The notes under the pieces are model-generated. The model searched no databases, was not told the origin of the DNA, and saw only the letters and a program-made list of their open reading frames with translations. Below are positions 1-64,000 of a stretch of 64,000 nt of DNA, in pieces. The stretch's first letter is position 1. Each line of letters starts with the position of its first letter. A program made the position numbers and the translations under genes. Origin of the DNA: Escherichia phage TH09; the sequence record MT446387.1; one strand, 5' to 3'.

Positions 1-2803
1 TATTATTACTGGTCTTAGTACCATAATCAAAGCTTGAAGTCGTTTTGCTACCGTAATCAAAACTAGAAGTGGTCTTAGTACCCAAATCTGTGCTTGATGC
101 ACTTGCACTATGGCTATGTGACTTAACACCGTCTGCTTCTGTACTTAATACAGCGCGCCCAGATGGTTTACCCTTGATAGTTTGACCACGCATATCAGGC
201 AGAGCGCCAGAAGGATACACCGCAGCTAACTTAGGATACAAGCCAGTATCAAATGTTTGGCCTTCCATTATGGCATAACCTTCAGGAGGTGTATCAGTAG
301 GCCAAGGAATCGGAGCACCAATTGGATAACTCGATACAATATCGGTTTTAAGTGATTCAATTGTACTATTTAAGTTGGCAAAATTACCAGAACCACCAGT
401 AATGTTACCGTCTGTACCTAAATAAACTGAACCCCCAGCAGAAATGCGCTTAGGAGATATAAAATCACCAGAACGTGTAAATTCCCAGCCTAAATCTTTT
501 ATAATTGCGCCTGTTGAACTTCCGTCTCCACCTTCATGATAATGAACTCTGAAGTTACCGCCATTTATTAAAGTACCTAAAGAATAACAGCTATTTCCTT
601 GAACATAACGTTGTTTTAAAATAGGAACGTAAGTACTTGTATCTGTGCGATTAATATTCATATAGAACGGAGCACGAACGTTTTCATTATTTTGTGAAGC
701 AAAAGACCCTGCACCAGCCGGGCGAACGGTGTCAGTACATTCAGCATCAATATAAGCTGCTTGTCCTACCTGCATACGGTAATTAGGAGAAATACGACTA
801 TGACTAGTAACAACAACAAGTTTGGTATCGTTGTCCACAGTAATCATATTACCGCCAGCGCCATCATCGCCTAACGTAACAGAATGGCGCATTTGTACCA
901 TACCATTATTAAGACTAATACTTAGCGGGCGGAGATTACTTATTCCACCACTTTCACCGGCATCTTTGGGAGTCGGGATAATATGTAATGCTGTTTCTGA
1001 GCGACGGAAAATAGCACCGTATTCGGCATTCCAAATTCTTAATGCATCTGCTGTTCCGCCAATTTTAACTTGTCCAGTAATAGAAGAACCACCTTGGACA
1101 AACAAACCATTAGACATGGTAACATTACCGACTAAAGTGCTTAATCCATTAACTTTAAAACTTCCGTCAGTAATAATACTTCCTCTAGCATTAACTTGTC
1201 CATTGAACTGGGTTACAACAGGCCCAGTAGTTTCAGAGCCACTTGGAGCCATACGCTGTGAATAAAAATAATATCCTTGCCCGTCACTAACTTCAAAAAC
1301 TGTTTCACGATTACGATCGCCGGATGCGTTAAATGAATTACCCCATGCTTTAACAGTTACGTAGCTTTTATTCTGACCAGCACGAGTACCGCCTTCCCAC
1401 AAAATTTGCTTAGTGCCATCAATTGTAGTAGTTGGAGCGAATGTTAGCCCAGCAGTAGAATTATTAGCTGCTAAATATATGCCATTATATATTGAAAGCT
1501 GCTTAACAGATGTAATACCGCCATCAGCATAAAACATTACATTATTTGCACCGGTTACTATTTTAAGAATACCCGGGTTAACTTCCATGCCTTCTTGAGT
1601 ATTAATATTAGTTTTGCCTTTACCACGGAAATAGTGGTTCATTTTTCCGCCTGAGTTATAGCCAATATGTGTCTGGCCGTCTCCAGCAGCGTTTTCATCA
1701 GCCTGTGTTTGAACTGATAAAAAGGCAGCGTTCGTTCCAGGCATTGTCCATGTTGTACCTTGGTCTTCTGAGCGTCCAAATATTGCTTTGCGAGTACTAC
1801 GGAAACTATCAGGAGTAATAGATGCCAAAGATAAACCAGAACCAACGAAATCAAATACCCCGGTTTTTCTATAAACTAGACCAGTTCCATTATCACCTAA
1901 AGCAAGAAATATATTTCCTAGTGCCCCAACATTGCCATAATCACTTGACGGAAACCCTTGTGTCACAGTACCAATGGCCAAACTATTGCGGATAATCATT
2001 CTACCGTCGTTACGAATACCGTATAGTTTAAATAATGGTGTATTACCAGTCCACCAAGAAACTTCATCAGCCAGGCCTGTTTGGGCAGTAACAATTTCAT
2101 GATAAATTGTACCACCGGACTTAGCGCGAACTTTACGAAGATAGTTTACACCATTTGTTTCACCGGTTTCAGGATAAACATAGTTAACCAAAGATTGTGA
2201 ATCGTATTGTCCAAATGATTTAGAATCATGATTAATTAAATTAACACTAATAGTTGGTGTACTAATAGAAGTTAAAGCAGTTAACTTACGTGCCTGGAAG
2301 ATACCGCCATCAGTAGAAATGAAATGAAATTCTGAATTTTGAGCTCCCGCAGCGGTTCCTTGACGAACACGCATTGTAATTACGCCTTCATTTTCAGACT
2401 GTGGTTTTGAATATAAAACGCCACGTTCTGATCCATTTGTATTTTCAAACCAAAGATGGGCATTTGCAGTATCATTTATTGCTCTTGTATAAAATGAACC
2501 GGATGTTGATCTGAATACTGTAGCAGAAACAATATTACTTGCCGTAATAGTACCACTTGTAGAAAAATTTCCAAAGTTGTTTATTGGTCCATTGACGCGT
2601 AAAGTTCCATCAATAGTTACATTTCCATCAATTTGACCGCCTTTAGCAATACCTAGATCAATAATATTTCCCGAGTCATCTTTAGTAAAAAGAGTACGGT
2701 CTTTTAAGTTTATAGCCAATTCACCTTCGGCTAATACTGAAGCAGCAGGACGTTGACCTGCAGTTTTGCTTCTTTTAAATTGTATTTGTTTTAAAGTAGC
2801 CAT
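1..2803 (-). CDS. 37: Long tail fibre distal subunit gp37, N-terminal ~934 codons; C-terminal receptor-binding tip lies beyond the window start
   Basis: Open minus-strand frame from ATG at 2803 (rc of cat 2801-2803) with SD gagga just upstream; starts [13 protein letters not shown] as T4 gp37; ends inside the window at ...[24 protein letters not shown]; not in ORF track because it runs off the edge. Confidence 0.9.
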
Positions 2804-2811
2804 AAGTCCTC

Positions 2812-3477
2812 TTAATAATAGCCGAAATCTTGAACAGAATCCTTAATTACGATTTGATCAAATCGCGGAACGTGAGAAGGTTGAGACGCAGGATTCTGTG
2901 AGAAAAAGTTTGGTGCGGTTAAGTTTCCCGTCATAGTGTCACCAGAACGCAACACTCTAGAGTTTGCATTTGCTGTAACAGTATTTATTGCTCCATCAAC
3001 ATAGTCCTTTCTAGTAAGGTCATTCGCTGCTATAGGAGCAGCCGCATTACTTCTTACTTGACCTGCTGCCGACACAACGCCTTTTGTATTAATATCACCA
3101 TTACGTGCATTAATTACAACAGTTCGAGCTGCTGAACCTTGTGATGATTTAAAACCAATACCATTCCACGAAACAATATCGATATTTGCTACAGCAAAAG
3201 TAGCATTATCACCGTTACCTGGATAAACACCGCATGGGTTTGTGTTGTTTACAGCATACGGAACTTGAACTCCACCGTTAAATGTTACCTTTGATGCATA
3301 AGTACCACCATTAGCTTTAGAAACGAAATCGTTATCAGCCGCTTGCGGTTTATTGTATTCTGAATATATTTTAAATGATTTATAGAGTACATCGTCACCG
3401 GCTGGATTCAATGGAAAATTTCCTTGATGCCAAATGACAGAGCCTCCGGTTGTTGAACCTACTTTTAAATCAGCCAT
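2812..3477 (-). CDS. 36: Long tail fibre distal connector gp36 (221 aa)
   Basis: ORF track; length identical to T4 gp36; position between 35 and 37. Confidence 0.9.
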
Positions 3478-3500
3478 TGTATGCCCCTTTATTTTAATAG

Positions 3501-3508
3501 TATTTATA
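3501..3508 (-). promoter_or_regulatory. T4 late promoter TATAAATA upstream of gene 36
   Basis: plus tatttata = TATAAATA on minus strand, about 25 nt upstream of the gene 36 ATG. Confidence 0.7.
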
Positions 3509-3510
3509 AA

Positions 3511-3534
3511 GAAAAAGGGAACCCGAAGGCTCCC
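3511..3534 (-). terminator. Intrinsic terminator after gene 35
   Basis: minus-strand RNA GGGAGCC-UUCG-GGUUCCC (one G-U pair) followed by UUUUU. Confidence 0.65.
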
Positions 3535-3539
3535 TCAAT

Positions 3540-4655
3540 TTATACTTCTCTAAATTCTTGCCCAAACACTTTACCAGTTTTAGACGATGCTTGCGTAGGA
3601 AGTACCATTATATCCGGAGGTGAAGCAGATTCACAGATATAATTAACACGAATGCCATTGACGCCAAATTCAGCAGGTTTCGAAATACCTCCATTTCTTG
3701 ACACTTCAGAAAAGCTTAAATTTCGCATACCGCCTTGTCCCGCTTGAGCAGTTCTCTGTGCATATATCGTAAATCCGACAGCGTTTTCTGGAACAACCAC
3801 ATAATCTTCTTTTAATTCCCAAGAACCAGCTTGCCCGGTAAACTCAGCTTGTGTCGAGGAAATATATCCATTCGATGCGTTATAAAAACGGATAGATATA
3901 TTTGTAGTTCCAAGCGCAAGTAAATCGGCATCAGCATATAACTGTGCTTTGAGATAAAGAACATCGCCAGGAATTAAATTATAGTCAGATAATTTACTTA
4001 TGGCAGCTGAAGTTGGTAGACGTGCAATTTCGTTATTAGTTCCTCCAACCGCCGACATAAATTGCTCAACGCTTTCGTATGTTCTTTTAGGAAATCCTGT
4101 GGCTCCAACGTCCTCTAAACTGTCAAATACAACATCTAAAATAGTTTGATAATCATCTGTGCTTTTTCTATTACTTAGTTTAACATGTTCTAATGCAATA
4201 GCTCTTTTAGAAGAAGTATAAAAGGCAGCATATGATACGTCAAATCTTGACAATAAAGAATCAGATGGAAAAGCAGACGTTCCTGCGGTTCTTAACCAAG
4301 ATACTACTTCAGGAGGAAAATTAACCTTTCCGCTAGTTAATATAGCAACAAGTCTATTATTCGCCAAAGAATTCATGAAACTAACAAAAGCAGCTGATGT
4401 AGTATCATTTGAAGTAGAAAAAGCATATGACTTACTATCAACTAATGCTCCGGTGGAAGGGTCAAAAACTCTTAGATGAAGACCTGCGCTAAATGTTTGA
4501 CTTCCAACAGGATTATCCTGAAATTTAACGTATGGTCCTGCAGTAGAAAGCGGGCAAGAACCCGCTATACTTATTTTGTATCTTACTGAATTACTTTCCG
4601 ATAAAAATGGCGTTTGGACATATCCTTGTCCAAACTCTGCCATAAATTTTTCCAT
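3540..4655 (-). CDS. 35: Long tail fibre hinge protein gp35 (371 aa)
   Basis: ORF track; ATG verified; size as T4 gp35 (372 aa); synteny. Confidence 0.9.
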   Translation of the reverse strand: MEKFMAEFGQGYVQTPFLSESNSVRYKISIAGSCPLSTAGPYVKFQDNPVGSQTFSAGLHLRVFDPSTGALVDSKSYAFSTSNDTTSAAFVSFMNSLANNRLVAILTSGKVNFPPEVVSWLRTAGTSAFPSDSLLSRFDVSYAAFYTSSKRAIALEHVKLSNRKSTDDYQTILDVVFDSLEDVGATGFPKRTYESVEQFMSAVGGTNNEIARLPTSAAISKLSDYNLIPGDVLYLKAQLYADADLLALGTTNISIRFYNASNGYISSTQAEFTGQAGSWELKEDYVVVPENAVGFTIYAQRTAQAGQGGMRNLSFSEVSRNGGISKPAEFGVNGIRVNYICESASPPDIMVLPTQASSKTGKVFGQEFREV

Positions 4656-4663
4656 AATACCTC

Positions 4664-7600
4664 TTATTCAATCCATTCAAATTTAACAGATTTATTCACT
4701 GGGTCAGGAATAATGCGAACATTACCAATTCGTAAGAAATCACGAATAGTAAGATTCCCCATTGTAGCATTATCAGATGGCAAAGCACCGATATCAGACG
4801 GCTGAGGAGGGTTACCTCCATCAAATACCTGAACAAAACTCGACCAAGAATTTTTGGTTTTCTGCCATGTACGTGTCCAGCGAGTGGTACGTGCTTCTGG
4901 AGTCGTTGGATAAGTAATCCAATCTTGGTAAAGCGAATCAAGTGTGTTACCAAACTGAGTCAATGTACCAGGAGATTTAACTTCTTCGCCACGTTCTAAG
5001 TATGGAAGTCCAGTCACTTCATTAGTTTTTTCAACCATTTTAAAATAACCCGGGAATTGGTTATAAGTAGCTGAATCATTAATATCGATTGACCAGAATC
5101 CTACAGTATCAGATGTTGGCGCACGGGTATATAAGTCAGAAGTTTTAGTGCCCTGAGAACGAATTCTCGAGTTAACAGTTAAACCACCTGAATTTATAGT
5201 AGCACCTTTGGCAATGATTAAGCTTTCACCAATTGTGACTTGACCGGATTGATTATTAATTGATAATGGACGTAATCCATTAAATCCACCGGTCTGATCA
5301 CCAGATGCAGTAAGCATAAAATATGTGCTGCCGCCATCATTCCTGATAAAGAATCCATAATCACCGTTTATTGCTCTGAAAGCATTTGCAGACTTGCTAA
5401 TGAATTCACCATTGGCTGTAACTGAACTACCAAATGTTGCTACGCCATTCGCATTCAAAGAACCCGAAGCATTAACATTTATTGGCATTACAGTACCATT
5501 GATACTAAACGTTATATTCCCAGCTTTATTGCGTTGAGAATAAAAGTGATTAGACGTTTCATCACCAACTTCAAATACAGTAGAACGCGTTGTATCTGAT
5601 CCGCCACTAAACTGATTTCCCCAAACTCTGATAGTCATCGTCTGTGCTGGGTTAGTTCCAGTTTGAGGTCCTTTCTCAAAAATCAGACGAGTTGCCGTTC
5701 CAGTATTAGAAATAGTTAATGTACTATTTGCCGAAACTGAACCACCAAACGCAGCAGTACTAGATGATACAAGAGGGGCACTCAGATTCGTTTGTTGGGT
5801 TAAGGTTAGTGAACCATTAACTGTCTGCGCAATGTCCCTACGAATGAACTGAGATGAATCTAGACCATCCAATAAATTACTATCTGCAGCTTTTGCTTTT
5901 AACGGCAAATAATTTGCTAATACACGGTTTAATTCATATGGTGATACTGCATAGCTATTTTTCTCATATAGTTCTAAATCTTGGGTAGAACCGACTGTAT
6001 CATTACCAACGAATGTAATTGAACCAGATGAAGTTTTAACAAAACCTCTTATCGCAGTAGTAGCTGCCCAGGTAGGTTCACTCTGCACAATCCATTTTAA
6101 ATTTTTTGGAGATACAGCAGTATTTGCTGACGTTCCAGCCACAGTTTCAGACTGGGTTGCAACTTTAATAACACCTTCCTGTGCTTCAGTAGATTTAGTA
6201 CCTAAAAGCTTTTTAGGAGTTATTAAAACATTATCTAATGTTCCTGCAGCAGCTTCAACTTGTGTAGCTACACGAAGTGTACCACGTTGCGTCTCATTTG
6301 CTTCAAGAATATTAAGGGTATAATGGTCCCAGAGAGTTCCTGATTCAACTAATCCAGATAGAGCAACAACAGAAGTACGATCAGTACTATTAAATCTAGT
6401 TTTAATTTTTAATGGTGTAGAGATACGAGTATCGTCGACGCCTGCGTCGAATTCAACTTGTGTAGCAATTTCAGCTATACCACTTAAACTTTCAGTTGCT
6501 CTACGGTCATTTAAAGTTTTAGGAGTGACTGCACGAGTATAATCAGTTCCTGTATTAACTTCACTTTGCGTAGCAATTTCAATTAAACCAATTCTTGCAT
6601 CAGTTGATGTCTTTTTATGTAACGTTTCTGGCGTTACAACAGCATTTGCCCATCCTTCCTGACTTTGTCCAGCAATTACTTCACTTTCAACTGCTAAAAT
6701 TACTGCACCTTGCTGTGTTGGAGTAGCTTTATACTGATCCAAGGCTTTAGGTGAAACAACTAAGTTATTAGTGTTTTTATTATAAACATTTGTACCATTT
6801 AATTCACGACTAGAAGCTGGAGTAGCTCCTGCAGTAGATACAAAAGTTACAATACCAGATAATGATTCAGAACCTTGACGAGCTTGAAGCTTTTTAGGAG
6901 TAATGATTGTAGTATCATCAGTACCTGTATTAGTTTCTTGCTGCGTAGCAATTTCTGCGACACCTCTGCGAGTTTCTGTAGCAGTTCTTTCATTCAGCTT
7001 TTTAGGAGTGATGATAAGGTCATCAGCAAAAGAGAATGTGGTGTTCTGATTCACTTGAGCAGTAGTTGCTATTCTTGCGATACCTCTACGAGTTTCAGTA
7101 GCAGTACGGTTAGCTAATGTTTCTGGAGTAATTGCTAATTCTTTTTGTGGAGAATTTTCTAAATCGACATTAGCTTGAGCTTGTGTAGCTAAAGCAATTA
7201 CGCCTAATCTTGCTCTAGTAGAATCATTTAAAGAGTCTACTCTTTCTACGGTTGGAACGTTTTGCTGTACAACCCAATATTTTCCATCAGAATCTTCTAT
7301 GTAAGCAAGTTGCAAAACTGGAACATAATTAGTTTCACCATTAAAAACTAATTCTTGAACTGTAACCCATTCAGCTTCAGGTGGATATTCTGAGCGTTTT
7401 GGGAATTGCAGCAATTGAACTGAAGAAGCAATTTTATCTTCATCAGCAGCTTTGATTTTAACTGTTTGTCCTTTTCTCATGTAATTCATGGAAATTTTAA
7501 CAGTATCACCAACAGAAATATTAGTTGGAAGCTGAAGCTCAATTGTTTGGGTTGTTCCGTTATTCGCACCAAATACCATAACTTCTTCGTTCGGACGAAT

Positions 7601-8533
7601 ATTAGAATTAGTCGTTATAATGCGTAAACGCGCTTTACTATCCCCGTCAAACAATCTCCACAATTTCTCATTATCGTCAAACATCAAGAAACCGTCAATC
7701 GATGTACGGCCTTCAATGGAATGAGTTCCAACTTCTTGTACTGAAGTCGTTTCATCGTATGTAGTAACAATTGTATGATAAAGCGGATTTAGTTTATCTA
7801 AATCGACGAAATTAATAATATCGCCATGATTAGCAAATCTTGGAAGTTTAATATTTATTGGTGCAGCAGAAGTAAATCTACGTACGATAAAATCATTTGA
7901 TTGCGCTTGATAAGTATTCGCTGGTGTTACAATTACAGCTTCTCTACTATAATCAGCAACATACATTTGCCACAGACGATTACTAAAAATTAAAACTAGC
8001 TGTGACTTTGGATGTGTCATTAGTACTGAGCGTACCTGTTCACCTCTAAAGTTTACAATACTTTGCACCGGAGCTACAATTAAAACTTGGTTAACTCCAG
8101 GTTTTCCTCCAATATCTTGGAGAACGATAGTATCACCGTCAATTGGAGTAGATGGTAAAGTAAATGTAATATCATTACCAGCCGCAGTGTTAACCGAAAT
8201 AGCTTCACCAGATTTTAATTGATATGAACCAGATGAGACTGTAATCCAGTTTGCGTCTGTACGTAATGCTCTCCAGCGTCCGCTATTAAAAGCTCCTGCC
8301 GGTTTTGGAATATCATTTATAGCAGCCCAAAAGCGGTTATCATAAATGATTACAAAATCTTTTAAATATCCACGAGTTGGATCATATTGTTGAACTGTGT
8401 TTTCTTGAATTAAGTAATCAACGTTAACACCGTCAGTTCCTACGGTACGATCAGCTAAAGCTACGTTGATTATTTTATCACCACCTGCGTCCAGACCATC
8501 TTCTGCTCTGAACTTTCTTTTAATCTCGGCCAT
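4664..8533 (-). CDS. 34: Long tail fibre proximal subunit gp34 (1289 aa)
   Basis: ORF track; exactly the T4 gp34 length; ATG verified; SD ggag upstream. Confidence 0.95.
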   Translation of the reverse strand: MAEIKRKFRAEDGLDAGGDKIINVALADRTVGTDGVNVDYLIQENTVQQYDPTRGYLKDFVIIYDNRFWAAINDIPKPAGAFNSGRWRALRTDANWITVSSGSYQLKSGEAISVNTAAGNDITFTLPSTPIDGDTIVLQDIGGKPGVNQVLIVAPVQSIVNFRGEQVRSVLMTHPKSQLVLIFSNRLWQMYVADYSREAVIVTPANTYQAQSNDFIVRRFTSAAPINIKLPRFANHGDIINFVDLDKLNPLYHTIVTTYDETTSVQEVGTHSIEGRTSIDGFLMFDDNEKLWRLFDGDSKARLRIITTNSNIRPNEEVMVFGANNGTTQTIELQLPTNISVGDTVKISMNYMRKGQTVKIKAADEDKIASSVQLLQFPKRSEYPPEAEWVTVQELVFNGETNYVPVLQLAYIEDSDGKYWVVQQNVPTVERVDSLNDSTRARLGVIALATQAQANVDLENSPQKELAITPETLANRTATETRRGIARIATTAQVNQNTTFSFADDLIITPKKLNERTATETRRGVAEIATQQETNTGTDDTTIITPKKLQARQGSESLSGIVTFVSTAGATPASSRELNGTNVYNKNTNNLVVSPKALDQYKATPTQQGAVILAVESEVIAGQSQEGWANAVVTPETLHKKTSTDARIGLIEIATQSEVNTGTDYTRAVTPKTLNDRRATESLSGIAEIATQVEFDAGVDDTRISTPLKIKTRFNSTDRTSVVALSGLVESGTLWDHYTLNILEANETQRGTLRVATQVEAAAGTLDNVLITPKKLLGTKSTEAQEGVIKVATQSETVAGTSANTAVSPKNLKWIVQSEPTWAATTAIRGFVKTSSGSITFVGNDTVGSTQDLELYEKNSYAVSPYELNRVLANYLPLKAKAADSNLLDGLDSSQFIRRDIAQTVNGSLTLTQQTNLSAPLVSSSTAAFGGSVSANSTLTISNTGTATRLIFEKGPQTGTNPAQTMTIRVWGNQFSGGSDTTRSTVFEVGDETSNHFYSQRNKAGNITFSINGTVMPINVNASGSLNANGVATFGSSVTANGEFISKSANAFRAINGDYGFFIRNDGGSTYFMLTASGDQTGGFNGLRPLSINNQSGQVTIGESLIIAKGATINSGGLTVNSRIRSQGTKTSDLYTRAPTSDTVGFWSIDINDSATYNQFPGYFKMVEKTNEVTGLPYLERGEEVKSPGTLTQFGNTLDSLYQDWITYPTTPEARTTRWTRTWQKTKNSWSSFVQVFDGGNPPQPSDIGALPSDNATMGNLTIRDFLRIGNVRIIPDPVNKSVKFEWIE

Positions 8534-8567
8534 TCTCCCGGGCTCCTATTGTGTTTTCAATAATAAG

Positions 8568-8575
8568 TATTTATA
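8568..8575 (-). promoter_or_regulatory. T4 late promoter TATAAATA for gene 34
   Basis: plus tatttata about 35 nt upstream of the gene 34 ATG. Confidence 0.7.
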
Positions 8576-8578
8576 CTT

Positions 8579-8608
8579 GTTTACTTTAAGATTTGGATGG
8601 TATATAAT
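8579..8608 (+). promoter_or_regulatory. Early sigma70-type promoter upstream of rnh
   Basis: GTTTAC -35, 18-nt spacer, TATAAT -10. Confidence 0.5.
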
Positions 8609-8637
8609 AGAAATCTCACTAATTGAACGAGGTTCAT

Positions 8638-9555
8638 ATGGATTTAGAAATGATGTTGGATGAAGACTACAAAGAAGGAATTTGCTTTATTGACTTTAGT
8701 CAAATTGCGCTTTCAACTGCTTTAGTAAACTTCCCAGATAAAGAAAAAATTAATTTATCAATGGTTCGTCATTTGATATTGAACTCAATTAAGTTTAATG
8801 TCAAAAAAGCAAAAACGCTTGGATACACTAAAATTGTATTGTGTATTGATAACGCGAAATCTGGATACTGGCGTCGTGATTTTGCTTATTATTATAAGAA
8901 AAACCGTGGAAAAGCACGAGAAGAATCTACTTGGGACTGGGAAGGTTATTTTGAATCCAGTCATAAAGTTATAGATGAATTGAAAGCTTATATGCCATAC
9001 ATCGTTATGGATATTGATAAGTATGAAGCAGATGACCACATTGCTGTTCTTGTTAAAAAGTTCTCTTTAGAAGGACACAAGATTTTAATCATTTCATCGG
9101 ATGGTGACTTTACACAGCTTCACAAATACCCAAATGTTAAGCAATGGTCACCGATGCATAAGAAATGGGTTAAAATTAAAAGCGGTTCTGCTGAAATTGA
9201 CTGTATGACTAAAATCCTTAAAGGCGACAAAAAGGATAACGTTGCTTCAGTTAAAGTACGATCTGACTTTTGGTTTACCAGAGTTGAAGGTGAACGAACT
9301 CCTTCAATGAAAACTTCAATCGTTGAAGCTATTGCTAATGACCGTGAGCAAGCTAAGGTGCTTCTCACAGAATCTGAATATAATCGTTATAAAGAAAATT
9401 TAGTTCTAATTGATTTTGATTATATTCCTGATAATATTGCTTCAAACATTGTGAATTACTATAATTCATATAAATTACCACCGCGTGGCAAAATTTATTC
9501 ATATTTTGTAAAAGCGGGTCTTTCTAAATTAACTAATAGCATTAATGAATTTTGA
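8638..9555 (+). CDS. rnh: RNase H / 5'-3' exonuclease (305 aa)
   Basis: Starts MDLEMMLDEDYKEG as T4 Rnh; track start 8623 is a TTG; ATG at 8638 has SD gagg. Confidence 0.9.
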   Translation: MDLEMMLDEDYKEGICFIDFSQIALSTALVNFPDKEKINLSMVRHLILNSIKFNVKKAKTLGYTKIVLCIDNAKSGYWRRDFAYYYKKNRGKAREESTWDWEGYFESSHKVIDELKAYMPYIVMDIDKYEADDHIAVLVKKFSLEGHKILIISSDGDFTQLHKYPNVKQWSPMHKKWVKIKSGSAEIDCMTKILKGDKKDNVASVKVRSDFWFTRVEGERTPSMKTSIVEAIANDREQAKVLLTESEYNRYKENLVLIDFDYIPDNIASNIVNYYNSYKLPPRGKIYSYFVKAGLSKLTNSINEF

Positions 9556-9563
9556 GGTGAATA

Positions 9564-9833
9564 ATGGCTAAAAAAGAAATGGTTGAATTTGATGAAGCTA
9601 TCCATGGCGAAGACTTGGCTAAATTTATTAAAGAAGCATCTGATCATAAACTGAAAATTTCCGGTTATAATGAACTGATTAAAGATATTCGAATTCGTGC
9701 CAAAGATGAACTTGGCGTTGATGGTAAGATGTTTAATCGTCTATTAGCTTTGTATCATAAAGATAACCGTGATGTGTTTGAAGCTGAAACCGAAGAGGTA
9801 GTTGAACTTTATGACACAGTTTTCTCTAAATGA
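9564..9833 (+). CDS. dsbA: dsDNA-binding protein DsbA (89 aa)
   Basis: ORF track; length and synteny as T4 dsbA. Confidence 0.85.
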   Translation: MAKKEMVEFDEAIHGEDLAKFIKEASDHKLKISGYNELIKDIRIRAKDELGVDGKMFNRLLALYHKDNRDVFEAETEEVVELYDTVFSK

Positions 9834-10149
9834 TATTCGTCCGGTCGATGAGACCGGTCTTTCAGAAAAAGAACTTTCAATTAAGAAAGAAAAGGATGAA
9901 ATAGCAAAGCTTCTTGATCGTCAAGAAAATGGATTTATTATTGAAAAAATGGTAGAAGAGTTTGGAATGAGTTATCTTGAAGCTACGACAGCATTCTTGG
10001 AAGAAAATTCTATTCCTGAAACTCAATTTGCTAAATTTATTCCTTCGGGTATAATTGAAAAAATTCAGTCAGAAGCTATTGACGAAAATCTTTTACGTCC
10101 TTCTGTTGTTCGTTGTGAAAAAACTAATACATTAGATTTTCTACTATGA
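9811..10149 (+). CDS. 33: Late transcription co-activator gp33 (112 aa)
   Basis: Starts MTQFSLNDIRPVDE from ATG 9811 (track start 9802 is TTG); overlaps dsbA end. Confidence 0.85.
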   Translation: MTQFSLNDIRPVDETGLSEKELSIKKEKDEIAKLLDRQENGFIIEKMVEEFGMSYLEATTAFLEENSIPETQFAKFIPSGIIEKIQSEAIDENLLRPSVVRCEKTNTLDFLL

Positions 10150-10799
10150 TTAAACTCCGCATGCCTGCTGGTGGTGAAAGATACATTGATGGTAAATCAG
10201 TTTATAAATTATACTTAATGATAAAACAACATATGAATGGAAAGTATGATGTAATTAAGTATAATTGGTGCATGCGGGTGTCTGATGCCGCTTATCAAAA
10301 GCGAAGGGATAAGTATTTTTTCCAGAAGTTATCAGAAAAATATAAATTAAAGGAACTTGCTTTAATCTTTATAAGTAATTTGGTTGCTAACCAAGATGCT
10401 TGGATTGGTGACATCTCTGACGCTGATGCACTTGTGTTTTATCGTGAATATATCGGACGCTTAAAGCAAATTAAATTTAAGTTTGAAGAAGATATTCGCA
10501 ACATTTATTATTTTAGTAAAAAAGTTGAAGTTTCTGCTTTTAAAGAAATCTTTGAGTATAATCCAAAAGTTCAATCAAGTTATATTTTTAAACTACTTCA
10601 ATCGAATATAATTTCGTTTGAGACGTTTATCTTGCTTGATTCGTTTTTAAATATAATTGATAAACATGATGAACAGACTGATAATTTAGTCTGGAATAAT
10701 TATTCTATAAAGTTAAAGGCTTATAGAAAAATTTTAAATATTGATTCACAGAAAGCTAAAAGTGTTTTTATTGAAACTGTGAAATCTTGCAAGTATTAA
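10146..10799 (+). CDS. 59: Helicase loader gp59 (217 aa)
   Basis: ORF track; length as T4 gp59; ATGA overlap with gene 33. Confidence 0.85.
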   Translation: MIKLRMPAGGERYIDGKSVYKLYLMIKQHMNGKYDVIKYNWCMRVSDAAYQKRRDKYFFQKLSEKYKLKELALIFISNLVANQDAWIGDISDADALVFYREYIGRLKQIKFKFEEDIRNIYYFSKKVEVSAFKEIFEYNPKVQSSYIFKLLQSNIISFETFILLDSFLNIIDKHDEQTDNLVWNNYSIKLKAYRKILNIDSQKAKSVFIETVKSCKY

Positions 10800-10800
10800 T

Positions 10801-10824
10801 TGCTTATTATAAATAAATTATAAT
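10801..10824 (+). promoter_or_regulatory. MotA-dependent middle promoter for gene 32, with an overlapping late promoter TATAAATA at 10808-10815
   Basis: MotA box TGCTTA, 12-nt spacer, TATAAT at 10819-10824; TATAAATA embedded in the spacer. Confidence 0.6.
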
Positions 10825-10832
10825 TATCTCAC

Positions 10833-10898
10833 TGACCAGCTATGAGGTCATACATCGTCATAGCACCAACTGTTAATTAAATTAAAAAGGAAATAAAA
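10833..10898 (+). promoter_or_regulatory. Gene 32 autoregulatory translational operator: 5' pseudoknot plus AU-rich gp32 loading site
   Basis: UGACC(10833-37)/GGUCA(10846-50) and GCUAUGA(10839-45)/UCAUAGC(10858-64) interleave as an H-type pseudoknot, then unstructured A/U-rich leader to the ATG. Confidence 0.8.
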
Positions 10899-11807
10899 AT
10901 GTTTAAACGTAAATCTACTGCTGAACTCGCTGCACAAATGGCTAAATTGGCTGGAAATAAAGGTGGTTTTTCTTCTGAAGATAAAGGCGAGTGGAAACTG
11001 AAACTCGATAATGCGGGTAACGGTCAAGCAGTAATTCGTTTTCTTCCGTCTAAAAATGATGAACAAGCACCATTCGCAATTCTTGTAAATCACGGTTTCA
11101 AGAAAAATGGTAAATGGTATATTGAAAACTGTTCATCTACCCACGGTGATTACGATTCTTGCCCAGTATGTCAATACATTAGTAAAAATGATCTGTACAA
11201 CACTGACAATAAAGAGTACAGTCTTGTTAAACGTAAAACTTCTTACTGGGCTAACATTCTTGTTGTAAAAGACCCAGCTGCTCCAGAAAACGAAGGTAAA
11301 GTATTTAAATATCGTTTCGGTAAGAAAATCTGGGATAAAATCAACGCGATGATTGCGGTTGATGTTGAAATGGGTGAAACTCCAGTTGATGTAACTTGTC
11401 CGTGGGAAGGTGCTAACTTTGTACTGAAAGTTAAACAGGTTTCTGGATTTAGTAACTACGATGAATCTAAATTCCTGAATCAATCTGCGATTCCAAACAT
11501 TGACGATGAATCTTTCCAGAAAGAACTGTTCGAACAAATGGTTGACCTTTCTGAAATGACTTCTAAAGATAAATTCAAATCATTTGAAGAACTGAGCACT
11601 AAATTCGGTCAAGTTATGGGAACTGCTGTGATGGGCGGTGCCGCTGCAACTGCTGCTAAGAAAGCTGATAAAGTTGCTGATGATTTGGATGCATTCAATG
11701 TTGATGACTTCAATACAAAAACTGAAGATGATTTTATGAGCTCAAGCTCTGGTAGTTCATCTAGTGCTGATGACACGGACCTGGATGACCTTTTGAATGA
11801 CCTTTAA
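10899..11807 (+). CDS. 32: ssDNA-binding protein gp32 (302 aa)
   Basis: Sequence recognised as T4 gp32 ([24 protein letters not shown] ... acidic C-terminus [11 protein letters not shown]...DDLLNDL). Confidence 0.97.
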
Positions 11808-11829
11808 TAGATTATATTACTAATTAATT

Positions 11830-11855
11830 GGGGACCCTAGAGGTCCCCTTTTTTT
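11830..11855 (+). terminator. Intrinsic terminator after gene 32
   Basis: GGGGACC-cuaga-GGUCCCC followed by a 7-U run. Confidence 0.85.
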
Positions 11856-11880
11856 ATTTCAAAAATTTTTTCACAAAACG

Positions 11881-11910
11881 GTTTACATCCTTGTCCTTCC
11901 ATGGTACTAT
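11881..11910 (+). promoter_or_regulatory. Early promoter
   Basis: GTTTAC -35, 18 nt, TACTAT -10; followed by SD gagga and ATG 11954. Confidence 0.55.
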
Positions 11911-11953
11911 ACAACTATCGGCAATACTGCTGATGATTAAAGAGGAAAATAAT

Positions 11954-12181
11954 ATGGCTAAAGTTGATATTGACATTGTTGATTTTGAATATATTGAAGA
12001 GATTATTCGTAATCGTTATCCTGAACTTAGTATCACAAGCGTACAAGATTCTAAGTTTTGGAGTATTCAAATCGTTATTGAAGGTCCTCTTGAAGACCTC
12101 ACCCGCTTTATGGCTAATGAATATTGTGATGGCATGGATTCTGAAGACGCAGAATTTTACATGGGATTGATTGAACAATAA
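11954..12181 (+). CDS. Hypothetical protein (75 aa)
   Basis: ATG with SD agagga; acidic small protein; followed by hairpin AGGGGCU-cuauca-AGCCCCU at 12187-12207. Confidence 0.6.
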
Positions 12182-12227
12182 TTATCAAGGGGCTCTATCA
12201 AGCCCCTATCAAAATGAGGAAACCGTA

Positions 12228-12608
12228 ATGTATATCGGCAAAAAGTATGAGCTTGTTCCAAGACTTATTGATACATTTATTAATTATAGCCCACGTTCTA
12301 ATTCATCAATCGTTAAAGCTATTCGAGATAATGGCGGATGGTTTGAAGTTAAAGAAGTTTCCGTCGCTAATGGATATAAAGCAGTAAAACACATTGAATG
12401 CGCAAATGGAAAGCATTTTTACCTTAAAGATAGACTTTTAGAAATTTGCGAAGATGAATTTCATTGTTTTCGTGAGTATAAAGAACCGACTTCTGAAGAA
12501 GATGAAGTCAAAGACAAGGTTTCTGGCGTAACAAAAATTCACTGCATTGTTGACGAAAACAATGTAGATGAAATCATTGAACTTTTGCGAAAAACTTTTA
12601 AGGCCTAA
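12228..12608 (+). CDS. Hypothetical protein (126 aa)
   Basis: ATG at 12228 with SD gagga (track start 12171 is TTG). Confidence 0.55.
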   Translation: MYIGKKYELVPRLIDTFINYSPRSNSSIVKAIRDNGGWFEVKEVSVANGYKAVKHIECANGKHFYLKDRLLEICEDEFHCFREYKEPTSEEDEVKDKVSGVTKIHCIVDENNVDEIIELLRKTFKA

Positions 12609-12609
12609 T

Positions 12610-12870
12610 ATGACTAAAGATGATTTCCTGGATGCGGTAGAAAAAGCTAGTGAGAAATTTGAAGTGATGGGTGTACGGGTCCACAAAGACAGAAATTACG
12701 GGCTCGATATTCAAACGTATTCGTTATGGCTTGTGGGTGAACACAGTCTTGTAACCAGTTTAGTTATGGGTGTCGATACCTATCCTCTATTGGTTAAGTT
12801 CAGAAGTATGGAAAAGGCTACTAAAGAAATGATTAAGCTTGGTAAGTGGCTCGATAAAATTCAAAAATAA
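12610..12870 (+). CDS. Hypothetical protein (86 aa)
   Basis: ATG overlapping upstream stop (taATAtg); track start 12568 lies inside the previous ORF. Confidence 0.5.
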   Translation: MTKDDFLDAVEKASEKFEVMGVRVHKDRNYGLDIQTYSLWLVGEHSLVTSLVMGVDTYPLLVKFRSMEKATKEMIKLGKWLDKIQK

Positions 12871-12872
12871 TT

Positions 12873-12933
12873 GTTTACAACAGGGTAGTAGTGTGATACT
12901 ATTACCCTATCAACTACTGAGGAGAATAAAATG
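12873..12933 (+). promoter_or_regulatory. Early promoter cassette with inverted repeat
   Basis: TTGTTTAC -35; 10-bp inverted repeat 12883-12892/12898-12907 whose right arm carries the -10 TACTAT; leader ends GAGGAGAATAAAATG. Confidence 0.55.
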
Positions 12934-13173
12934 AGATTACAACGCCAAAGCATCAAAGATTCAGAAGTTAGAGGTAAATGGTATTTTAATATCATCGGTA
13001 AAGATTCTGAACTTGTTGAAAAAGCTGAACATCTTTTGCGTGATATGGGATGGGAAGATGAATGTGATAGATGCCCTCTTTATGAGGATGGAGAAAGCGC
13101 AGGATTCTGGATTTACCATTCTGACGTCGAGCAGTTTAAAGCTGATTGGAAAATTGTGAAAAAGTCTATTTGA
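12931..13173 (+). CDS. Hypothetical protein (80 aa)
   Basis: ORF track; ATG with SD gaggag. Confidence 0.6.
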   Translation: MRLQRQSIKDSEVRGKWYFNIIGKDSELVEKAEHLLRDMGWEDECDRCPLYEDGESAGFWIYHSDVEQFKADWKIVKKSI

Positions 13174-13183
13174 GGAAAATATT

Positions 13184-13539
13184 ATGTCTGACATTCATGT
13201 AGCTGGAATTGCTCGAGTAAGTATTCGTTGCCAACTTAAAACTGCGCCTGGGACGGCTTATATTAATTTATCACACGACCTATGTTCTAGTGAAAGACCA
13301 TTAACTGGTGTAATTACGTTTTACGCTGGAGTTGGCGGAAACGAATTTATTGTAGGCGAATTTGTTGGCTGTAAATTAAAAGTTCAGAAAAATGTGTTAG
13401 AACTTTTTAGCGATCTTTATGGTGATAGTGATGAAGTTTTTGATGAAATCGCGCAAGCAGTTAACAGAGGAATGGTAATTTTAGTTAAAATGATTAAAGA
13501 TAGCGGATTTGCTTCTGGCCCCTTTCAGTGGGAGGTAAT

Positions 13540-13543
<4 letters not shown>
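13184..13543 (+). CDS. Hypothetical protein (119 aa)
   Basis: ORF track; ATG with SD gagga. Confidence 0.6.
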
Positions 13544-14366
<823 letters not shown>

Positions 14367-14386
14367 AATAATACGTGGCGGAAAAT

Positions 14387-14734
14387 ATGAATTTTAATTA
14401 TTACCCTATTCTATTAGAAAAAGACGCGAAACAACCAAAATGGCAGGGTCCTCAGTTTATTAAAGGCGTCTATCAATTAATAGTTCCTAAAGACAAAATT
14501 TATAGCAGTTGTTTCACTGAATCCGCTTGCAGTATTTTTGGTAATAGTTCTCCGTATTGGAATTTTGATATAAAGCTTGACAGAAATATCGATATTTGGT
14601 TGAAAGCTATGGATATTGGTAATATCACGTTTGATGAGAATAATTATCATATTATTGGTCGCTTTTCCAAACGCGGTAAAGAATTATATTTCACGCCTGA
14701 AATTGAGAGAAAATTTGATGCTAAACCGTATTGA
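14387..14734 (+). CDS. Hypothetical protein (115 aa) between frd and td
   Basis: ATG at 14387 (track begins at GTG 14375); no recognisable motif. Confidence 0.5.
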   Translation: MNFNYYPILLEKDAKQPKWQGPQFIKGVYQLIVPKDKIYSSCFTESACSIFGNSSPYWNFDIKLDRNIDIWLKAMDIGNITFDENNYHIIGRFSKRGKELYFTPEIERKFDAKPY

Positions 14735-14779
14735 TTATTTAGCTTCATAAAATGTATTATAATTTATATAAGGTACTAA

Positions 14780-15640
14780 ATGAAACAATACCAAGATTTA
14801 ATTAAAGACATTTTTGAAAATGGTTATGAAACCGATGACCGAACAGGCACAGGAACAATTGCTTTGTTCGGTACTAAATTGCGTTGGGATTTAACCAAAG
14901 GTTTTCCTGCAGTAACAACTAAAAAGCTCGCCTGGAATGCATGCATTGCTGAGTTAATATGGTTTTTGTCAGGAAGCACAAATGTCAATGATTTACGATT
15001 AATTCAGCATGATTCATTAATCCAAGGCAAAACAGTTTGGGATGAAAATTACGAAAATCAGGCAAAAGATTTAGGATACCATAGCGGTGAACTTGGTCCA
15101 ATTTATGGAAAACAATGGCGTGATTTTGGCGGTGTAGACCAAATTATAGAAGTTGTTGATCGTATTAAAAAACTGCCAAATGATAGGCGTCAAATTGTTT
15201 CTGCGTGGAATCCAGCTGAACTTAAATATATGGCATTACCGCCTTGTCATATGTTCTATCAGTTTAATGTGCGTAATGGCTATTTAGATTTGCAGTGGTA
15301 TCAACGTTCGGTAGATGTTTTCCTCGGTCTTCCATTTAATATTGCATCATATGCTACGTTAGTTCATATTGTAGCTAAAATGTGTAATCTTATTCCTGGA
15401 GATTTGATATTTTCTGGTGGTAATACTCATATCTATATGAATCACGTAGAACAATGTAAAGAAATTTTACGTCGTGAACCTATGGATTTATGCGAATTAC
15501 AGTTAAAATTTCCAGATGAATTTGATGAATGGGACACAGAATCGCAGGTATTTTGGTTGAGTCAATTTGCAAAGCCTCATAATTTTGTTCTTAACAACTA
15601 TGTATCTCATCTGCCAATTAAAGGAAAAATGGCGGTGTAA
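14780..15640 (+). CDS. td: Thymidylate synthase (286 aa), uninterrupted
   Basis: Full-length contiguous ORF with TS active-site region (PPCH); no intron. Confidence 0.93.
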
Positions 15641-15660
15641 TTTTATTATTGCGAGGATGT

Positions 15661-15924
15661 ATGATTTTACGATTTAAAGATACTTCTGGCGTTGTTCTTT
15701 TTACACTTCCTAACCCAAGCGAGTTAGAAGTTCCAGGACCAGAACAGCCTATTACCATTTATGGTAAAAAATACTACACTCATAAAATGACTCGTGAGTA
15801 TTTTGATAATAAAATTTCCACAGTTAAAACTTCTTCTGACTGTTACTATGATATTACTGTATTAACGGAAAAACAGTATGACGAATTATTCCAGCGTGGG
15901 CCGTCTATGCCGGGTAGTGAATAA
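15661..15924 (+). CDS. Hypothetical protein (87 aa)
   Basis: ATG 15661 with SD gagg (track start 15649 is TTG). Confidence 0.5.
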
Positions 15925-16204
15925 ATACAAATCCGACTTTGATGTTAATATTCACCGTGGTACATTTTGGGGAAATTACGTCGGTAAAGATGCTGGCAGC
16001 CGGGAGGCTGCCATTGAATTATTCAAAAAAGATTTTATACGTCGAATTAAATCCGGAGAAATAACTAAAGCACATTTAGAGCCTTTACGTGGAATGAGGC
16101 TAGGATGCACATGTAAACCAAAGCCGTGTCATGGTGATATAATAGCTCATATAGTTAACCGATTGTTTAAAGACGATTTTCAAGTTGAGGACTTATGCAA
16201 TTAA
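15878..16204 (+). CDS. Hypothetical protein (108 aa) with Cys/His cluster
   Basis: ORF track; ATG verified; motif [12 protein letters not shown]; overlaps the previous ORF by 47 nt so the true start is uncertain. Confidence 0.5.
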
Positions 16205-18459
16205 TTAATGTTATCAAAAGTAGTGGTGTTTCTCAGAGCTTTGACCCGCAAAAAATTATTAAAGTTTTATCTTGGGCAGCTGAAGGAACATCAGTAGATC
16301 CTTATGAATTATATGAAAATATTAAATCATATCTCCGTGATGGAATGACCACTGATGACATTCAGACTATTGTCATTAAGGCTGCTGCGAATTCTATTTC
16401 GGTTGAAGAGCCTGATTATCAATACGTAGCTGCACGCTGTTTAATGTTCGCTCTTCGTAAGCATGTTTATGGTCAGTATGAACCATGCTCATTTATTGAC
16501 CATATTTCTTACTGTGTAAATGAAGGTAAATACGACCCTGAATTGTTGTCAAAATATTCTGCCGAAGAAATTACATTTTTAGAATCAAAAATTAAGCATG
16601 AGCGGGATATGGAATTTACTTATTCCGGGGCGATGCAATTAAAAGAAAAATATCTAGTTAAAGATAAAACCACTGGTCAAATTTATGAAACTCCACAGTT
16701 TGCATTTATGACTATTGGAATGGCATTGCATCAAGATGAACCTGTTGATAGATTAAAACATGTTATTCGTTTTTATGAAGCAGTATCTACTCGACAGATT
16801 TCATTGCCAACTCCTATTATGGCTGGTTGTCGTACTCCGACTCGACAGTTTAGTTCATGCGTTGTTATTGAGGCAGGTGATTCATTAAAGTCTATCAATA
16901 AGGCTTCCGCTTCAATTGTTGAATATATCTCTAAACGCGCTGGAATTGGTATTAACGTTGGTATGATTCGTGCCGAAGGTTCTAAGATTGGCATGGGTGA
17001 AGTACGCCATACTGGTGTTATTCCTTTTTGGAAACATTTTCAGACTGCAGTTAAATCATGTTCACAGGGTGGAATTCGTGGCGGCGCTGCTACTGCTTAT
17101 TATCCTATTTGGCATTTGGAAGTTGAAAATCTTCTCGTTTTGAAAAATAACAAAGGCGTAGAAGAAAACCGCATTCGTCATATGGATTATGGTGTTCAGC
17201 TGAATGATTTGATGATGGAACGATTCGGAAAGAACGATTACATTACTTTGTTCAGTCCGCATGAAATGGGTGGCGAGCTTTATTATTCTTATTTTAAAGA
17301 CCAAGACCGTTTCCGTGAATTATACGAAGCAGCAGAAAAAGACCCTAATATTCGTAAAAAGCGTATTAAAGCCCGTGAACTATTTGAATTGCTCATGACT
17401 GAACGCTCAGGAACAGCAAGGATTTATGTACAGTTCATTGATAATACGAATAACTATACTCCGTTTATTCGTGAAAAGGCACCTATTCGTCAGAGTAACT
17501 TGTGCTGTGAAATTGCTATTCCAACAAATGATGTGAATAGTCCTGATGCTGAAATTGGATTGTGCACGTTATCTGCATTTGTGTTAGATAACTTCGATTG
17601 GCAAGACCAAGATAAAATTAATGAATTAGCAGAAGTCCAAGTTCGTGCTCTTGATAATCTTTTGGATTACCAAGGATATCCAGTTCCTGAAGCAGAAAAA
17701 GCTAAAAAGCGTCGAAACCTCGGTGTAGGTGTTACTAACTATGCAGCTTGGCTGGCAAGTAACTTTGCTTCTTATGAAGATGCTAACGATTTAACACATG
17801 AACTATTTGAGAGATTACAGTATGGACTCATTAAAGCATCCATTAAGCTCGCCAAAGAAAAAGGACCTTGCGAATATTATTCAGACACTCGTTGGTCTCG
17901 AGGCGAATTACCTATCGACTGGTACAATAAAAAGATTGACCAAATCGCAGCTCCAAAATACGTTTGTGACTGGTCGTCGCTGCGGGAAGACCTTAAGCTC
18001 TTTGGCATCCGTAATAGCACATTATCAGCACTTATGCCATGTGAGTCATCTTCCCAAGTTTCTAACAGTACAAACGGTATCGAGCCTCCACGTGGACCAG
18101 TCTCTGTTAAAGAATCAAAAGAGGGCTCCTTTAATCAAGTCGTGCCCAATATTGAGCATAACATAGACCTCTATGATTATACATGGAAATTAGCTAAGAA
18201 AGGTAATAAACCTTATCTTACGCAGGTAGCTATTATGCTGAAATGGGTTTGTCAATCAGCTTCGGCGAATACATATTATGACCCACAGATTTTTCCAAAA
18301 GGAAAGGTTCCAATGTCAATAATGATTGATGACCTTTTGTATTTTTGGTATTTTGGCGGAAAAAATTTCTATTATCATAATACCCGTGATGGTTCTGGTA
18401 CTGATGATTATGAAATAGAAACTCCAAAAGCTGAAGATTGTTCATCCTGTAAATTATGA
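16195..18459 (+). CDS. nrdA: Aerobic ribonucleotide reductase large subunit (754 aa)
   Basis: Length identical to T4 NrdA; synteny. Confidence 0.93.
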   Translation: MQLINVIKSSGVSQSFDPQKIIKVLSWAAEGTSVDPYELYENIKSYLRDGMTTDDIQTIVIKAAANSISVEEPDYQYVAARCLMFALRKHVYGQYEPCSFIDHISYCVNEGKYDPELLSKYSAEEITFLESKIKHERDMEFTYSGAMQLKEKYLVKDKTTGQIYETPQFAFMTIGMALHQDEPVDRLKHVIRFYEAVSTRQISLPTPIMAGCRTPTRQFSSCVVIEAGDSLKSINKASASIVEYISKRAGIGINVGMIRAEGSKIGMGEVRHTGVIPFWKHFQTAVKSCSQGGIRGGAATAYYPIWHLEVENLLVLKNNKGVEENRIRHMDYGVQLNDLMMERFGKNDYITLFSPHEMGGELYYSYFKDQDRFRELYEAAEKDPNIRKKRIKARELFELLMTERSGTARIYVQFIDNTNNYTPFIREKAPIRQSNLCCEIAIPTNDVNSPDAEIGLCTLSAFVLDNFDWQDQDKINELAEVQVRALDNLLDYQGYPVPEAEKAKKRRNLGVGVTNYAAWLASNFASYEDANDLTHELFERLQYGLIKASIKLAKEKGPCEYYSDTRWSRGELPIDWYNKKIDQIAAPKYVCDWSSLREDLKLFGIRNSTLSALMPCESSSQVSNSTNGIEPPRGPVSVKESKEGSFNQVVPNIEHNIDLYDYTWKLAKKGNKPYLTQVAIMLKWVCQSASANTYYDPQIFPKGKVPMSIMIDDLLYFWYFGGKNFYYHNTRDGSGTDDYEIETPKAEDCSSCKL

Positions 18460-18510
18460 TATAATTTGACTCATGGACGAGTCACTATCTATTAACTAAG
18501 TGGAAAATTT

Positions 18511-19689
18511 ATGAGCACAGTTTTTAATACAAATCCAGTTGATGTTTTAAAAGAACCTATGTTTTTTGGTTCAGGTCTTGGTATTGCGCGTTATGATATT
18601 CAACGTCATAAAGTTTTTGAAGATTTAACCGAAAAGCAGTTGTCATTTTTCTGGCGCCCTGAAGAAGTAAACTTAATGATGGATGCTGCGCAATTTAACA
18701 AGCTTCCTCAATATCAGCAAGATATTTTTACTAACAACCTGAAGTATCAATCACTTCTAGATAGCATTCAGGGTCGTGCGCCGTCTGCTGTACTTATGTC
18801 ATTAATTTCAGACCCAAGCCTTGATACATGGGTTGCTACATGGACTTTTAGTGAAACTATTCACAGTCGTTCATACACTCATATTATGCGAAATCTTTAT
18901 ACTGATCCGTCAAAGGTATTTGATGAGATTGTATTAGATAAAGCTATCATGAAACGTGCTGAATCTATTGGTCGTTATTATGATGATGTTCTGATTAAAA
19001 CTCGTTATTGGGAAAACGCTAAAGCTGATATTGAGTACCAAAAAGAAATTAACGCAGACGAAGATGATATTAAAGATGCCATAGAGCATGAAATGTATTG
19101 GAAACGTGAACTAATGCGCTCTCTTTACCTCTGCCTGCACGTAATCAACGCATTGGAAGCTATTCGTTTTTATGTATCTTTTGCATGTACCTTTAACTTC
19201 CACAAGAATATGGAAATCATGGAAGGTAATGCCAAGATTATGAAGTTCATTGCACGTGATGAGCAGCTTCATCTTAAAGGTACACAATATATTATTCGTC
19301 AACTTCAACTTGGCACTGATGGTGATGAATGGGTTAAAATTGCCAAAGAGTGTGAACAAGAAGCAGTTGATATTTTCATGGAAGTTAACCGCCAAGAAAA
19401 AGATTGGGCAGTTCATTTATTTAAAGATGGCGATGTTCCTGGATTAAATACAAATAGCATGTGGAGCTTTATTGATTACTTAACTGTATCTCGTATGAAA
19501 CAGTGCGGTCTTCCATGCCCAATTACCGATGCTCCGGTTAAACATCCATATCCTTGGATTCGTGAATACCTTAATTCTGATAATGTTCAATCCGCGCCGC
19601 AAGAAGTAGAACTGTCATCTTACCTTGTTGCACAGATTGATAATGATGTTGATGATAAAGTTATGATGAGTTTTAAAAAATATTTTTAA
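18511..19689 (+). CDS. nrdB: Ribonucleotide reductase small subunit (392 aa), uninterrupted
   Basis: Contiguous ORF of about T4 NrdB size; no intron; only 51 bp separates it from nrdA. Confidence 0.9.
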   Translation: MSTVFNTNPVDVLKEPMFFGSGLGIARYDIQRHKVFEDLTEKQLSFFWRPEEVNLMMDAAQFNKLPQYQQDIFTNNLKYQSLLDSIQGRAPSAVLMSLISDPSLDTWVATWTFSETIHSRSYTHIMRNLYTDPSKVFDEIVLDKAIMKRAESIGRYYDDVLIKTRYWENAKADIEYQKEINADEDDIKDAIEHEMYWKRELMRSLYLCLHVINALEAIRFYVSFACTFNFHKNMEIMEGNAKIMKFIARDEQLHLKGTQYIIRQLQLGTDGDEWVKIAKECEQEAVDIFMEVNRQEKDWAVHLFKDGDVPGLNTNSMWSFIDYLTVSRMKQCGLPCPITDAPVKHPYPWIREYLNSDNVQSAPQEVELSSYLVAQIDNDVDDKVMMSFKKYF

Positions 19690-19716
19690 GGAGTGGGTCG
19701 CAAGGCCCATTTTATT

Positions 19717-21304
<1,588 letters not shown>

Positions 21305-21307
21305 GCT

Positions 21308-21361
21308 GTTTACAAGTCCCTCGTGTTGTGTTATAGTAATCTTACTGACATAACATGAGGA
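21308..21361 (+). repeat. 54-bp early promoter/leader cassette, copy A (identical to 37055-37108)
   Basis: gtttacaagtccctcgtgttgtgttatagtaatcttactgacataacatgagga; GTTTAC -35, TATAGT -10, 9-bp inverted repeat cctcgtgtt/aacatgagg whose right arm overlaps the SD. Confidence 0.9.
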
Positions 21362-21368
21362 CTTTATG

Positions 21369-21872
21369 ATGGATTTGCAGCTTATTACTACTGAGATGGT
21401 CGTTGAAGCATACGGTGATACTACAGATGGGATTTCTGTATTTAAAGGAAATCGTCGAGTTGGATATATCACCGATCTTAAGAAAGATTTAGCTAAGCAA
21501 GTCAAGCGGAAAACGACCATTAAAGAATATCGAAATCGTCGTCTTGAGCAAGCCCGTGATATGCTTCCTGATGCGGTTGAGGAGATGAAAGTCTTTTTAG
21601 AAAATCAGCTTGCGAAATATGATTGTGATGTGTTCATTAATCAGACTCAACCTAATGTTCATATTAACAACTGTAAATGCTATATCATCGTTAATCCTTT
21701 AACGGGAAAACATCGTCTTGGAATTAGTAATCCAAATCGTAGCGCATCGGATATGGCAGAAGATGTTGAGGCATGCTTTAAAATTTCTAAATCTCCGGCT
21801 GAACATCATATTTTAATTAACGGTCTTTCTCAAGACGATATTATAGAGGTTATTAAAACTTTATGCAATTAA
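21369..21872 (+). CDS. alc: Alc, host transcription shutoff protein (167 aa)
   Basis: Starts MDLQLITTEMVVEAYGD; size as T4 Alc; synteny. Confidence 0.8.
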   Translation: MDLQLITTEMVVEAYGDTTDGISVFKGNRRVGYITDLKKDLAKQVKRKTTIKEYRNRRLEQARDMLPDAVEEMKVFLENQLAKYDCDVFINQTQPNVHINNCKCYIIVNPLTGKHRLGISNPNRSASDMAEDVEACFKISKSPAEHHILINGLSQDDIIEVIKTLCN

Positions 21873-22216
21873 GTAATACGACAGCAGGCTTGCTATTAAT
21901 TGTAATTGCATTAGGCGGAACTTCTTTAATTTTAAAAAATAAAATTGAAAGATTAGAAACGTCTGTTGTAGAAATTACAAAAACGGCCAATGAAAACGCT
22001 TTAGCATTAAATAATTTGCGAATTCAGTATAATTATATTGATGCGATGAATAATAAAAATCGTGAGGCAATTGCTGCTATTGAGCGTGAAAATGAAAAAC
22101 TGCGCAAAGACGCAAAGAAGGCGGATGTGGTGGCTCATAAGCCAGGATTGGTTGAAAAACAAATCAACAACTCCTTCAACAAGTTCACAGAAGACATCCA
22201 GGACCTTTCTAAATGA
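21863..22216 (+). CDS. i-spanin (117 aa)
   Basis: N-terminal TM helix (TAGLLLIVIALGGTSLIL) then coiled-coil; corresponds to T4 pseT.3. Confidence 0.7.
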   Translation: MQLSNTTAGLLLIVIALGGTSLILKNKIERLETSVVEITKTANENALALNNLRIQYNYIDAMNNKNREAIAAIERENEKLRKDAKKADVVAHKPGLVEKQINNSFNKFTEDIQDLSK

Positions 22217-22512
22217 TTAAACTATCAGCAGTAATATTATCTATTGGTCTTCTAGTTGGTTGTTCGACAAAGCCTCTAGAAGTAAAGAAAGAAACAGTTC
22301 ATCCTAATTGGCCTGTGCAAATAAAGTCATATGATGAAGCTAAACTATCTTGGCAGGTTAAAGTTATTGACGGTAAAGCTTGGGTCGGTATGCCATTTGA
22401 AGATTCTCAGGAATTTCGTATTTGGCTTAATGATGTAAAACGATATGTACATGACCAGAAAACTATGATATGTTATTATCGTCAAGAGTTAAAAGAGGAT
22501 AAATGTAAATGA
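22213..22512 (+). CDS. o-spanin lipoprotein (99 aa)
   Basis: Signal peptide with lipobox LLVGC-S; overlaps the i-spanin stop; corresponds to T4 pseT.2. Confidence 0.7.
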   Translation: MIKLSAVILSIGLLVGCSTKPLEVKKETVHPNWPVQIKSYDEAKLSWQVKVIDGKAWVGMPFEDSQEFRIWLNDVKRYVHDQKTMICYYRQELKEDKCK

Positions 22513-22735
22513 TTTCGTGGCATCAATTTGAACATCTCAAAGGATTGATTTATGAATCCGAGATGGCTGCAATGATTTATGGACGCCAGATTCAGCGGTT
22601 AGAATCTTTACCTCCAACTAATGATGTTTTATTAGCTCAATCACGTGCTAATCTTAAAAATGAATACCAAAATAAGTGGGGTAAAGCATCTAAAGACCTA
22701 CATGATTATATTCAATCATTGGTTGAGAAAAATAA

Positions 22736-22739
<4 letters not shown>
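22509..22739 (+). CDS. Hypothetical protein (76 aa)
   Basis: ORF track; ATGA overlap. Confidence 0.55.
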
Positions 22740-23960
<1,221 letters not shown>

Positions 23961-23961
<1 letters not shown>

Positions 23962-24158
23962 TGGCGTGGCATCATGAAACTTGGTCTATTGTTATTGTAA
24001 ATAGTGGTTTAGTTGGTACTAGTAATGGGCAATTTTGTGTATTCACTAGTGAAATCAGAGCTTGGGAGGAATGCCTTAAATTAAGAGAAAAGAATCCTGA
24101 TATTGAACTAACAGTAAAGAAAACTAAACTGCCTTTACCATGGAAAACTTATGAATAA
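23961..24158 (+). CDS. Hypothetical protein (65 aa)
   Basis: ATG overlapping the pseT stop (taATG); track shows a longer 23931 start. Confidence 0.45.
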
Positions 24159-24351
24159 TATAGAAAAGATTTATCGTCTTTGTGATAAAATTGAAAAAGA
24201 AAAGAAATATCTATTTTGTTTATGGCCTATTGTTGATGGAAGAGTAGGCTTAGATGTTCTTGATTATGAAACAGAAGATAAAGTAGATGGTTCAACTTTT
24301 GATAATGCGTTGGATGTTATTGATTGGCTTGAAGAAAATTATGTGAGGTAA
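24151..24351 (+). CDS. Hypothetical protein (66 aa)
   Basis: ORF track. Confidence 0.5.
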   Translation: MNNIEKIYRLCDKIEKEKKYLFCLWPIVDGRVGLDVLDYETEDKVDGSTFDNALDVIDWLEENYVR

Positions 24352-24353
24352 AT

Positions 24354-24629
24354 ATGTTTCCGACTTATTCTAAAATCGTAGAAGTAGTGTTTAGCCAAAT
24401 TATCGCTAATAATATGTTTGAAAAGCTTGATAACGCAGCCGAGCTTCGAATTCATGCTCAAGTGACTCATGTATTGAATACTTTGCTTCCAGACCAGGTT
24501 GATTCTATTGCCATTACGCTGTATCCAGGTTCCGCACATATCATTGTCGTATTCGGTCTTGATGCTGAGCTAGTCATCAAAGGCGATATTCGTTTTGAAT
24601 CACAGACATCAGAATTCAAGGCAATTTAA
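24354..24629 (+). CDS. Hypothetical protein (91 aa)
   Basis: ORF track. Confidence 0.5.
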   Translation: MFPTYSKIVEVVFSQIIANNMFEKLDNAAELRIHAQVTHVLNTLLPDQVDSIAITLYPGSAHIIVVFGLDAELVIKGDIRFESQTSEFKAI

Positions 24630-24631
24630 CA

Positions 24632-24670
24632 GTTTACTTTACGGTAGAGTTGTGATATTATAGCTCTACC
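24632..24670 (+). promoter_or_regulatory. Early promoter cassette with inverted repeat
   Basis: GTTTAC -35; inverted repeat GGTAGAG(24643-49)/CTCTACC(24664-70) with -10 TATTAT in the loop; SD and ATG 24692 follow. Confidence 0.55.
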
Positions 24671-24691
24671 AAAACAAATGAGGAAATTGAA

Positions 24692-25219
24692 ATGAGCAAA
24701 TGGTTTGAAGAAGATAAGGTTTATCGCTTTAAAGCTGGATATAAAGATATTTTTAATGAAACTTGCGGGGCTAATAAACGAATTGCCAAGTTTATTGGGG
24801 AAAATTCATTTAAAGTAAAAATAGATTCTGCGAAAAATGTTATTAGCATTAAACGTGAAATTGATGACTGCTGGTATAAAGCTGTTGATGTAATGGGCGA
24901 ATCTTATAAAGATAGCCCGTTATTTTCAATTACTTATATGTCAGAATATTATTTTTTCGAAGAAGTTCAAAAAGATGACTCTATCAGTAAATTTGAAATT
25001 AAAACTGATAAAGAAATTAAGTGGAAAGTAGTAGGTATTACTGGTTGTATGTTCTATATCTATGCTCAAACTGATACGAAGGAAGAAGCTAAAAAGAAAG
25101 CTCTAGAATATCTTGAAGAGTATGAAGAAGGCCCGGTAATGATTACTCAAGATGCTGAATTAGTTTCTGTCAAATTAGTTAAAAACGTTGAAAGTAAGGA
25201 GCTGGGATCAACATGCTAA
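24692..25219 (+). CDS. Hypothetical protein (175 aa)
   Basis: ORF track; SD gagga. Confidence 0.6.
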   Translation: MSKWFEEDKVYRFKAGYKDIFNETCGANKRIAKFIGENSFKVKIDSAKNVISIKREIDDCWYKAVDVMGESYKDSPLFSITYMSEYYFFEEVQKDDSISKFEIKTDKEIKWKVVGITGCMFYIYAQTDTKEEAKKKALEYLEEYEEGPVMITQDAELVSVKLVKNVESKELGSTC

Positions 25220-25449
25220 GTGAAAAACCGATTACTGTTAAAGAATTCCAAGAAAAAGTTAAACTATTTGCTCAGGAATTGGTAAATAAGGTTTCTGAAC
25301 GATTTCCAGAAACATCGGTTCGTGTTATTACCGAAACTCCTCGTTCAGTATTAGTAATTGTGAATCCAGGTGATGGTGACCAAATAACACATCTCAAATT
25401 GGATTTTGATGGATTAGTTGAAGCACAAAGGGTGTATGGCGTACTATGA
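25213..25449 (+). CDS. Hypothetical protein (78 aa)
   Basis: ORF track. Confidence 0.55.
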   Translation: MLSEKPITVKEFQEKVKLFAQELVNKVSERFPETSVRVITETPRSVLVIVNPGDGDQITHLKLDFDGLVEAQRVYGVL

Positions 25450-25784
25450 TGAATTTAACTGATATAATTGATAATTGTCTTGAAAATGATACTGGCGATC
25501 ATAGAGCGCTTGACTCTGACACAGCACAGTTCATTAGAATAACTTTAATGAATGACACTCTAGTGAATAGTATTCATCCTTCTGTGTATGATGCTATTAT
25601 TGTGACGAAGTATCCAGTTGAGCTTCACAAAAAGATGGTTGGCGCAATTTTTATTGATAAGAAAAACCGCTTTAAAGATGGGCAGAATATAATTAGTTCT
25701 GTTATTAAAAGTATAACTAAACTTCGTCATGAAATTTATCGTGTTGAAACTGCTAAATCTGCTTATCTGGTGATTATGAAATGA
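25446..25784 (+). CDS. Hypothetical protein (112 aa)
   Basis: ORF track. Confidence 0.55.
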   Translation: MMNLTDIIDNCLENDTGDHRALDSDTAQFIRITLMNDTLVNSIHPSVYDAIIVTKYPVELHKKMVGAIFIDKKNRFKDGQNIISSVIKSITKLRHEIYRVETAKSAYLVIMK

Positions 25785-26362
25785 AAGCGAGTACAGTACT
25801 TCAAATTGCATATTTAGTATCACAAGAATCAAAATGTTGCTCCTGGAAGGTAGGAGCAGTAATTGAAAAGAATGGACGTATTATTTCTACCGGATATAAT
25901 GGTTCACCTGCAGGCGGTGTGAATTGCTGCGATTATGCTGCTGAGCAAGGTTGGTTGCTGAATAAGCCTAAACATACTATCATTCAAGGTCATAAGCCTG
26001 AATGCGTATCGTTTGGTTCAACTGATCGTTTTGTTTTGGCGAAAGAACACCGTAGTGCTCACTCTGAATGGTCGTCTAAAAATGAAATTCATGCTGAACT
26101 AAATGCGATTTTGTTTGCTGCACGAAACGGTTCTTCAATTGAAGGTGCTACTATGTATGTAACACTTTCTCCTTGTCCGGATTGTGCAAAAGCCATAGCT
26201 CAATCTGGAATTAAAAAACTGGTTTATTGCGAAACATACGATAAGAATAAACCTGGCTGGGATGATATTCTGCGAAATGCAGGTATTGAAGTGTTTAATG
26301 TTCCTAAGAAAAACTTGAATAAGTTAAATTGGGAAAATATCAACGAATTCTGTGGTGAATAA
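25781..26362 (+). CDS. cd: dCMP deaminase (193 aa)
   Basis: Zinc-binding deaminase motifs HAE ... PCPDC; length as T4 Cd. Confidence 0.9.
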   Translation: MKASTVLQIAYLVSQESKCCSWKVGAVIEKNGRIISTGYNGSPAGGVNCCDYAAEQGWLLNKPKHTIIQGHKPECVSFGSTDRFVLAKEHRSAHSEWSSKNEIHAELNAILFAARNGSSIEGATMYVTLSPCPDCAKAIAQSGIKKLVYCETYDKNKPGWDDILRNAGIEVFNVPKKNLNKLNWENINEFCGE

Positions 26363-26598
26363 TGAAATTTCGTTTGGTACAGCTCACAGCAATTAGTTCT
26401 TATTCTAACGAGAACATTTCATTTGCTGTAGAGTATAAGAAGTATTTTTTCTCTAAATGGAAACAGTATTATAAGTCAGAATGGGTTTGTATTAATAGGC
26501 CGTATAGTTGGAAATCTGATTTAGAAAAATGCCAAAAGTTGCTTTCCACTCTTAAAGAACGTGGAACAACCCATATTAAAACTGTAATAGGTAAATAA
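26362..26598 (+). CDS. Hypothetical protein (78 aa)
   Basis: ORF track; ATGA overlap with cd. Confidence 0.55.
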   Translation: MKFRLVQLTAISSYSNENISFAVEYKKYFFSKWKQYYKSEWVCINRPYSWKSDLEKCQKLLSTLKERGTTHIKTVIGK

Positions 26599-26907
26599 AT
26601 GAAATTGACAACTGAACAGAAAGTAGCAATTCGTGAAATTTTGAAAACTAAATTGTCCATGGGTATTTCAAACGTGGTTTTTGAAAAGTCTGATGGTACT
26701 ATTCGTACCATGAAAGGCACTCGTGATGCAGACTTTATGCCAACCATGCAAACTGGTAAATTGACTGAATCTACTCGGAAAGAATCTACTGATATGATTC
26801 CGGTATTTGATGTTGAGCTCGGTGCATGGCGAGGTTTTTCTATTGACAAATTGATTTCCGTTAATGGCATGAAAGTTGAGCATTTGCTTCAATTTATTGG
26901 TAAATAA
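26599..26907 (+). CDS. Hypothetical protein (102 aa)
   Basis: ORF track. Confidence 0.55.
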   Translation: MKLTTEQKVAIREILKTKLSMGISNVVFEKSDGTIRTMKGTRDADFMPTMQTGKLTESTRKESTDMIPVFDVELGAWRGFSIDKLISVNGMKVEHLLQFIGK

Positions 26908-26908
26908 A

Positions 26909-26933
26909 TGCTTTAAGAATTATTTGTTATTAT
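26909..26933 (+). promoter_or_regulatory. MotA-type middle promoter upstream of gene 31
   Basis: TGCTTTA MotA box, 12-nt spacer, TATTAT -10. Confidence 0.45.
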
Positions 26934-26963
26934 TAATTCATCTGTTAACAAAAAGGAAAAACG

Positions 26964-27299
26964 ATGTCTGAAGTACAACAGCTACCAATTCGTGCTGTCG
27001 GTGAATATGTTATTTTAGTTTCTGAACCTGCACAAGCCGGTGATGAAGAAGTTACAGAATCAGGACTTATTATCGGTAAACGTGTCCAAGGTGAAGTTCC
27101 TGAACTGTGTGTAATTCACTCTGTTGGTCCTGATGTTCCTGAAGGTTTCTGTGAAGTTGGTGATTTGACTTCTCTTCCAGTTGGTCAAATTCGAAACGTT
27201 CCACATCCTTTTGTAGCTCTGGGTCTTAAGCAGCCAAAAGAAATTAAGCAAAAATTCGTTACCTGTCACTATAAAGCTATTCCGTGTCTTTATAAGTGA
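26964..27299 (+). CDS. 31: Co-chaperonin gp31, GroES analogue (111 aa)
   Basis: Length and synteny as T4 gp31. Confidence 0.85.
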
Positions 27300-27307
27300 T
27301 ATAAATA
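27300..27307 (+). promoter_or_regulatory. Late promoter TATAAATA immediately after the gene 31 stop
   Basis: Exact TATAAATA on plus strand; rIII lies about 120 nt downstream. Confidence 0.4.
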
Positions 27308-27425
27308 ATAATATGAATTGAGTTTCAATTCTATGTGGTAGTCTACAACTGAGAGATCTGTCGAAAGAAGATGAAATTCAGAAGAACGTGACTACCGAGT
27401 TTTAATCTCTAACGAGAATTTTTAA

Positions 27426-27674
27426 ATGATTAAACAATTACAACACGCTCTTGAACTGCAACGAAACGCATGGAATAATGGTCACGAAAACTATGGCGCA
27501 TCTATTGATGTTGAAGCCGAAGCTCTTGAAATCCTGCGTTATTTCAAACATCTGAATCCTGCTCAAACTGCATTAGCTGCTGAGCTTCAGGAAAAAGATG
27601 AACTTAAATATGCTAAGCCTCTGGCTTCTGCTGCACGAAAAGCAGTTCGTCACTTTGTGGTAACACTGAAGTAA
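27426..27674 (+). CDS. rIII: rIII lysis-inhibition accessory protein (82 aa)
   Basis: 82 aa as T4 RIII; synteny after gene 31. Confidence 0.8.
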   Translation: MIKQLQHALELQRNAWNNGHENYGASIDVEAEALEILRYFKHLNPAQTALAAELQEKDELKYAKPLASAARKAVRHFVVTLK

Positions 27675-27868
27675 TTTATTGGAGAGTCACTGCCTTAGTG
27701 TGAAGTTAAAACGAGGAGCCGTCGAACTTTGTTTTACGGTGTACCTCTTGAATGTTGACGAGGTTTATGGTTATCCTGTCGGTAAATAATCAAAACCTAA
27801 GTACCCCTTGAGGGCTTTCGCAGGCAATGCCAATAAGTCCTGCATTTTCATTTAAAAGAGAATTTATA

Positions 27869-28045
27869 ATGGCAAAACAAGCTAAAGCAAAGAAAGCAGT
27901 TGAAAAGAAAGTTGGTGATTCTAAACGCGCTGGTTACAAGCGTGGGTCGAACTCTCGTATCAATCAAACTGTTGAGAAGATCATGCGCCGAGCACGTGCG
28001 GTTCTTCGAGATGATGCTTCTCGTTTTGGTAAGCAGAAAGCATAA
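27869..28045 (+). CDS. Small basic protein (58 aa; alternative ATG 27827 gives 72 aa)
   Basis: Lys/Arg-rich MAKQAKAKKAVEKKVGDSKRAGYKRG...; followed by a strong terminator. Confidence 0.5.
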   Translation: MAKQAKAKKAVEKKVGDSKRAGYKRGSNSRINQTVEKIMRRARAVLRDDASRFGKQKA

Positions 28046-28050
28046 GTTGA

Positions 28051-28074
28051 GGACTCCTTCGGGAGTCCTTTTTT
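28051..28074 (+). terminator. Intrinsic terminator
   Basis: GGACUCC-UUCG-GGAGUCC followed by UUUUUU. Confidence 0.85.
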
Positions 28075-28098
28075 ATTTTCCAAAGATTGCACAAAGTT

Positions 28099-28147
28099 GT
28101 TTACAGTATGATTCCTTTGTGATAGTATTATCTTACACAAACAAAGG
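28099..28147 (+). promoter_or_regulatory. Early promoter cassette with inverted repeat
   Basis: GTTTAC -35; inverted repeat CCTTTGT(28114-20)/ACAAAGG(28141-47) with -10 TAGTAT in the loop; right arm overlaps SD AAGGAG; leader ends AGGAGAATAAAATG. Confidence 0.55.
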
Positions 28148-28155
28148 AGAATAAA

Positions 28156-28488
28156 ATGAAAACGATTAATCTGAACGCTGCAGTTAAAACTAAATGCTTC
28201 AATGGTAAATATGATGAAACTATGTGGTTCTTAATGGCAGTTGAAGGTGATATCATTGAAGTAGAAACAGCAGAAGGTATGGGAACAGATTTCACCTTTA
28301 CAATTCAAGTTCATAATTTCTTTACTGGTTGGATTTATGAATTGAATACAGTAATCGTTGGAAAAATTGAACAAAATGAATTGGGTGAATGGTATTATGT
28401 TACAGCTCGCCAACGTGCCGAACGCTTAATTGAGAAGATGAAAAAAGTTGGTAAACTTGACATGCAGCACTGGAAAGTAGTAAAATAA
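28156..28488 (+). CDS. Hypothetical protein (110 aa)
   Basis: ORF track; strong SD. Confidence 0.6.
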   Translation: MKTINLNAAVKTKCFNGKYDETMWFLMAVEGDIIEVETAEGMGTDFTFTIQVHNFFTGWIYELNTVIVGKIEQNELGEWYYVTARQRAERLIEKMKKVGKLDMQHWKVVK

Positions 28489-28490
28489 TT

Positions 28491-28530
28491 GTTTACTTTG
28501 GTACAGGATATGATATTATATACCTGTACC
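28491..28530 (+). promoter_or_regulatory. Early promoter cassette with inverted repeat
   Basis: GTTTAC -35; inverted repeat GGTACAGG(28500-07)/CCTGTACC(28523-30) with -10 TATTAT in the loop; leader ends AGGAGAATAAAAATG. Confidence 0.55.
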
Positions 28531-28556
28531 GCAATTAAACATCTAGGAGAATAAAA

Positions 28557-28922
28557 ATGAACTACATCAACTTTGAACGTAAATATGTTTCTAACGGTAT
28601 TGCAGGTTCTATTGATACTATCTGCCTTTGGAAACATCAAAATGGATCAGTATGCGAAATTGAACAGTATATGACTCCTAACTACGTTTATATACGATTT
28701 GAAAATGGCATTACGGTTTCAATCACGAAAGAAGGTTCTTCTTTTAAAATCGCATTAGATGATGATTTCCGTCAACGTGATTTAGGGACTCATCCTTGCT
28801 GGAATGGCGTTAATCGTAAGCTTCTGGTTAAAACTTGGATTCGTCATATTCTGAGTAATAGAGCTAAACCTGAGCATCTTGAAGCGATCTTTGATGTAGT
28901 TCTTAACGAATTTGATATTTAA
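28557..28922 (+). CDS. Hypothetical protein (121 aa)
   Basis: ORF track; strong SD. Confidence 0.6.
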   Translation: MNYINFERKYVSNGIAGSIDTICLWKHQNGSVCEIEQYMTPNYVYIRFENGITVSITKEGSSFKIALDDDFRQRDLGTHPCWNGVNRKLLVKTWIRHILSNRAKPEHLEAIFDVVLNEFDI

Positions 28923-28962
28923 AATAAAACAGGGGCTTCGGCCCCTTACTGAGGAAAATACT

Positions 28963-29250
28963 ATGTTTATGACTACTTATTTTGATAGCCGCAAAAATTT
29001 CTGTGAAGTGGTTTTCTCTAAGGCGCCTAAAGACCTTCCTGCTCATTTGCAACCTACCAGTGAATCGATTAAAAACTACGTTAATGTAGTCTGCCCTTTA
29101 GAATTCCGTACTGTAAATGGGCGCGATACTTTAGCTATCACTAAACTCAATCGTGAAATTGACATTGACCCTTCAATTGCGCGTGAAATTAACATTTCTG
29201 ATATTGGCGGCGGTAATGTTAAATCGCACGGTTTTCAGATGAGGTTCTAA
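28963..29250 (+). CDS. Hypothetical protein (95 aa)
   Basis: ATG 28963 with SD gagga (track start 28912 is TTG); preceded by hairpin GGGGC-uucg-GCCCC at 28933-28946. Confidence 0.55.
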   Translation: MFMTTYFDSRKNFCEVVFSKAPKDLPAHLQPTSESIKNYVNVVCPLEFRTVNGRDTLAITKLNREIDIDPSIAREINISDIGGGNVKSHGFQMRF

Positions 29251-29447
29251 TGAAATTCTTTTTAGGTCAAACTGTTGAATTAAAGGGAGTTGGTATACCT
29301 GGATTAATTTCTAAGGTTCTACCTCCATTTAAATGGAGTGGTATTCAAATAAAAGAGGCTTATATTGTTTCCTGGGTAGATGGAAATGAAGACCTTCGTA
29401 TGGGTGATGAATTATCTCCTATTTACGGATTAAAGGAATTAGTATGA
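29250..29447 (+). CDS. Hypothetical protein (65 aa)
   Basis: ORF track. Confidence 0.5.
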   Translation: MKFFLGQTVELKGVGIPGLISKVLPPFKWSGIQIKEAYIVSWVDGNEDLRMGDELSPIYGLKELV

Positions 29448-29650
29448 ATATAATTAATAAGATTTTTGGAATTCAGTACATTAAGGTCACATATAAAGTA
29501 ACAGATAAAAATCCATATACTGATGAACATGAAGAACCACAAGTTAAGTCTATTATATTAGAAAAGGACCCTAACTGGCCAGTTGAATTTCGTCTTCCTT
29601 GCTATGGTCATTGGGCTGATGTTGAAATTATAAGCATTGAAAATGTCTGA
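29444..29650 (+). CDS. Hypothetical protein (68 aa)
   Basis: ORF track. Confidence 0.5.
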   Translation: MNIINKIFGIQYIKVTYKVTDKNPYTDEHEEPQVKSIILEKDPNWPVEFRLPCYGHWADVEIISIENV

Positions 29651-30101
29651 GTTAGAGATTAGAAGCAATTTTAGGTGGCCATCATGTGCATTAAGTAATT
29701 TCGCCCAATGGCCTTTCGTCATGGATGGTATTCAATTTGGAGGTCTCGAAGGATTCCTCCAAGGGTGTAAGGTGAAAAATGTTGAACACCAACGTCGTAT
29801 ATTTGGATTATCCGATCTTGCCGCCCAACAAGCTGGAAGGTCTTATGCAAGAGCTCAGGACCGTGGCACGTTGTTCTGGCTTGGAGTTCCGTTTTCAAGA
29901 TATTCACCGGCGTGGAAAGAATTATACACAAATGCATATTTTGAAGCAGCGTTCCAAAACAAGGGCTTTCGCGATGCATTACTAGCCTCGAAAGGAAAAG
30001 TTTTGAAGCACAGCATGGCTAGTGGTCTAACAAAAGATGATACAATACTAACCGAAGCTGAATTTATTGATGTGTTAAACCTATTAAGAGACTCTCTATG
30101 A
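29643..30101 (+). CDS. YbiA/NADAR-like (DUF1768-like) protein (152 aa)
   Basis: ALSNFAQWPF...DG..F...EGFLQGCK, LAAQQAGRS and W...AYFEAAFQNKGFRDALLASKG resemble motifs I recall from E. coli YbiA; ATG 29643 (track start 29637 is TTG). Confidence 0.45.
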   Translation: MSELEIRSNFRWPSCALSNFAQWPFVMDGIQFGGLEGFLQGCKVKNVEHQRRIFGLSDLAAQQAGRSYARAQDRGTLFWLGVPFSRYSPAWKELYTNAYFEAAFQNKGFRDALLASKGKVLKHSMASGLTKDDTILTEAEFIDVLNLLRDSL

Positions 30102-30934
30102 AGCCTACTATTTTAACTGATATTGATGGAGTATGTTTAAGCTGGCAATCAGGACTTCCTTATTTTGCCCAGAAATATAATCTTCCGTTGGAACATATTT
30201 TAAAAATGATCCAAGATGAGAAATTTATTTCTCCAGGTAAACTTTTTAATTGTGATGAAGAACTTGGCGTCAAGTTAATTGAAAAATACAATCGTTCAGA
30301 TTTTATTCGTTACTTGTCTCCATATAAAGATGCCCTGTGTGTAATTAACAAATTAAAAGAAGATTATAATTTTGTAGCTGTTACAGCATTGGGTGATTCT
30401 ATTGACGCTCTGCTGAATCGTCAATTTAATTTGAATGCTCTTTTTCCTGGTGCCTTCTCAGAAGTATTGATGTGTGGTCATGATTCTTCAAAAGAAGAGT
30501 TGTTCAAAAAGGCAAAAGAGAAATATAACGTAATTTGTTATATTGACGATCTCGCTCACCATTGCGATCACGCGAGTGAAATATTAAATGTTCCTGTTTA
30601 TTGGATGGCTCGAGGGGAGCGTGACAGTATTCCAAAAACTGCACAGCGAGTTTATACATGGAATGATGTCGAGAATAAGCTTTTTCCATCGAAGGAAAAT
30701 AAAGAAAGTTTTGATAGTGAAAAAGTTATAAAAGATGTAATTGAGAAGATGATCAAAAACGATTCTTTTCCTTGGAACACTACCTGGAGAACTCCTGGAT
30801 TTAATCCTTATAATCCATATCATCCATATCAGACACATCCGTTTCAGACATGGAACTATATTAAACCTGGTGGCATAGAGTATTTGTATAATAGACCTAC
30901 TAGTGGTGATAATATTTTTCAAGGAGCATTTTAA
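30098..30934 (+). CDS. HAD-superfamily phosphatase-like protein (278 aa)
   Basis: N-terminal HAD motif I LTDIDGV; Pro/Tyr/His-rich C-terminal tail. Confidence 0.55.
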   Translation: MKPTILTDIDGVCLSWQSGLPYFAQKYNLPLEHILKMIQDEKFISPGKLFNCDEELGVKLIEKYNRSDFIRYLSPYKDALCVINKLKEDYNFVAVTALGDSIDALLNRQFNLNALFPGAFSEVLMCGHDSSKEELFKKAKEKYNVICYIDDLAHHCDHASEILNVPVYWMARGERDSIPKTAQRVYTWNDVENKLFPSKENKESFDSEKVIKDVIEKMIKNDSFPWNTTWRTPGFNPYNPYHPYQTHPFQTWNYIKPGGIEYLYNRPTSGDNIFQGAF

Positions 30935-31203
30935 TGTTTGTTGTTCATACTATTTATGAAAATGAAGGTAATACTACACGTGATTACGGTCACGTAAATC
31001 AATTTTTTAGATGCAATCCAGAATTCCGAGCTCAAAAAGACGAACGAATTTTTAAAAAATGTGTAGAGCAAGGTTTCATTTACGTCAAGCACTGGATGCA
31101 AGGAAATAAAGTTAGAACCACGTACCACAGGTCTTTGACTGAGCTTAATGATGAATTGATTTATAATAGAGCTGTAAACCAAACTCTAAAGGATGAACAA
31201 TGA
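30934..31203 (+). CDS. Hypothetical protein (89 aa)
   Basis: ORF track; ATGA overlaps. Confidence 0.5.
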   Translation: MFVVHTIYENEGNTTRDYGHVNQFFRCNPEFRAQKDERIFKKCVEQGFIYVKHWMQGNKVRTTYHRSLTELNDELIYNRAVNQTLKDEQ

Positions 31204-32663
31204 TTCTTAAAATTCTGAACGAAATAGCATCTATTGGTTCAACTAAGCAGAAGCAAGCAATTCTTGAAAAGAACAAAGATAATGAATTGCTTAAACGAGT
31301 ATATCGTCTGACTTATTCTCGTGGGTTACAGTATTATATCAAGAAATGGCCTAAACCGGGTATTGCTACCCAGAGTTTTGGAATGTTGACTCTTACCGAT
31401 ATGCTTGACTTCATTGAATTCACGTTAGCTACTCGGAAATTGACTGGAAATGCGGCAATTGAGGAATTAATTGGATATATCACCGATGGTAAAAAAGATG
31501 ATGTTGAAGTTTTGCGTCGAGTGATGATGCGAGACCTTGAATGCGGTGCTTCAGTATCTATTGCAAACAAAGTTTGGCCAGGTTTAATTCCTGAACAACC
31601 TCAAATGCTTGCAAGTTCTTATGATGAAAAAGGCATTAATAAGAATATCAAATTTCCAGCTTTTGCCCAGTTAAAAGCTGATGGAGCTCGGTGCTTTGCT
31701 GAAGTCAGAGGTGATGAATTAGATGATGTTCGTCTTTTATCACGAGCTGGTAATGAATATCTAGGATTAGATCTTCTTAAGGAAGAGTTAATTAAAATGA
31801 CCGCTGAAGCCCGCCAGATTCATCCAGAAGGTGTGTTAATTGATGGCGAATTGGTATACCATGAGCAAGTTAAAAAGGAGCCAGAAGGCCTAGATTTTCT
31901 TTTTAATGCTTATCCTGAAATTAGTAAAGCTAAAGAATTCGCCGAAGTAGCTGAATCACGTACTGCTTCTAATGGAATCGCTAATAAATCTTTAAAGGGA
32001 ACCATTTCCGAAAAAGAAGCACAATGCATGAAGTTTCAGGTCTGGGATTATGTTCCATTAGTAGAAATATATGGTCTTCCTGCATTTCGTTTAAAGTATG
32101 ATGTACGTTTTTCTAAACTAGAACAAATGACATCAGGCTATGATAAAGTAATTTTAATTGAAAACCAGGTAGTAAATAACCTAGATGAAGCTAAGGTAAT
32201 TTACAAAAAGTATATTGATCAAGGTCTTGAAGGTATTATTCTCAAAAACGTTGATGGGTTATGGGAAAATGCCCGTTCAAAAAATCTCTATAAATTTAAA
32301 GAAGTAATTGATGTTGATTTAAAAATTGTAGGAATTTATCCTCACCGTAAAGACCCTACTAAAGCAGGTGGATTTATTCTTGAGTCAGAGTGTGGAAAAA
32401 TTAAAGTAAATGCTGGTTCAGGCTTAAAAGATAAAGCCGGCGTAAAATCACATGAGCTTGACCGTACTCGCATTATGGAAAACCAAAATTATTATATTGG
32501 AAAAATTCTAGAGTGCGAATGCAACGGTTGGTTAAAATCTGATGGCCGCACTGATTACGTTAAATTATTTCTTCCGATTGCGATTCGTTTACGTGAAGAT
32601 AAAACTAAAGCTAATACATTCGAGGATGTATTTGGTGATTTTCATGAGGTAACTGGTCTATGA
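31200..32663 (+). CDS. 30: ATP-dependent DNA ligase (487 aa)
   Basis: Matches T4 DNA ligase from MILKILNEIASIGSTKQKQAILEKNKDNELLKRVYRL onward; adenylation lysine context QLKADGARC. Confidence 0.97.
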   Translation: MILKILNEIASIGSTKQKQAILEKNKDNELLKRVYRLTYSRGLQYYIKKWPKPGIATQSFGMLTLTDMLDFIEFTLATRKLTGNAAIEELIGYITDGKKDDVEVLRRVMMRDLECGASVSIANKVWPGLIPEQPQMLASSYDEKGINKNIKFPAFAQLKADGARCFAEVRGDELDDVRLLSRAGNEYLGLDLLKEELIKMTAEARQIHPEGVLIDGELVYHEQVKKEPEGLDFLFNAYPEISKAKEFAEVAESRTASNGIANKSLKGTISEKEAQCMKFQVWDYVPLVEIYGLPAFRLKYDVRFSKLEQMTSGYDKVILIENQVVNNLDEAKVIYKKYIDQGLEGIILKNVDGLWENARSKNLYKFKEVIDVDLKIVGIYPHRKDPTKAGGFILESECGKIKVNAGSGLKDKAGVKSHELDRTRIMENQNYYIGKILECECNGWLKSDGRTDYVKLFLPIAIRLREDKTKANTFEDVFGDFHEVTGL

Positions 32664-32848
32664 AAGCTTACTTAGAAACAATTGTCATTGCTCAAAAAGA
32701 AGGTGGAGATGTTTCTACTTCTGTATCACAAGTCATTCTCGAATTTGTAGATGCATACGCTTATAATAAATTTACAGAAACATTTGATGCCTATGAAAAA
32801 GGACCAAAGTTTGAAATATATCGTACTCTCTTACCACTAGATTACTAA
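32660..32848 (+). CDS. Hypothetical protein (62 aa)
   Basis: ORF track; ATGA overlap with the ligase stop. Confidence 0.5.
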   Translation: MKAYLETIVIAQKEGGDVSTSVSQVILEFVDAYAYNKFTETFDAYEKGPKFEIYRTLLPLDY

Positions 32849-32864
32849 AGGCCTTCGGGCCTTT
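32847..32864 (+). terminator. Terminator-like hairpin
   Basis: AAAGGCC-uucg-GGCCUUU followed by AAUUUU. Confidence 0.55.
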
Positions 32865-32869
32865 AATTT

Positions 32870-32877
32870 TATAAATA
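32870..32877 (+). promoter_or_regulatory. Late promoter TATAAATA upstream of the first Alt-like gene
   Basis: Exact TATAAATA about 23 nt upstream of ATG 32901; consistent with late expression of a packaged protein. Confidence 0.6.
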
Positions 32878-32900
32878 GAATAAACACTAGAGAGGCTATG

Positions 32901-34994
32901 ATGGAACTTATTACAGAATTATTTGACGAAGATACTACTCTTCCGATTACAAACTTAAATCCAAAGAAGAAAATACCGCAAATTTTTTCAGTTCACGTTG
33001 ATGATGCAATTGAACAGCCAGGCTTTCGTTTATGCACCTATACATCTGGAGGTGATACTAATCGCGATTTAAAGATGGGCGATAAAATGATGCATATTGT
33101 TCCTTTTACATTAACTGCTAAAGGTTCAATTGCTAAATTAAAAGGTCTTGGTCCAAGCCCAATTAATTATATCAATTCAGTTTTTACTGTTGCAATGCAA
33201 ACTATGCGTCAGTATAAAATTGATGCCTGTATGCTCCGTATTCTTAAGTCTAAAACCGCTGGTCAAGCTCGACAAATTCAAGTTATTGCTGATAGACTTA
33301 TCCGTAGTCGTTCAGGTGGTAGATACGTCCTTCTTAAGGAACTCTGGGATTACGATAAAAAGTATGCATATATTCTTATACATCGCAAAAATGTATCACT
33401 AGAAGACATTCCAGGAGTTCCGGAAATTAGTACCGAGCTCTTTACTAAAGTTGAATCAAAGGTCGGTGATGTTTATATCAATAAAGATACTGGAGCTCAA
33501 GTAACTAAAAATGAGGCAATTGCTGCATCTATTGCGCAAGAAAACGATAAACGTTCTGACCAAGCTGTAATCGTTAAAGTTAAAATTTCCCGTAGAGCAA
33601 TTGCACAAAGTCAATCATTAGAATCTTCTAGATTTGAAAGTGAATTATTCCAAAAGTATGAATCTACCGCAGCTAATTTCAATAAACCTGCTACGGCTCC
33701 TTTAATTCCCGAAGCAGAAGAAATGAAGCTTGGAATTAATTCATTAGCTTCTAAAACTAAAGCAGCAAAAATCATTGCCGAAGGAACTGCAGATGAACTT
33801 CATTATGACTATAAATTCTTTTCAAAAAGTGAGGTTAATGAAGTTTCTGAAAAAATTAAAGATGTAATTCTTAATGCGATTAAAAATGAACCAACTACTT
33901 CAATAAAATGTTTAGAGAAATACGCAGCAGCTGTAAATCAATTCTTTGAAGATTATAAAGATAAATGGCTTGCTAATCATAATAAAAATCGTAAAGGACA
34001 ACCAGATGAAGTCTGGGAAGAAATAACTAAAAATTCCTGGAACGCAGCAAAAACTAAATTCCTCAAACGAATGATTTACAGTTTTTCTGGAATTGGTGCT
34101 GGTCCAATGATTGATATTACTATTGCCCGCGATGGTTCTAAATATACTCCATCACAAAAGCGTGGCATTAGAGAATATTGCGGTTCAGGATATACTGACA
34201 TCAATAATCTTCTTTTAGGTCGTTACAATCCAGAACGATATGATGTAATGAGTGAAAAAGAAATTGAATCTGCTATAAATAACTTAGATTCAGCTTTTGA
34301 AAATGGTGACCGCATACCGGAAGGCATCACAGTTTATCGTGCTCAAAGTATGACTGCTCCTATATACGAAGCACTAGTTAAAAATAAAGTGTTCTATTTC
34401 AGAAATTTTGTATCTACTTCTTTAACTCCTATCATTTTTGGACGTTTTGGAATTACACATGCTGGTATTGGTCTTTTAGAACCAGAAGCTCGTAATGAAT
34501 TGACAGTTGATAAAAATGAAGAAGGAATAACTATTAATCCAAACGAAATAAGAGCGTATAAAGAAAATCCTGAATACGTTAAAGTTCAAATAGGATGGGC
34601 AATTGATGGAGCTCATAAAGTTAATGTTGTATATCCAGGAAGTCTCGGAATAGCAACAGAAGCTGAAGTTATTCTACCGCGCGGATTGATGGTCAAAGTT
34701 AATAAAATAACTGATGCTTCTAATAATGACGGAACCACGTCTAATAATACAAAACTCATTCAAGCTGAAGTTATGACCACGGAAGAGCTCACCGAATCGG
34801 TAATCTATGATGGAGACCATTTAATGGAAACCGGCGAAGTAGTTGCAATGACAGGTGATATTGAAATAGAAGACAGAGTTGACTTTGCATCATTTGTTTC
34901 ATCAAATGTTAAACAAAAAGTAGAATCATCTCTTGGAATTATTGCGTCTTGCATAGATATTACAAACATGCCTTACAAGTTCGTTCAAGGATAA
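32901..34994 (+). CDS. alt: Alt-like mono-ADP-ribosyltransferase, copy 1 (697 aa)
   Basis: N-terminus MELITELFDEDTTLPITNLNPKKKIPQIF; R-S-E type ART motifs VYRAQ, FVSTSL, EAEVIL; conserved C-terminal DGDHLMETGEV; I recognise the family but not which copy is T4 alt. Confidence 0.8.
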   Translation: MELITELFDEDTTLPITNLNPKKKIPQIFSVHVDDAIEQPGFRLCTYTSGGDTNRDLKMGDKMMHIVPFTLTAKGSIAKLKGLGPSPINYINSVFTVAMQTMRQYKIDACMLRILKSKTAGQARQIQVIADRLIRSRSGGRYVLLKELWDYDKKYAYILIHRKNVSLEDIPGVPEISTELFTKVESKVGDVYINKDTGAQVTKNEAIAASIAQENDKRSDQAVIVKVKISRRAIAQSQSLESSRFESELFQKYESTAANFNKPATAPLIPEAEEMKLGINSLASKTKAAKIIAEGTADELHYDYKFFSKSEVNEVSEKIKDVILNAIKNEPTTSIKCLEKYAAAVNQFFEDYKDKWLANHNKNRKGQPDEVWEEITKNSWNAAKTKFLKRMIYSFSGIGAGPMIDITIARDGSKYTPSQKRGIREYCGSGYTDINNLLLGRYNPERYDVMSEKEIESAINNLDSAFENGDRIPEGITVYRAQSMTAPIYEALVKNKVFYFRNFVSTSLTPIIFGRFGITHAGIGLLEPEARNELTVDKNEEGITINPNEIRAYKENPEYVKVQIGWAIDGAHKVNVVYPGSLGIATEAEVILPRGLMVKVNKITDASNNDGTTSNNTKLIQAEVMTTEELTESVIYDGDHLMETGEVVAMTGDIEIEDRVDFASFVSSNVKQKVESSLGIIASCIDITNMPYKFVQG

Positions 34995-34997
34995 ATC

Positions 34998-37055
34998 ATG
35001 GAACTTATTACAGAATTATTTGACGGCGCTTCGGCGCCGGTTGTTAACTTAAATCCTAAGCATAAAATACCGCAAATTTTTGCTATTCAAGCCGGCGAAG
35101 AAAGTGTGCTTCCTGGATTTAGATTTTGTACATACACCTCTGGCGGTGATACAAATAAAAACGTTAAGCCAGGCGATAAAATGATGCATATCGTAATGAT
35201 AGGTGTCAATGAGAAACTATCGCTCGTTAAACTTAAAAACTTGGGTGGAAATCCAATTGGTGTCATTAATGCGGTTTTTGATACTGCTCTTCAAACAATG
35301 AAACAGTATAAAATTGATGCATGCTTATTCCGCGTACTAAAGAGTAAAACAAATGGCGCAGCTCGTCAAATGCAAGTTATTGCTGACCGTTTAGTACGTA
35401 CTAAAGGAGCAGGTCGATATGCTCTTTTAAAGGAAATCTGGGATTACGATAAAAAGTATGCATATATTATGGTTTACCGTAAAAATGCCAATTTAGAAGA
35501 CATTCCAGGTGTACCTCCTATTTCAACTGAGTTATTCACAAAAGTTGAATCAAAGGTTGGTGATGTTTATGTAGACGTTAAAACAGGTAATGCTGTTCCT
35601 AAAGCTGTTGCTGTTGCTGCTTCTATTGCCTTAGAAAATGATAAGCGCACGGATCAAGCTGTTATTCAGAAAACTAAAATTAGTCGTCGATTAGCAGCAC
35701 AAGCTCAATATTCTACTGTTGATGCTTCACTTCAGGGTGATAGCTTCGCTGCTAAGAAATATCAAGAGTTTGAATCTAAAGTTCCGGTATATAAAGCAGA
35801 AGGACCAATGAACTCCGGGGTTATCCAGATTGGTTCAAACTTTAACAAAGGAGCTATCGGTGGTATGAGAAGTGCTTCTCGTTTTAAATCTAATGATTAT
35901 GAACTAGAAAGTTTCCGAAATCATATTGCATTAGCCCATGCGCGTTTACGTGATCCATCTATCAAGTTGCAGAGCGATATAACATATCAAGGTTCTCAAG
36001 AATATTTAAAGAATAAAGAATTCTTTGATTATAAAACTGATAAAATTTTAAGCGATCTTGCTGACATTAATATTTCTAATAGCTTTGATGTTATTAAGAA
36101 AATTATCAATGATTTAGTTAAAGGTTCTAAAGCTACACCAGATGAAAAGACAGCTATTATTCAATTTGTCATGAATGGCATTTATAAATTGATTAATGAA
36201 TCTGCCGCTCAGGCATATGAATACGCGAGCACCGAAGTAACTCCAAAAGGATTAACTCAAGCTGAATCTGATGTAATTGAAGATTATTGTGCAGATTCAT
36301 ATGTTGAAATGAACTCGTTCCTTTTGGGTAAACCAGATTCTACCCGCGAAGAATATATGGAACGAGCTATTAAACATATTGAGACGCTTGATTCTGCATT
36401 CGCTAAAGGTTCAGTTCTTCCTCCAGGAACTACACTTTACCGTGGACAAGAAGTTACATTTAAAACTTTGCGTCATAACATTGAAAACAAAATGTTCTAT
36501 TTCAAGAACTTCGTATCCACATCGCTTAAACCAAATATCTTCGGTGAGCATGGTAAAAACTATATGGCCTTAGATGATTCCGGCGCAGTATTTTCTGGTG
36601 AAGGAGAAGGTTCCGTTGATGCAGAAGATTTGATGCATATGGGTAGTCATTCTACATATGCTAGTGAAGATGCCGAAACTAGCGTGGGTATGGTAATTAA
36701 AGGAGCTGAGCGAATCAAAGTTATCGTTCCAGGTCATTTATCAGGATTTCCATCAGAAGCTGAAGTTATTCTACCACGTGGAATTTTACTGAAGATTAAT
36801 AAAGTAAGTACGTACTTTATGAAAGAAACTGCTTATAACAAGTATCTAATCGAAGGTACAATCGTTCCTCCTTCTGAACAATTAGAGGAATCAGTATATG
36901 ATGGCGACCATTTGATGGAAACTGGTGAAGTTCGTCCAATGACTGGATTTAATCAATTCCTTGTCGAAGAATCAAAAGAAGAGGAAAACGAAGTTTCTCA
37001 AATCTTAGCTTCTTTGGTTAACATTAACGGAATGTCTAAAAAGTTCAAAATGTAG
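34998..37055 (+). CDS. Alt-like mono-ADP-ribosyltransferase, copy 2 (685 aa), tandem paralog
   Basis: Same N-terminal 200 aa architecture as copy 1 (MELITELFDG...), diverged middle, same ART motifs LYRGQ, FVSTSL, EAEVIL and DGDHLMETGEV. Confidence 0.8.
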   Translation: MELITELFDGASAPVVNLNPKHKIPQIFAIQAGEESVLPGFRFCTYTSGGDTNKNVKPGDKMMHIVMIGVNEKLSLVKLKNLGGNPIGVINAVFDTALQTMKQYKIDACLFRVLKSKTNGAARQMQVIADRLVRTKGAGRYALLKEIWDYDKKYAYIMVYRKNANLEDIPGVPPISTELFTKVESKVGDVYVDVKTGNAVPKAVAVAASIALENDKRTDQAVIQKTKISRRLAAQAQYSTVDASLQGDSFAAKKYQEFESKVPVYKAEGPMNSGVIQIGSNFNKGAIGGMRSASRFKSNDYELESFRNHIALAHARLRDPSIKLQSDITYQGSQEYLKNKEFFDYKTDKILSDLADINISNSFDVIKKIINDLVKGSKATPDEKTAIIQFVMNGIYKLINESAAQAYEYASTEVTPKGLTQAESDVIEDYCADSYVEMNSFLLGKPDSTREEYMERAIKHIETLDSAFAKGSVLPPGTTLYRGQEVTFKTLRHNIENKMFYFKNFVSTSLKPNIFGEHGKNYMALDDSGAVFSGEGEGSVDAEDLMHMGSHSTYASEDAETSVGMVIKGAERIKVIVPGHLSGFPSEAEVILPRGILLKINKVSTYFMKETAYNKYLIEGTIVPPSEQLEESVYDGDHLMETGEVRPMTGFNQFLVEESKEEENEVSQILASLVNINGMSKKFKM

Positions 37056-37108
37056 TTTACAAGTCCCTCGTGTTGTGTTATAGTAATCTTACTGACATAA
37101 CATGAGGA
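37055..37108 (+). repeat. 54-bp early promoter/leader cassette, copy B (identical to 21308-21361)
   Basis: Perfect 54/54 identity with copy A; begins at the stop codon of Alt-like copy 2. Confidence 0.9.
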
Positions 37109-37115
37109 ACACAAA

Positions 37116-37406
37116 ATGAAATCTTCTTTGCGCTTTTTAGGTCAAGAACTTGTAGTTGAAGGCGTTATTCCTGCTGATAATGCTTTTAATGAAGCAGTTT
37201 ACGATGAATTTATCAAAATTTTTGGAACAGATAAAAAGTTCGGAATTTTTCCTTCTGAAAATTTTTCAAAGCCAGAACAGACTGAAAGCATTTTCCAAGG
37301 TGTAGTAACAGGTAAATTTGAGTCAGAAGCTCCGGTAAAAATTGAAGTTTATATTGAAGACAGTTTAGTTGCTTCAGTTGCTGCTTTTATTTCATTCCGT
37401 AAATAA
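37116..37406 (+). CDS. Hypothetical protein (96 aa)
   Basis: ORF track; driven by repeat copy B; ends at a bidirectional terminator. Confidence 0.55.
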   Translation: MKSSLRFLGQELVVEGVIPADNAFNEAVYDEFIKIFGTDKKFGIFPSENFSKPEQTESIFQGVVTGKFESEAPVKIEVYIEDSLVASVAAFISFRK

Positions 37407-37412
37407 AAATAT

Positions 37413-37430
37413 GGGGACCTTTCGGTCCCC
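37413..37430. terminator. Bidirectional terminator between convergent genes
   Basis: GGGGACC-uuuc-GGUCCCC flanked by A/T-rich runs on both sides. Confidence 0.75.
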
Positions 37431-37434
37431 ATTG

Positions 37435-38400
37435 TTATATTGCTCCTAATATTTTACTTTGCGAGTTGACAATTCCCGTCATAGTATTAATGTTTGAAAT
37501 GCTTCCAGCAGTTCCTCCTAATCTACTAAGTCGTGAAAGCGAATTAGATAATCCAGTAACACCTCCACTATTTCCGAGAACACTTTGAATGCCATTTATA
37601 GCAGCAGATTCAAGCCACTCAAGCGCAGCTTGTCTATCAACCGACCCAGCCTGCATGACTCTATACGCAAAAGTAACATCAAATGTAGTTATTTGGTTAT
37701 CTCCATCATATGATAACTCAGGAGCGCTCACTGACACTGGAATGCATCCGGTGAACATCACCGCAGTATGAGGTAATCCATTACGAGCATGAAGATTAAC
37801 CTGAATATCTGCCTCGACATCCTGTGGCAAAGCACGCAATCCAGTTACTGGGTCTTGAACAGAGTTAACCCAGTCTTGCATTGCACGATAGTTACAAGCT
37901 TCTGAATCCATTCTAAATGAAATAACCAAAGGGTCTAATTCTCTTCCGGTTATACGAATATTAGGAGAATTATAGTTCCAGTCAGTTTCATAAGATAATC
38001 TATTCTCTGGCATTTTTACAGAGTATATCATCAATCCAGATGAGTTATATGCCATGTTAAAGAAGTCAATTAAATATGTACCAACTGTAAATGAGCCCAA
38101 TAAACTTTGAACTGTACGTTGACTCATGGCACCAATAAGATATTTACTAACCCCTGATTTTCTTATCAGTTTTTGTGTGCCAGCAGTAATTAGCGTGGTA
38201 ATTCCCTGATTAATATCGCCTTGAGACAATCCTAACCAGTCTGAATTTAGACCCAAGTTATTATAAGAAAAGTTGCTAATTGAACTTATCAACGAAGAGC
38301 TTTTAGTTGATGGAGTTGTCGCAAAAACGCAGCTAAACATATTATTACGTTGGAAATCTGCGTTTATTGCTTGATTATTAAATTCCTCTAAAGAATACAT
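37435..38400 (-). CDS. 54: Baseplate tail-tube initiator gp54 (321 aa)
   Basis: Size and synteny as T4 gp54. Confidence 0.85.
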   Translation of the reverse strand: MYSLEEFNNQAINADFQRNNMFSCVFATTPSTKSSSLISSISNFSYNNLGLNSDWLGLSQGDINQGITTLITAGTQKLIRKSGVSKYLIGAMSQRTVQSLLGSFTVGTYLIDFFNMAYNSSGLMIYSVKMPENRLSYETDWNYNSPNIRITGRELDPLVISFRMDSEACNYRAMQDWVNSVQDPVTGLRALPQDVEADIQVNLHARNGLPHTAVMFTGCIPVSVSAPELSYDGDNQITTFDVTFAYRVMQAGSVDRQAALEWLESAAINGIQSVLGNSGGVTGLSNSLSRLSRLGGTAGSISNINTMTGIVNSQSKILGAI

Positions 38401-39494
38401 TAAAAAGTCCCCGCATATAAAGAAGCACGGTTTAACGTGATAATTTCTCTCATAGTAATCTCGAGAGTAAATGTACTAGGGAGGTTTGGAGCAATAGCTA
38501 ATCCGTTAAAGTTACCATTAGGCGTTTTATCAAATCTAATGCTTTGTATTTGGCATGGACCAAATATTTCCGTTTTTCCATCAAACTTAGATGTTGCACC
38601 AAAGTTTTTCACCATCCAAATTGTCGGGTTTGAAACTACTAGAACGTTAGTTAAACTCGATGTCATTTTCTCAAATAGTGTTTTATTTTTAGCTGCGTCT
38701 TCCGGAGATAAAGGTTCAATTAACGTAGAACGATACCAATCATCTAAATACCCCTTTATTTCAGCAGCATATTGAGATTTACCAGTTTCACCATAAGAAA
38801 AATAGTTAAAATATTGATAGATATTAATAATAGCCATTAAATCTTCTGTTGAACGTGGAGTCAAATCCCAAGTAAACACTTTAGTTCTATTTTCAGCACC
38901 ACCATACATACTTCGAGCCGTAGTGTATATTTGTTCATTATTATCAGCCATTATACCTTGTGTTATACTTTCCAGTGCTCCAAATACTGCAGTTGAAGCA
39001 ATATTACTTAGCACACCAGTAGCAGTACCTCCGCCTCTGCTGATAAGACTTTCTTGAACATCATTAAATCTATGTGATGATGTATCAACATCGGATTTAG
39101 ATCTTGGTAAAAGAATATTTGCAACAGGGGCTTTACTTATTGTTCCTGAATTATTATCTGATATTAATCCATTTGACAGTTTTGATACTGTATTACTGAT
39201 AGTGTTTCTGGCTGTACGTAAAATACTCGAAGATGAAGAAGAGTAGTTAGATCTCATCGATCTAAGACTTCCAGAATCCCTAGATGACATATTGTATGCA
39301 GTAAATAATAATCCATTCTTATATAGATCTGTTACCTGGAAGTCCCCTGTAGTGTCATTACCACTAGCACGCCCAGTTGGAAACTGGGCTGTGTATGTTT
39401 TAGTTCCTACTTCTGATTTAGTACTCTGTCCGGCTGAAATTTTCTCACCGGACTTTTTAATTAAATCAGCAGTTATTTCTTTAACAATTGCCAT
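38400..39494 (-). CDS. 48: Baseplate tail-tube cap gp48 (364 aa)
   Basis: Size and synteny as T4 gp48. Confidence 0.85.
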   Translation of the reverse strand: MAIVKEITADLIKKSGEKISAGQSTKSEVGTKTYTAQFPTGRASGNDTTGDFQVTDLYKNGLLFTAYNMSSRDSGSLRSMRSNYSSSSSSILRTARNTISNTVSKLSNGLISDNNSGTISKAPVANILLPRSKSDVDTSSHRFNDVQESLISRGGGTATGVLSNIASTAVFGALESITQGIMADNNEQIYTTARSMYGGAENRTKVFTWDLTPRSTEDLMAIINIYQYFNYFSYGETGKSQYAAEIKGYLDDWYRSTLIEPLSPEDAAKNKTLFEKMTSSLTNVLVVSNPTIWMVKNFGATSKFDGKTEIFGPCQIQSIRFDKTPNGNFNGLAIAPNLPSTFTLEITMREIITLNRASLYAGTF

Positions 39495-39502
39495 ATTATT
39501 CC

Positions 39503-41275
39503 TTAATTAACCCCAGTCGCATCAAATACACCAGGAGCAGTTGTGCTTGTGACAGGTGTCATATTATGAACGACAGTATTTTTCTTAATAACATTATTAG
39601 TATTGTTGATTGAAGGAGATGCTTGTTGAACAGGAGCTTGCTGTGCTTTGTTCTTTTCTATTACCTGGACTTGTTTTGCTTCTGGCGATTTAGCAGAAGT
39701 TTCAGGTTTGGCATTAGGCTGATTTTTCTTGAGCTCTTGATAAGTAGCATCAATTTTAGAAAATCTAGCAGCAAGTTCTTTTTTAACTGCCGGTGAATTA
39801 TTTAAATCCGGGTCATCCATCCGTTTTTTAAGGTCTTCATAGGCAGATTCAACAGATTTAACCGTTGAGTCTTTACTCATATCAGCTGAATCAGCATATT
39901 TTTCAAAGCGAATCATTGCGGCACGGGCTTCATTAGCCTTCATTAAAGCATTTTTTCTTTCTTCAGGTGAAAGTTGCTTTAATTTTTCTTCTTCTGCTGC
40001 ACGTTCTTCGTCGGTAGTCAGTGCTTCTTTATTATCTACACCACGAATCCAATTAGATGCACGAGTTTTCCAATTAGCAATTTTATCTAATCCTTTTGCT
40101 ATCGGACCAAGGTCTCCGTTCATTCGTTTATCTTGATAATTTGCAACTTTTTCCTGGTCTTCTTTATTGAGAGATGCTCCAGTAGAATTTTGGAAATTTT
40201 CTAATGCTCTTCCTTCTACTTCATCAGCAGTATCCTTCATACCAGGAATGACTCGAAGAATTGCTGCAGATAATTTAGCCATACCTAATTGAATAAGTTC
40301 ACCTAAATTAAAAAGAACACTTCCGAGTCCTTCAACAATAGCTGCTGTCAATCCACCCCAATCTCCCGCTTCCCAAAGTTGTTTAATTTTATCAATAGAA
40401 TCAAAGATGCTCTGTAATAAAGGACCCCATGTTCCGGTTTCGCTAGAGAATTTAGTAAAGTCAGTATTAAATAAATCCCAGGCTTTTGAAAATTTATCTG
40501 ACCAGTATTTAAAATGAACCATCAACAGGTCTATTCCAACAACAACAGCCAATATCATTGCAGTCATTTTAGCAGCTTCAATAGCAGCACTGATGGTGTA
40601 CTTAAATAACATGCTTGATATTTTATCAGTAATTGAAATGGATTTTTTAAATCCGAAATCAACAGTCTTCGTTAATTTATCTAAAGCTTGAGATAATTTT
40701 AAGTTAAATGCTTCTTTTTTCTGTTTTTCTTCTGGCGATTCTTGTTTGGGTTCAACTGGCTGAGGGGTAGGGAAAAAATCAGCGTCAGGATCATTATTAA
40801 CTGCTTCAGGGGCCGGTAATAAAGGACCCACAGATTCAGCTGTATCATCCTCAACAACTTTAACAGGAATAGCGCTTTCAACCGTGGCTAAACTGGTTCC
40901 TGTTTGTTGAATTCCAGCTGTCTGAATTTTTTGTTCTAATAAACTCGTTAATTTATCTAATTTGCTTCCGAGTGATTCACCAATTTCTTTATTAATATTG
41001 TTGCCAATTTCGACAGTTTCAGCAATTAACTCAGAACCGGCAGTAGTATCACTCACTGCGCTTTCTACGTTATCAATTGCTCCAATTATTTCATTCGATT
41101 TTTCTTCGACAGTTTGAGCTATTAATTCAGAGGCAGCTTGAGCATCATCCAATTTCGTAGATATATCGTTAAGTCCAGATAAAGTGTTGGAAGCGGATTT
41201 AGCCGCTTCCTGTGTTGGTTTATTATCTGAAATAACTTTTCTACGCATCGTTTGCATTTCTTGTGGCTTTTTCAT
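39503..41275 (-). CDS. 29: Tail tube tape-measure/hub protein gp29 (590 aa)
   Basis: 590 aa as T4 gp29; synteny. Confidence 0.85.
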   Translation of the reverse strand: MKKPQEMQTMRRKVISDNKPTQEAAKSASNTLSGLNDISTKLDDAQAASELIAQTVEEKSNEIIGAIDNVESAVSDTTAGSELIAETVEIGNNINKEIGESLGSKLDKLTSLLEQKIQTAGIQQTGTSLATVESAIPVKVVEDDTAESVGPLLPAPEAVNNDPDADFFPTPQPVEPKQESPEEKQKKEAFNLKLSQALDKLTKTVDFGFKKSISITDKISSMLFKYTISAAIEAAKMTAMILAVVVGIDLLMVHFKYWSDKFSKAWDLFNTDFTKFSSETGTWGPLLQSIFDSIDKIKQLWEAGDWGGLTAAIVEGLGSVLFNLGELIQLGMAKLSAAILRVIPGMKDTADEVEGRALENFQNSTGASLNKEDQEKVANYQDKRMNGDLGPIAKGLDKIANWKTRASNWIRGVDNKEALTTDEERAAEEEKLKQLSPEERKNALMKANEARAAMIRFEKYADSADMSKDSTVKSVESAYEDLKKRMDDPDLNNSPAVKKELAARFSKIDATYQELKKNQPNAKPETSAKSPEAKQVQVIEKNKAQQAPVQQASPSINNTNNVIKKNTVVHNMTPVTSTTAPGVFDATGVN

Positions 41276-41805
41276 TCAAATAATCCAATAATATTGCCAA
41301 TTCCGGTTATTGGACCATTAGGGCCAGGAATTGCTAAAGTTGTAAAAATATCATTTGCCCATTTTAAAACGAATGCTGGCATCTCAAGAAAATTAATTTC
41401 TTTAACTTCATCATTGACCTTAAGCAAGCATTTAGATAACATATCGCTCACCGTTAAAAATTGTTCAAATTTTCCAGGAGGTCTAAAATAAAATGTATTT
41501 CCTTGGTATTGAAATTCCAATCTTTGGCATACATAAACATCATTAATGTCATAAGTATAACCATCTATTTCTTTACGAGATTTAATCTTTCCATTAAATT
41601 CCAATAGATGAATAGAAACGAAATCAACTTCTGCCGGTGATAAATTCGGACAAATAGAATCAATAAGAAGTTTTAAATTTTCATCAGGACCTTTAACATC
41701 TTTTAAAATGTTATAGTGTTTAAGACCCATTTTAGGAATAGAAACTTCTTTATTGCTTATTGGAAGAACTACTTTCTTCAGTGGTAGTATCAGATTTAAA
41801 TTCAT
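41272..41805 (-). CDS. 28: Baseplate hub distal subunit gp28 (177 aa)
   Basis: 177 aa as T4 gp28. Confidence 0.8.
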
Positions 41806-42925
41806 TTTTAACCTTAACTGGGTCTATTGTTTCCAGTTTCGTTGCATTAGTGAACATATATAGATGAGTTACTGAATTATTATTGGATAATTCATGGATG
41901 ACTTCATCAACGTAAAATTCTGTTTTAAATTGGTTTTTACTATCATTAAAAATAATTTTAACGCCAGGAGTCAAGTTAAAATTACCGACAGTAGAACATT
42001 TAGCATAGCCATCGTATTGCGCCATAGTTTGAAGACGAATAGCTTCTTCATAGCCATTCCTATAAGTCATTTCAGAATAAGCACCTGACCTTGACACTAC
42101 AATAGAGTTTTCGCCCTTTCCCGTAGTAATCATTGGCAATGAAGAATCTAAAAATGAATGCGCATAGATAGTAGCATTTTTCATTGGGTCACGTTTGTGA
42201 GGATTCGATTTAGTCAACCAAACGAAATCATATGCTAATGGATATTTTAATTCTTGGATGAATTGACCTATTAAAGATGGCTCGCCGACAATCATTGGAT
42301 ATGGTTCTTGATTTATCATCATATCATAGTCCATCATGTTAACTCCCATGATGTCTTGCCATACAAATACAAATTTGTCGCTTCCTACAGCTAGAGCAAC
42401 TTCTCTTACATATGACAAATAGTTTTCAAATGTGCTAGTCCATGGAATATCAGGAACATAAGCATTTATAGCATTTATTGCTGGAGTTAATAATGTGCGA
42501 TCCTGATAAATGACACCAAGCATTTCTTTTATAGATTCACCTGCATCAGGGAAAAATGGTCTACCAAATTTAAGATTTTCTATAGAATGAATAGTTCCCA
42601 ATTCAATAGCAATGATGTTATCACCTTTTGAATCTACTGACACGGAAAAATGCTTGCATCCATAAATTCGTGTTTTAACATTATTAATATCGTTTGCATT
42701 AGCTACAGAAATTTGAATTATTTCATTTCCATCCATTTTTGTGTGGATATTTTTAGAATCATAAAACTGCAGCATTCCTTCATTTCGTCCATAAAGAGAA
42801 TCCCGCATAGTTAATGTGGTAATAGTAGCAGCTAATTCAACAAATCTATTATTACTCCAAGCGTCGTAGCTATCAAATAATTTAACGCTGAGATTTGGAT
42901 ATCCTGGGCGTTGCAACATACTCAT
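41750..42925 (-). CDS. 27: Baseplate hub subunit gp27 (391 aa)
   Basis: 391 aa as T4 gp27; overlaps gene 28 start by 56 nt. Confidence 0.85.
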
Positions 42926-43674
42926 TATTGTTTATCCTTCTCAATCAGTTTTAATACGAATCCGCGCTCAGCAGGAATCATTTTCATTATTGAATTTAAG
43001 CTATAATTACTTTTTACGAGCGTGTGATTGATTTGATAAAAAGTAAATATTTCATCTGGGTTAACTAATAGCTTAAACACATCTACTATATCAGTGTATT
43101 TTTTTACATACTTATTACAGCATGACATATGCAATGTTAAATTAATAGGATTCATTGCATCGAGAATTTTTTCTAATGTTTCTATCTCGATGGCATCAAC
43201 AAGTTCTATTTGACTTGATTCGCTAATTTCATTCCAATCATACCACATTTCATCTACTTGAACAGAATGAATATTTTCAGTAATCATCTTTGCTTTATTT
43301 TCATAAAACTCAGAAGGAAACTTTAATTTAATTTTAACATTAGCTACATCAAAAACAGGTTCCTTTAATTCTTTTTGATATATTTCAAATGGAACTGTCT
43401 TTTCTTTTTTACATTTTGGACATACAAATGTGACCGGTACTTTAGTTTTACCTATTGACCCTACAAATACCTGCAAAAATATAAATGGTTGCCAAGTCTT
43501 CGGATAGTCTCCAAAATAATCAGCAATTAAATCAGCAATTATTTCTTTTTGTTCTTGTGGTGACCGATGTTCTATATCGTTTCGAACTAACAAAAAATCT
43601 CGATAATCTTCTACCGTAAATGGTTTAAAACGATGAACACCATCTGGTAATTTACAACGAATAATGTTTGCCAT
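42925..43674 (-). CDS. 51: Baseplate hub assembly catalyst gp51 (249 aa)
   Basis: 249 aa as T4 gp51. Confidence 0.85.
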
Positions 43675-43691
43675 AGATGCTCCTTTTATTC

Positions 43692-43703
43692 TATTTATAA
43701 ATA
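43692..43703. promoter_or_regulatory. Overlapping divergent late promoters for gene 51 (minus) and gene 26 (plus)
   Basis: 12-mer tatttataaata: minus TATAAATA at 43692-43699, plus TATAAATA at 43696-43703. Confidence 0.7.
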
Positions 43704-43724
43704 TGATAAATAAAGGAGCTAAAT

Positions 43725-44351
43725 ATGTATGAATACAAATTTGATGTGAGAGTTGGTTCTAAAATAATCAACTGTCGCGCATTTACTCTTAAAGAATATC
43801 TAGAACTTATTACTGCTAAAAAGAACGGTTCAGTAGAAGAGATCGTTAAAAAGCTAATCAAAGAATGCACAAATGCAAAAGATTTAAACCGCCAAGAATC
43901 AGAACTACTATTGATTCATTTATGGGCACATTCTCTTGGAGAAGTTAATCACGAAAACTCCTGGAAGTGCACCTGTGGAACTGAAATACCAACCCATATA
44001 AATCTATTACATACACAAATAGATGCACCAGAAGACCTCTGGTATACACTGGGTGACATTAAAATTAAATTCCATTACCCTAAAATTTTTGATGATAAAA
44101 ATATAGCCCACATGATAGTATCATGTATAGAAACGATTCATGCTAACGGGGAAAGCATTCCAGTTGAAGACTTAAATGAAAAAGAACTGGAAGATTTATA
44201 TTCTATCATCACAGAGTCAGATATTGTAGCTATAAAAGATATGCTTTTAAAGCCTACCGTTTATTTGGCTGTTCCAATTAAGTGTCCAGAGTGTGGAAAA
44301 ACTCACGCTCATGTAATAAGAGGACTCAAAGAATTCTTTGAGCTATTGTAA
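43725..44351 (+). CDS. 26: Baseplate hub subunit gp26 (208 aa)
   Basis: 208 aa as T4 gp26; SD aaggag. Confidence 0.85.
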
Positions 44352-44749
44352 TGGCAAATATTAATAAGCTTTATTCTGATATTGACCCAGAGATGAAAAT
44401 GGATTGGAACAAAGACGTTTCAAGATCACTTGGATTAAGGTCAATTAAAAATAGTCTTTTAGGAATTATTACAACAAGAAAAGGTTCAAGACCGTTTGAC
44501 CCTGAATTTGGATGTGATTTATCTGACCAACTTTTTGAGAATATGACTCCTCTTACTGCTGACACGGTTGAGCGTAATATCGAAAGCGCAGTAAGAAACT
44601 ATGAGCCACGTATTGATAAATTAGCAGTTAATGTAATACCGGTTTATGATGATTATACTTTGATAGTAGAAATACGCTTTTCAGTCATCGATAACCCTGA
44701 TGATATCGAGCAGATAAAACTACAACTGGCTTCCAGTAATAGAGTATAA
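44351..44749 (+). CDS. 25: Baseplate wedge subunit gp25 (132 aa)
   Basis: 132 aa as T4 gp25. Confidence 0.85.
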   Translation: MANINKLYSDIDPEMKMDWNKDVSRSLGLRSIKNSLLGIITTRKGSRPFDPEFGCDLSDQLFENMTPLTADTVERNIESAVRNYEPRIDKLAVNVIPVYDDYTLIVEIRFSVIDNPDDIEQIKLQLASSNRV

Positions 44750-44775
44750 TGCTTCACGTATAAACGTGGTATAAT
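44750..44775 (+). promoter_or_regulatory. MotA-dependent middle promoter for uvsY
   Basis: MotA box TGCTTCA, 13 nt, TATAAT; about 40 nt upstream of the uvsY ATG. Confidence 0.7.
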
Positions 44776-44815
44776 GAATCTAAGTCCATCCAATAACAAT
44801 TGAATAGAGAACAAT

Positions 44816-45229
44816 ATGAGATTAGAAGATCTTCAAGAAGAATTGAAGAAAGATGTGTTTATAGATTCGACTAAATTACAGTATGAAGCAGCTAATAATG
44901 TGATGTTATATAGTAAATGGCTTAATAAGCATTCAAGTATTAAAAAGGAAATGCTTAGAATTGATGCACAGAAAAAAGTTGCTCTTAAAGCTAAATTAGA
45001 CTACTACTCGGGACGAGGAGATGGTGATGAATTTAGTATGGATCGTTACGAGAAATCAGAAATGAAGACAGTTCTATCAGCTGATAAGGATGTTTTAAAG
45101 GTTGATACTTCATTACAATATTGGGGAATTTTATTAGATTTCTGTAGCGGAGCTCTTGATGCTATCAAATCACGTGGATTTGCTATTAAGCATATTCAAG
45201 ACATGCGGGCATTTGAGGCTGGAAAATAA
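44816..45229 (+). CDS. uvsY: Recombination mediator UvsY (137 aa)
   Basis: 137 aa as T4 UvsY; synteny. Confidence 0.88.
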   Translation: MRLEDLQEELKKDVFIDSTKLQYEAANNVMLYSKWLNKHSSIKKEMLRIDAQKKVALKAKLDYYSGRGDGDEFSMDRYEKSEMKTVLSADKDVLKVDTSLQYWGILLDFCSGALDAIKSRGFAIKHIQDMRAFEAGK

Positions 45230-45453
45230 TGAGATATAGCATTGATGATGCTTTTAATTATGAAGAAGAATTTGAAACGGAAATTCAATTCTTAATGAAA
45301 AAGCATAATCTTAAGCGTCAGGATATTCGTATCCTGGCCGACCACCCGTGCGGTGAAGATGTCCTTTATATTAAAGGAAAATTTGCCGGATATCTTGATG
45401 AATATTTTTATTCTAAAGATATGGGCATTGATATGCATATGAGAGTTGTATAA
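45229..45453 (+). CDS. Hypothetical protein (74 aa)
   Basis: ORF track; ATGA overlap with uvsY. Confidence 0.55.
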   Translation: MRYSIDDAFNYEEEFETEIQFLMKKHNLKRQDIRILADHPCGEDVLYIKGKFAGYLDEYFYSKDMGIDMHMRVV

Positions 45454-45481
45454 ATAGATATATAATTCAGAGGAGACAATC

Positions 45482-45649
45482 ATGTCAGATAAGATTTGTG
45501 TTGTCTGTAAAACTCCAATCGATTCTGCATTGGTTGTTGAAACAGACAAAGGTCCTGTACATCCTGGGCCTTGCTATAATTACATTAAAGAACTACCAGT
45601 TTCAGAAAGTTCGGAAGAACAATTAAATGAAACACAACTTTTGCTATAG
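45482..45649 (+). CDS. Small Cys-containing protein (55 aa)
   Basis: Not in ORF track (<60 aa); ATG with SD gaggag; MSDKICVVCKTPIDS...HPGPCYNYIKELP; CxxC plus one distal Cys. Confidence 0.45.
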   Translation: MSDKICVVCKTPIDSALVVETDKGPVHPGPCYNYIKELPVSESSEEQLNETQLLL

Positions 45650-45704
45650 TGTGACCTTTAGTCTATAGTTTTGGCCCTTCCTTTTTGGTTGGGCCTTTTT
45701 TAAT

Positions 45705-45935
45705 TTAAAAGCTTTCTTCTACTTCATCGTCTGAATCTTCTAATTCAGCTCTTTTTCCTGCCAAAGCATCTCTCACAGAGATGTCATCAGTATCTTTTAA
45801 TTCAGTTTCTTTAACTCTTTTCTTGTAATAAGCTTCAAGTTCTTCTAAACCTTCTAATGTTTGACAAGAGGCAATTTTACCCATAAATTCATCAATAGAA
45901 GCTTCATAAAGAAATTGTTTAAATCCTAGTAACAT
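45705..45935 (-). CDS. uvsW.1: UvsW.1 acidic small protein (76 aa)
   Basis: ATG at 45935 with SD ggag (track start 45947 is TTG); 76 aa as T4 UvsW.1. Confidence 0.75.
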   Translation of the reverse strand: MLLGFKQFLYEASIDEFMGKIASCQTLEGLEELEAYYKKRVKETELKDTDDISVRDALAGKRAELEDSDDEVEESF

Positions 45936-45960
45936 CTTTTTCTCCAAAGGGCCGAAGCCC

Positions 45961-47472
45961 TTATAAATTAACTGTTTTCATTACGTAATTAAATTTTTCA
46001 TCTGCGTAGCGCTGAATACGATCAATGCCGTGTTTTAAAAGATAGTTCAAATGAACGTATTTCTTTTTCGTATTAGCAGATTTTGGCTTAACACCACAAT
46101 CATCGATGAGGTCCCAGACTGTTGCTATTGTCTTAGAACCATGCTTACGTAATACACGACCGATTGTTTGTAATACAATGATTTTTGATTTAACGCCGTG
46201 CGCTAAAACAACATGATGCAGATTTTTAACTGAAATACCAGTAGAAAATACACCATAACTCGCTACTATAATTATTCCTTTACCATTTTCAGCTAAGGTT
46301 TTCATTATATTGCGGGTTTCAGTATCAACTTCCCCTGATACGTAATAAACTTTATCGTATTCATTTTTAATTAAATCGAAAATAGCTTTACCGTGCGATA
46401 CGTGTTTAAACATGACAAAAGCGTTTTCATCTTTTTGTGCAAGCTTAATAGCTAATTTAGCGATCCATTTATTTCTTTTACTGAGCCCAGTAATAATTTT
46501 TATTTCTTCTTGGTAAGTTTTTCCCTTTAATTTAGTAGTGAACTCATCGGGATAGCGAAGAAAAATACTATTAATTTTTAACTCAGTTACTTGTCCATCT
46601 TCCATTAATTTAGAGGTCGTTACTGGCTTAAATATTTCACCAAACATTCCAACATACTGCATGATATTGGCTTTGCCGTCACGTAATGAACCTGATAGAC
46701 CAAATTTAAACATGCAGTTATTTAAACCTGATATGATAGATGAAATACTTTTTCCTGTAGCAAGATGGCATTCATCATTCATCATCATTCCAAACTGTGA
46801 GAACCATTCTTTCGGCTGTTTTACTACAGTTTGCCATGTACCAACAACGACTGGTGCATCATTTTTATATTTATCATCTTTTGATGCTCCACCGCCGATT
46901 TTCTTTATCATTGCATGACTGAATAAACGATAGTCAACAAAGTCATCAGCCATCTGAGTTGTCAGAGCAGTTGTTGGAACAATGATAAGAATTTTACCTT
47001 CATAATTTTCCAAATAATACCGAGCAAGCAAAGCTTGAATTAAAGATTTACCTGCAGATGTTGGAAGATTAAGAATTCTACGACGATTAACTAATCCTTC
47101 GAACACTGCATCTTTTTGATACCAGTGCGGTTCAATTCTTTTATTTCCTGAATAGATTTCTAATTTAGAAAGCCATTCATCAAAATCTTTTCTTGATAAT
47201 TCTTCTTTTTCGTTAATTTGCGGGTCAATCCAGGCTTTATAGCCAAAGTTATCACAGAACTTTTTAATTTGCCCGACCAAGCCGAATGGAAGAAGGCGAT
47301 TATAATCTAAAAGACGGATTCGTCCATCCCAGTGGCCATATCTGTACTTCGGATTAAAACGATACCCATCAGCTTCAAAGCTAAAGAAATCACGGAGTTC
47401 ATGAAATGTACTTTCTTCACAATCAATTCTCACGTGACTAAAATCATAAAAATGTACTTTAATGTCAGTCAT
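45961..47472 (-). CDS. uvsW: UvsW DNA/RNA helicase (503 aa)
   Basis: Walker A SAGKS and DECH helicase motifs; size as originally annotated T4 UvsW. Confidence 0.9.
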   Translation of the reverse strand: MTDIKVHFYDFSHVRIDCEESTFHELRDFFSFEADGYRFNPKYRYGHWDGRIRLLDYNRLLPFGLVGQIKKFCDNFGYKAWIDPQINEKEELSRKDFDEWLSKLEIYSGNKRIEPHWYQKDAVFEGLVNRRRILNLPTSAGKSLIQALLARYYLENYEGKILIIVPTTALTTQMADDFVDYRLFSHAMIKKIGGGASKDDKYKNDAPVVVGTWQTVVKQPKEWFSQFGMMMNDECHLATGKSISSIISGLNNCMFKFGLSGSLRDGKANIMQYVGMFGEIFKPVTTSKLMEDGQVTELKINSIFLRYPDEFTTKLKGKTYQEEIKIITGLSKRNKWIAKLAIKLAQKDENAFVMFKHVSHGKAIFDLIKNEYDKVYYVSGEVDTETRNIMKTLAENGKGIIIVASYGVFSTGISVKNLHHVVLAHGVKSKIIVLQTIGRVLRKHGSKTIATVWDLIDDCGVKPKSANTKKKYVHLNYLLKHGIDRIQRYADEKFNYVMKTVNL

Positions 47473-47501
47473 GTCTAAATACCATGTAATAAATATATCT
47501 A

Positions 47502-47509
47502 TATTTATA
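47502..47509 (-). promoter_or_regulatory. Late promoter TATAAATA for uvsW
   Basis: plus tatttata about 30 nt upstream of the uvsW ATG. Confidence 0.65.
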
Positions 47510-47522
47510 CTGAGGAAATATT

Positions 47523-48203
47523 ATGATAGATAAAGATTATATTGCAGAGCTGAAGGCTCTTGATGATAACAAAGAAGCTAAAGCTAAATTAGCTGAATAT
47601 GCTGAGCAGTTTGGTATAAAGGTCAAAAAGAATAAATCTTTTGATAATATCGTTGTTGATATTGAAGAAGCCCTCCAGAAGCTCGCTAGTGAACCTATGC
47701 CAGAGACTGATGGGTTATCTATTAAAGACTTAATTGATGCTGCTGATGCTGCAGAGGGGTTAAAATATGACGATGAAGAAGTCAATCCAGAGGCAGCACT
47801 TCTGATTGATTCTCCGGTTAAATCTGACATTAAAATTGAAGTAGTAGAAACGGATAAAATTCCTGAAAATACCGATGTTTTGATTGAAGATACTCCTTTT
47901 GTTGAAGAAAAATTCGAGCAGGCTGTAGCTGAGATTATTGAATCTGAAAAGCTGTCTGTATTTACTCTTCCGGAAAACTTTAGTCCGAATCTTCAGCTGA
48001 TTGGAAAAAATCCAGGATTCTGCACCGTTCCTTGGTGGATTTACCAGTGGATTGCTGAAACTCCGGATTGGAAATCTCACCCAACTAGTTTTGAGCATGC
48101 GTCAGCACACCAAACTTTATTTAGCTTAATTTATTACATTAACCGTGACGGATCAGTTTTAATTCGTGAAACACGCAATTCTTCTTTCGTAACATTAAAA
48201 TAA
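47523..48203 (+). CDS. inh: Inh, inhibitor of prohead protease (226 aa)
   Basis: 226 aa as T4 Inh; synteny next to hoc. Confidence 0.8.
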   Translation: MIDKDYIAELKALDDNKEAKAKLAEYAEQFGIKVKKNKSFDNIVVDIEEALQKLASEPMPETDGLSIKDLIDAADAAEGLKYDDEEVNPEAALLIDSPVKSDIKIEVVETDKIPENTDVLIEDTPFVEEKFEQAVAEIIESEKLSVFTLPENFSPNLQLIGKNPGFCTVPWWIYQWIAETPDWKSHPTSFEHASAHQTLFSLIYYINRDGSVLIRETRNSSFVTLK

Positions 48204-48212
48204 GGATAACTT

Positions 48213-49631
48213 ATGACTTTTACAGTTGATATAACTCCTAAAACACCTACTGGAGTTATAGATCAGACTCAGCAGTTTACTGCTACACCCAGTGGTCAAA
48301 CTGGAGATGGACCTATTACCTATGCTTGGACTGTTGATGATGCACCGCAGGAAGAAACGTCTGCAACTTTTAGTTATGTACTAAAAGGTCCTGCTGGACA
48401 AAAGACTATTAAGGTAGTTGCAACAAATCCAGTTCCTGATTCTGAAGCTGAAACAGCTGAAATTAGTACAACTATCACAGTTCAAAATAAGACACAGACA
48501 ACTACCTTGGCAGTAACTCCTGATAGTCCTGCTGCTGGAGTGATTGGAACAGCTGTTGAATTTACCGCTGCCTTAGCTTCACAGCCATCAGGTGCAAACG
48601 CTACGTATCAATGGCACGTTGACGGTTCTCCTGTAGACGAAGCAACTGACGCTACATTCAATTACACTCCTGACACAAGCGGAGTTAAAACAATTAAGTG
48701 TGTAGCTCAAGTAACCGCGACAGATTATGATACAAAGGAAGTTACTTCCAATGAAGTGTCACTGACTGTTAATAAAAAGACGCAGACAACTACCTTAGCA
48801 GTAACTCCTGATAGTCCTTCAGCTGGAGTAATTGGAACCCCAGTTCAATTTACTGCTGCCTTGGTTTCTCAACCTGTTGGAGCGTCTGCTACATATAAAT
48901 GGTATGTAGATGATTCACAAGTTGGTGGAGAAACTAACTCTACATTTAACTATACTCCAACTACAAGTGGAGTAAAAAGAATTAAATGCGTAGCCCAAGT
49001 AACTGCTGAAAATTACAATGAAAAGGAAGTTACTTCGAATGAAGTATCATTAACAGTTAATAAGAAGACAATGAATCCACAGGTTACATTGACTCCTCCT
49101 TCTATTAACGTTCAACAAGATGCTTCGGCTACATTTACTGCTAATGTCACTGATGCTCCAGAAGAAGCGCAAATTGCGTATTCATGGAAGAAAGATTCTT
49201 CTCCTGTAGAAGGGTCAACTAATGTATATACCGTTGATACCTCATCTATTGGAAGTCAAACTATTGAAGTTACTGCAACTGTTACTGCTGCTGATTATGA
49301 TAGCAAAACTATTACGGCGGAAGGTCAAGTTCAGGTAACTGATAAAGTTGCTCCAGAGCCAGAAGGTGAATTACCTTATGTTCATCCTCTTCCACATCGT
49401 ACTTCAGCTTACATCTGGTGTGGTTGGTGGGTTATGGATGAAATCCAAAAAATGACCGAAGAAGGTAAAGATTGGAAAACTGAAGATCCAGATAGTAAAT
49501 ACTACCTGCATCGTTACACTCTTCAGAAGATGATGAAAGACTATCCAGAAGTTGATGTCCAAGAATCACGTAATGGATACATCATTCACAAAACTGCTTT
49601 AGAAACTGGTATAATCTATACCTATCCATAA
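48213..49631 (+). CDS. hoc: Highly immunogenic outer capsid protein Hoc with an extra Ig-like domain (472 aa)
   Basis: N-terminus MTFTVDITPKTPTGVIDQT; C-terminal capsid-binding region; 96 aa longer than the T4 Hoc I recall. Confidence 0.9.
   Translation: MTFTVDITPKTPTGVIDQTQQFTATPSGQTGDGPITYAWTVDDAPQEETSATFSYVLKGPAGQKTIKVVATNPVPDSEAETAEISTTITVQNKTQTTTLAVTPDSPAAGVIGTAVEFTAALASQPSGANATYQWHVDGSPVDEATDATFNYTPDTSGVKTIKCVAQVTATDYDTKEVTSNEVSLTVNKKTQTTTLAVTPDSPSAGVIGTPVQFTAALVSQPVGASATYKWYVDDSQVGGETNSTFNYTPTTSGVKRIKCVAQVTAENYNEKEVTSNEVSLTVNKKTMNPQVTLTPPSINVQQDASATFTANVTDAPEEAQIAYSWKKDSSPVEGSTNVYTVDTSSIGSQTIEVTATVTAADYDSKTITAEGQVQVTDKVAPEPEGELPYVHPLPHRTSAYIWCGWWVMDEIQKMTEEGKDWKTEDPDSKYYLHRYTLQKMMKDYPEVDVQESRNGYIIHKTALETGIIYTYP
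48489..49064 (+). repeat. Tandem in-frame duplication of a 288-bp (96-aa) domain module inside hoc
   Basis: Unit 1 48489-48776 and unit 2 48777-49064 both encode KTQTTTLAVTPDSP...KEVTSNEVSLTVNK; about 78% amino-acid identity. Confidence 0.9.
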
Positions 49632-49636
49632 TCATA

Positions 49637-49652
49637 AGGGGCTTCGGCCCCT
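49637..49652 (+). terminator. Terminator after hoc
   Basis: AGGGGC-uucg-GCCCCU followed by a U-rich tract. Confidence 0.75.
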
Positions 49653-49720
49653 TTCTTCATTTTGAAAGCACACAAAACACACTCAGAAAATGATGTATAT
49701 AATGGCACCAACTCGATAAC

Positions 49721-49936
49721 ATGAGATTGATTATGAGAACTGAAGTTGTGGTGTTTACTCTTCATGAGTCTGGAAAGTCATTCATTGAAATTGCTCGTGA
49801 ATTGAACTTACAGGCAAAAGAAGTGGCTGTATTATGGGCTCGAGCTATGACTGCTAAGAATAAATTTGAAACTCGAGAAAAAGTTGTCTATAGAAAAAGA
49901 CATATTAATAAAAAGGTGAAAAATGGAACAGTATGA
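49721..49936 (+). CDS. Hypothetical small protein with possible helix-turn-helix (71 aa)
   Basis: ORF track; segment HESGKSFIEIARELNLQAKEVAVLW looks HTH-like; alternative ATG at 49733. Confidence 0.5.
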   Translation: MRLIMRTEVVVFTLHESGKSFIEIARELNLQAKEVAVLWARAMTAKNKFETREKVVYRKRHINKKVKNGTV

Positions 49937-50201
49937 TCTTTATGAAAATGAATCTTTTGCTAATCAATTACGCGAAAAAGCACTTAAAAGTAAACAGTTT
50001 AAGCTAGAGTGTTTTATTAAAGATTTTTCGGAACTTGCTAATAAAGCAGCTGAACAAGGTAAAACATATTTTAGTTATTATTGTACTGCTCGCGATAAAT
50101 TGATTACTGAAGAAATTGGTGATTGGCTGAGAAAAGAAGGATTTAGCTTTAAAGTCAATAGTGATCAACGTGATGGTGATTGGTTAGAAATTACATTTTG
50201 A
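49923..50201 (+). CDS. Hypothetical protein (92 aa)
   Basis: ORF track. Confidence 0.5.
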   Translation: MEQYDLYENESFANQLREKALKSKQFKLECFIKDFSELANKAAEQGKTYFSYYCTARDKLITEEIGDWLRKEGFSFKVNSDQRDGDWLEITF

Positions 50202-50210
50202 GGATTAATT

Positions 50211-51215
50211 ATGTTTAAAAAGTATAGCAGTCTTGAAAATCATTACAATTCTAAATTCATTGAAAAACTTTACAGTTTAGGATTGACTGGCGGCGAATGG
50301 GTAGCTCGTGAAAAGATTCATGGCACAAATTTCTCACTGATTATTGAACGCGATAAAGCAACTTGTGCTAAACGTACTGGACCGATTCTTCCTGCTGAAG
50401 ATTTCTTTGGGTATGAAATTATTCTAAAGAATTACGCTGATTCCATTAAAGCAGTACAAGATATTATGGAAACTTCGGCAGTTGTATCTTATCAAGTCTT
50501 CGGCGAATTCGCTGGACCTGGCATTCAGAAGAATGTCGATTATGGTGATAAAGATTTTTATGTATTTGACATTATTGTTACTACAGAAAGTGGTGATGTG
50601 ACTTATGTCGATGATTATATGATGGAATCATTCTGTAATACATTCAAATTTAAAATGGCTCCACTTTTGGGTCGTGGTAAATTTGAAGAACTTATTAAAT
50701 TGCCAAATGATTTAGATTCTGTCGTCCAGGATTATAATTTTACGGTAGACCACGCTGGATTAGTTGATGCAAATAAATGCGTTTGGAATGCTGAAGCAAA
50801 AGGCGAAGTATTTACTGCTGAAGGATATGTATTGAAACCTTGTTATCCTTCTTGGATGCCTAATGGTAATCGCGTAGCTATCAAATGCAAGAACTCTAAA
50901 TTTAGCGAAAAGAAAAAGTCTGATAAGCCTATTAAAGTTAAAGTTGAACTGTCAGAAGCTGATAACAAATTGCTGGGAATTTTAGCTTGCTACGTTACAC
51001 TGAATCGGGTAAATAACGTTATTTCTAAAATTGGCGAAATTGGTCCAAAAGATTTTGGAAAGGTGATGGGACTAACTGTTCAAGATATTTTGGAAGAAAC
51101 TTCTCGTGAAGGTATTACTTTAACTCAAGCGGATAATCCTTCCTTGATTAAGAAGGAATTAGTTAAAATGGTACAAGATGTACTTCGTCCGGCTTGGATT
51201 GAATTGGTAAGTTAA
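50211..51215 (+). CDS. rnlB: RNA ligase 2 (334 aa)
   Basis: Nucleotidyltransferase motif I KIHGTN; 334 aa as T4 Rnl2. Confidence 0.9.
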
Positions 51216-51219
51216 ATAA

Positions 51220-51239
51220 AAGGGACCTTTCGGTCCCTT
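51220..51239. terminator. Bidirectional terminator between rnlB and gene 24
   Basis: AAGGGACC-uuuc-GGUCCCUU with U-rich flanks. Confidence 0.75.
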
Positions 51240-51243
51240 TGTT

Positions 51244-52527
51244 TTATTCATCAACGATAATTTTTGGTAGCTTAACACCTAATAAAACAGACAAATCTGA
51301 ACGACCCGCCATTTTATCCATGTCTCCACCATCAATTATTCTTGCTTCTTTTTCATCTTTTGCTACAGTATAAGGATTTGCAGATAAAGCATATCTAACC
51401 AATAAACCGATAGATGGCTGCAAACTTTCTGGATCAACTACAACTTTAAATGCACCTACATGTTCAGGGTCATCTAAGTCAAGACCTTCTGTATATGGAG
51501 CATAGAAAATTGATCCAACAATTTCTTTTTCACCGATATTTTCTACTACGCCAACGATTACATAATCTAATGGGCTGTTGGTATCGCAATAAAGCGGTAA
51601 ACCATTAGCTAAGAACCCGTAGGCATTTTGTGAAAGATATTTGTCATCTTCTGGTTTATGTTTTAACCAACCTGATGCAGCAAGAATCGCAGCGGCACGA
51701 GCTGAAGCAACACAGAACGTTGCAGTATAAGTTGATTCTTTTTGGATATGCGAAACCATTTCACACACCATTCGGTATAATGAACGACCAGCTTCAGGTG
51801 CAGATGCATAACTCAAATCAATGAATCCAGTATCAGTAATTCCTGTGACTTTATAGCGTTTTGATACTGTAATCAAAGACTGCAGAATATCTTTATTGAT
51901 TTCATCTGCCATTTCGGTTGCAAGCAAATCTTCCAAGAAATTAGGAGCATCGAATCCATTTGCTTCTAAATCTTGTGCTAATTCAACTGTAATGCCAGTT
52001 TTAAGTTTACGAGATTTAACTGCGGTTTGCCATTTATTAATCTGGAATCTAGCATCCGCAATTTCACTATCAGAGCTTTCAAATTTGCTTGTTACTGCAG
52101 CATCAGAAAATAGACGAACCTTTAAAAGAACAATTGCAATCTGAAGAGCTAATTCTAAATCACTTTCTTCAATATCAGCAAATGGTGTATTTTCTAATAC
52201 TTTATAAACGATATTATTATATTTGAATAAATCGCCTTTATTGAGAGTTAATTTAGACTCTTCTGTTAATTCTGTGATTTGTTCTCGGTCTACGTATCCA
52301 GCTTCGCCGGCGTAAGTAGCACCAGTTTTAAATGTAAATTCGTTATCAGGGTTAAGGTATTTGATACCATAAAAAGCAGCAACAGGTTGATTAGTTCTTT
52401 GCGTTGCTACAATGTCAGAATATATTAATTTAGTGGTAGCGCGAGTCAAAGCAACGAGATTTGGGCGACCGATTGAGTTGCTATTCGTTGTGGTTGATTC
52501 GCGCAGAAGTTCGTTGATTTTAGCCAT
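51244..52527 (-). CDS. 24: Head vertex protein gp24 (427 aa)
   Basis: 427 aa as T4 gp24; paralog of gp23. Confidence 0.9.
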   Translation of the reverse strand: MAKINELLRESTTTNSNSIGRPNLVALTRATTKLIYSDIVATQRTNQPVAAFYGIKYLNPDNEFTFKTGATYAGEAGYVDREQITELTEESKLTLNKGDLFKYNNIVYKVLENTPFADIEESDLELALQIAIVLLKVRLFSDAAVTSKFESSDSEIADARFQINKWQTAVKSRKLKTGITVELAQDLEANGFDAPNFLEDLLATEMADEINKDILQSLITVSKRYKVTGITDTGFIDLSYASAPEAGRSLYRMVCEMVSHIQKESTYTATFCVASARAAAILAASGWLKHKPEDDKYLSQNAYGFLANGLPLYCDTNSPLDYVIVGVVENIGEKEIVGSIFYAPYTEGLDLDDPEHVGAFKVVVDPESLQPSIGLLVRYALSANPYTVAKDEKEARIIDGGDMDKMAGRSDLSVLLGVKLPKIIVDE

Positions 52528-52554
52528 TGCGCTTTCCTTTTGGTTTATATGATT

Positions 52555-52562
52555 TATTTATA
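52555..52562 (-). promoter_or_regulatory. Late promoter TATAAATA for gene 24
   Basis: plus tatttata about 28 nt upstream of the gene 24 ATG. Confidence 0.65.
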
Positions 52563-52578
52563 CCATAAAAACAACTAA

Positions 52579-52596
52579 AGGGACCCGAAGGTCCCT
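52579..52596 (-). terminator. Terminator after gene 23
   Basis: minus RNA AGGGACC-uucg-GGUCCCU followed by a U-rich tract. Confidence 0.75.
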
Positions 52597-52610
52597 TAAA
52601 TCGTCAAAGA

Positions 52611-54176
52611 TTAGATACCTTTAACATATACACGGCGGAAGTAAGCGTTTTTACCAAGGCTATTCAGAATAGAAGGCATACCGCTCTGGATGCGAGAAGC
52701 CGGAGCCTGAGCAGCGGATTCTGCAAATGGGTTGATACCGATACCGTAACGAGTTTTGAATCCCATTACTGGTTGGAAGTTCTTCGGATCGGAACCACGC
52801 AGCGGAGTTAGAGCTACATATGGAGCGTAGTAAATACCAGCATCCATTTCGTTCGGACCTTTATAACCTACAGTGAAATAATCCTGTTTAGCATACTGGT
52901 CGATATATACACGGTATTTACCACCCAGAACACCAGCAAATACTGACTTGGTAGTATCAGTGTTAAAGCCGGTAGCCAGACCTTGCGCAGCATAAGAAAT
53001 GCCAGTATCAACTGAAGCCAGAACGTTAACTACGTTACGGGAAGCGATAATGAAGTTACCTTCACCACGACCGGTCTGACGAGCAATTTCAACTGCTTCT
53101 TTGTCAATCTGGAACAACAGAGCTTTAAAGGATTCACCCGCCCAGCGAGCACCACGAATATCGATTGGGTCCTGGAAGTCAAATACACCAGCTTTAGAAC
53201 CCGGAGTCAGGGTCATACCAGATTTACCAACCTGAGCTGAGTAGTTAATCCAATCAACAACTTCACGGTTGATTTCCAGCATAATTTCTGTAGCCAGAAT
53301 GCCAGACAGTTCAGCATCAGCATCCATACCGTGAACAGCACGGAGGTCTTGTGCTAATTCGATAGAGTAAGCAGCTTTCAGCTGACGAGATTTAGCTTCG
53401 ATAACTTGTTTATCGATACGGAAGCCCATTTCATTCCATGGGTTATCGGTAGAACCATTGAAACCTTCCTGGAGTTCAGCGATAGAAGTAGCCATACCTT
53501 CAGCGATTTCTACCAGTGCACCAGCTTCCATTTGTTTCTTAATTTCAGCATCTAATTTAGCAGCATCAGTCGCGCCAGCATCGATTGTTACTTGAACAGA
53601 AGCTTGCAGATATACAGTACCAGTTTCCTGGAAGAAGTGAGTATAGATATCACCTACTGTAGTTTGTGTGCTAGCAGCCAGAGCTGGGAATTTCTTAGCA
53701 GCACCCTGACCAGAGAACATTGCATCTGGACCATACATTGGGTGGAATGCTTCTTTAGCATCGGAAGCGATTGGGTCTTTACCGTATACTGCGCGCAGTG
53801 CGAATACCTGGCCAGTCGGGCTGTTCATCGGCTGAACACCACAAATATCGAAAGCAATCAGGTTAGGAATAGCACGACGTACCATACCCATAACAGCTGG
53901 GCCAATCTGAGTTACCGCGCCAGAAGTCTGACCTGCAGCAATGTTAGTAGCATTATAACCGTGGTCACCACCGATTTCAGCTTCTGTTAAGAAAGAACCG
54001 AATGCCTGAGCAATTTTTTCGTCTTTATATTCCGGAGCTGTCTGGAAATCTTTTTCCTGGTTTTCAAAGATTTTAGCGATAATCGCTTGTTTGCTATTAG
54101 CAATTTCCGGTAAACCTTCACCTTCCAGTAATGGCTTCCATTTGTTCAAAAGTTCAGCTTTAGTTTTGATAGTCAT
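52611..54176 (-). CDS. 23: Major capsid protein gp23 (521 aa)
   Basis: 521 aa; N-terminus MTIKTKAELLNKWKPLLEGEGLPEIANSKQAIIAKIFENQ as T4 gp23. Confidence 0.97.
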   Translation of the reverse strand: MTIKTKAELLNKWKPLLEGEGLPEIANSKQAIIAKIFENQEKDFQTAPEYKDEKIAQAFGSFLTEAEIGGDHGYNATNIAAGQTSGAVTQIGPAVMGMVRRAIPNLIAFDICGVQPMNSPTGQVFALRAVYGKDPIASDAKEAFHPMYGPDAMFSGQGAAKKFPALAASTQTTVGDIYTHFFQETGTVYLQASVQVTIDAGATDAAKLDAEIKKQMEAGALVEIAEGMATSIAELQEGFNGSTDNPWNEMGFRIDKQVIEAKSRQLKAAYSIELAQDLRAVHGMDADAELSGILATEIMLEINREVVDWINYSAQVGKSGMTLTPGSKAGVFDFQDPIDIRGARWAGESFKALLFQIDKEAVEIARQTGRGEGNFIIASRNVVNVLASVDTGISYAAQGLATGFNTDTTKSVFAGVLGGKYRVYIDQYAKQDYFTVGYKGPNEMDAGIYYAPYVALTPLRGSDPKNFQPVMGFKTRYGIGINPFAESAAQAPASRIQSGMPSILNSLGKNAYFRRVYVKGI

Positions 54177-54194
54177 TTGTGTTAACCTTTAAAA

Positions 54195-55004
54195 TTAGAA
54201 ACGAGATGCGACTTTCGCATATACACTTACAATATCTTCTGCACCTTGTGCAGATTTATCTTCTACAGCTTCAGTGACGAAATTCAGTCCGGCTGCTTCA
54301 GTATCAGGAGTATTTATACTCTCAGTAATAGTGCTTTCATCTTTATTAGATTTCTTCACCATTTCTACGATTGCACTCAATTTACTTGAGAATGCATCTG
54401 AATAATCCATACCTTCGACCAGAGCAGAGACTTTTTCTTTTTGAGACTCAGTCAGATCTTTAGTACTTTCGCTCAATGCCACTTCACGCTGCACATAATT
54501 GATATATGCGTCACGCTTATTGAGTTCTTCGAACAGACGAGCTGATTCTTCTTTATGTTCTTGCAGTTCTTCTTCCATTTCAGCTACAACATCAACTGAT
54601 TCTTCTGGAACAACAACGTTGTGTTCAACGAAGAGCTCTTTCAATCCACCAAGCATGGATTCAAACAGTTCGGCTTTGATGCCTTTATCTACTGCTAATT
54701 TATTTTCAGTGAGCCATTCTTTTGCAAGATGGTCAAGGAATTTAGAAGCTTGCTCAGCGATTTTCTTCTCAGCTTTTTCTTCTGCTTCTTCTTTATTTTT
54801 TTCTACTTCTTCTTCTGCTTTTTCAGCAATTTTAGCGATATGAGATTCAGCTAATTTAACGGCGTGCTGCTTGACGGTAGCTTCGAATACAGTGCCGAAA
54901 GTTTCTTTTGCTTCCGGAGAAATATTAACTGATTCGAAAATACTATCAAGAGCAACGGAAGCATCAATTTTCTGCGCTTCGGCAATCAGTTGTTCTTTAA
55001 GCAT
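54195..55004 (-). CDS. 22: Prohead core scaffold protein gp22 (269 aa)
   Basis: 269 aa; highly charged coiled-coil composition; synteny. Confidence 0.9.
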   Translation of the reverse strand: MLKEQLIAEAQKIDASVALDSIFESVNISPEAKETFGTVFEATVKQHAVKLAESHIAKIAEKAEEEVEKNKEEAEEKAEKKIAEQASKFLDHLAKEWLTENKLAVDKGIKAELFESMLGGLKELFVEHNVVVPEESVDVVAEMEEELQEHKEESARLFEELNKRDAYINYVQREVALSESTKDLTESQKEKVSALVEGMDYSDAFSSKLSAIVEMVKKSNKDESTITESINTPDTEAAGLNFVTEAVEDKSAQGAEDIVSVYAKVASRF

Positions 55005-55034
55005 TTTGTAGTCCTGTTGTTTAGATAATAATAT

Positions 55035-55673
55035 TTATAACGCTTTTTTCATGGCCTCTGCGAGAGCCATATAGGCGTCATCGGCACTTGTATCGGCTTC
55101 CGCCGTCTGTGATTCGGTAATTTCCTTAGGAGTTACCCATGCATCTGGAGCACTTGGACCCCATACTGCATCAACACCTACAGTTAATTTGAATCCTTCG
55201 TTTACGATACGATAACCTTTATTTGTGTCAGTCAATGAACCTAATCCACGAGAAGAAACTCCTGGAATCCATCCGGCACGAATATTAGCTGCTAATTTAT
55301 CTCCAGGACCATGGTCACCTTCAATAACACGAGCTCGTCCGTATACGTCATTTCCTTTCCACCACATATCTTCTATAATGATAGCGGCTTGCATCGGGTC
55401 AACATTAGCGCGTGGAGGATGATTTAATTCTCCGAGAGCTTGTTTAGTTAAAACTTGCTCATTAATATAGTCTTTTACCGCTTTTTCTAATATACGTTTT
55501 GGATAAAGACGTTTATTTCTATTGACGACTTCCGCTTGCATGAATATTCCTTCGATGTATAAACCAGGTTTTAAACCTAAGTCTTTTCCATCATGAGATT
55601 CAAGCATTGGTACGCCATCAATAATTTCGCCAGGTTGACCCCAAGTTTCAATTAGTAATTGGGGTTCATTCAT
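55035..55673 (-). CDS. 21: Prohead protease gp21 (212 aa)
   Basis: 212 aa as T4 gp21; synteny. Confidence 0.9.
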   Translation of the reverse strand: MNEPQLLIETWGQPGEIIDGVPMLESHDGKDLGLKPGLYIEGIFMQAEVVNRNKRLYPKRILEKAVKDYINEQVLTKQALGELNHPPRANVDPMQAAIIIEDMWWKGNDVYGRARVIEGDHGPGDKLAANIRAGWIPGVSSRGLGSLTDTNKGYRIVNEGFKLTVGVDAVWGPSAPDAWVTPKEITESQTAEADTSADDAYMALAEAMKKAL

Positions 55674-56098
55674 TAGCTTAATCCTAATGCTTTACGGCGT
55701 TTAAGAGCTTTTTTACGCTTACGCTGAGCACGAGATTGACCTGCTGGATTGGCAATCTTCGTTTTGGTAGCTTTACGAGCAATTTGTCTACGTTTTGCTT
55801 TAGACAACCCGGTAGTTTGAAATGCATTACGTTCGCGGGTTTTGCGATCTTTAGTGCGAGTAATTTCACCACGGGCAGAAACATGTTTAACGATAAATTC
55901 ATTTAACGGCATATTTTCATTAATAGAAGCTAATGCAACCGCTAAATCAGTTTCATCATCAAGCATATTCTCGACAATTGTATTTATATCGTCTTTATTT
56001 AAAGCAGAAGACAATTCGTCAAAGCGACCCTGTGCTTCAGGAATAAGTGCTTCGACATTCTCGAGAACTAATTCATGAGTTTCAGGGATCAGAAGCAT
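55673..56098 (-). CDS. 68: Prohead core protein gp68 (141 aa)
   Basis: 141 aa; basic C-terminus; synteny. Confidence 0.8.
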
Positions 56099-56336
56099 TA
56101 TTCATCATCCTCGTCTTCGTCAGAGTCTTTGTCTTTTTTGTCGTCTTTATCATCACTATCTTCGTCTTCGTCATCATCCTCGTCATCAGGTTCTTCACCT
56201 TCGATTAAGAAATTACGAGCGATAGCGATTTTTTCTTCTTTAATTAAATCAGTCGTTCTTGCAGCCATGGCTTCAACAAATAATTTACGAGCGGCTACGA
56301 GGTCGTTTGATTTAATAGCTTCAATTAAACCTTCCA

Positions 56337-56337
<1 letters not shown>
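56098..56337 (-). CDS. 67: Prohead core protein gp67 (79 aa)
   Basis: Small protein with poly-acidic tail [29 protein letters not shown]. Confidence 0.8.
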
Positions 56338-57962
<1,625 letters not shown>

Positions 57963-57994
57963 TTAAGCAGGATGGGGATTTCTCCCCATTCATT

Positions 57995-58486
57995 TTATTC
58001 CCAATAATCGAGAGCAAGAGTTACTTCAAAGGTTTGGATTTCATTGTTTGAATCCCAATCTAATTGAAGTTCACCCACGTTAGTAGGCCACAGACCTTTA
58101 ATTTCAATTTCTTTTGTTACTGTTTTAGCGTCACGAGCATATTGACGAACGATAGCGCTCTTTTTATACTCTGCAGGTTTTCCACCAGTAATTTCGTTTC
58201 CTTGCCCCGCAGCAATGCTTTGCCAATCAACGAACTTCTGGCGAGCATCATGAGCTTCATCGTTCATTACTGTAACAGTCCAGTCATCGAATGTACGATC
58301 GCCTGCTACGTTAATTTTACGGTTCATAAATCCGACTGGAATTTTTTCTACAATACCAGCTGGTAAAGCAGTGGCTTTACATTGAAACGTAAAATTTTGT
58401 CCAAGATAAGAAATTTCTACTTGGAATAAGTTAGGTCGAGCAAAATCACCAGATTCAAACGCTCGTGTTACATCATCTACAAACAT
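57995..58486 (-). CDS. 19: Tail tube protein gp19 (163 aa)
   Basis: 163 aa as T4 gp19. Confidence 0.9.
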   Translation of the reverse strand: MFVDDVTRAFESGDFARPNLFQVEISYLGQNFTFQCKATALPAGIVEKIPVGFMNRKINVAGDRTFDDWTVTVMNDEAHDARQKFVDWQSIAAGQGNEITGGKPAEYKKSAIVRQYARDAKTVTKEIEIKGLWPTNVGELQLDWDSNNEIQTFEVTLALDYWE

Positions 58487-58500
58487 ATTAGCCTCTGTAG

Positions 58501-58508
58501 TATTTATA
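58501..58508 (-). promoter_or_regulatory. Late promoter TATAAATA for gene 19 (second copy at 58560-58567)
   Basis: Two plus tatttata motifs in the 18-19 intergenic region; hairpin GGCCUG-n6-CAGGCC at 58569-58586 follows the gene 18 stop. Confidence 0.6.
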
Positions 58509-58602
58509 TCCCTATGTTTAACCTAGGGCATATAGAATTAAAGAATTAAGGATATAGTGTATTTATATGGCCTGCCGAAACAGGCCTTTAGAATGCACCG
58601 TA

Positions 58603-60582
58603 TTAACCTGCAAGACCAGTTAACTCATCGAAATCTGCACCAGTAGCAGTTGCGACGAAATTCAAAGTAATATAATTTATACTGCGCGCCGGTTGAATGT
58701 AGAATGTTGCAACAAACTCATTTCTATCAATTACTGACGGAGTGTTATTTGTTGTATCGCAAACTACACGATATTCATAAATTCCACCGAGAGCTTTAAT
58801 TCCCTGTAAGTACTGGGAAGTTTCTGTGCGGAACGATGAACGAGTAAACGCGTTGTTTAATTCGAACAAACGATATTTTGAACTACGTCCGATATTCGTT
58901 TTTAACATATTAAACAGACGACGAACGTTAATACGATCAAATGGAGAAGGAACAGAAGTAGCTGTTTTATCACCATACAATACGTAACCATCACCACCTG
59001 TACCAGTTACTGGGTTGATAGCTTCTTGGTATAAACGGTCGCGCTGCGCCTGGCGAGTTTCAATAGCAAGTTTAATAACGTTAAGAATCTGACCACGATT
59101 ATAACCAGCTGGAGACATCCAAGTCTGAGAAACGTTATCTGTTCTCGCGCATAAACCAGCAATATCAGCTGCTAATGGAACCCAACGATTCACATCATTA
59201 TATTTGTCATACTGATACTTGTAGTTACCATCGATTGCTGCATAGGTTGAACTGATATTAAAGTTGTTATCAGTGTATGAACCTGCCGCAGTTCTCCAGT
59301 TAACTAAATTATCTACTGCGCGAGTTACAGGAATTCCAACTACAGTTTCACGTGGTGGTGAGCACAATACTAAGCAATCTTGACGAGCATCCCCAATTGA
59401 AACGACGTGTTTTTGGACAGTAGATGCTGTTTCTAAAGATTCACCGGCACAAGAACCCGCAATAAACAGTTGAACATCTACAGATTCACGGTCAGCAAAG
59501 AAGTCCCAAGCTTCCATCAAATCTCCTGCTGTTACTTCAGCATTTGATGATAATCCACCAGAAAGAGTTAAAATTCCAGAGAAGCCTTCTGGCCAGTTTT
59601 GTGCAGTTGCAAAAATATATTCTGAACCACCTTTTGCGAAAAAGTCATCGATATAGATGTTACTATCGTAAATATCTTTTTCACCACGCTTCGTTGAAAG
59701 AACAACGCTTTGAACAATAGCATCATTGCGACGAACTATAATAGCGTATTGTGAATCAGTTTGTGGTCCATATCCAAACACTGCTTTGGCAGTAGATGCG
59801 CGTGTTCCGCCACCTGGATAAATTGGGAGTAATGCAGAAGCACCTTTTGCGTAGTCAGCTTTAGATACGATTTCAATTTCGATTTTATCGCCCAACTCGC
59901 CTGGATAAAGAGCTACTACTCCTGGAATTCCATATTTTTCGAGATTTGCTTGAAAGTCAACAGCTGTCATAGCAGCTTCGGCATTTTCAATTTCAGCTAA
60001 TAAAATACCAGAATCAGTAATAATTTTTCCAAGAGTTATTACTGCAGCTAAACCAGAGGAAGACGAAGAAATTTCCGCAGTCCAGTTAGAACCTAATGCT
60101 GGGTATTCACCGACTTCTTTCGCTTTAGCGATAATTTTTGCGGTAGGAATATTAATTTTCTTAATTTTTCCATCAGCATCTACTTCAGTAATTTTACCTT
60201 CTGTTTCAACATCTTCTGAAACATACTTAACAGTGATTTTATCTCCAACCGCGTAGTTACTACCTGGGGTAGAAATAGTGTATTCAATATTACCGGCAAT
60301 CGGAGATGAGTTTTTAGCGGTATCTCTATCGACAGCACGCACAACTCGCAAATCATTTCCGTATTGTAAGAAATTCATTGCAGACATAAAATAGTCAGCA
60401 GTTTCAGCTGTAGGTTGACCAAAAGTATTAACTAAATCTACTTCATTTGTAACCTGTTTAATTTGAAAAGCAGGACCCCACTGGAATTTACCGGCCAAAG
60501 CTGCTGTACCAGTAGAGTTATTAACCACGGTGCTTTGAACCGTAGTTTCTTTGAGCTCAATGCCCGGAGATAATAAAGTCAT
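58603..60582 (-). CDS. 18: Tail sheath protein gp18 (659 aa)
   Basis: 659 aa as T4 gp18. Confidence 0.93.
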   Translation of the reverse strand: MTLLSPGIELKETTVQSTVVNNSTGTAALAGKFQWGPAFQIKQVTNEVDLVNTFGQPTAETADYFMSAMNFLQYGNDLRVVRAVDRDTAKNSSPIAGNIEYTISTPGSNYAVGDKITVKYVSEDVETEGKITEVDADGKIKKINIPTAKIIAKAKEVGEYPALGSNWTAEISSSSSGLAAVITLGKIITDSGILLAEIENAEAAMTAVDFQANLEKYGIPGVVALYPGELGDKIEIEIVSKADYAKGASALLPIYPGGGTRASTAKAVFGYGPQTDSQYAIIVRRNDAIVQSVVLSTKRGEKDIYDSNIYIDDFFAKGGSEYIFATAQNWPEGFSGILTLSGGLSSNAEVTAGDLMEAWDFFADRESVDVQLFIAGSCAGESLETASTVQKHVVSIGDARQDCLVLCSPPRETVVGIPVTRAVDNLVNWRTAAGSYTDNNFNISSTYAAIDGNYKYQYDKYNDVNRWVPLAADIAGLCARTDNVSQTWMSPAGYNRGQILNVIKLAIETRQAQRDRLYQEAINPVTGTGGDGYVLYGDKTATSVPSPFDRINVRRLFNMLKTNIGRSSKYRLFELNNAFTRSSFRTETSQYLQGIKALGGIYEYRVVCDTTNNTPSVIDRNEFVATFYIQPARSINYITLNFVATATGADFDELTGLAG

Positions 60583-60610
60583 TTTTAATCCTCTTTAATA
60601 TGCTTTAATA

Positions 60611-63751
<3,141 letters not shown>

Positions 63752-63792
63752 GATTTCTCCTAATCTGGGCTTTAATTAGTTTATAATATTTA

Positions 63793-64000
<208 letters not shown>

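Follow-up and report, generated by a model that had tools for sequence, protein, structure and literature searches.

The window is the whole stretch of DNA that was analysed, 64,000 nucleotides of Escherichia phage TH09 (sequence record MT446387.1) read on one strand. The locus described here comprises the gene hoc, its upstream neighbour inh and the signals bordering the hoc reading frame, as follows:

47523..48203, + strand: inh (prohead protease inhibitor, hoc.1), directly upstream of hoc; a 226-aa ORF whose syntenic counterparts in RB6, moskry and teqhad bear the annotation inh
48202..48206, + strand: Shine-Dalgarno-like AAGGA, 6 nt before the ATG of hoc, in overlap with the stop codon of inh (taaggataactt-ATG), from direct reading of the sequence
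48213..49631, + strand: hoc, encoding the 472-aa highly immunogenic outer capsid protein, in its two-module (A-B) allele; from the ORF list and homology to T4 Hoc
49636..49663, + strand: intrinsic terminator (GGGGCTTCGGCCCC stem-loop and T-run), 5 nt past the hoc stop codon, with a 7-bp stem containing 5 GC pairs

The ORF list bears out the 472-aa length given to hoc (48213-49631) in a first-pass annotation of this DNA. When the 472-aa protein was used as a phmmer query, T4 Hoc was recovered from the PDB with E = 2.5e-222. The gene and hoc of Escherichia phage JLBYU22 (OK272484.1) are 100% identical; this phage shares 99.9% identity with the window across 22 kb, and no paper on it was found in the literature search. 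The gene order of the window, inh-hoc-24.3-24.2-rnlB, agrees with the annotated loci of RB6, teqhad and moskry, and the T4 record X14869 displays an annotated terminator at the position equivalent to 49636-49663. The AAGGA upstream of hoc probably acts as a ribosome-binding site. On the + strand, no T4 late-promoter core (TATAAATA) immediately precedes inh or hoc, the nearest site lying at 45449; a - strand copy is located near inh, at 47502-47509. In the search for a promoter upstream of hoc, the number of sigma-70-like matches was not above chance. Over the whole window the late-promoter core is present 19 times for 9.1 expected occurrences, a count reached by none of 100 shuffles. A uvsW-like helicase ORF (503 aa, 45961-47472, - strand) adjoins inh in the window and likewise in slur14, KMB26 and teqhad. 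In RB6 (1-185 of the segment analysed), the homing endonuclease segE is inserted beside inh, a presence/absence polymorphism of a mobile endonuclease at the hoc locus.

The T4 protein was described in the first-pass annotation as 376 aa long with a single module of the kind found twice in the window, and PDB entry 5vf3_Z and GenBank X14869 both agree. The alignment with T4 Hoc that was proposed as a check pairs T4 residues 1-128 and 93-376 with residues 1-128 and 189-472 of the window protein, respectively. The latter can be divided into five parts:

48213..48488, + strand: Ig-like domain 1 (residues 1-92), an AlphaFold2 beta-sandwich with pLDDT ~90, aligning with T4 Hoc residues 1-92
48489..48776, + strand: module A (residues 93-188), first-position lineage, "extra" with respect to T4/RB6-type Hoc; PKD/Ig Pfam matches and AlphaFold2 strands at 98-187
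48777..49064, + strand: module B (residues 189-284), orthologous, from nucleotide identity, to the single domain 2 of RB6 and in large part to that of T4; Pfam PKD match
49065..49346, + strand: Ig-like domain 3 (residues 285-378), the counterpart of T4 domain 3, aligning with T4 residues 189-282; AlphaFold2 strands at 290-376 and Ig_3/I-set matches
49347..49628, + strand: C-terminal capsid-binding domain (residues 379-472), differing little from T4 residues 283-376

The Pfam PKD family matches residues 195-267 with 38.2 bits (cut-off 23.5), and the scores of Ig_2, Ig_3 and I-set lie slightly under their cut-offs. Domains 1 and 3 are only ~40% identical to modules A and B. The AlphaFold2 model, computed from a 43-sequence alignment with a mean pLDDT of 81.5, displays four beta-sandwich domains at approximately residues 1-91, 93-187, 189-283 and 286-376 (pLDDT ~85-96), followed by a C-terminal domain of low confidence. 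The extra module is thereby predicted to fold as a fourth Ig-like domain, consistent with the earlier claim of one more such domain than in T4. The top Foldseek matches against the PDB are four-Ig chains, namely Dscam1 Ig1-4, Sidekick Ig1-4 and ICAM-5 D1-D4, and RB49 Hoc (3SHS) is also matched with E = 6.7e-10. The capsid-contact and conserved residues of the T4 C-terminal domain have been listed by Fokine et al. (PMC10385173). All of the gp23-contact or conserved residues (16/16) are kept in the window protein, including Y293, H295, R300, W309, W310, D313 and E355-G359 in T4 numbering. The whole 472-aa protein has a pI of 4.47 and a net charge of -27, the corresponding values for T4 Hoc being 4.74 and -14. 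The predicted domains, the Foldseek and Pfam matches and the conserved capsid-contact residues together indicate an intact Hoc made of four Ig-like domains and a capsid anchor. Such a protein would be expected to dock as one monomer at the centre of each gp23 hexamer of the expanded capsid, as a non-essential decoration.

The repeat within hoc was delimited using Tandem Repeats Finder, which assigns to 48477-49070 a period of 288 bp, 2.1 copies, 76% matches and a score of 701, and a second repeat search recovers the same two 288-nt copies. The Tandem Repeats Finder register is 12 nt off from the 48489-48776/48777-49064 register retained here, such a choice being arbitrary in a tandem repeat. 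Compared in the latter register, the copies are identical at 220 of 288 nucleotides (76.4%) and at 75 of 96 amino acids (78.1%). Two adjacent 96-aa units with about 78% amino acid identity had been announced in the first-pass annotation and this figure stands, but their description as near-identical does not, as 68 of the 288 nucleotides differ. Of the 21 amino acid differences, 14 fall outside the predicted strands, with clusters in a loop at module residues ~45-55 and at ~77-81.

The same module type is found in longer arrays in other phages. The Hoc of slur14 (LN881736.1; 1932-3926 of the segment analysed) is 664 aa long and contains four tandem 96-aa modules, and that of KMB26 (OR539218.1; 937-2643 of the segment analysed) is 568 aa long and contains three. 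The four slur14 modules define the labels A to D, against which every module in the protein set was classed; at the protein level this assignment depends on a small number of residues, and the mosaic nature of many modules makes them ambiguous. The residues diagnostic of copy 1 versus copy 2 amounted to 1 usable position in a strict set and 6 in a relaxed set, and a nucleotide-level comparison was used instead. In this comparison, module A shares 84-91% identity with the first module of each of slur14, KMB26 and moskry (90-91% for slur14 and KMB26), versus 76% with module B. For module B, the values are 97% with the single RB6 module, 89% with that of T4 and 90-91% with module 2 of slur14 and of moskry. 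Modules 3 and 4 of slur14 pair with modules 2 and 3 of KMB26 at 95% and 99% nucleotide identity, respectively. Identities range from 84 to 99% inside module lineages and from 74 to 85% across them, and orthologous modules display dS values of 0.1-0.5 with omega values of 0.08-0.32.

The distribution of the longer Hoc was evaluated among database records, which are a biased sample of nature. The full hoc query is spanned in all of the best 60 phage records (60/60), in 59 of them as one 1419-1422-bp piece, so that at least 59 GenBank phages carry the 1419-bp gene, a lower bound obtained from the best 60 of 682 matching records. In an evenly spaced sample of these 682 records, the 1419-bp form accounts for 22 of 50 full-length matches and the 1131-bp T4 form for the remaining 28. 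When one module was used as the query, 887 places were matched in 616 records; 60 of the latter, sampled evenly, comprise 40, 18, 1 and 1 records with 1, 2, 3 and 4 places, respectively. At the protein level, the best 120 clusters are distributed into 82 of 371-379 aa, 30 of 468-472 aa and 8 of 568-570 aa. The lengths of 376, 472, 568 and 664 aa form a series corresponding to 1-4 modules (376 + 96n), the additional units being located between domain 1 and domain 3. A 472-aa Hoc is also found in the Mosigvirus moskry, whose record annotates the repeat, and the closest relatives of the window over 22 kb (~97.5% identity) include some phages with two modules and some with a region ~288 bp shorter. 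Frequencies were taken from the counts of places per record and from the evenly spaced samples; a BLAST count of multi-module alleles spanning the module junction was set aside because it joined out-of-order pieces into one place. Two or more modules are present in about 35-45% of related records. Given this proportion and the at least 59 records containing the same gene, the two-module Hoc is ordinary. The first-pass annotation had implied that it was a particularity of this phage, a view that does not survive the observation that relatives already possess a Hoc of about 472 aa with the same modules.

Single-module proteins carry A, B, C or D, and the eight unambiguous multi-module architectures (AB, AC, AD, BD, ABC, ABD, ACD and ABCD) are all colinear. 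The modules of T4, moskry and slur14, including slur14-C, are block mosaics; the switched blocks of T4, moskry and slur14-C imply that exchange among modules is common. The derivation of C and D as simple A/B hybrids, as would result from fresh gains by unequal crossover, was considered and rejected, both being intermixed mosaics with many private sites. The hoc gene of teqhad (MN895434.1; 1225-2355 of the segment analysed) contains a single module composed of ~215 nt of copy 1 type at its 5' side and ~70 nt of copy 2 type at its 3' side. Left of nt 212-218, a breakpoint picked post hoc, the teqhad module agrees with copy 1 at 46 of 50 informative sites, and right of it with copy 2 at 12 of 14; owing to that choice of breakpoint, the Fisher p-value is inflated. 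This chimera bears what appears to be the signature of an in-register crossover deleting exactly one unit, teqhad being the only clear loss recombinant examined. Domain 3 of teqhad is also unusually divergent from that of the window (dS 0.99) despite a 97.4% identical backbone.

A general model of the gene may be put forward on these grounds, at slightly less than even odds. The hoc gene of T-even coliphages would be a colinear cassette array. It would contain a maximum of four domain-2 Ig modules of ancient divergence, any subset of which may occur provided that their order is kept (A, B, C, D, AB, AC, AD, BD, ABC, ABD, ACD or ABCD), and segments would be exchanged between them by recombination. 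Selection by mucus glycans, bacterial surfaces or host antibodies would maintain the resulting standing polymorphism in fibre length and loop sequence, and teqhad would be an A/B deletion recombinant caught in this process. Neither the 376/472/568/664 series nor the colinear arrangement of A-D was found explicitly described in the searchable literature, whose coverage is incomplete. The colinear A-B-C-D module-cassette pattern is the sole modestly new point of the present analysis.

Differential loss from a longer array has to be weighed against repeated independent gains, by unequal crossover or by horizontal insertion of a cassette, into a one-module ancestor. Unequal crossover yields gain and loss products alike, single-module alleles are the majority, the mosaic modules attest to frequent exchange and distant Hoc homologues contain from 1 to 10 Ig domains (PMC10385173), all of which speak for gains. 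Repeated gains are nevertheless unlikely, since none of the eight unambiguous multi-module architectures departs from the module order, C and D lack the simple A/B hybrid structure expected of fresh gains and the one clear recombinant examined, that of teqhad, is a loss product. Furthermore, the divergence between lineages (74-85% nucleotide identity) is far older than that within lineages.

A recent tandem duplication specific to this phage, producing an unusual and unstable five-domain Hoc, would agree with the single module of the T4 reference and with a repeat that is tandem and exactly in frame. This is highly improbable. The copies differ at 24% of their nucleotides, with a dS of 1.12, a dN of 0.134 and a dN/dS of 0.12; their orthologues in other phages are 90-97% identical versus 76% for the neighbour copy; the longest exact in-register run is 21 nt; and at least 59 GenBank records display the same architecture, which also extends to a second genus. 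As each copy is closer to modules of other phages than to its neighbour, the duplication is older than the divergence of these phages. Judging from these substitution patterns, modules A and B are ancient paralogues, both under purifying selection. The mis-assembly of one module into two, also raised in the first-pass annotation, can be dismissed as practically nil in probability: assemblers can expand or collapse tandem repeats, but the duplicate would then be identical or nearly so, whereas the copies are 76% identical with differences in excess at third codon positions (15/12/41 at positions 1/2/3), the reading frame is intact and numerous genomes obtained independently in different laboratories share the two-module form, which is also seen in proteins from metagenome and bacterial assemblies.

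The recombinational instability attributed to the repeat needs to be qualified in the same way. With 76% identity and a longest exact in-register run of 21 nt, the copies would be poor recombination substrates, and the claim fails for a fresh, fragile repeat; it holds over evolutionary time, as illustrated by the teqhad chimera. In comparison with its closest non-identical relatives, hoc is 94-96% identical versus 97.5-97.8% for the surrounding 22 kb (38000-60000). Domain by domain, dN/dS is highest in domain 1 (0.23-0.36 in 5 of 6 comparisons) and lowest in the C-terminal domain (0.02-0.16).

The best explanation as a whole, in which the 472-aa ORF is an intact and ordinary Tequatrovirus hoc allele, is given a probability of about 0.9. 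Under this explanation, the fibre would be composed of Ig-like domain 1, the paralogous domain-2-type modules A then B, Ig-like domain 3 and the C-terminal domain docking at the centre of the gp23 hexamer. The two modules would have arisen by an ancient in-frame duplication of the 288-bp unit, predating the divergence of Tequatrovirus and Mosigvirus, and purifying selection would keep both of them. The hoc gene would then represent a population length polymorphism of 1-4 modules (376, 472, 568 and 664 aa), in which in-register homologous recombination between modules may cause the loss of units and the exchange of segments. The two-module Hoc is a common, ancient and already catalogued allele, and the variable domain number of Hoc is already published.

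The functional consequences of the extra module may be considered with reference to T4 Hoc, which has been modelled as a ~180 Å four-domain linear fibre (PMC10385173). By analogy, the extra module would lengthen this fibre by about one Ig domain (~40-45 Å) and place domain 1 further from the shell. It would also be expected to make the protein more negative by ~6 net charges, to offer another variable-loop surface and to duplicate the S-L-T motif, which is present in both modules at residues 183-185 and 279-281. The charge of Hoc bears on the clustering and dispersal as a function of pH that have been proposed (PMC10385173). The changes brought by the module would probably modulate weak adhesion to mucus and bacterial surfaces and pH-dependent dispersal, and not any essential function. 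Further background on the function of Hoc is available (PMC9271167). The S183-L184-T185 residues of PNJ-9 domain 2 have been mapped as a MUC2/fucose binding site (PMC11853027). PNJ-6 conserves these S-L-T residues, but its domain 2 was devoid of MUC2 binding, whereas domain 1 bound (PMC11150434). The notion that a two-module Hoc might possess a doubled MUC2 binding site is therefore speculative. QTGDG at 29-33 and D342, equivalent to T4 D246, were the other residues checked for conservation of glycan-binding motifs.

The window protein can be situated among the Hoc proteins already described. T4 Hoc (376 aa; PDB 5VF3 and 8T1X; X14869) is encoded by the same gene at the same locus, with a colinear and highly similar domain 1, domain 3 and C-terminal domain, and both proteins are acidic. 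It differs by the presence of one domain-2 module, mostly B-like with an A-like block near the 3' end, where the window displays A then B. The Hoc proteins of slur14 and KMB26 belong to the same family and share the 96-aa module type, their first modules being orthologous to A and the slur14 module 2 to B; they contain four (A-B-C-D) and three (A-C-D) modules, respectively, versus two in the window. The PNJ-9 variant Hoc is likewise a domain-number variant in a T4-like coliphage, with a domain-2 module ending in S-L-T. It has lost domain 3 and retains two Ig domains, whereas the window Hoc has gained a domain-2 module and has four; a Hoc lacking domain 3 has been studied by Fu et al. 2025 (PMC11853027). 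The Hoc-like protein of Klebsiella phage PMBT63 is a distant homologue with an insertion of another module lineage. It is 46% identical to T4 Hoc and contains an additional Ig-like domain with respect to the latter, domain-number variation being qualified as known in the same 2026 report (PMC13435897). The Hoc of Serratia phage Muldoon resembles that of the window by its Ig-like domains strung on a conserved C-terminal capsid anchor, the length of the fibre being free to vary, but it is 1174 aa long, contains 10 Ig-like domains and is only distantly related (PMC10385173). In the survey of Fokine et al. (2023), 650 Hoc homologues contained 1 to 10 Ig-like domains, with great variability even among close relatives of T4 (PMC10385173).

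The discovery value of the two-module gene is small, the exact gene being already in GenBank (JLBYU22) and the 472-aa form being common. Its practical relevance concerns Hoc-based display and vaccine platforms as well as studies of how phages adhere to mucus. The natural alleles, in which a near-identical backbone bears 3, 4, 5 or 6 Ig domains, constitute a ready-made series, which is usable for examining the effects of fibre length and domain-2 dosage on adhesion, dispersal and immunogenicity.

A number of irregular database entries were encountered in the course of these comparisons. A cluster of 472-aa Hoc is named "endonuclease [Shigella sonnei]", and many others bear the name "PKD domain-containing protein [Escherichia coli]", an indication that phage contigs are filed in bacterial assemblies. 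MG010123.1, a 32-kb record labelled "Staphylococcus phage SAJK-IND", contains a T4-like hoc with 93.9% identity and is probably mislabelled or contaminated. In FriedrichMiescher (MZ501066), 101117BS1 (MZ234018), T6 (NC_054907), SfPhi01 (LC465543), vb_GEC_SH_GT (OR887633) and SCS4 (ON506924), hoc is annotated as two CDSs or as "part 1 / part 2". These split annotations suggest frameshifts or interruptions, due either to real pseudogenisation of a non-essential gene or to sequencing errors. Finally, the module region of GiZh (NC_054903.1) is annotated as "direct repeat sequence5 posible binding site of StbAB", an odd description for a coding Ig module.
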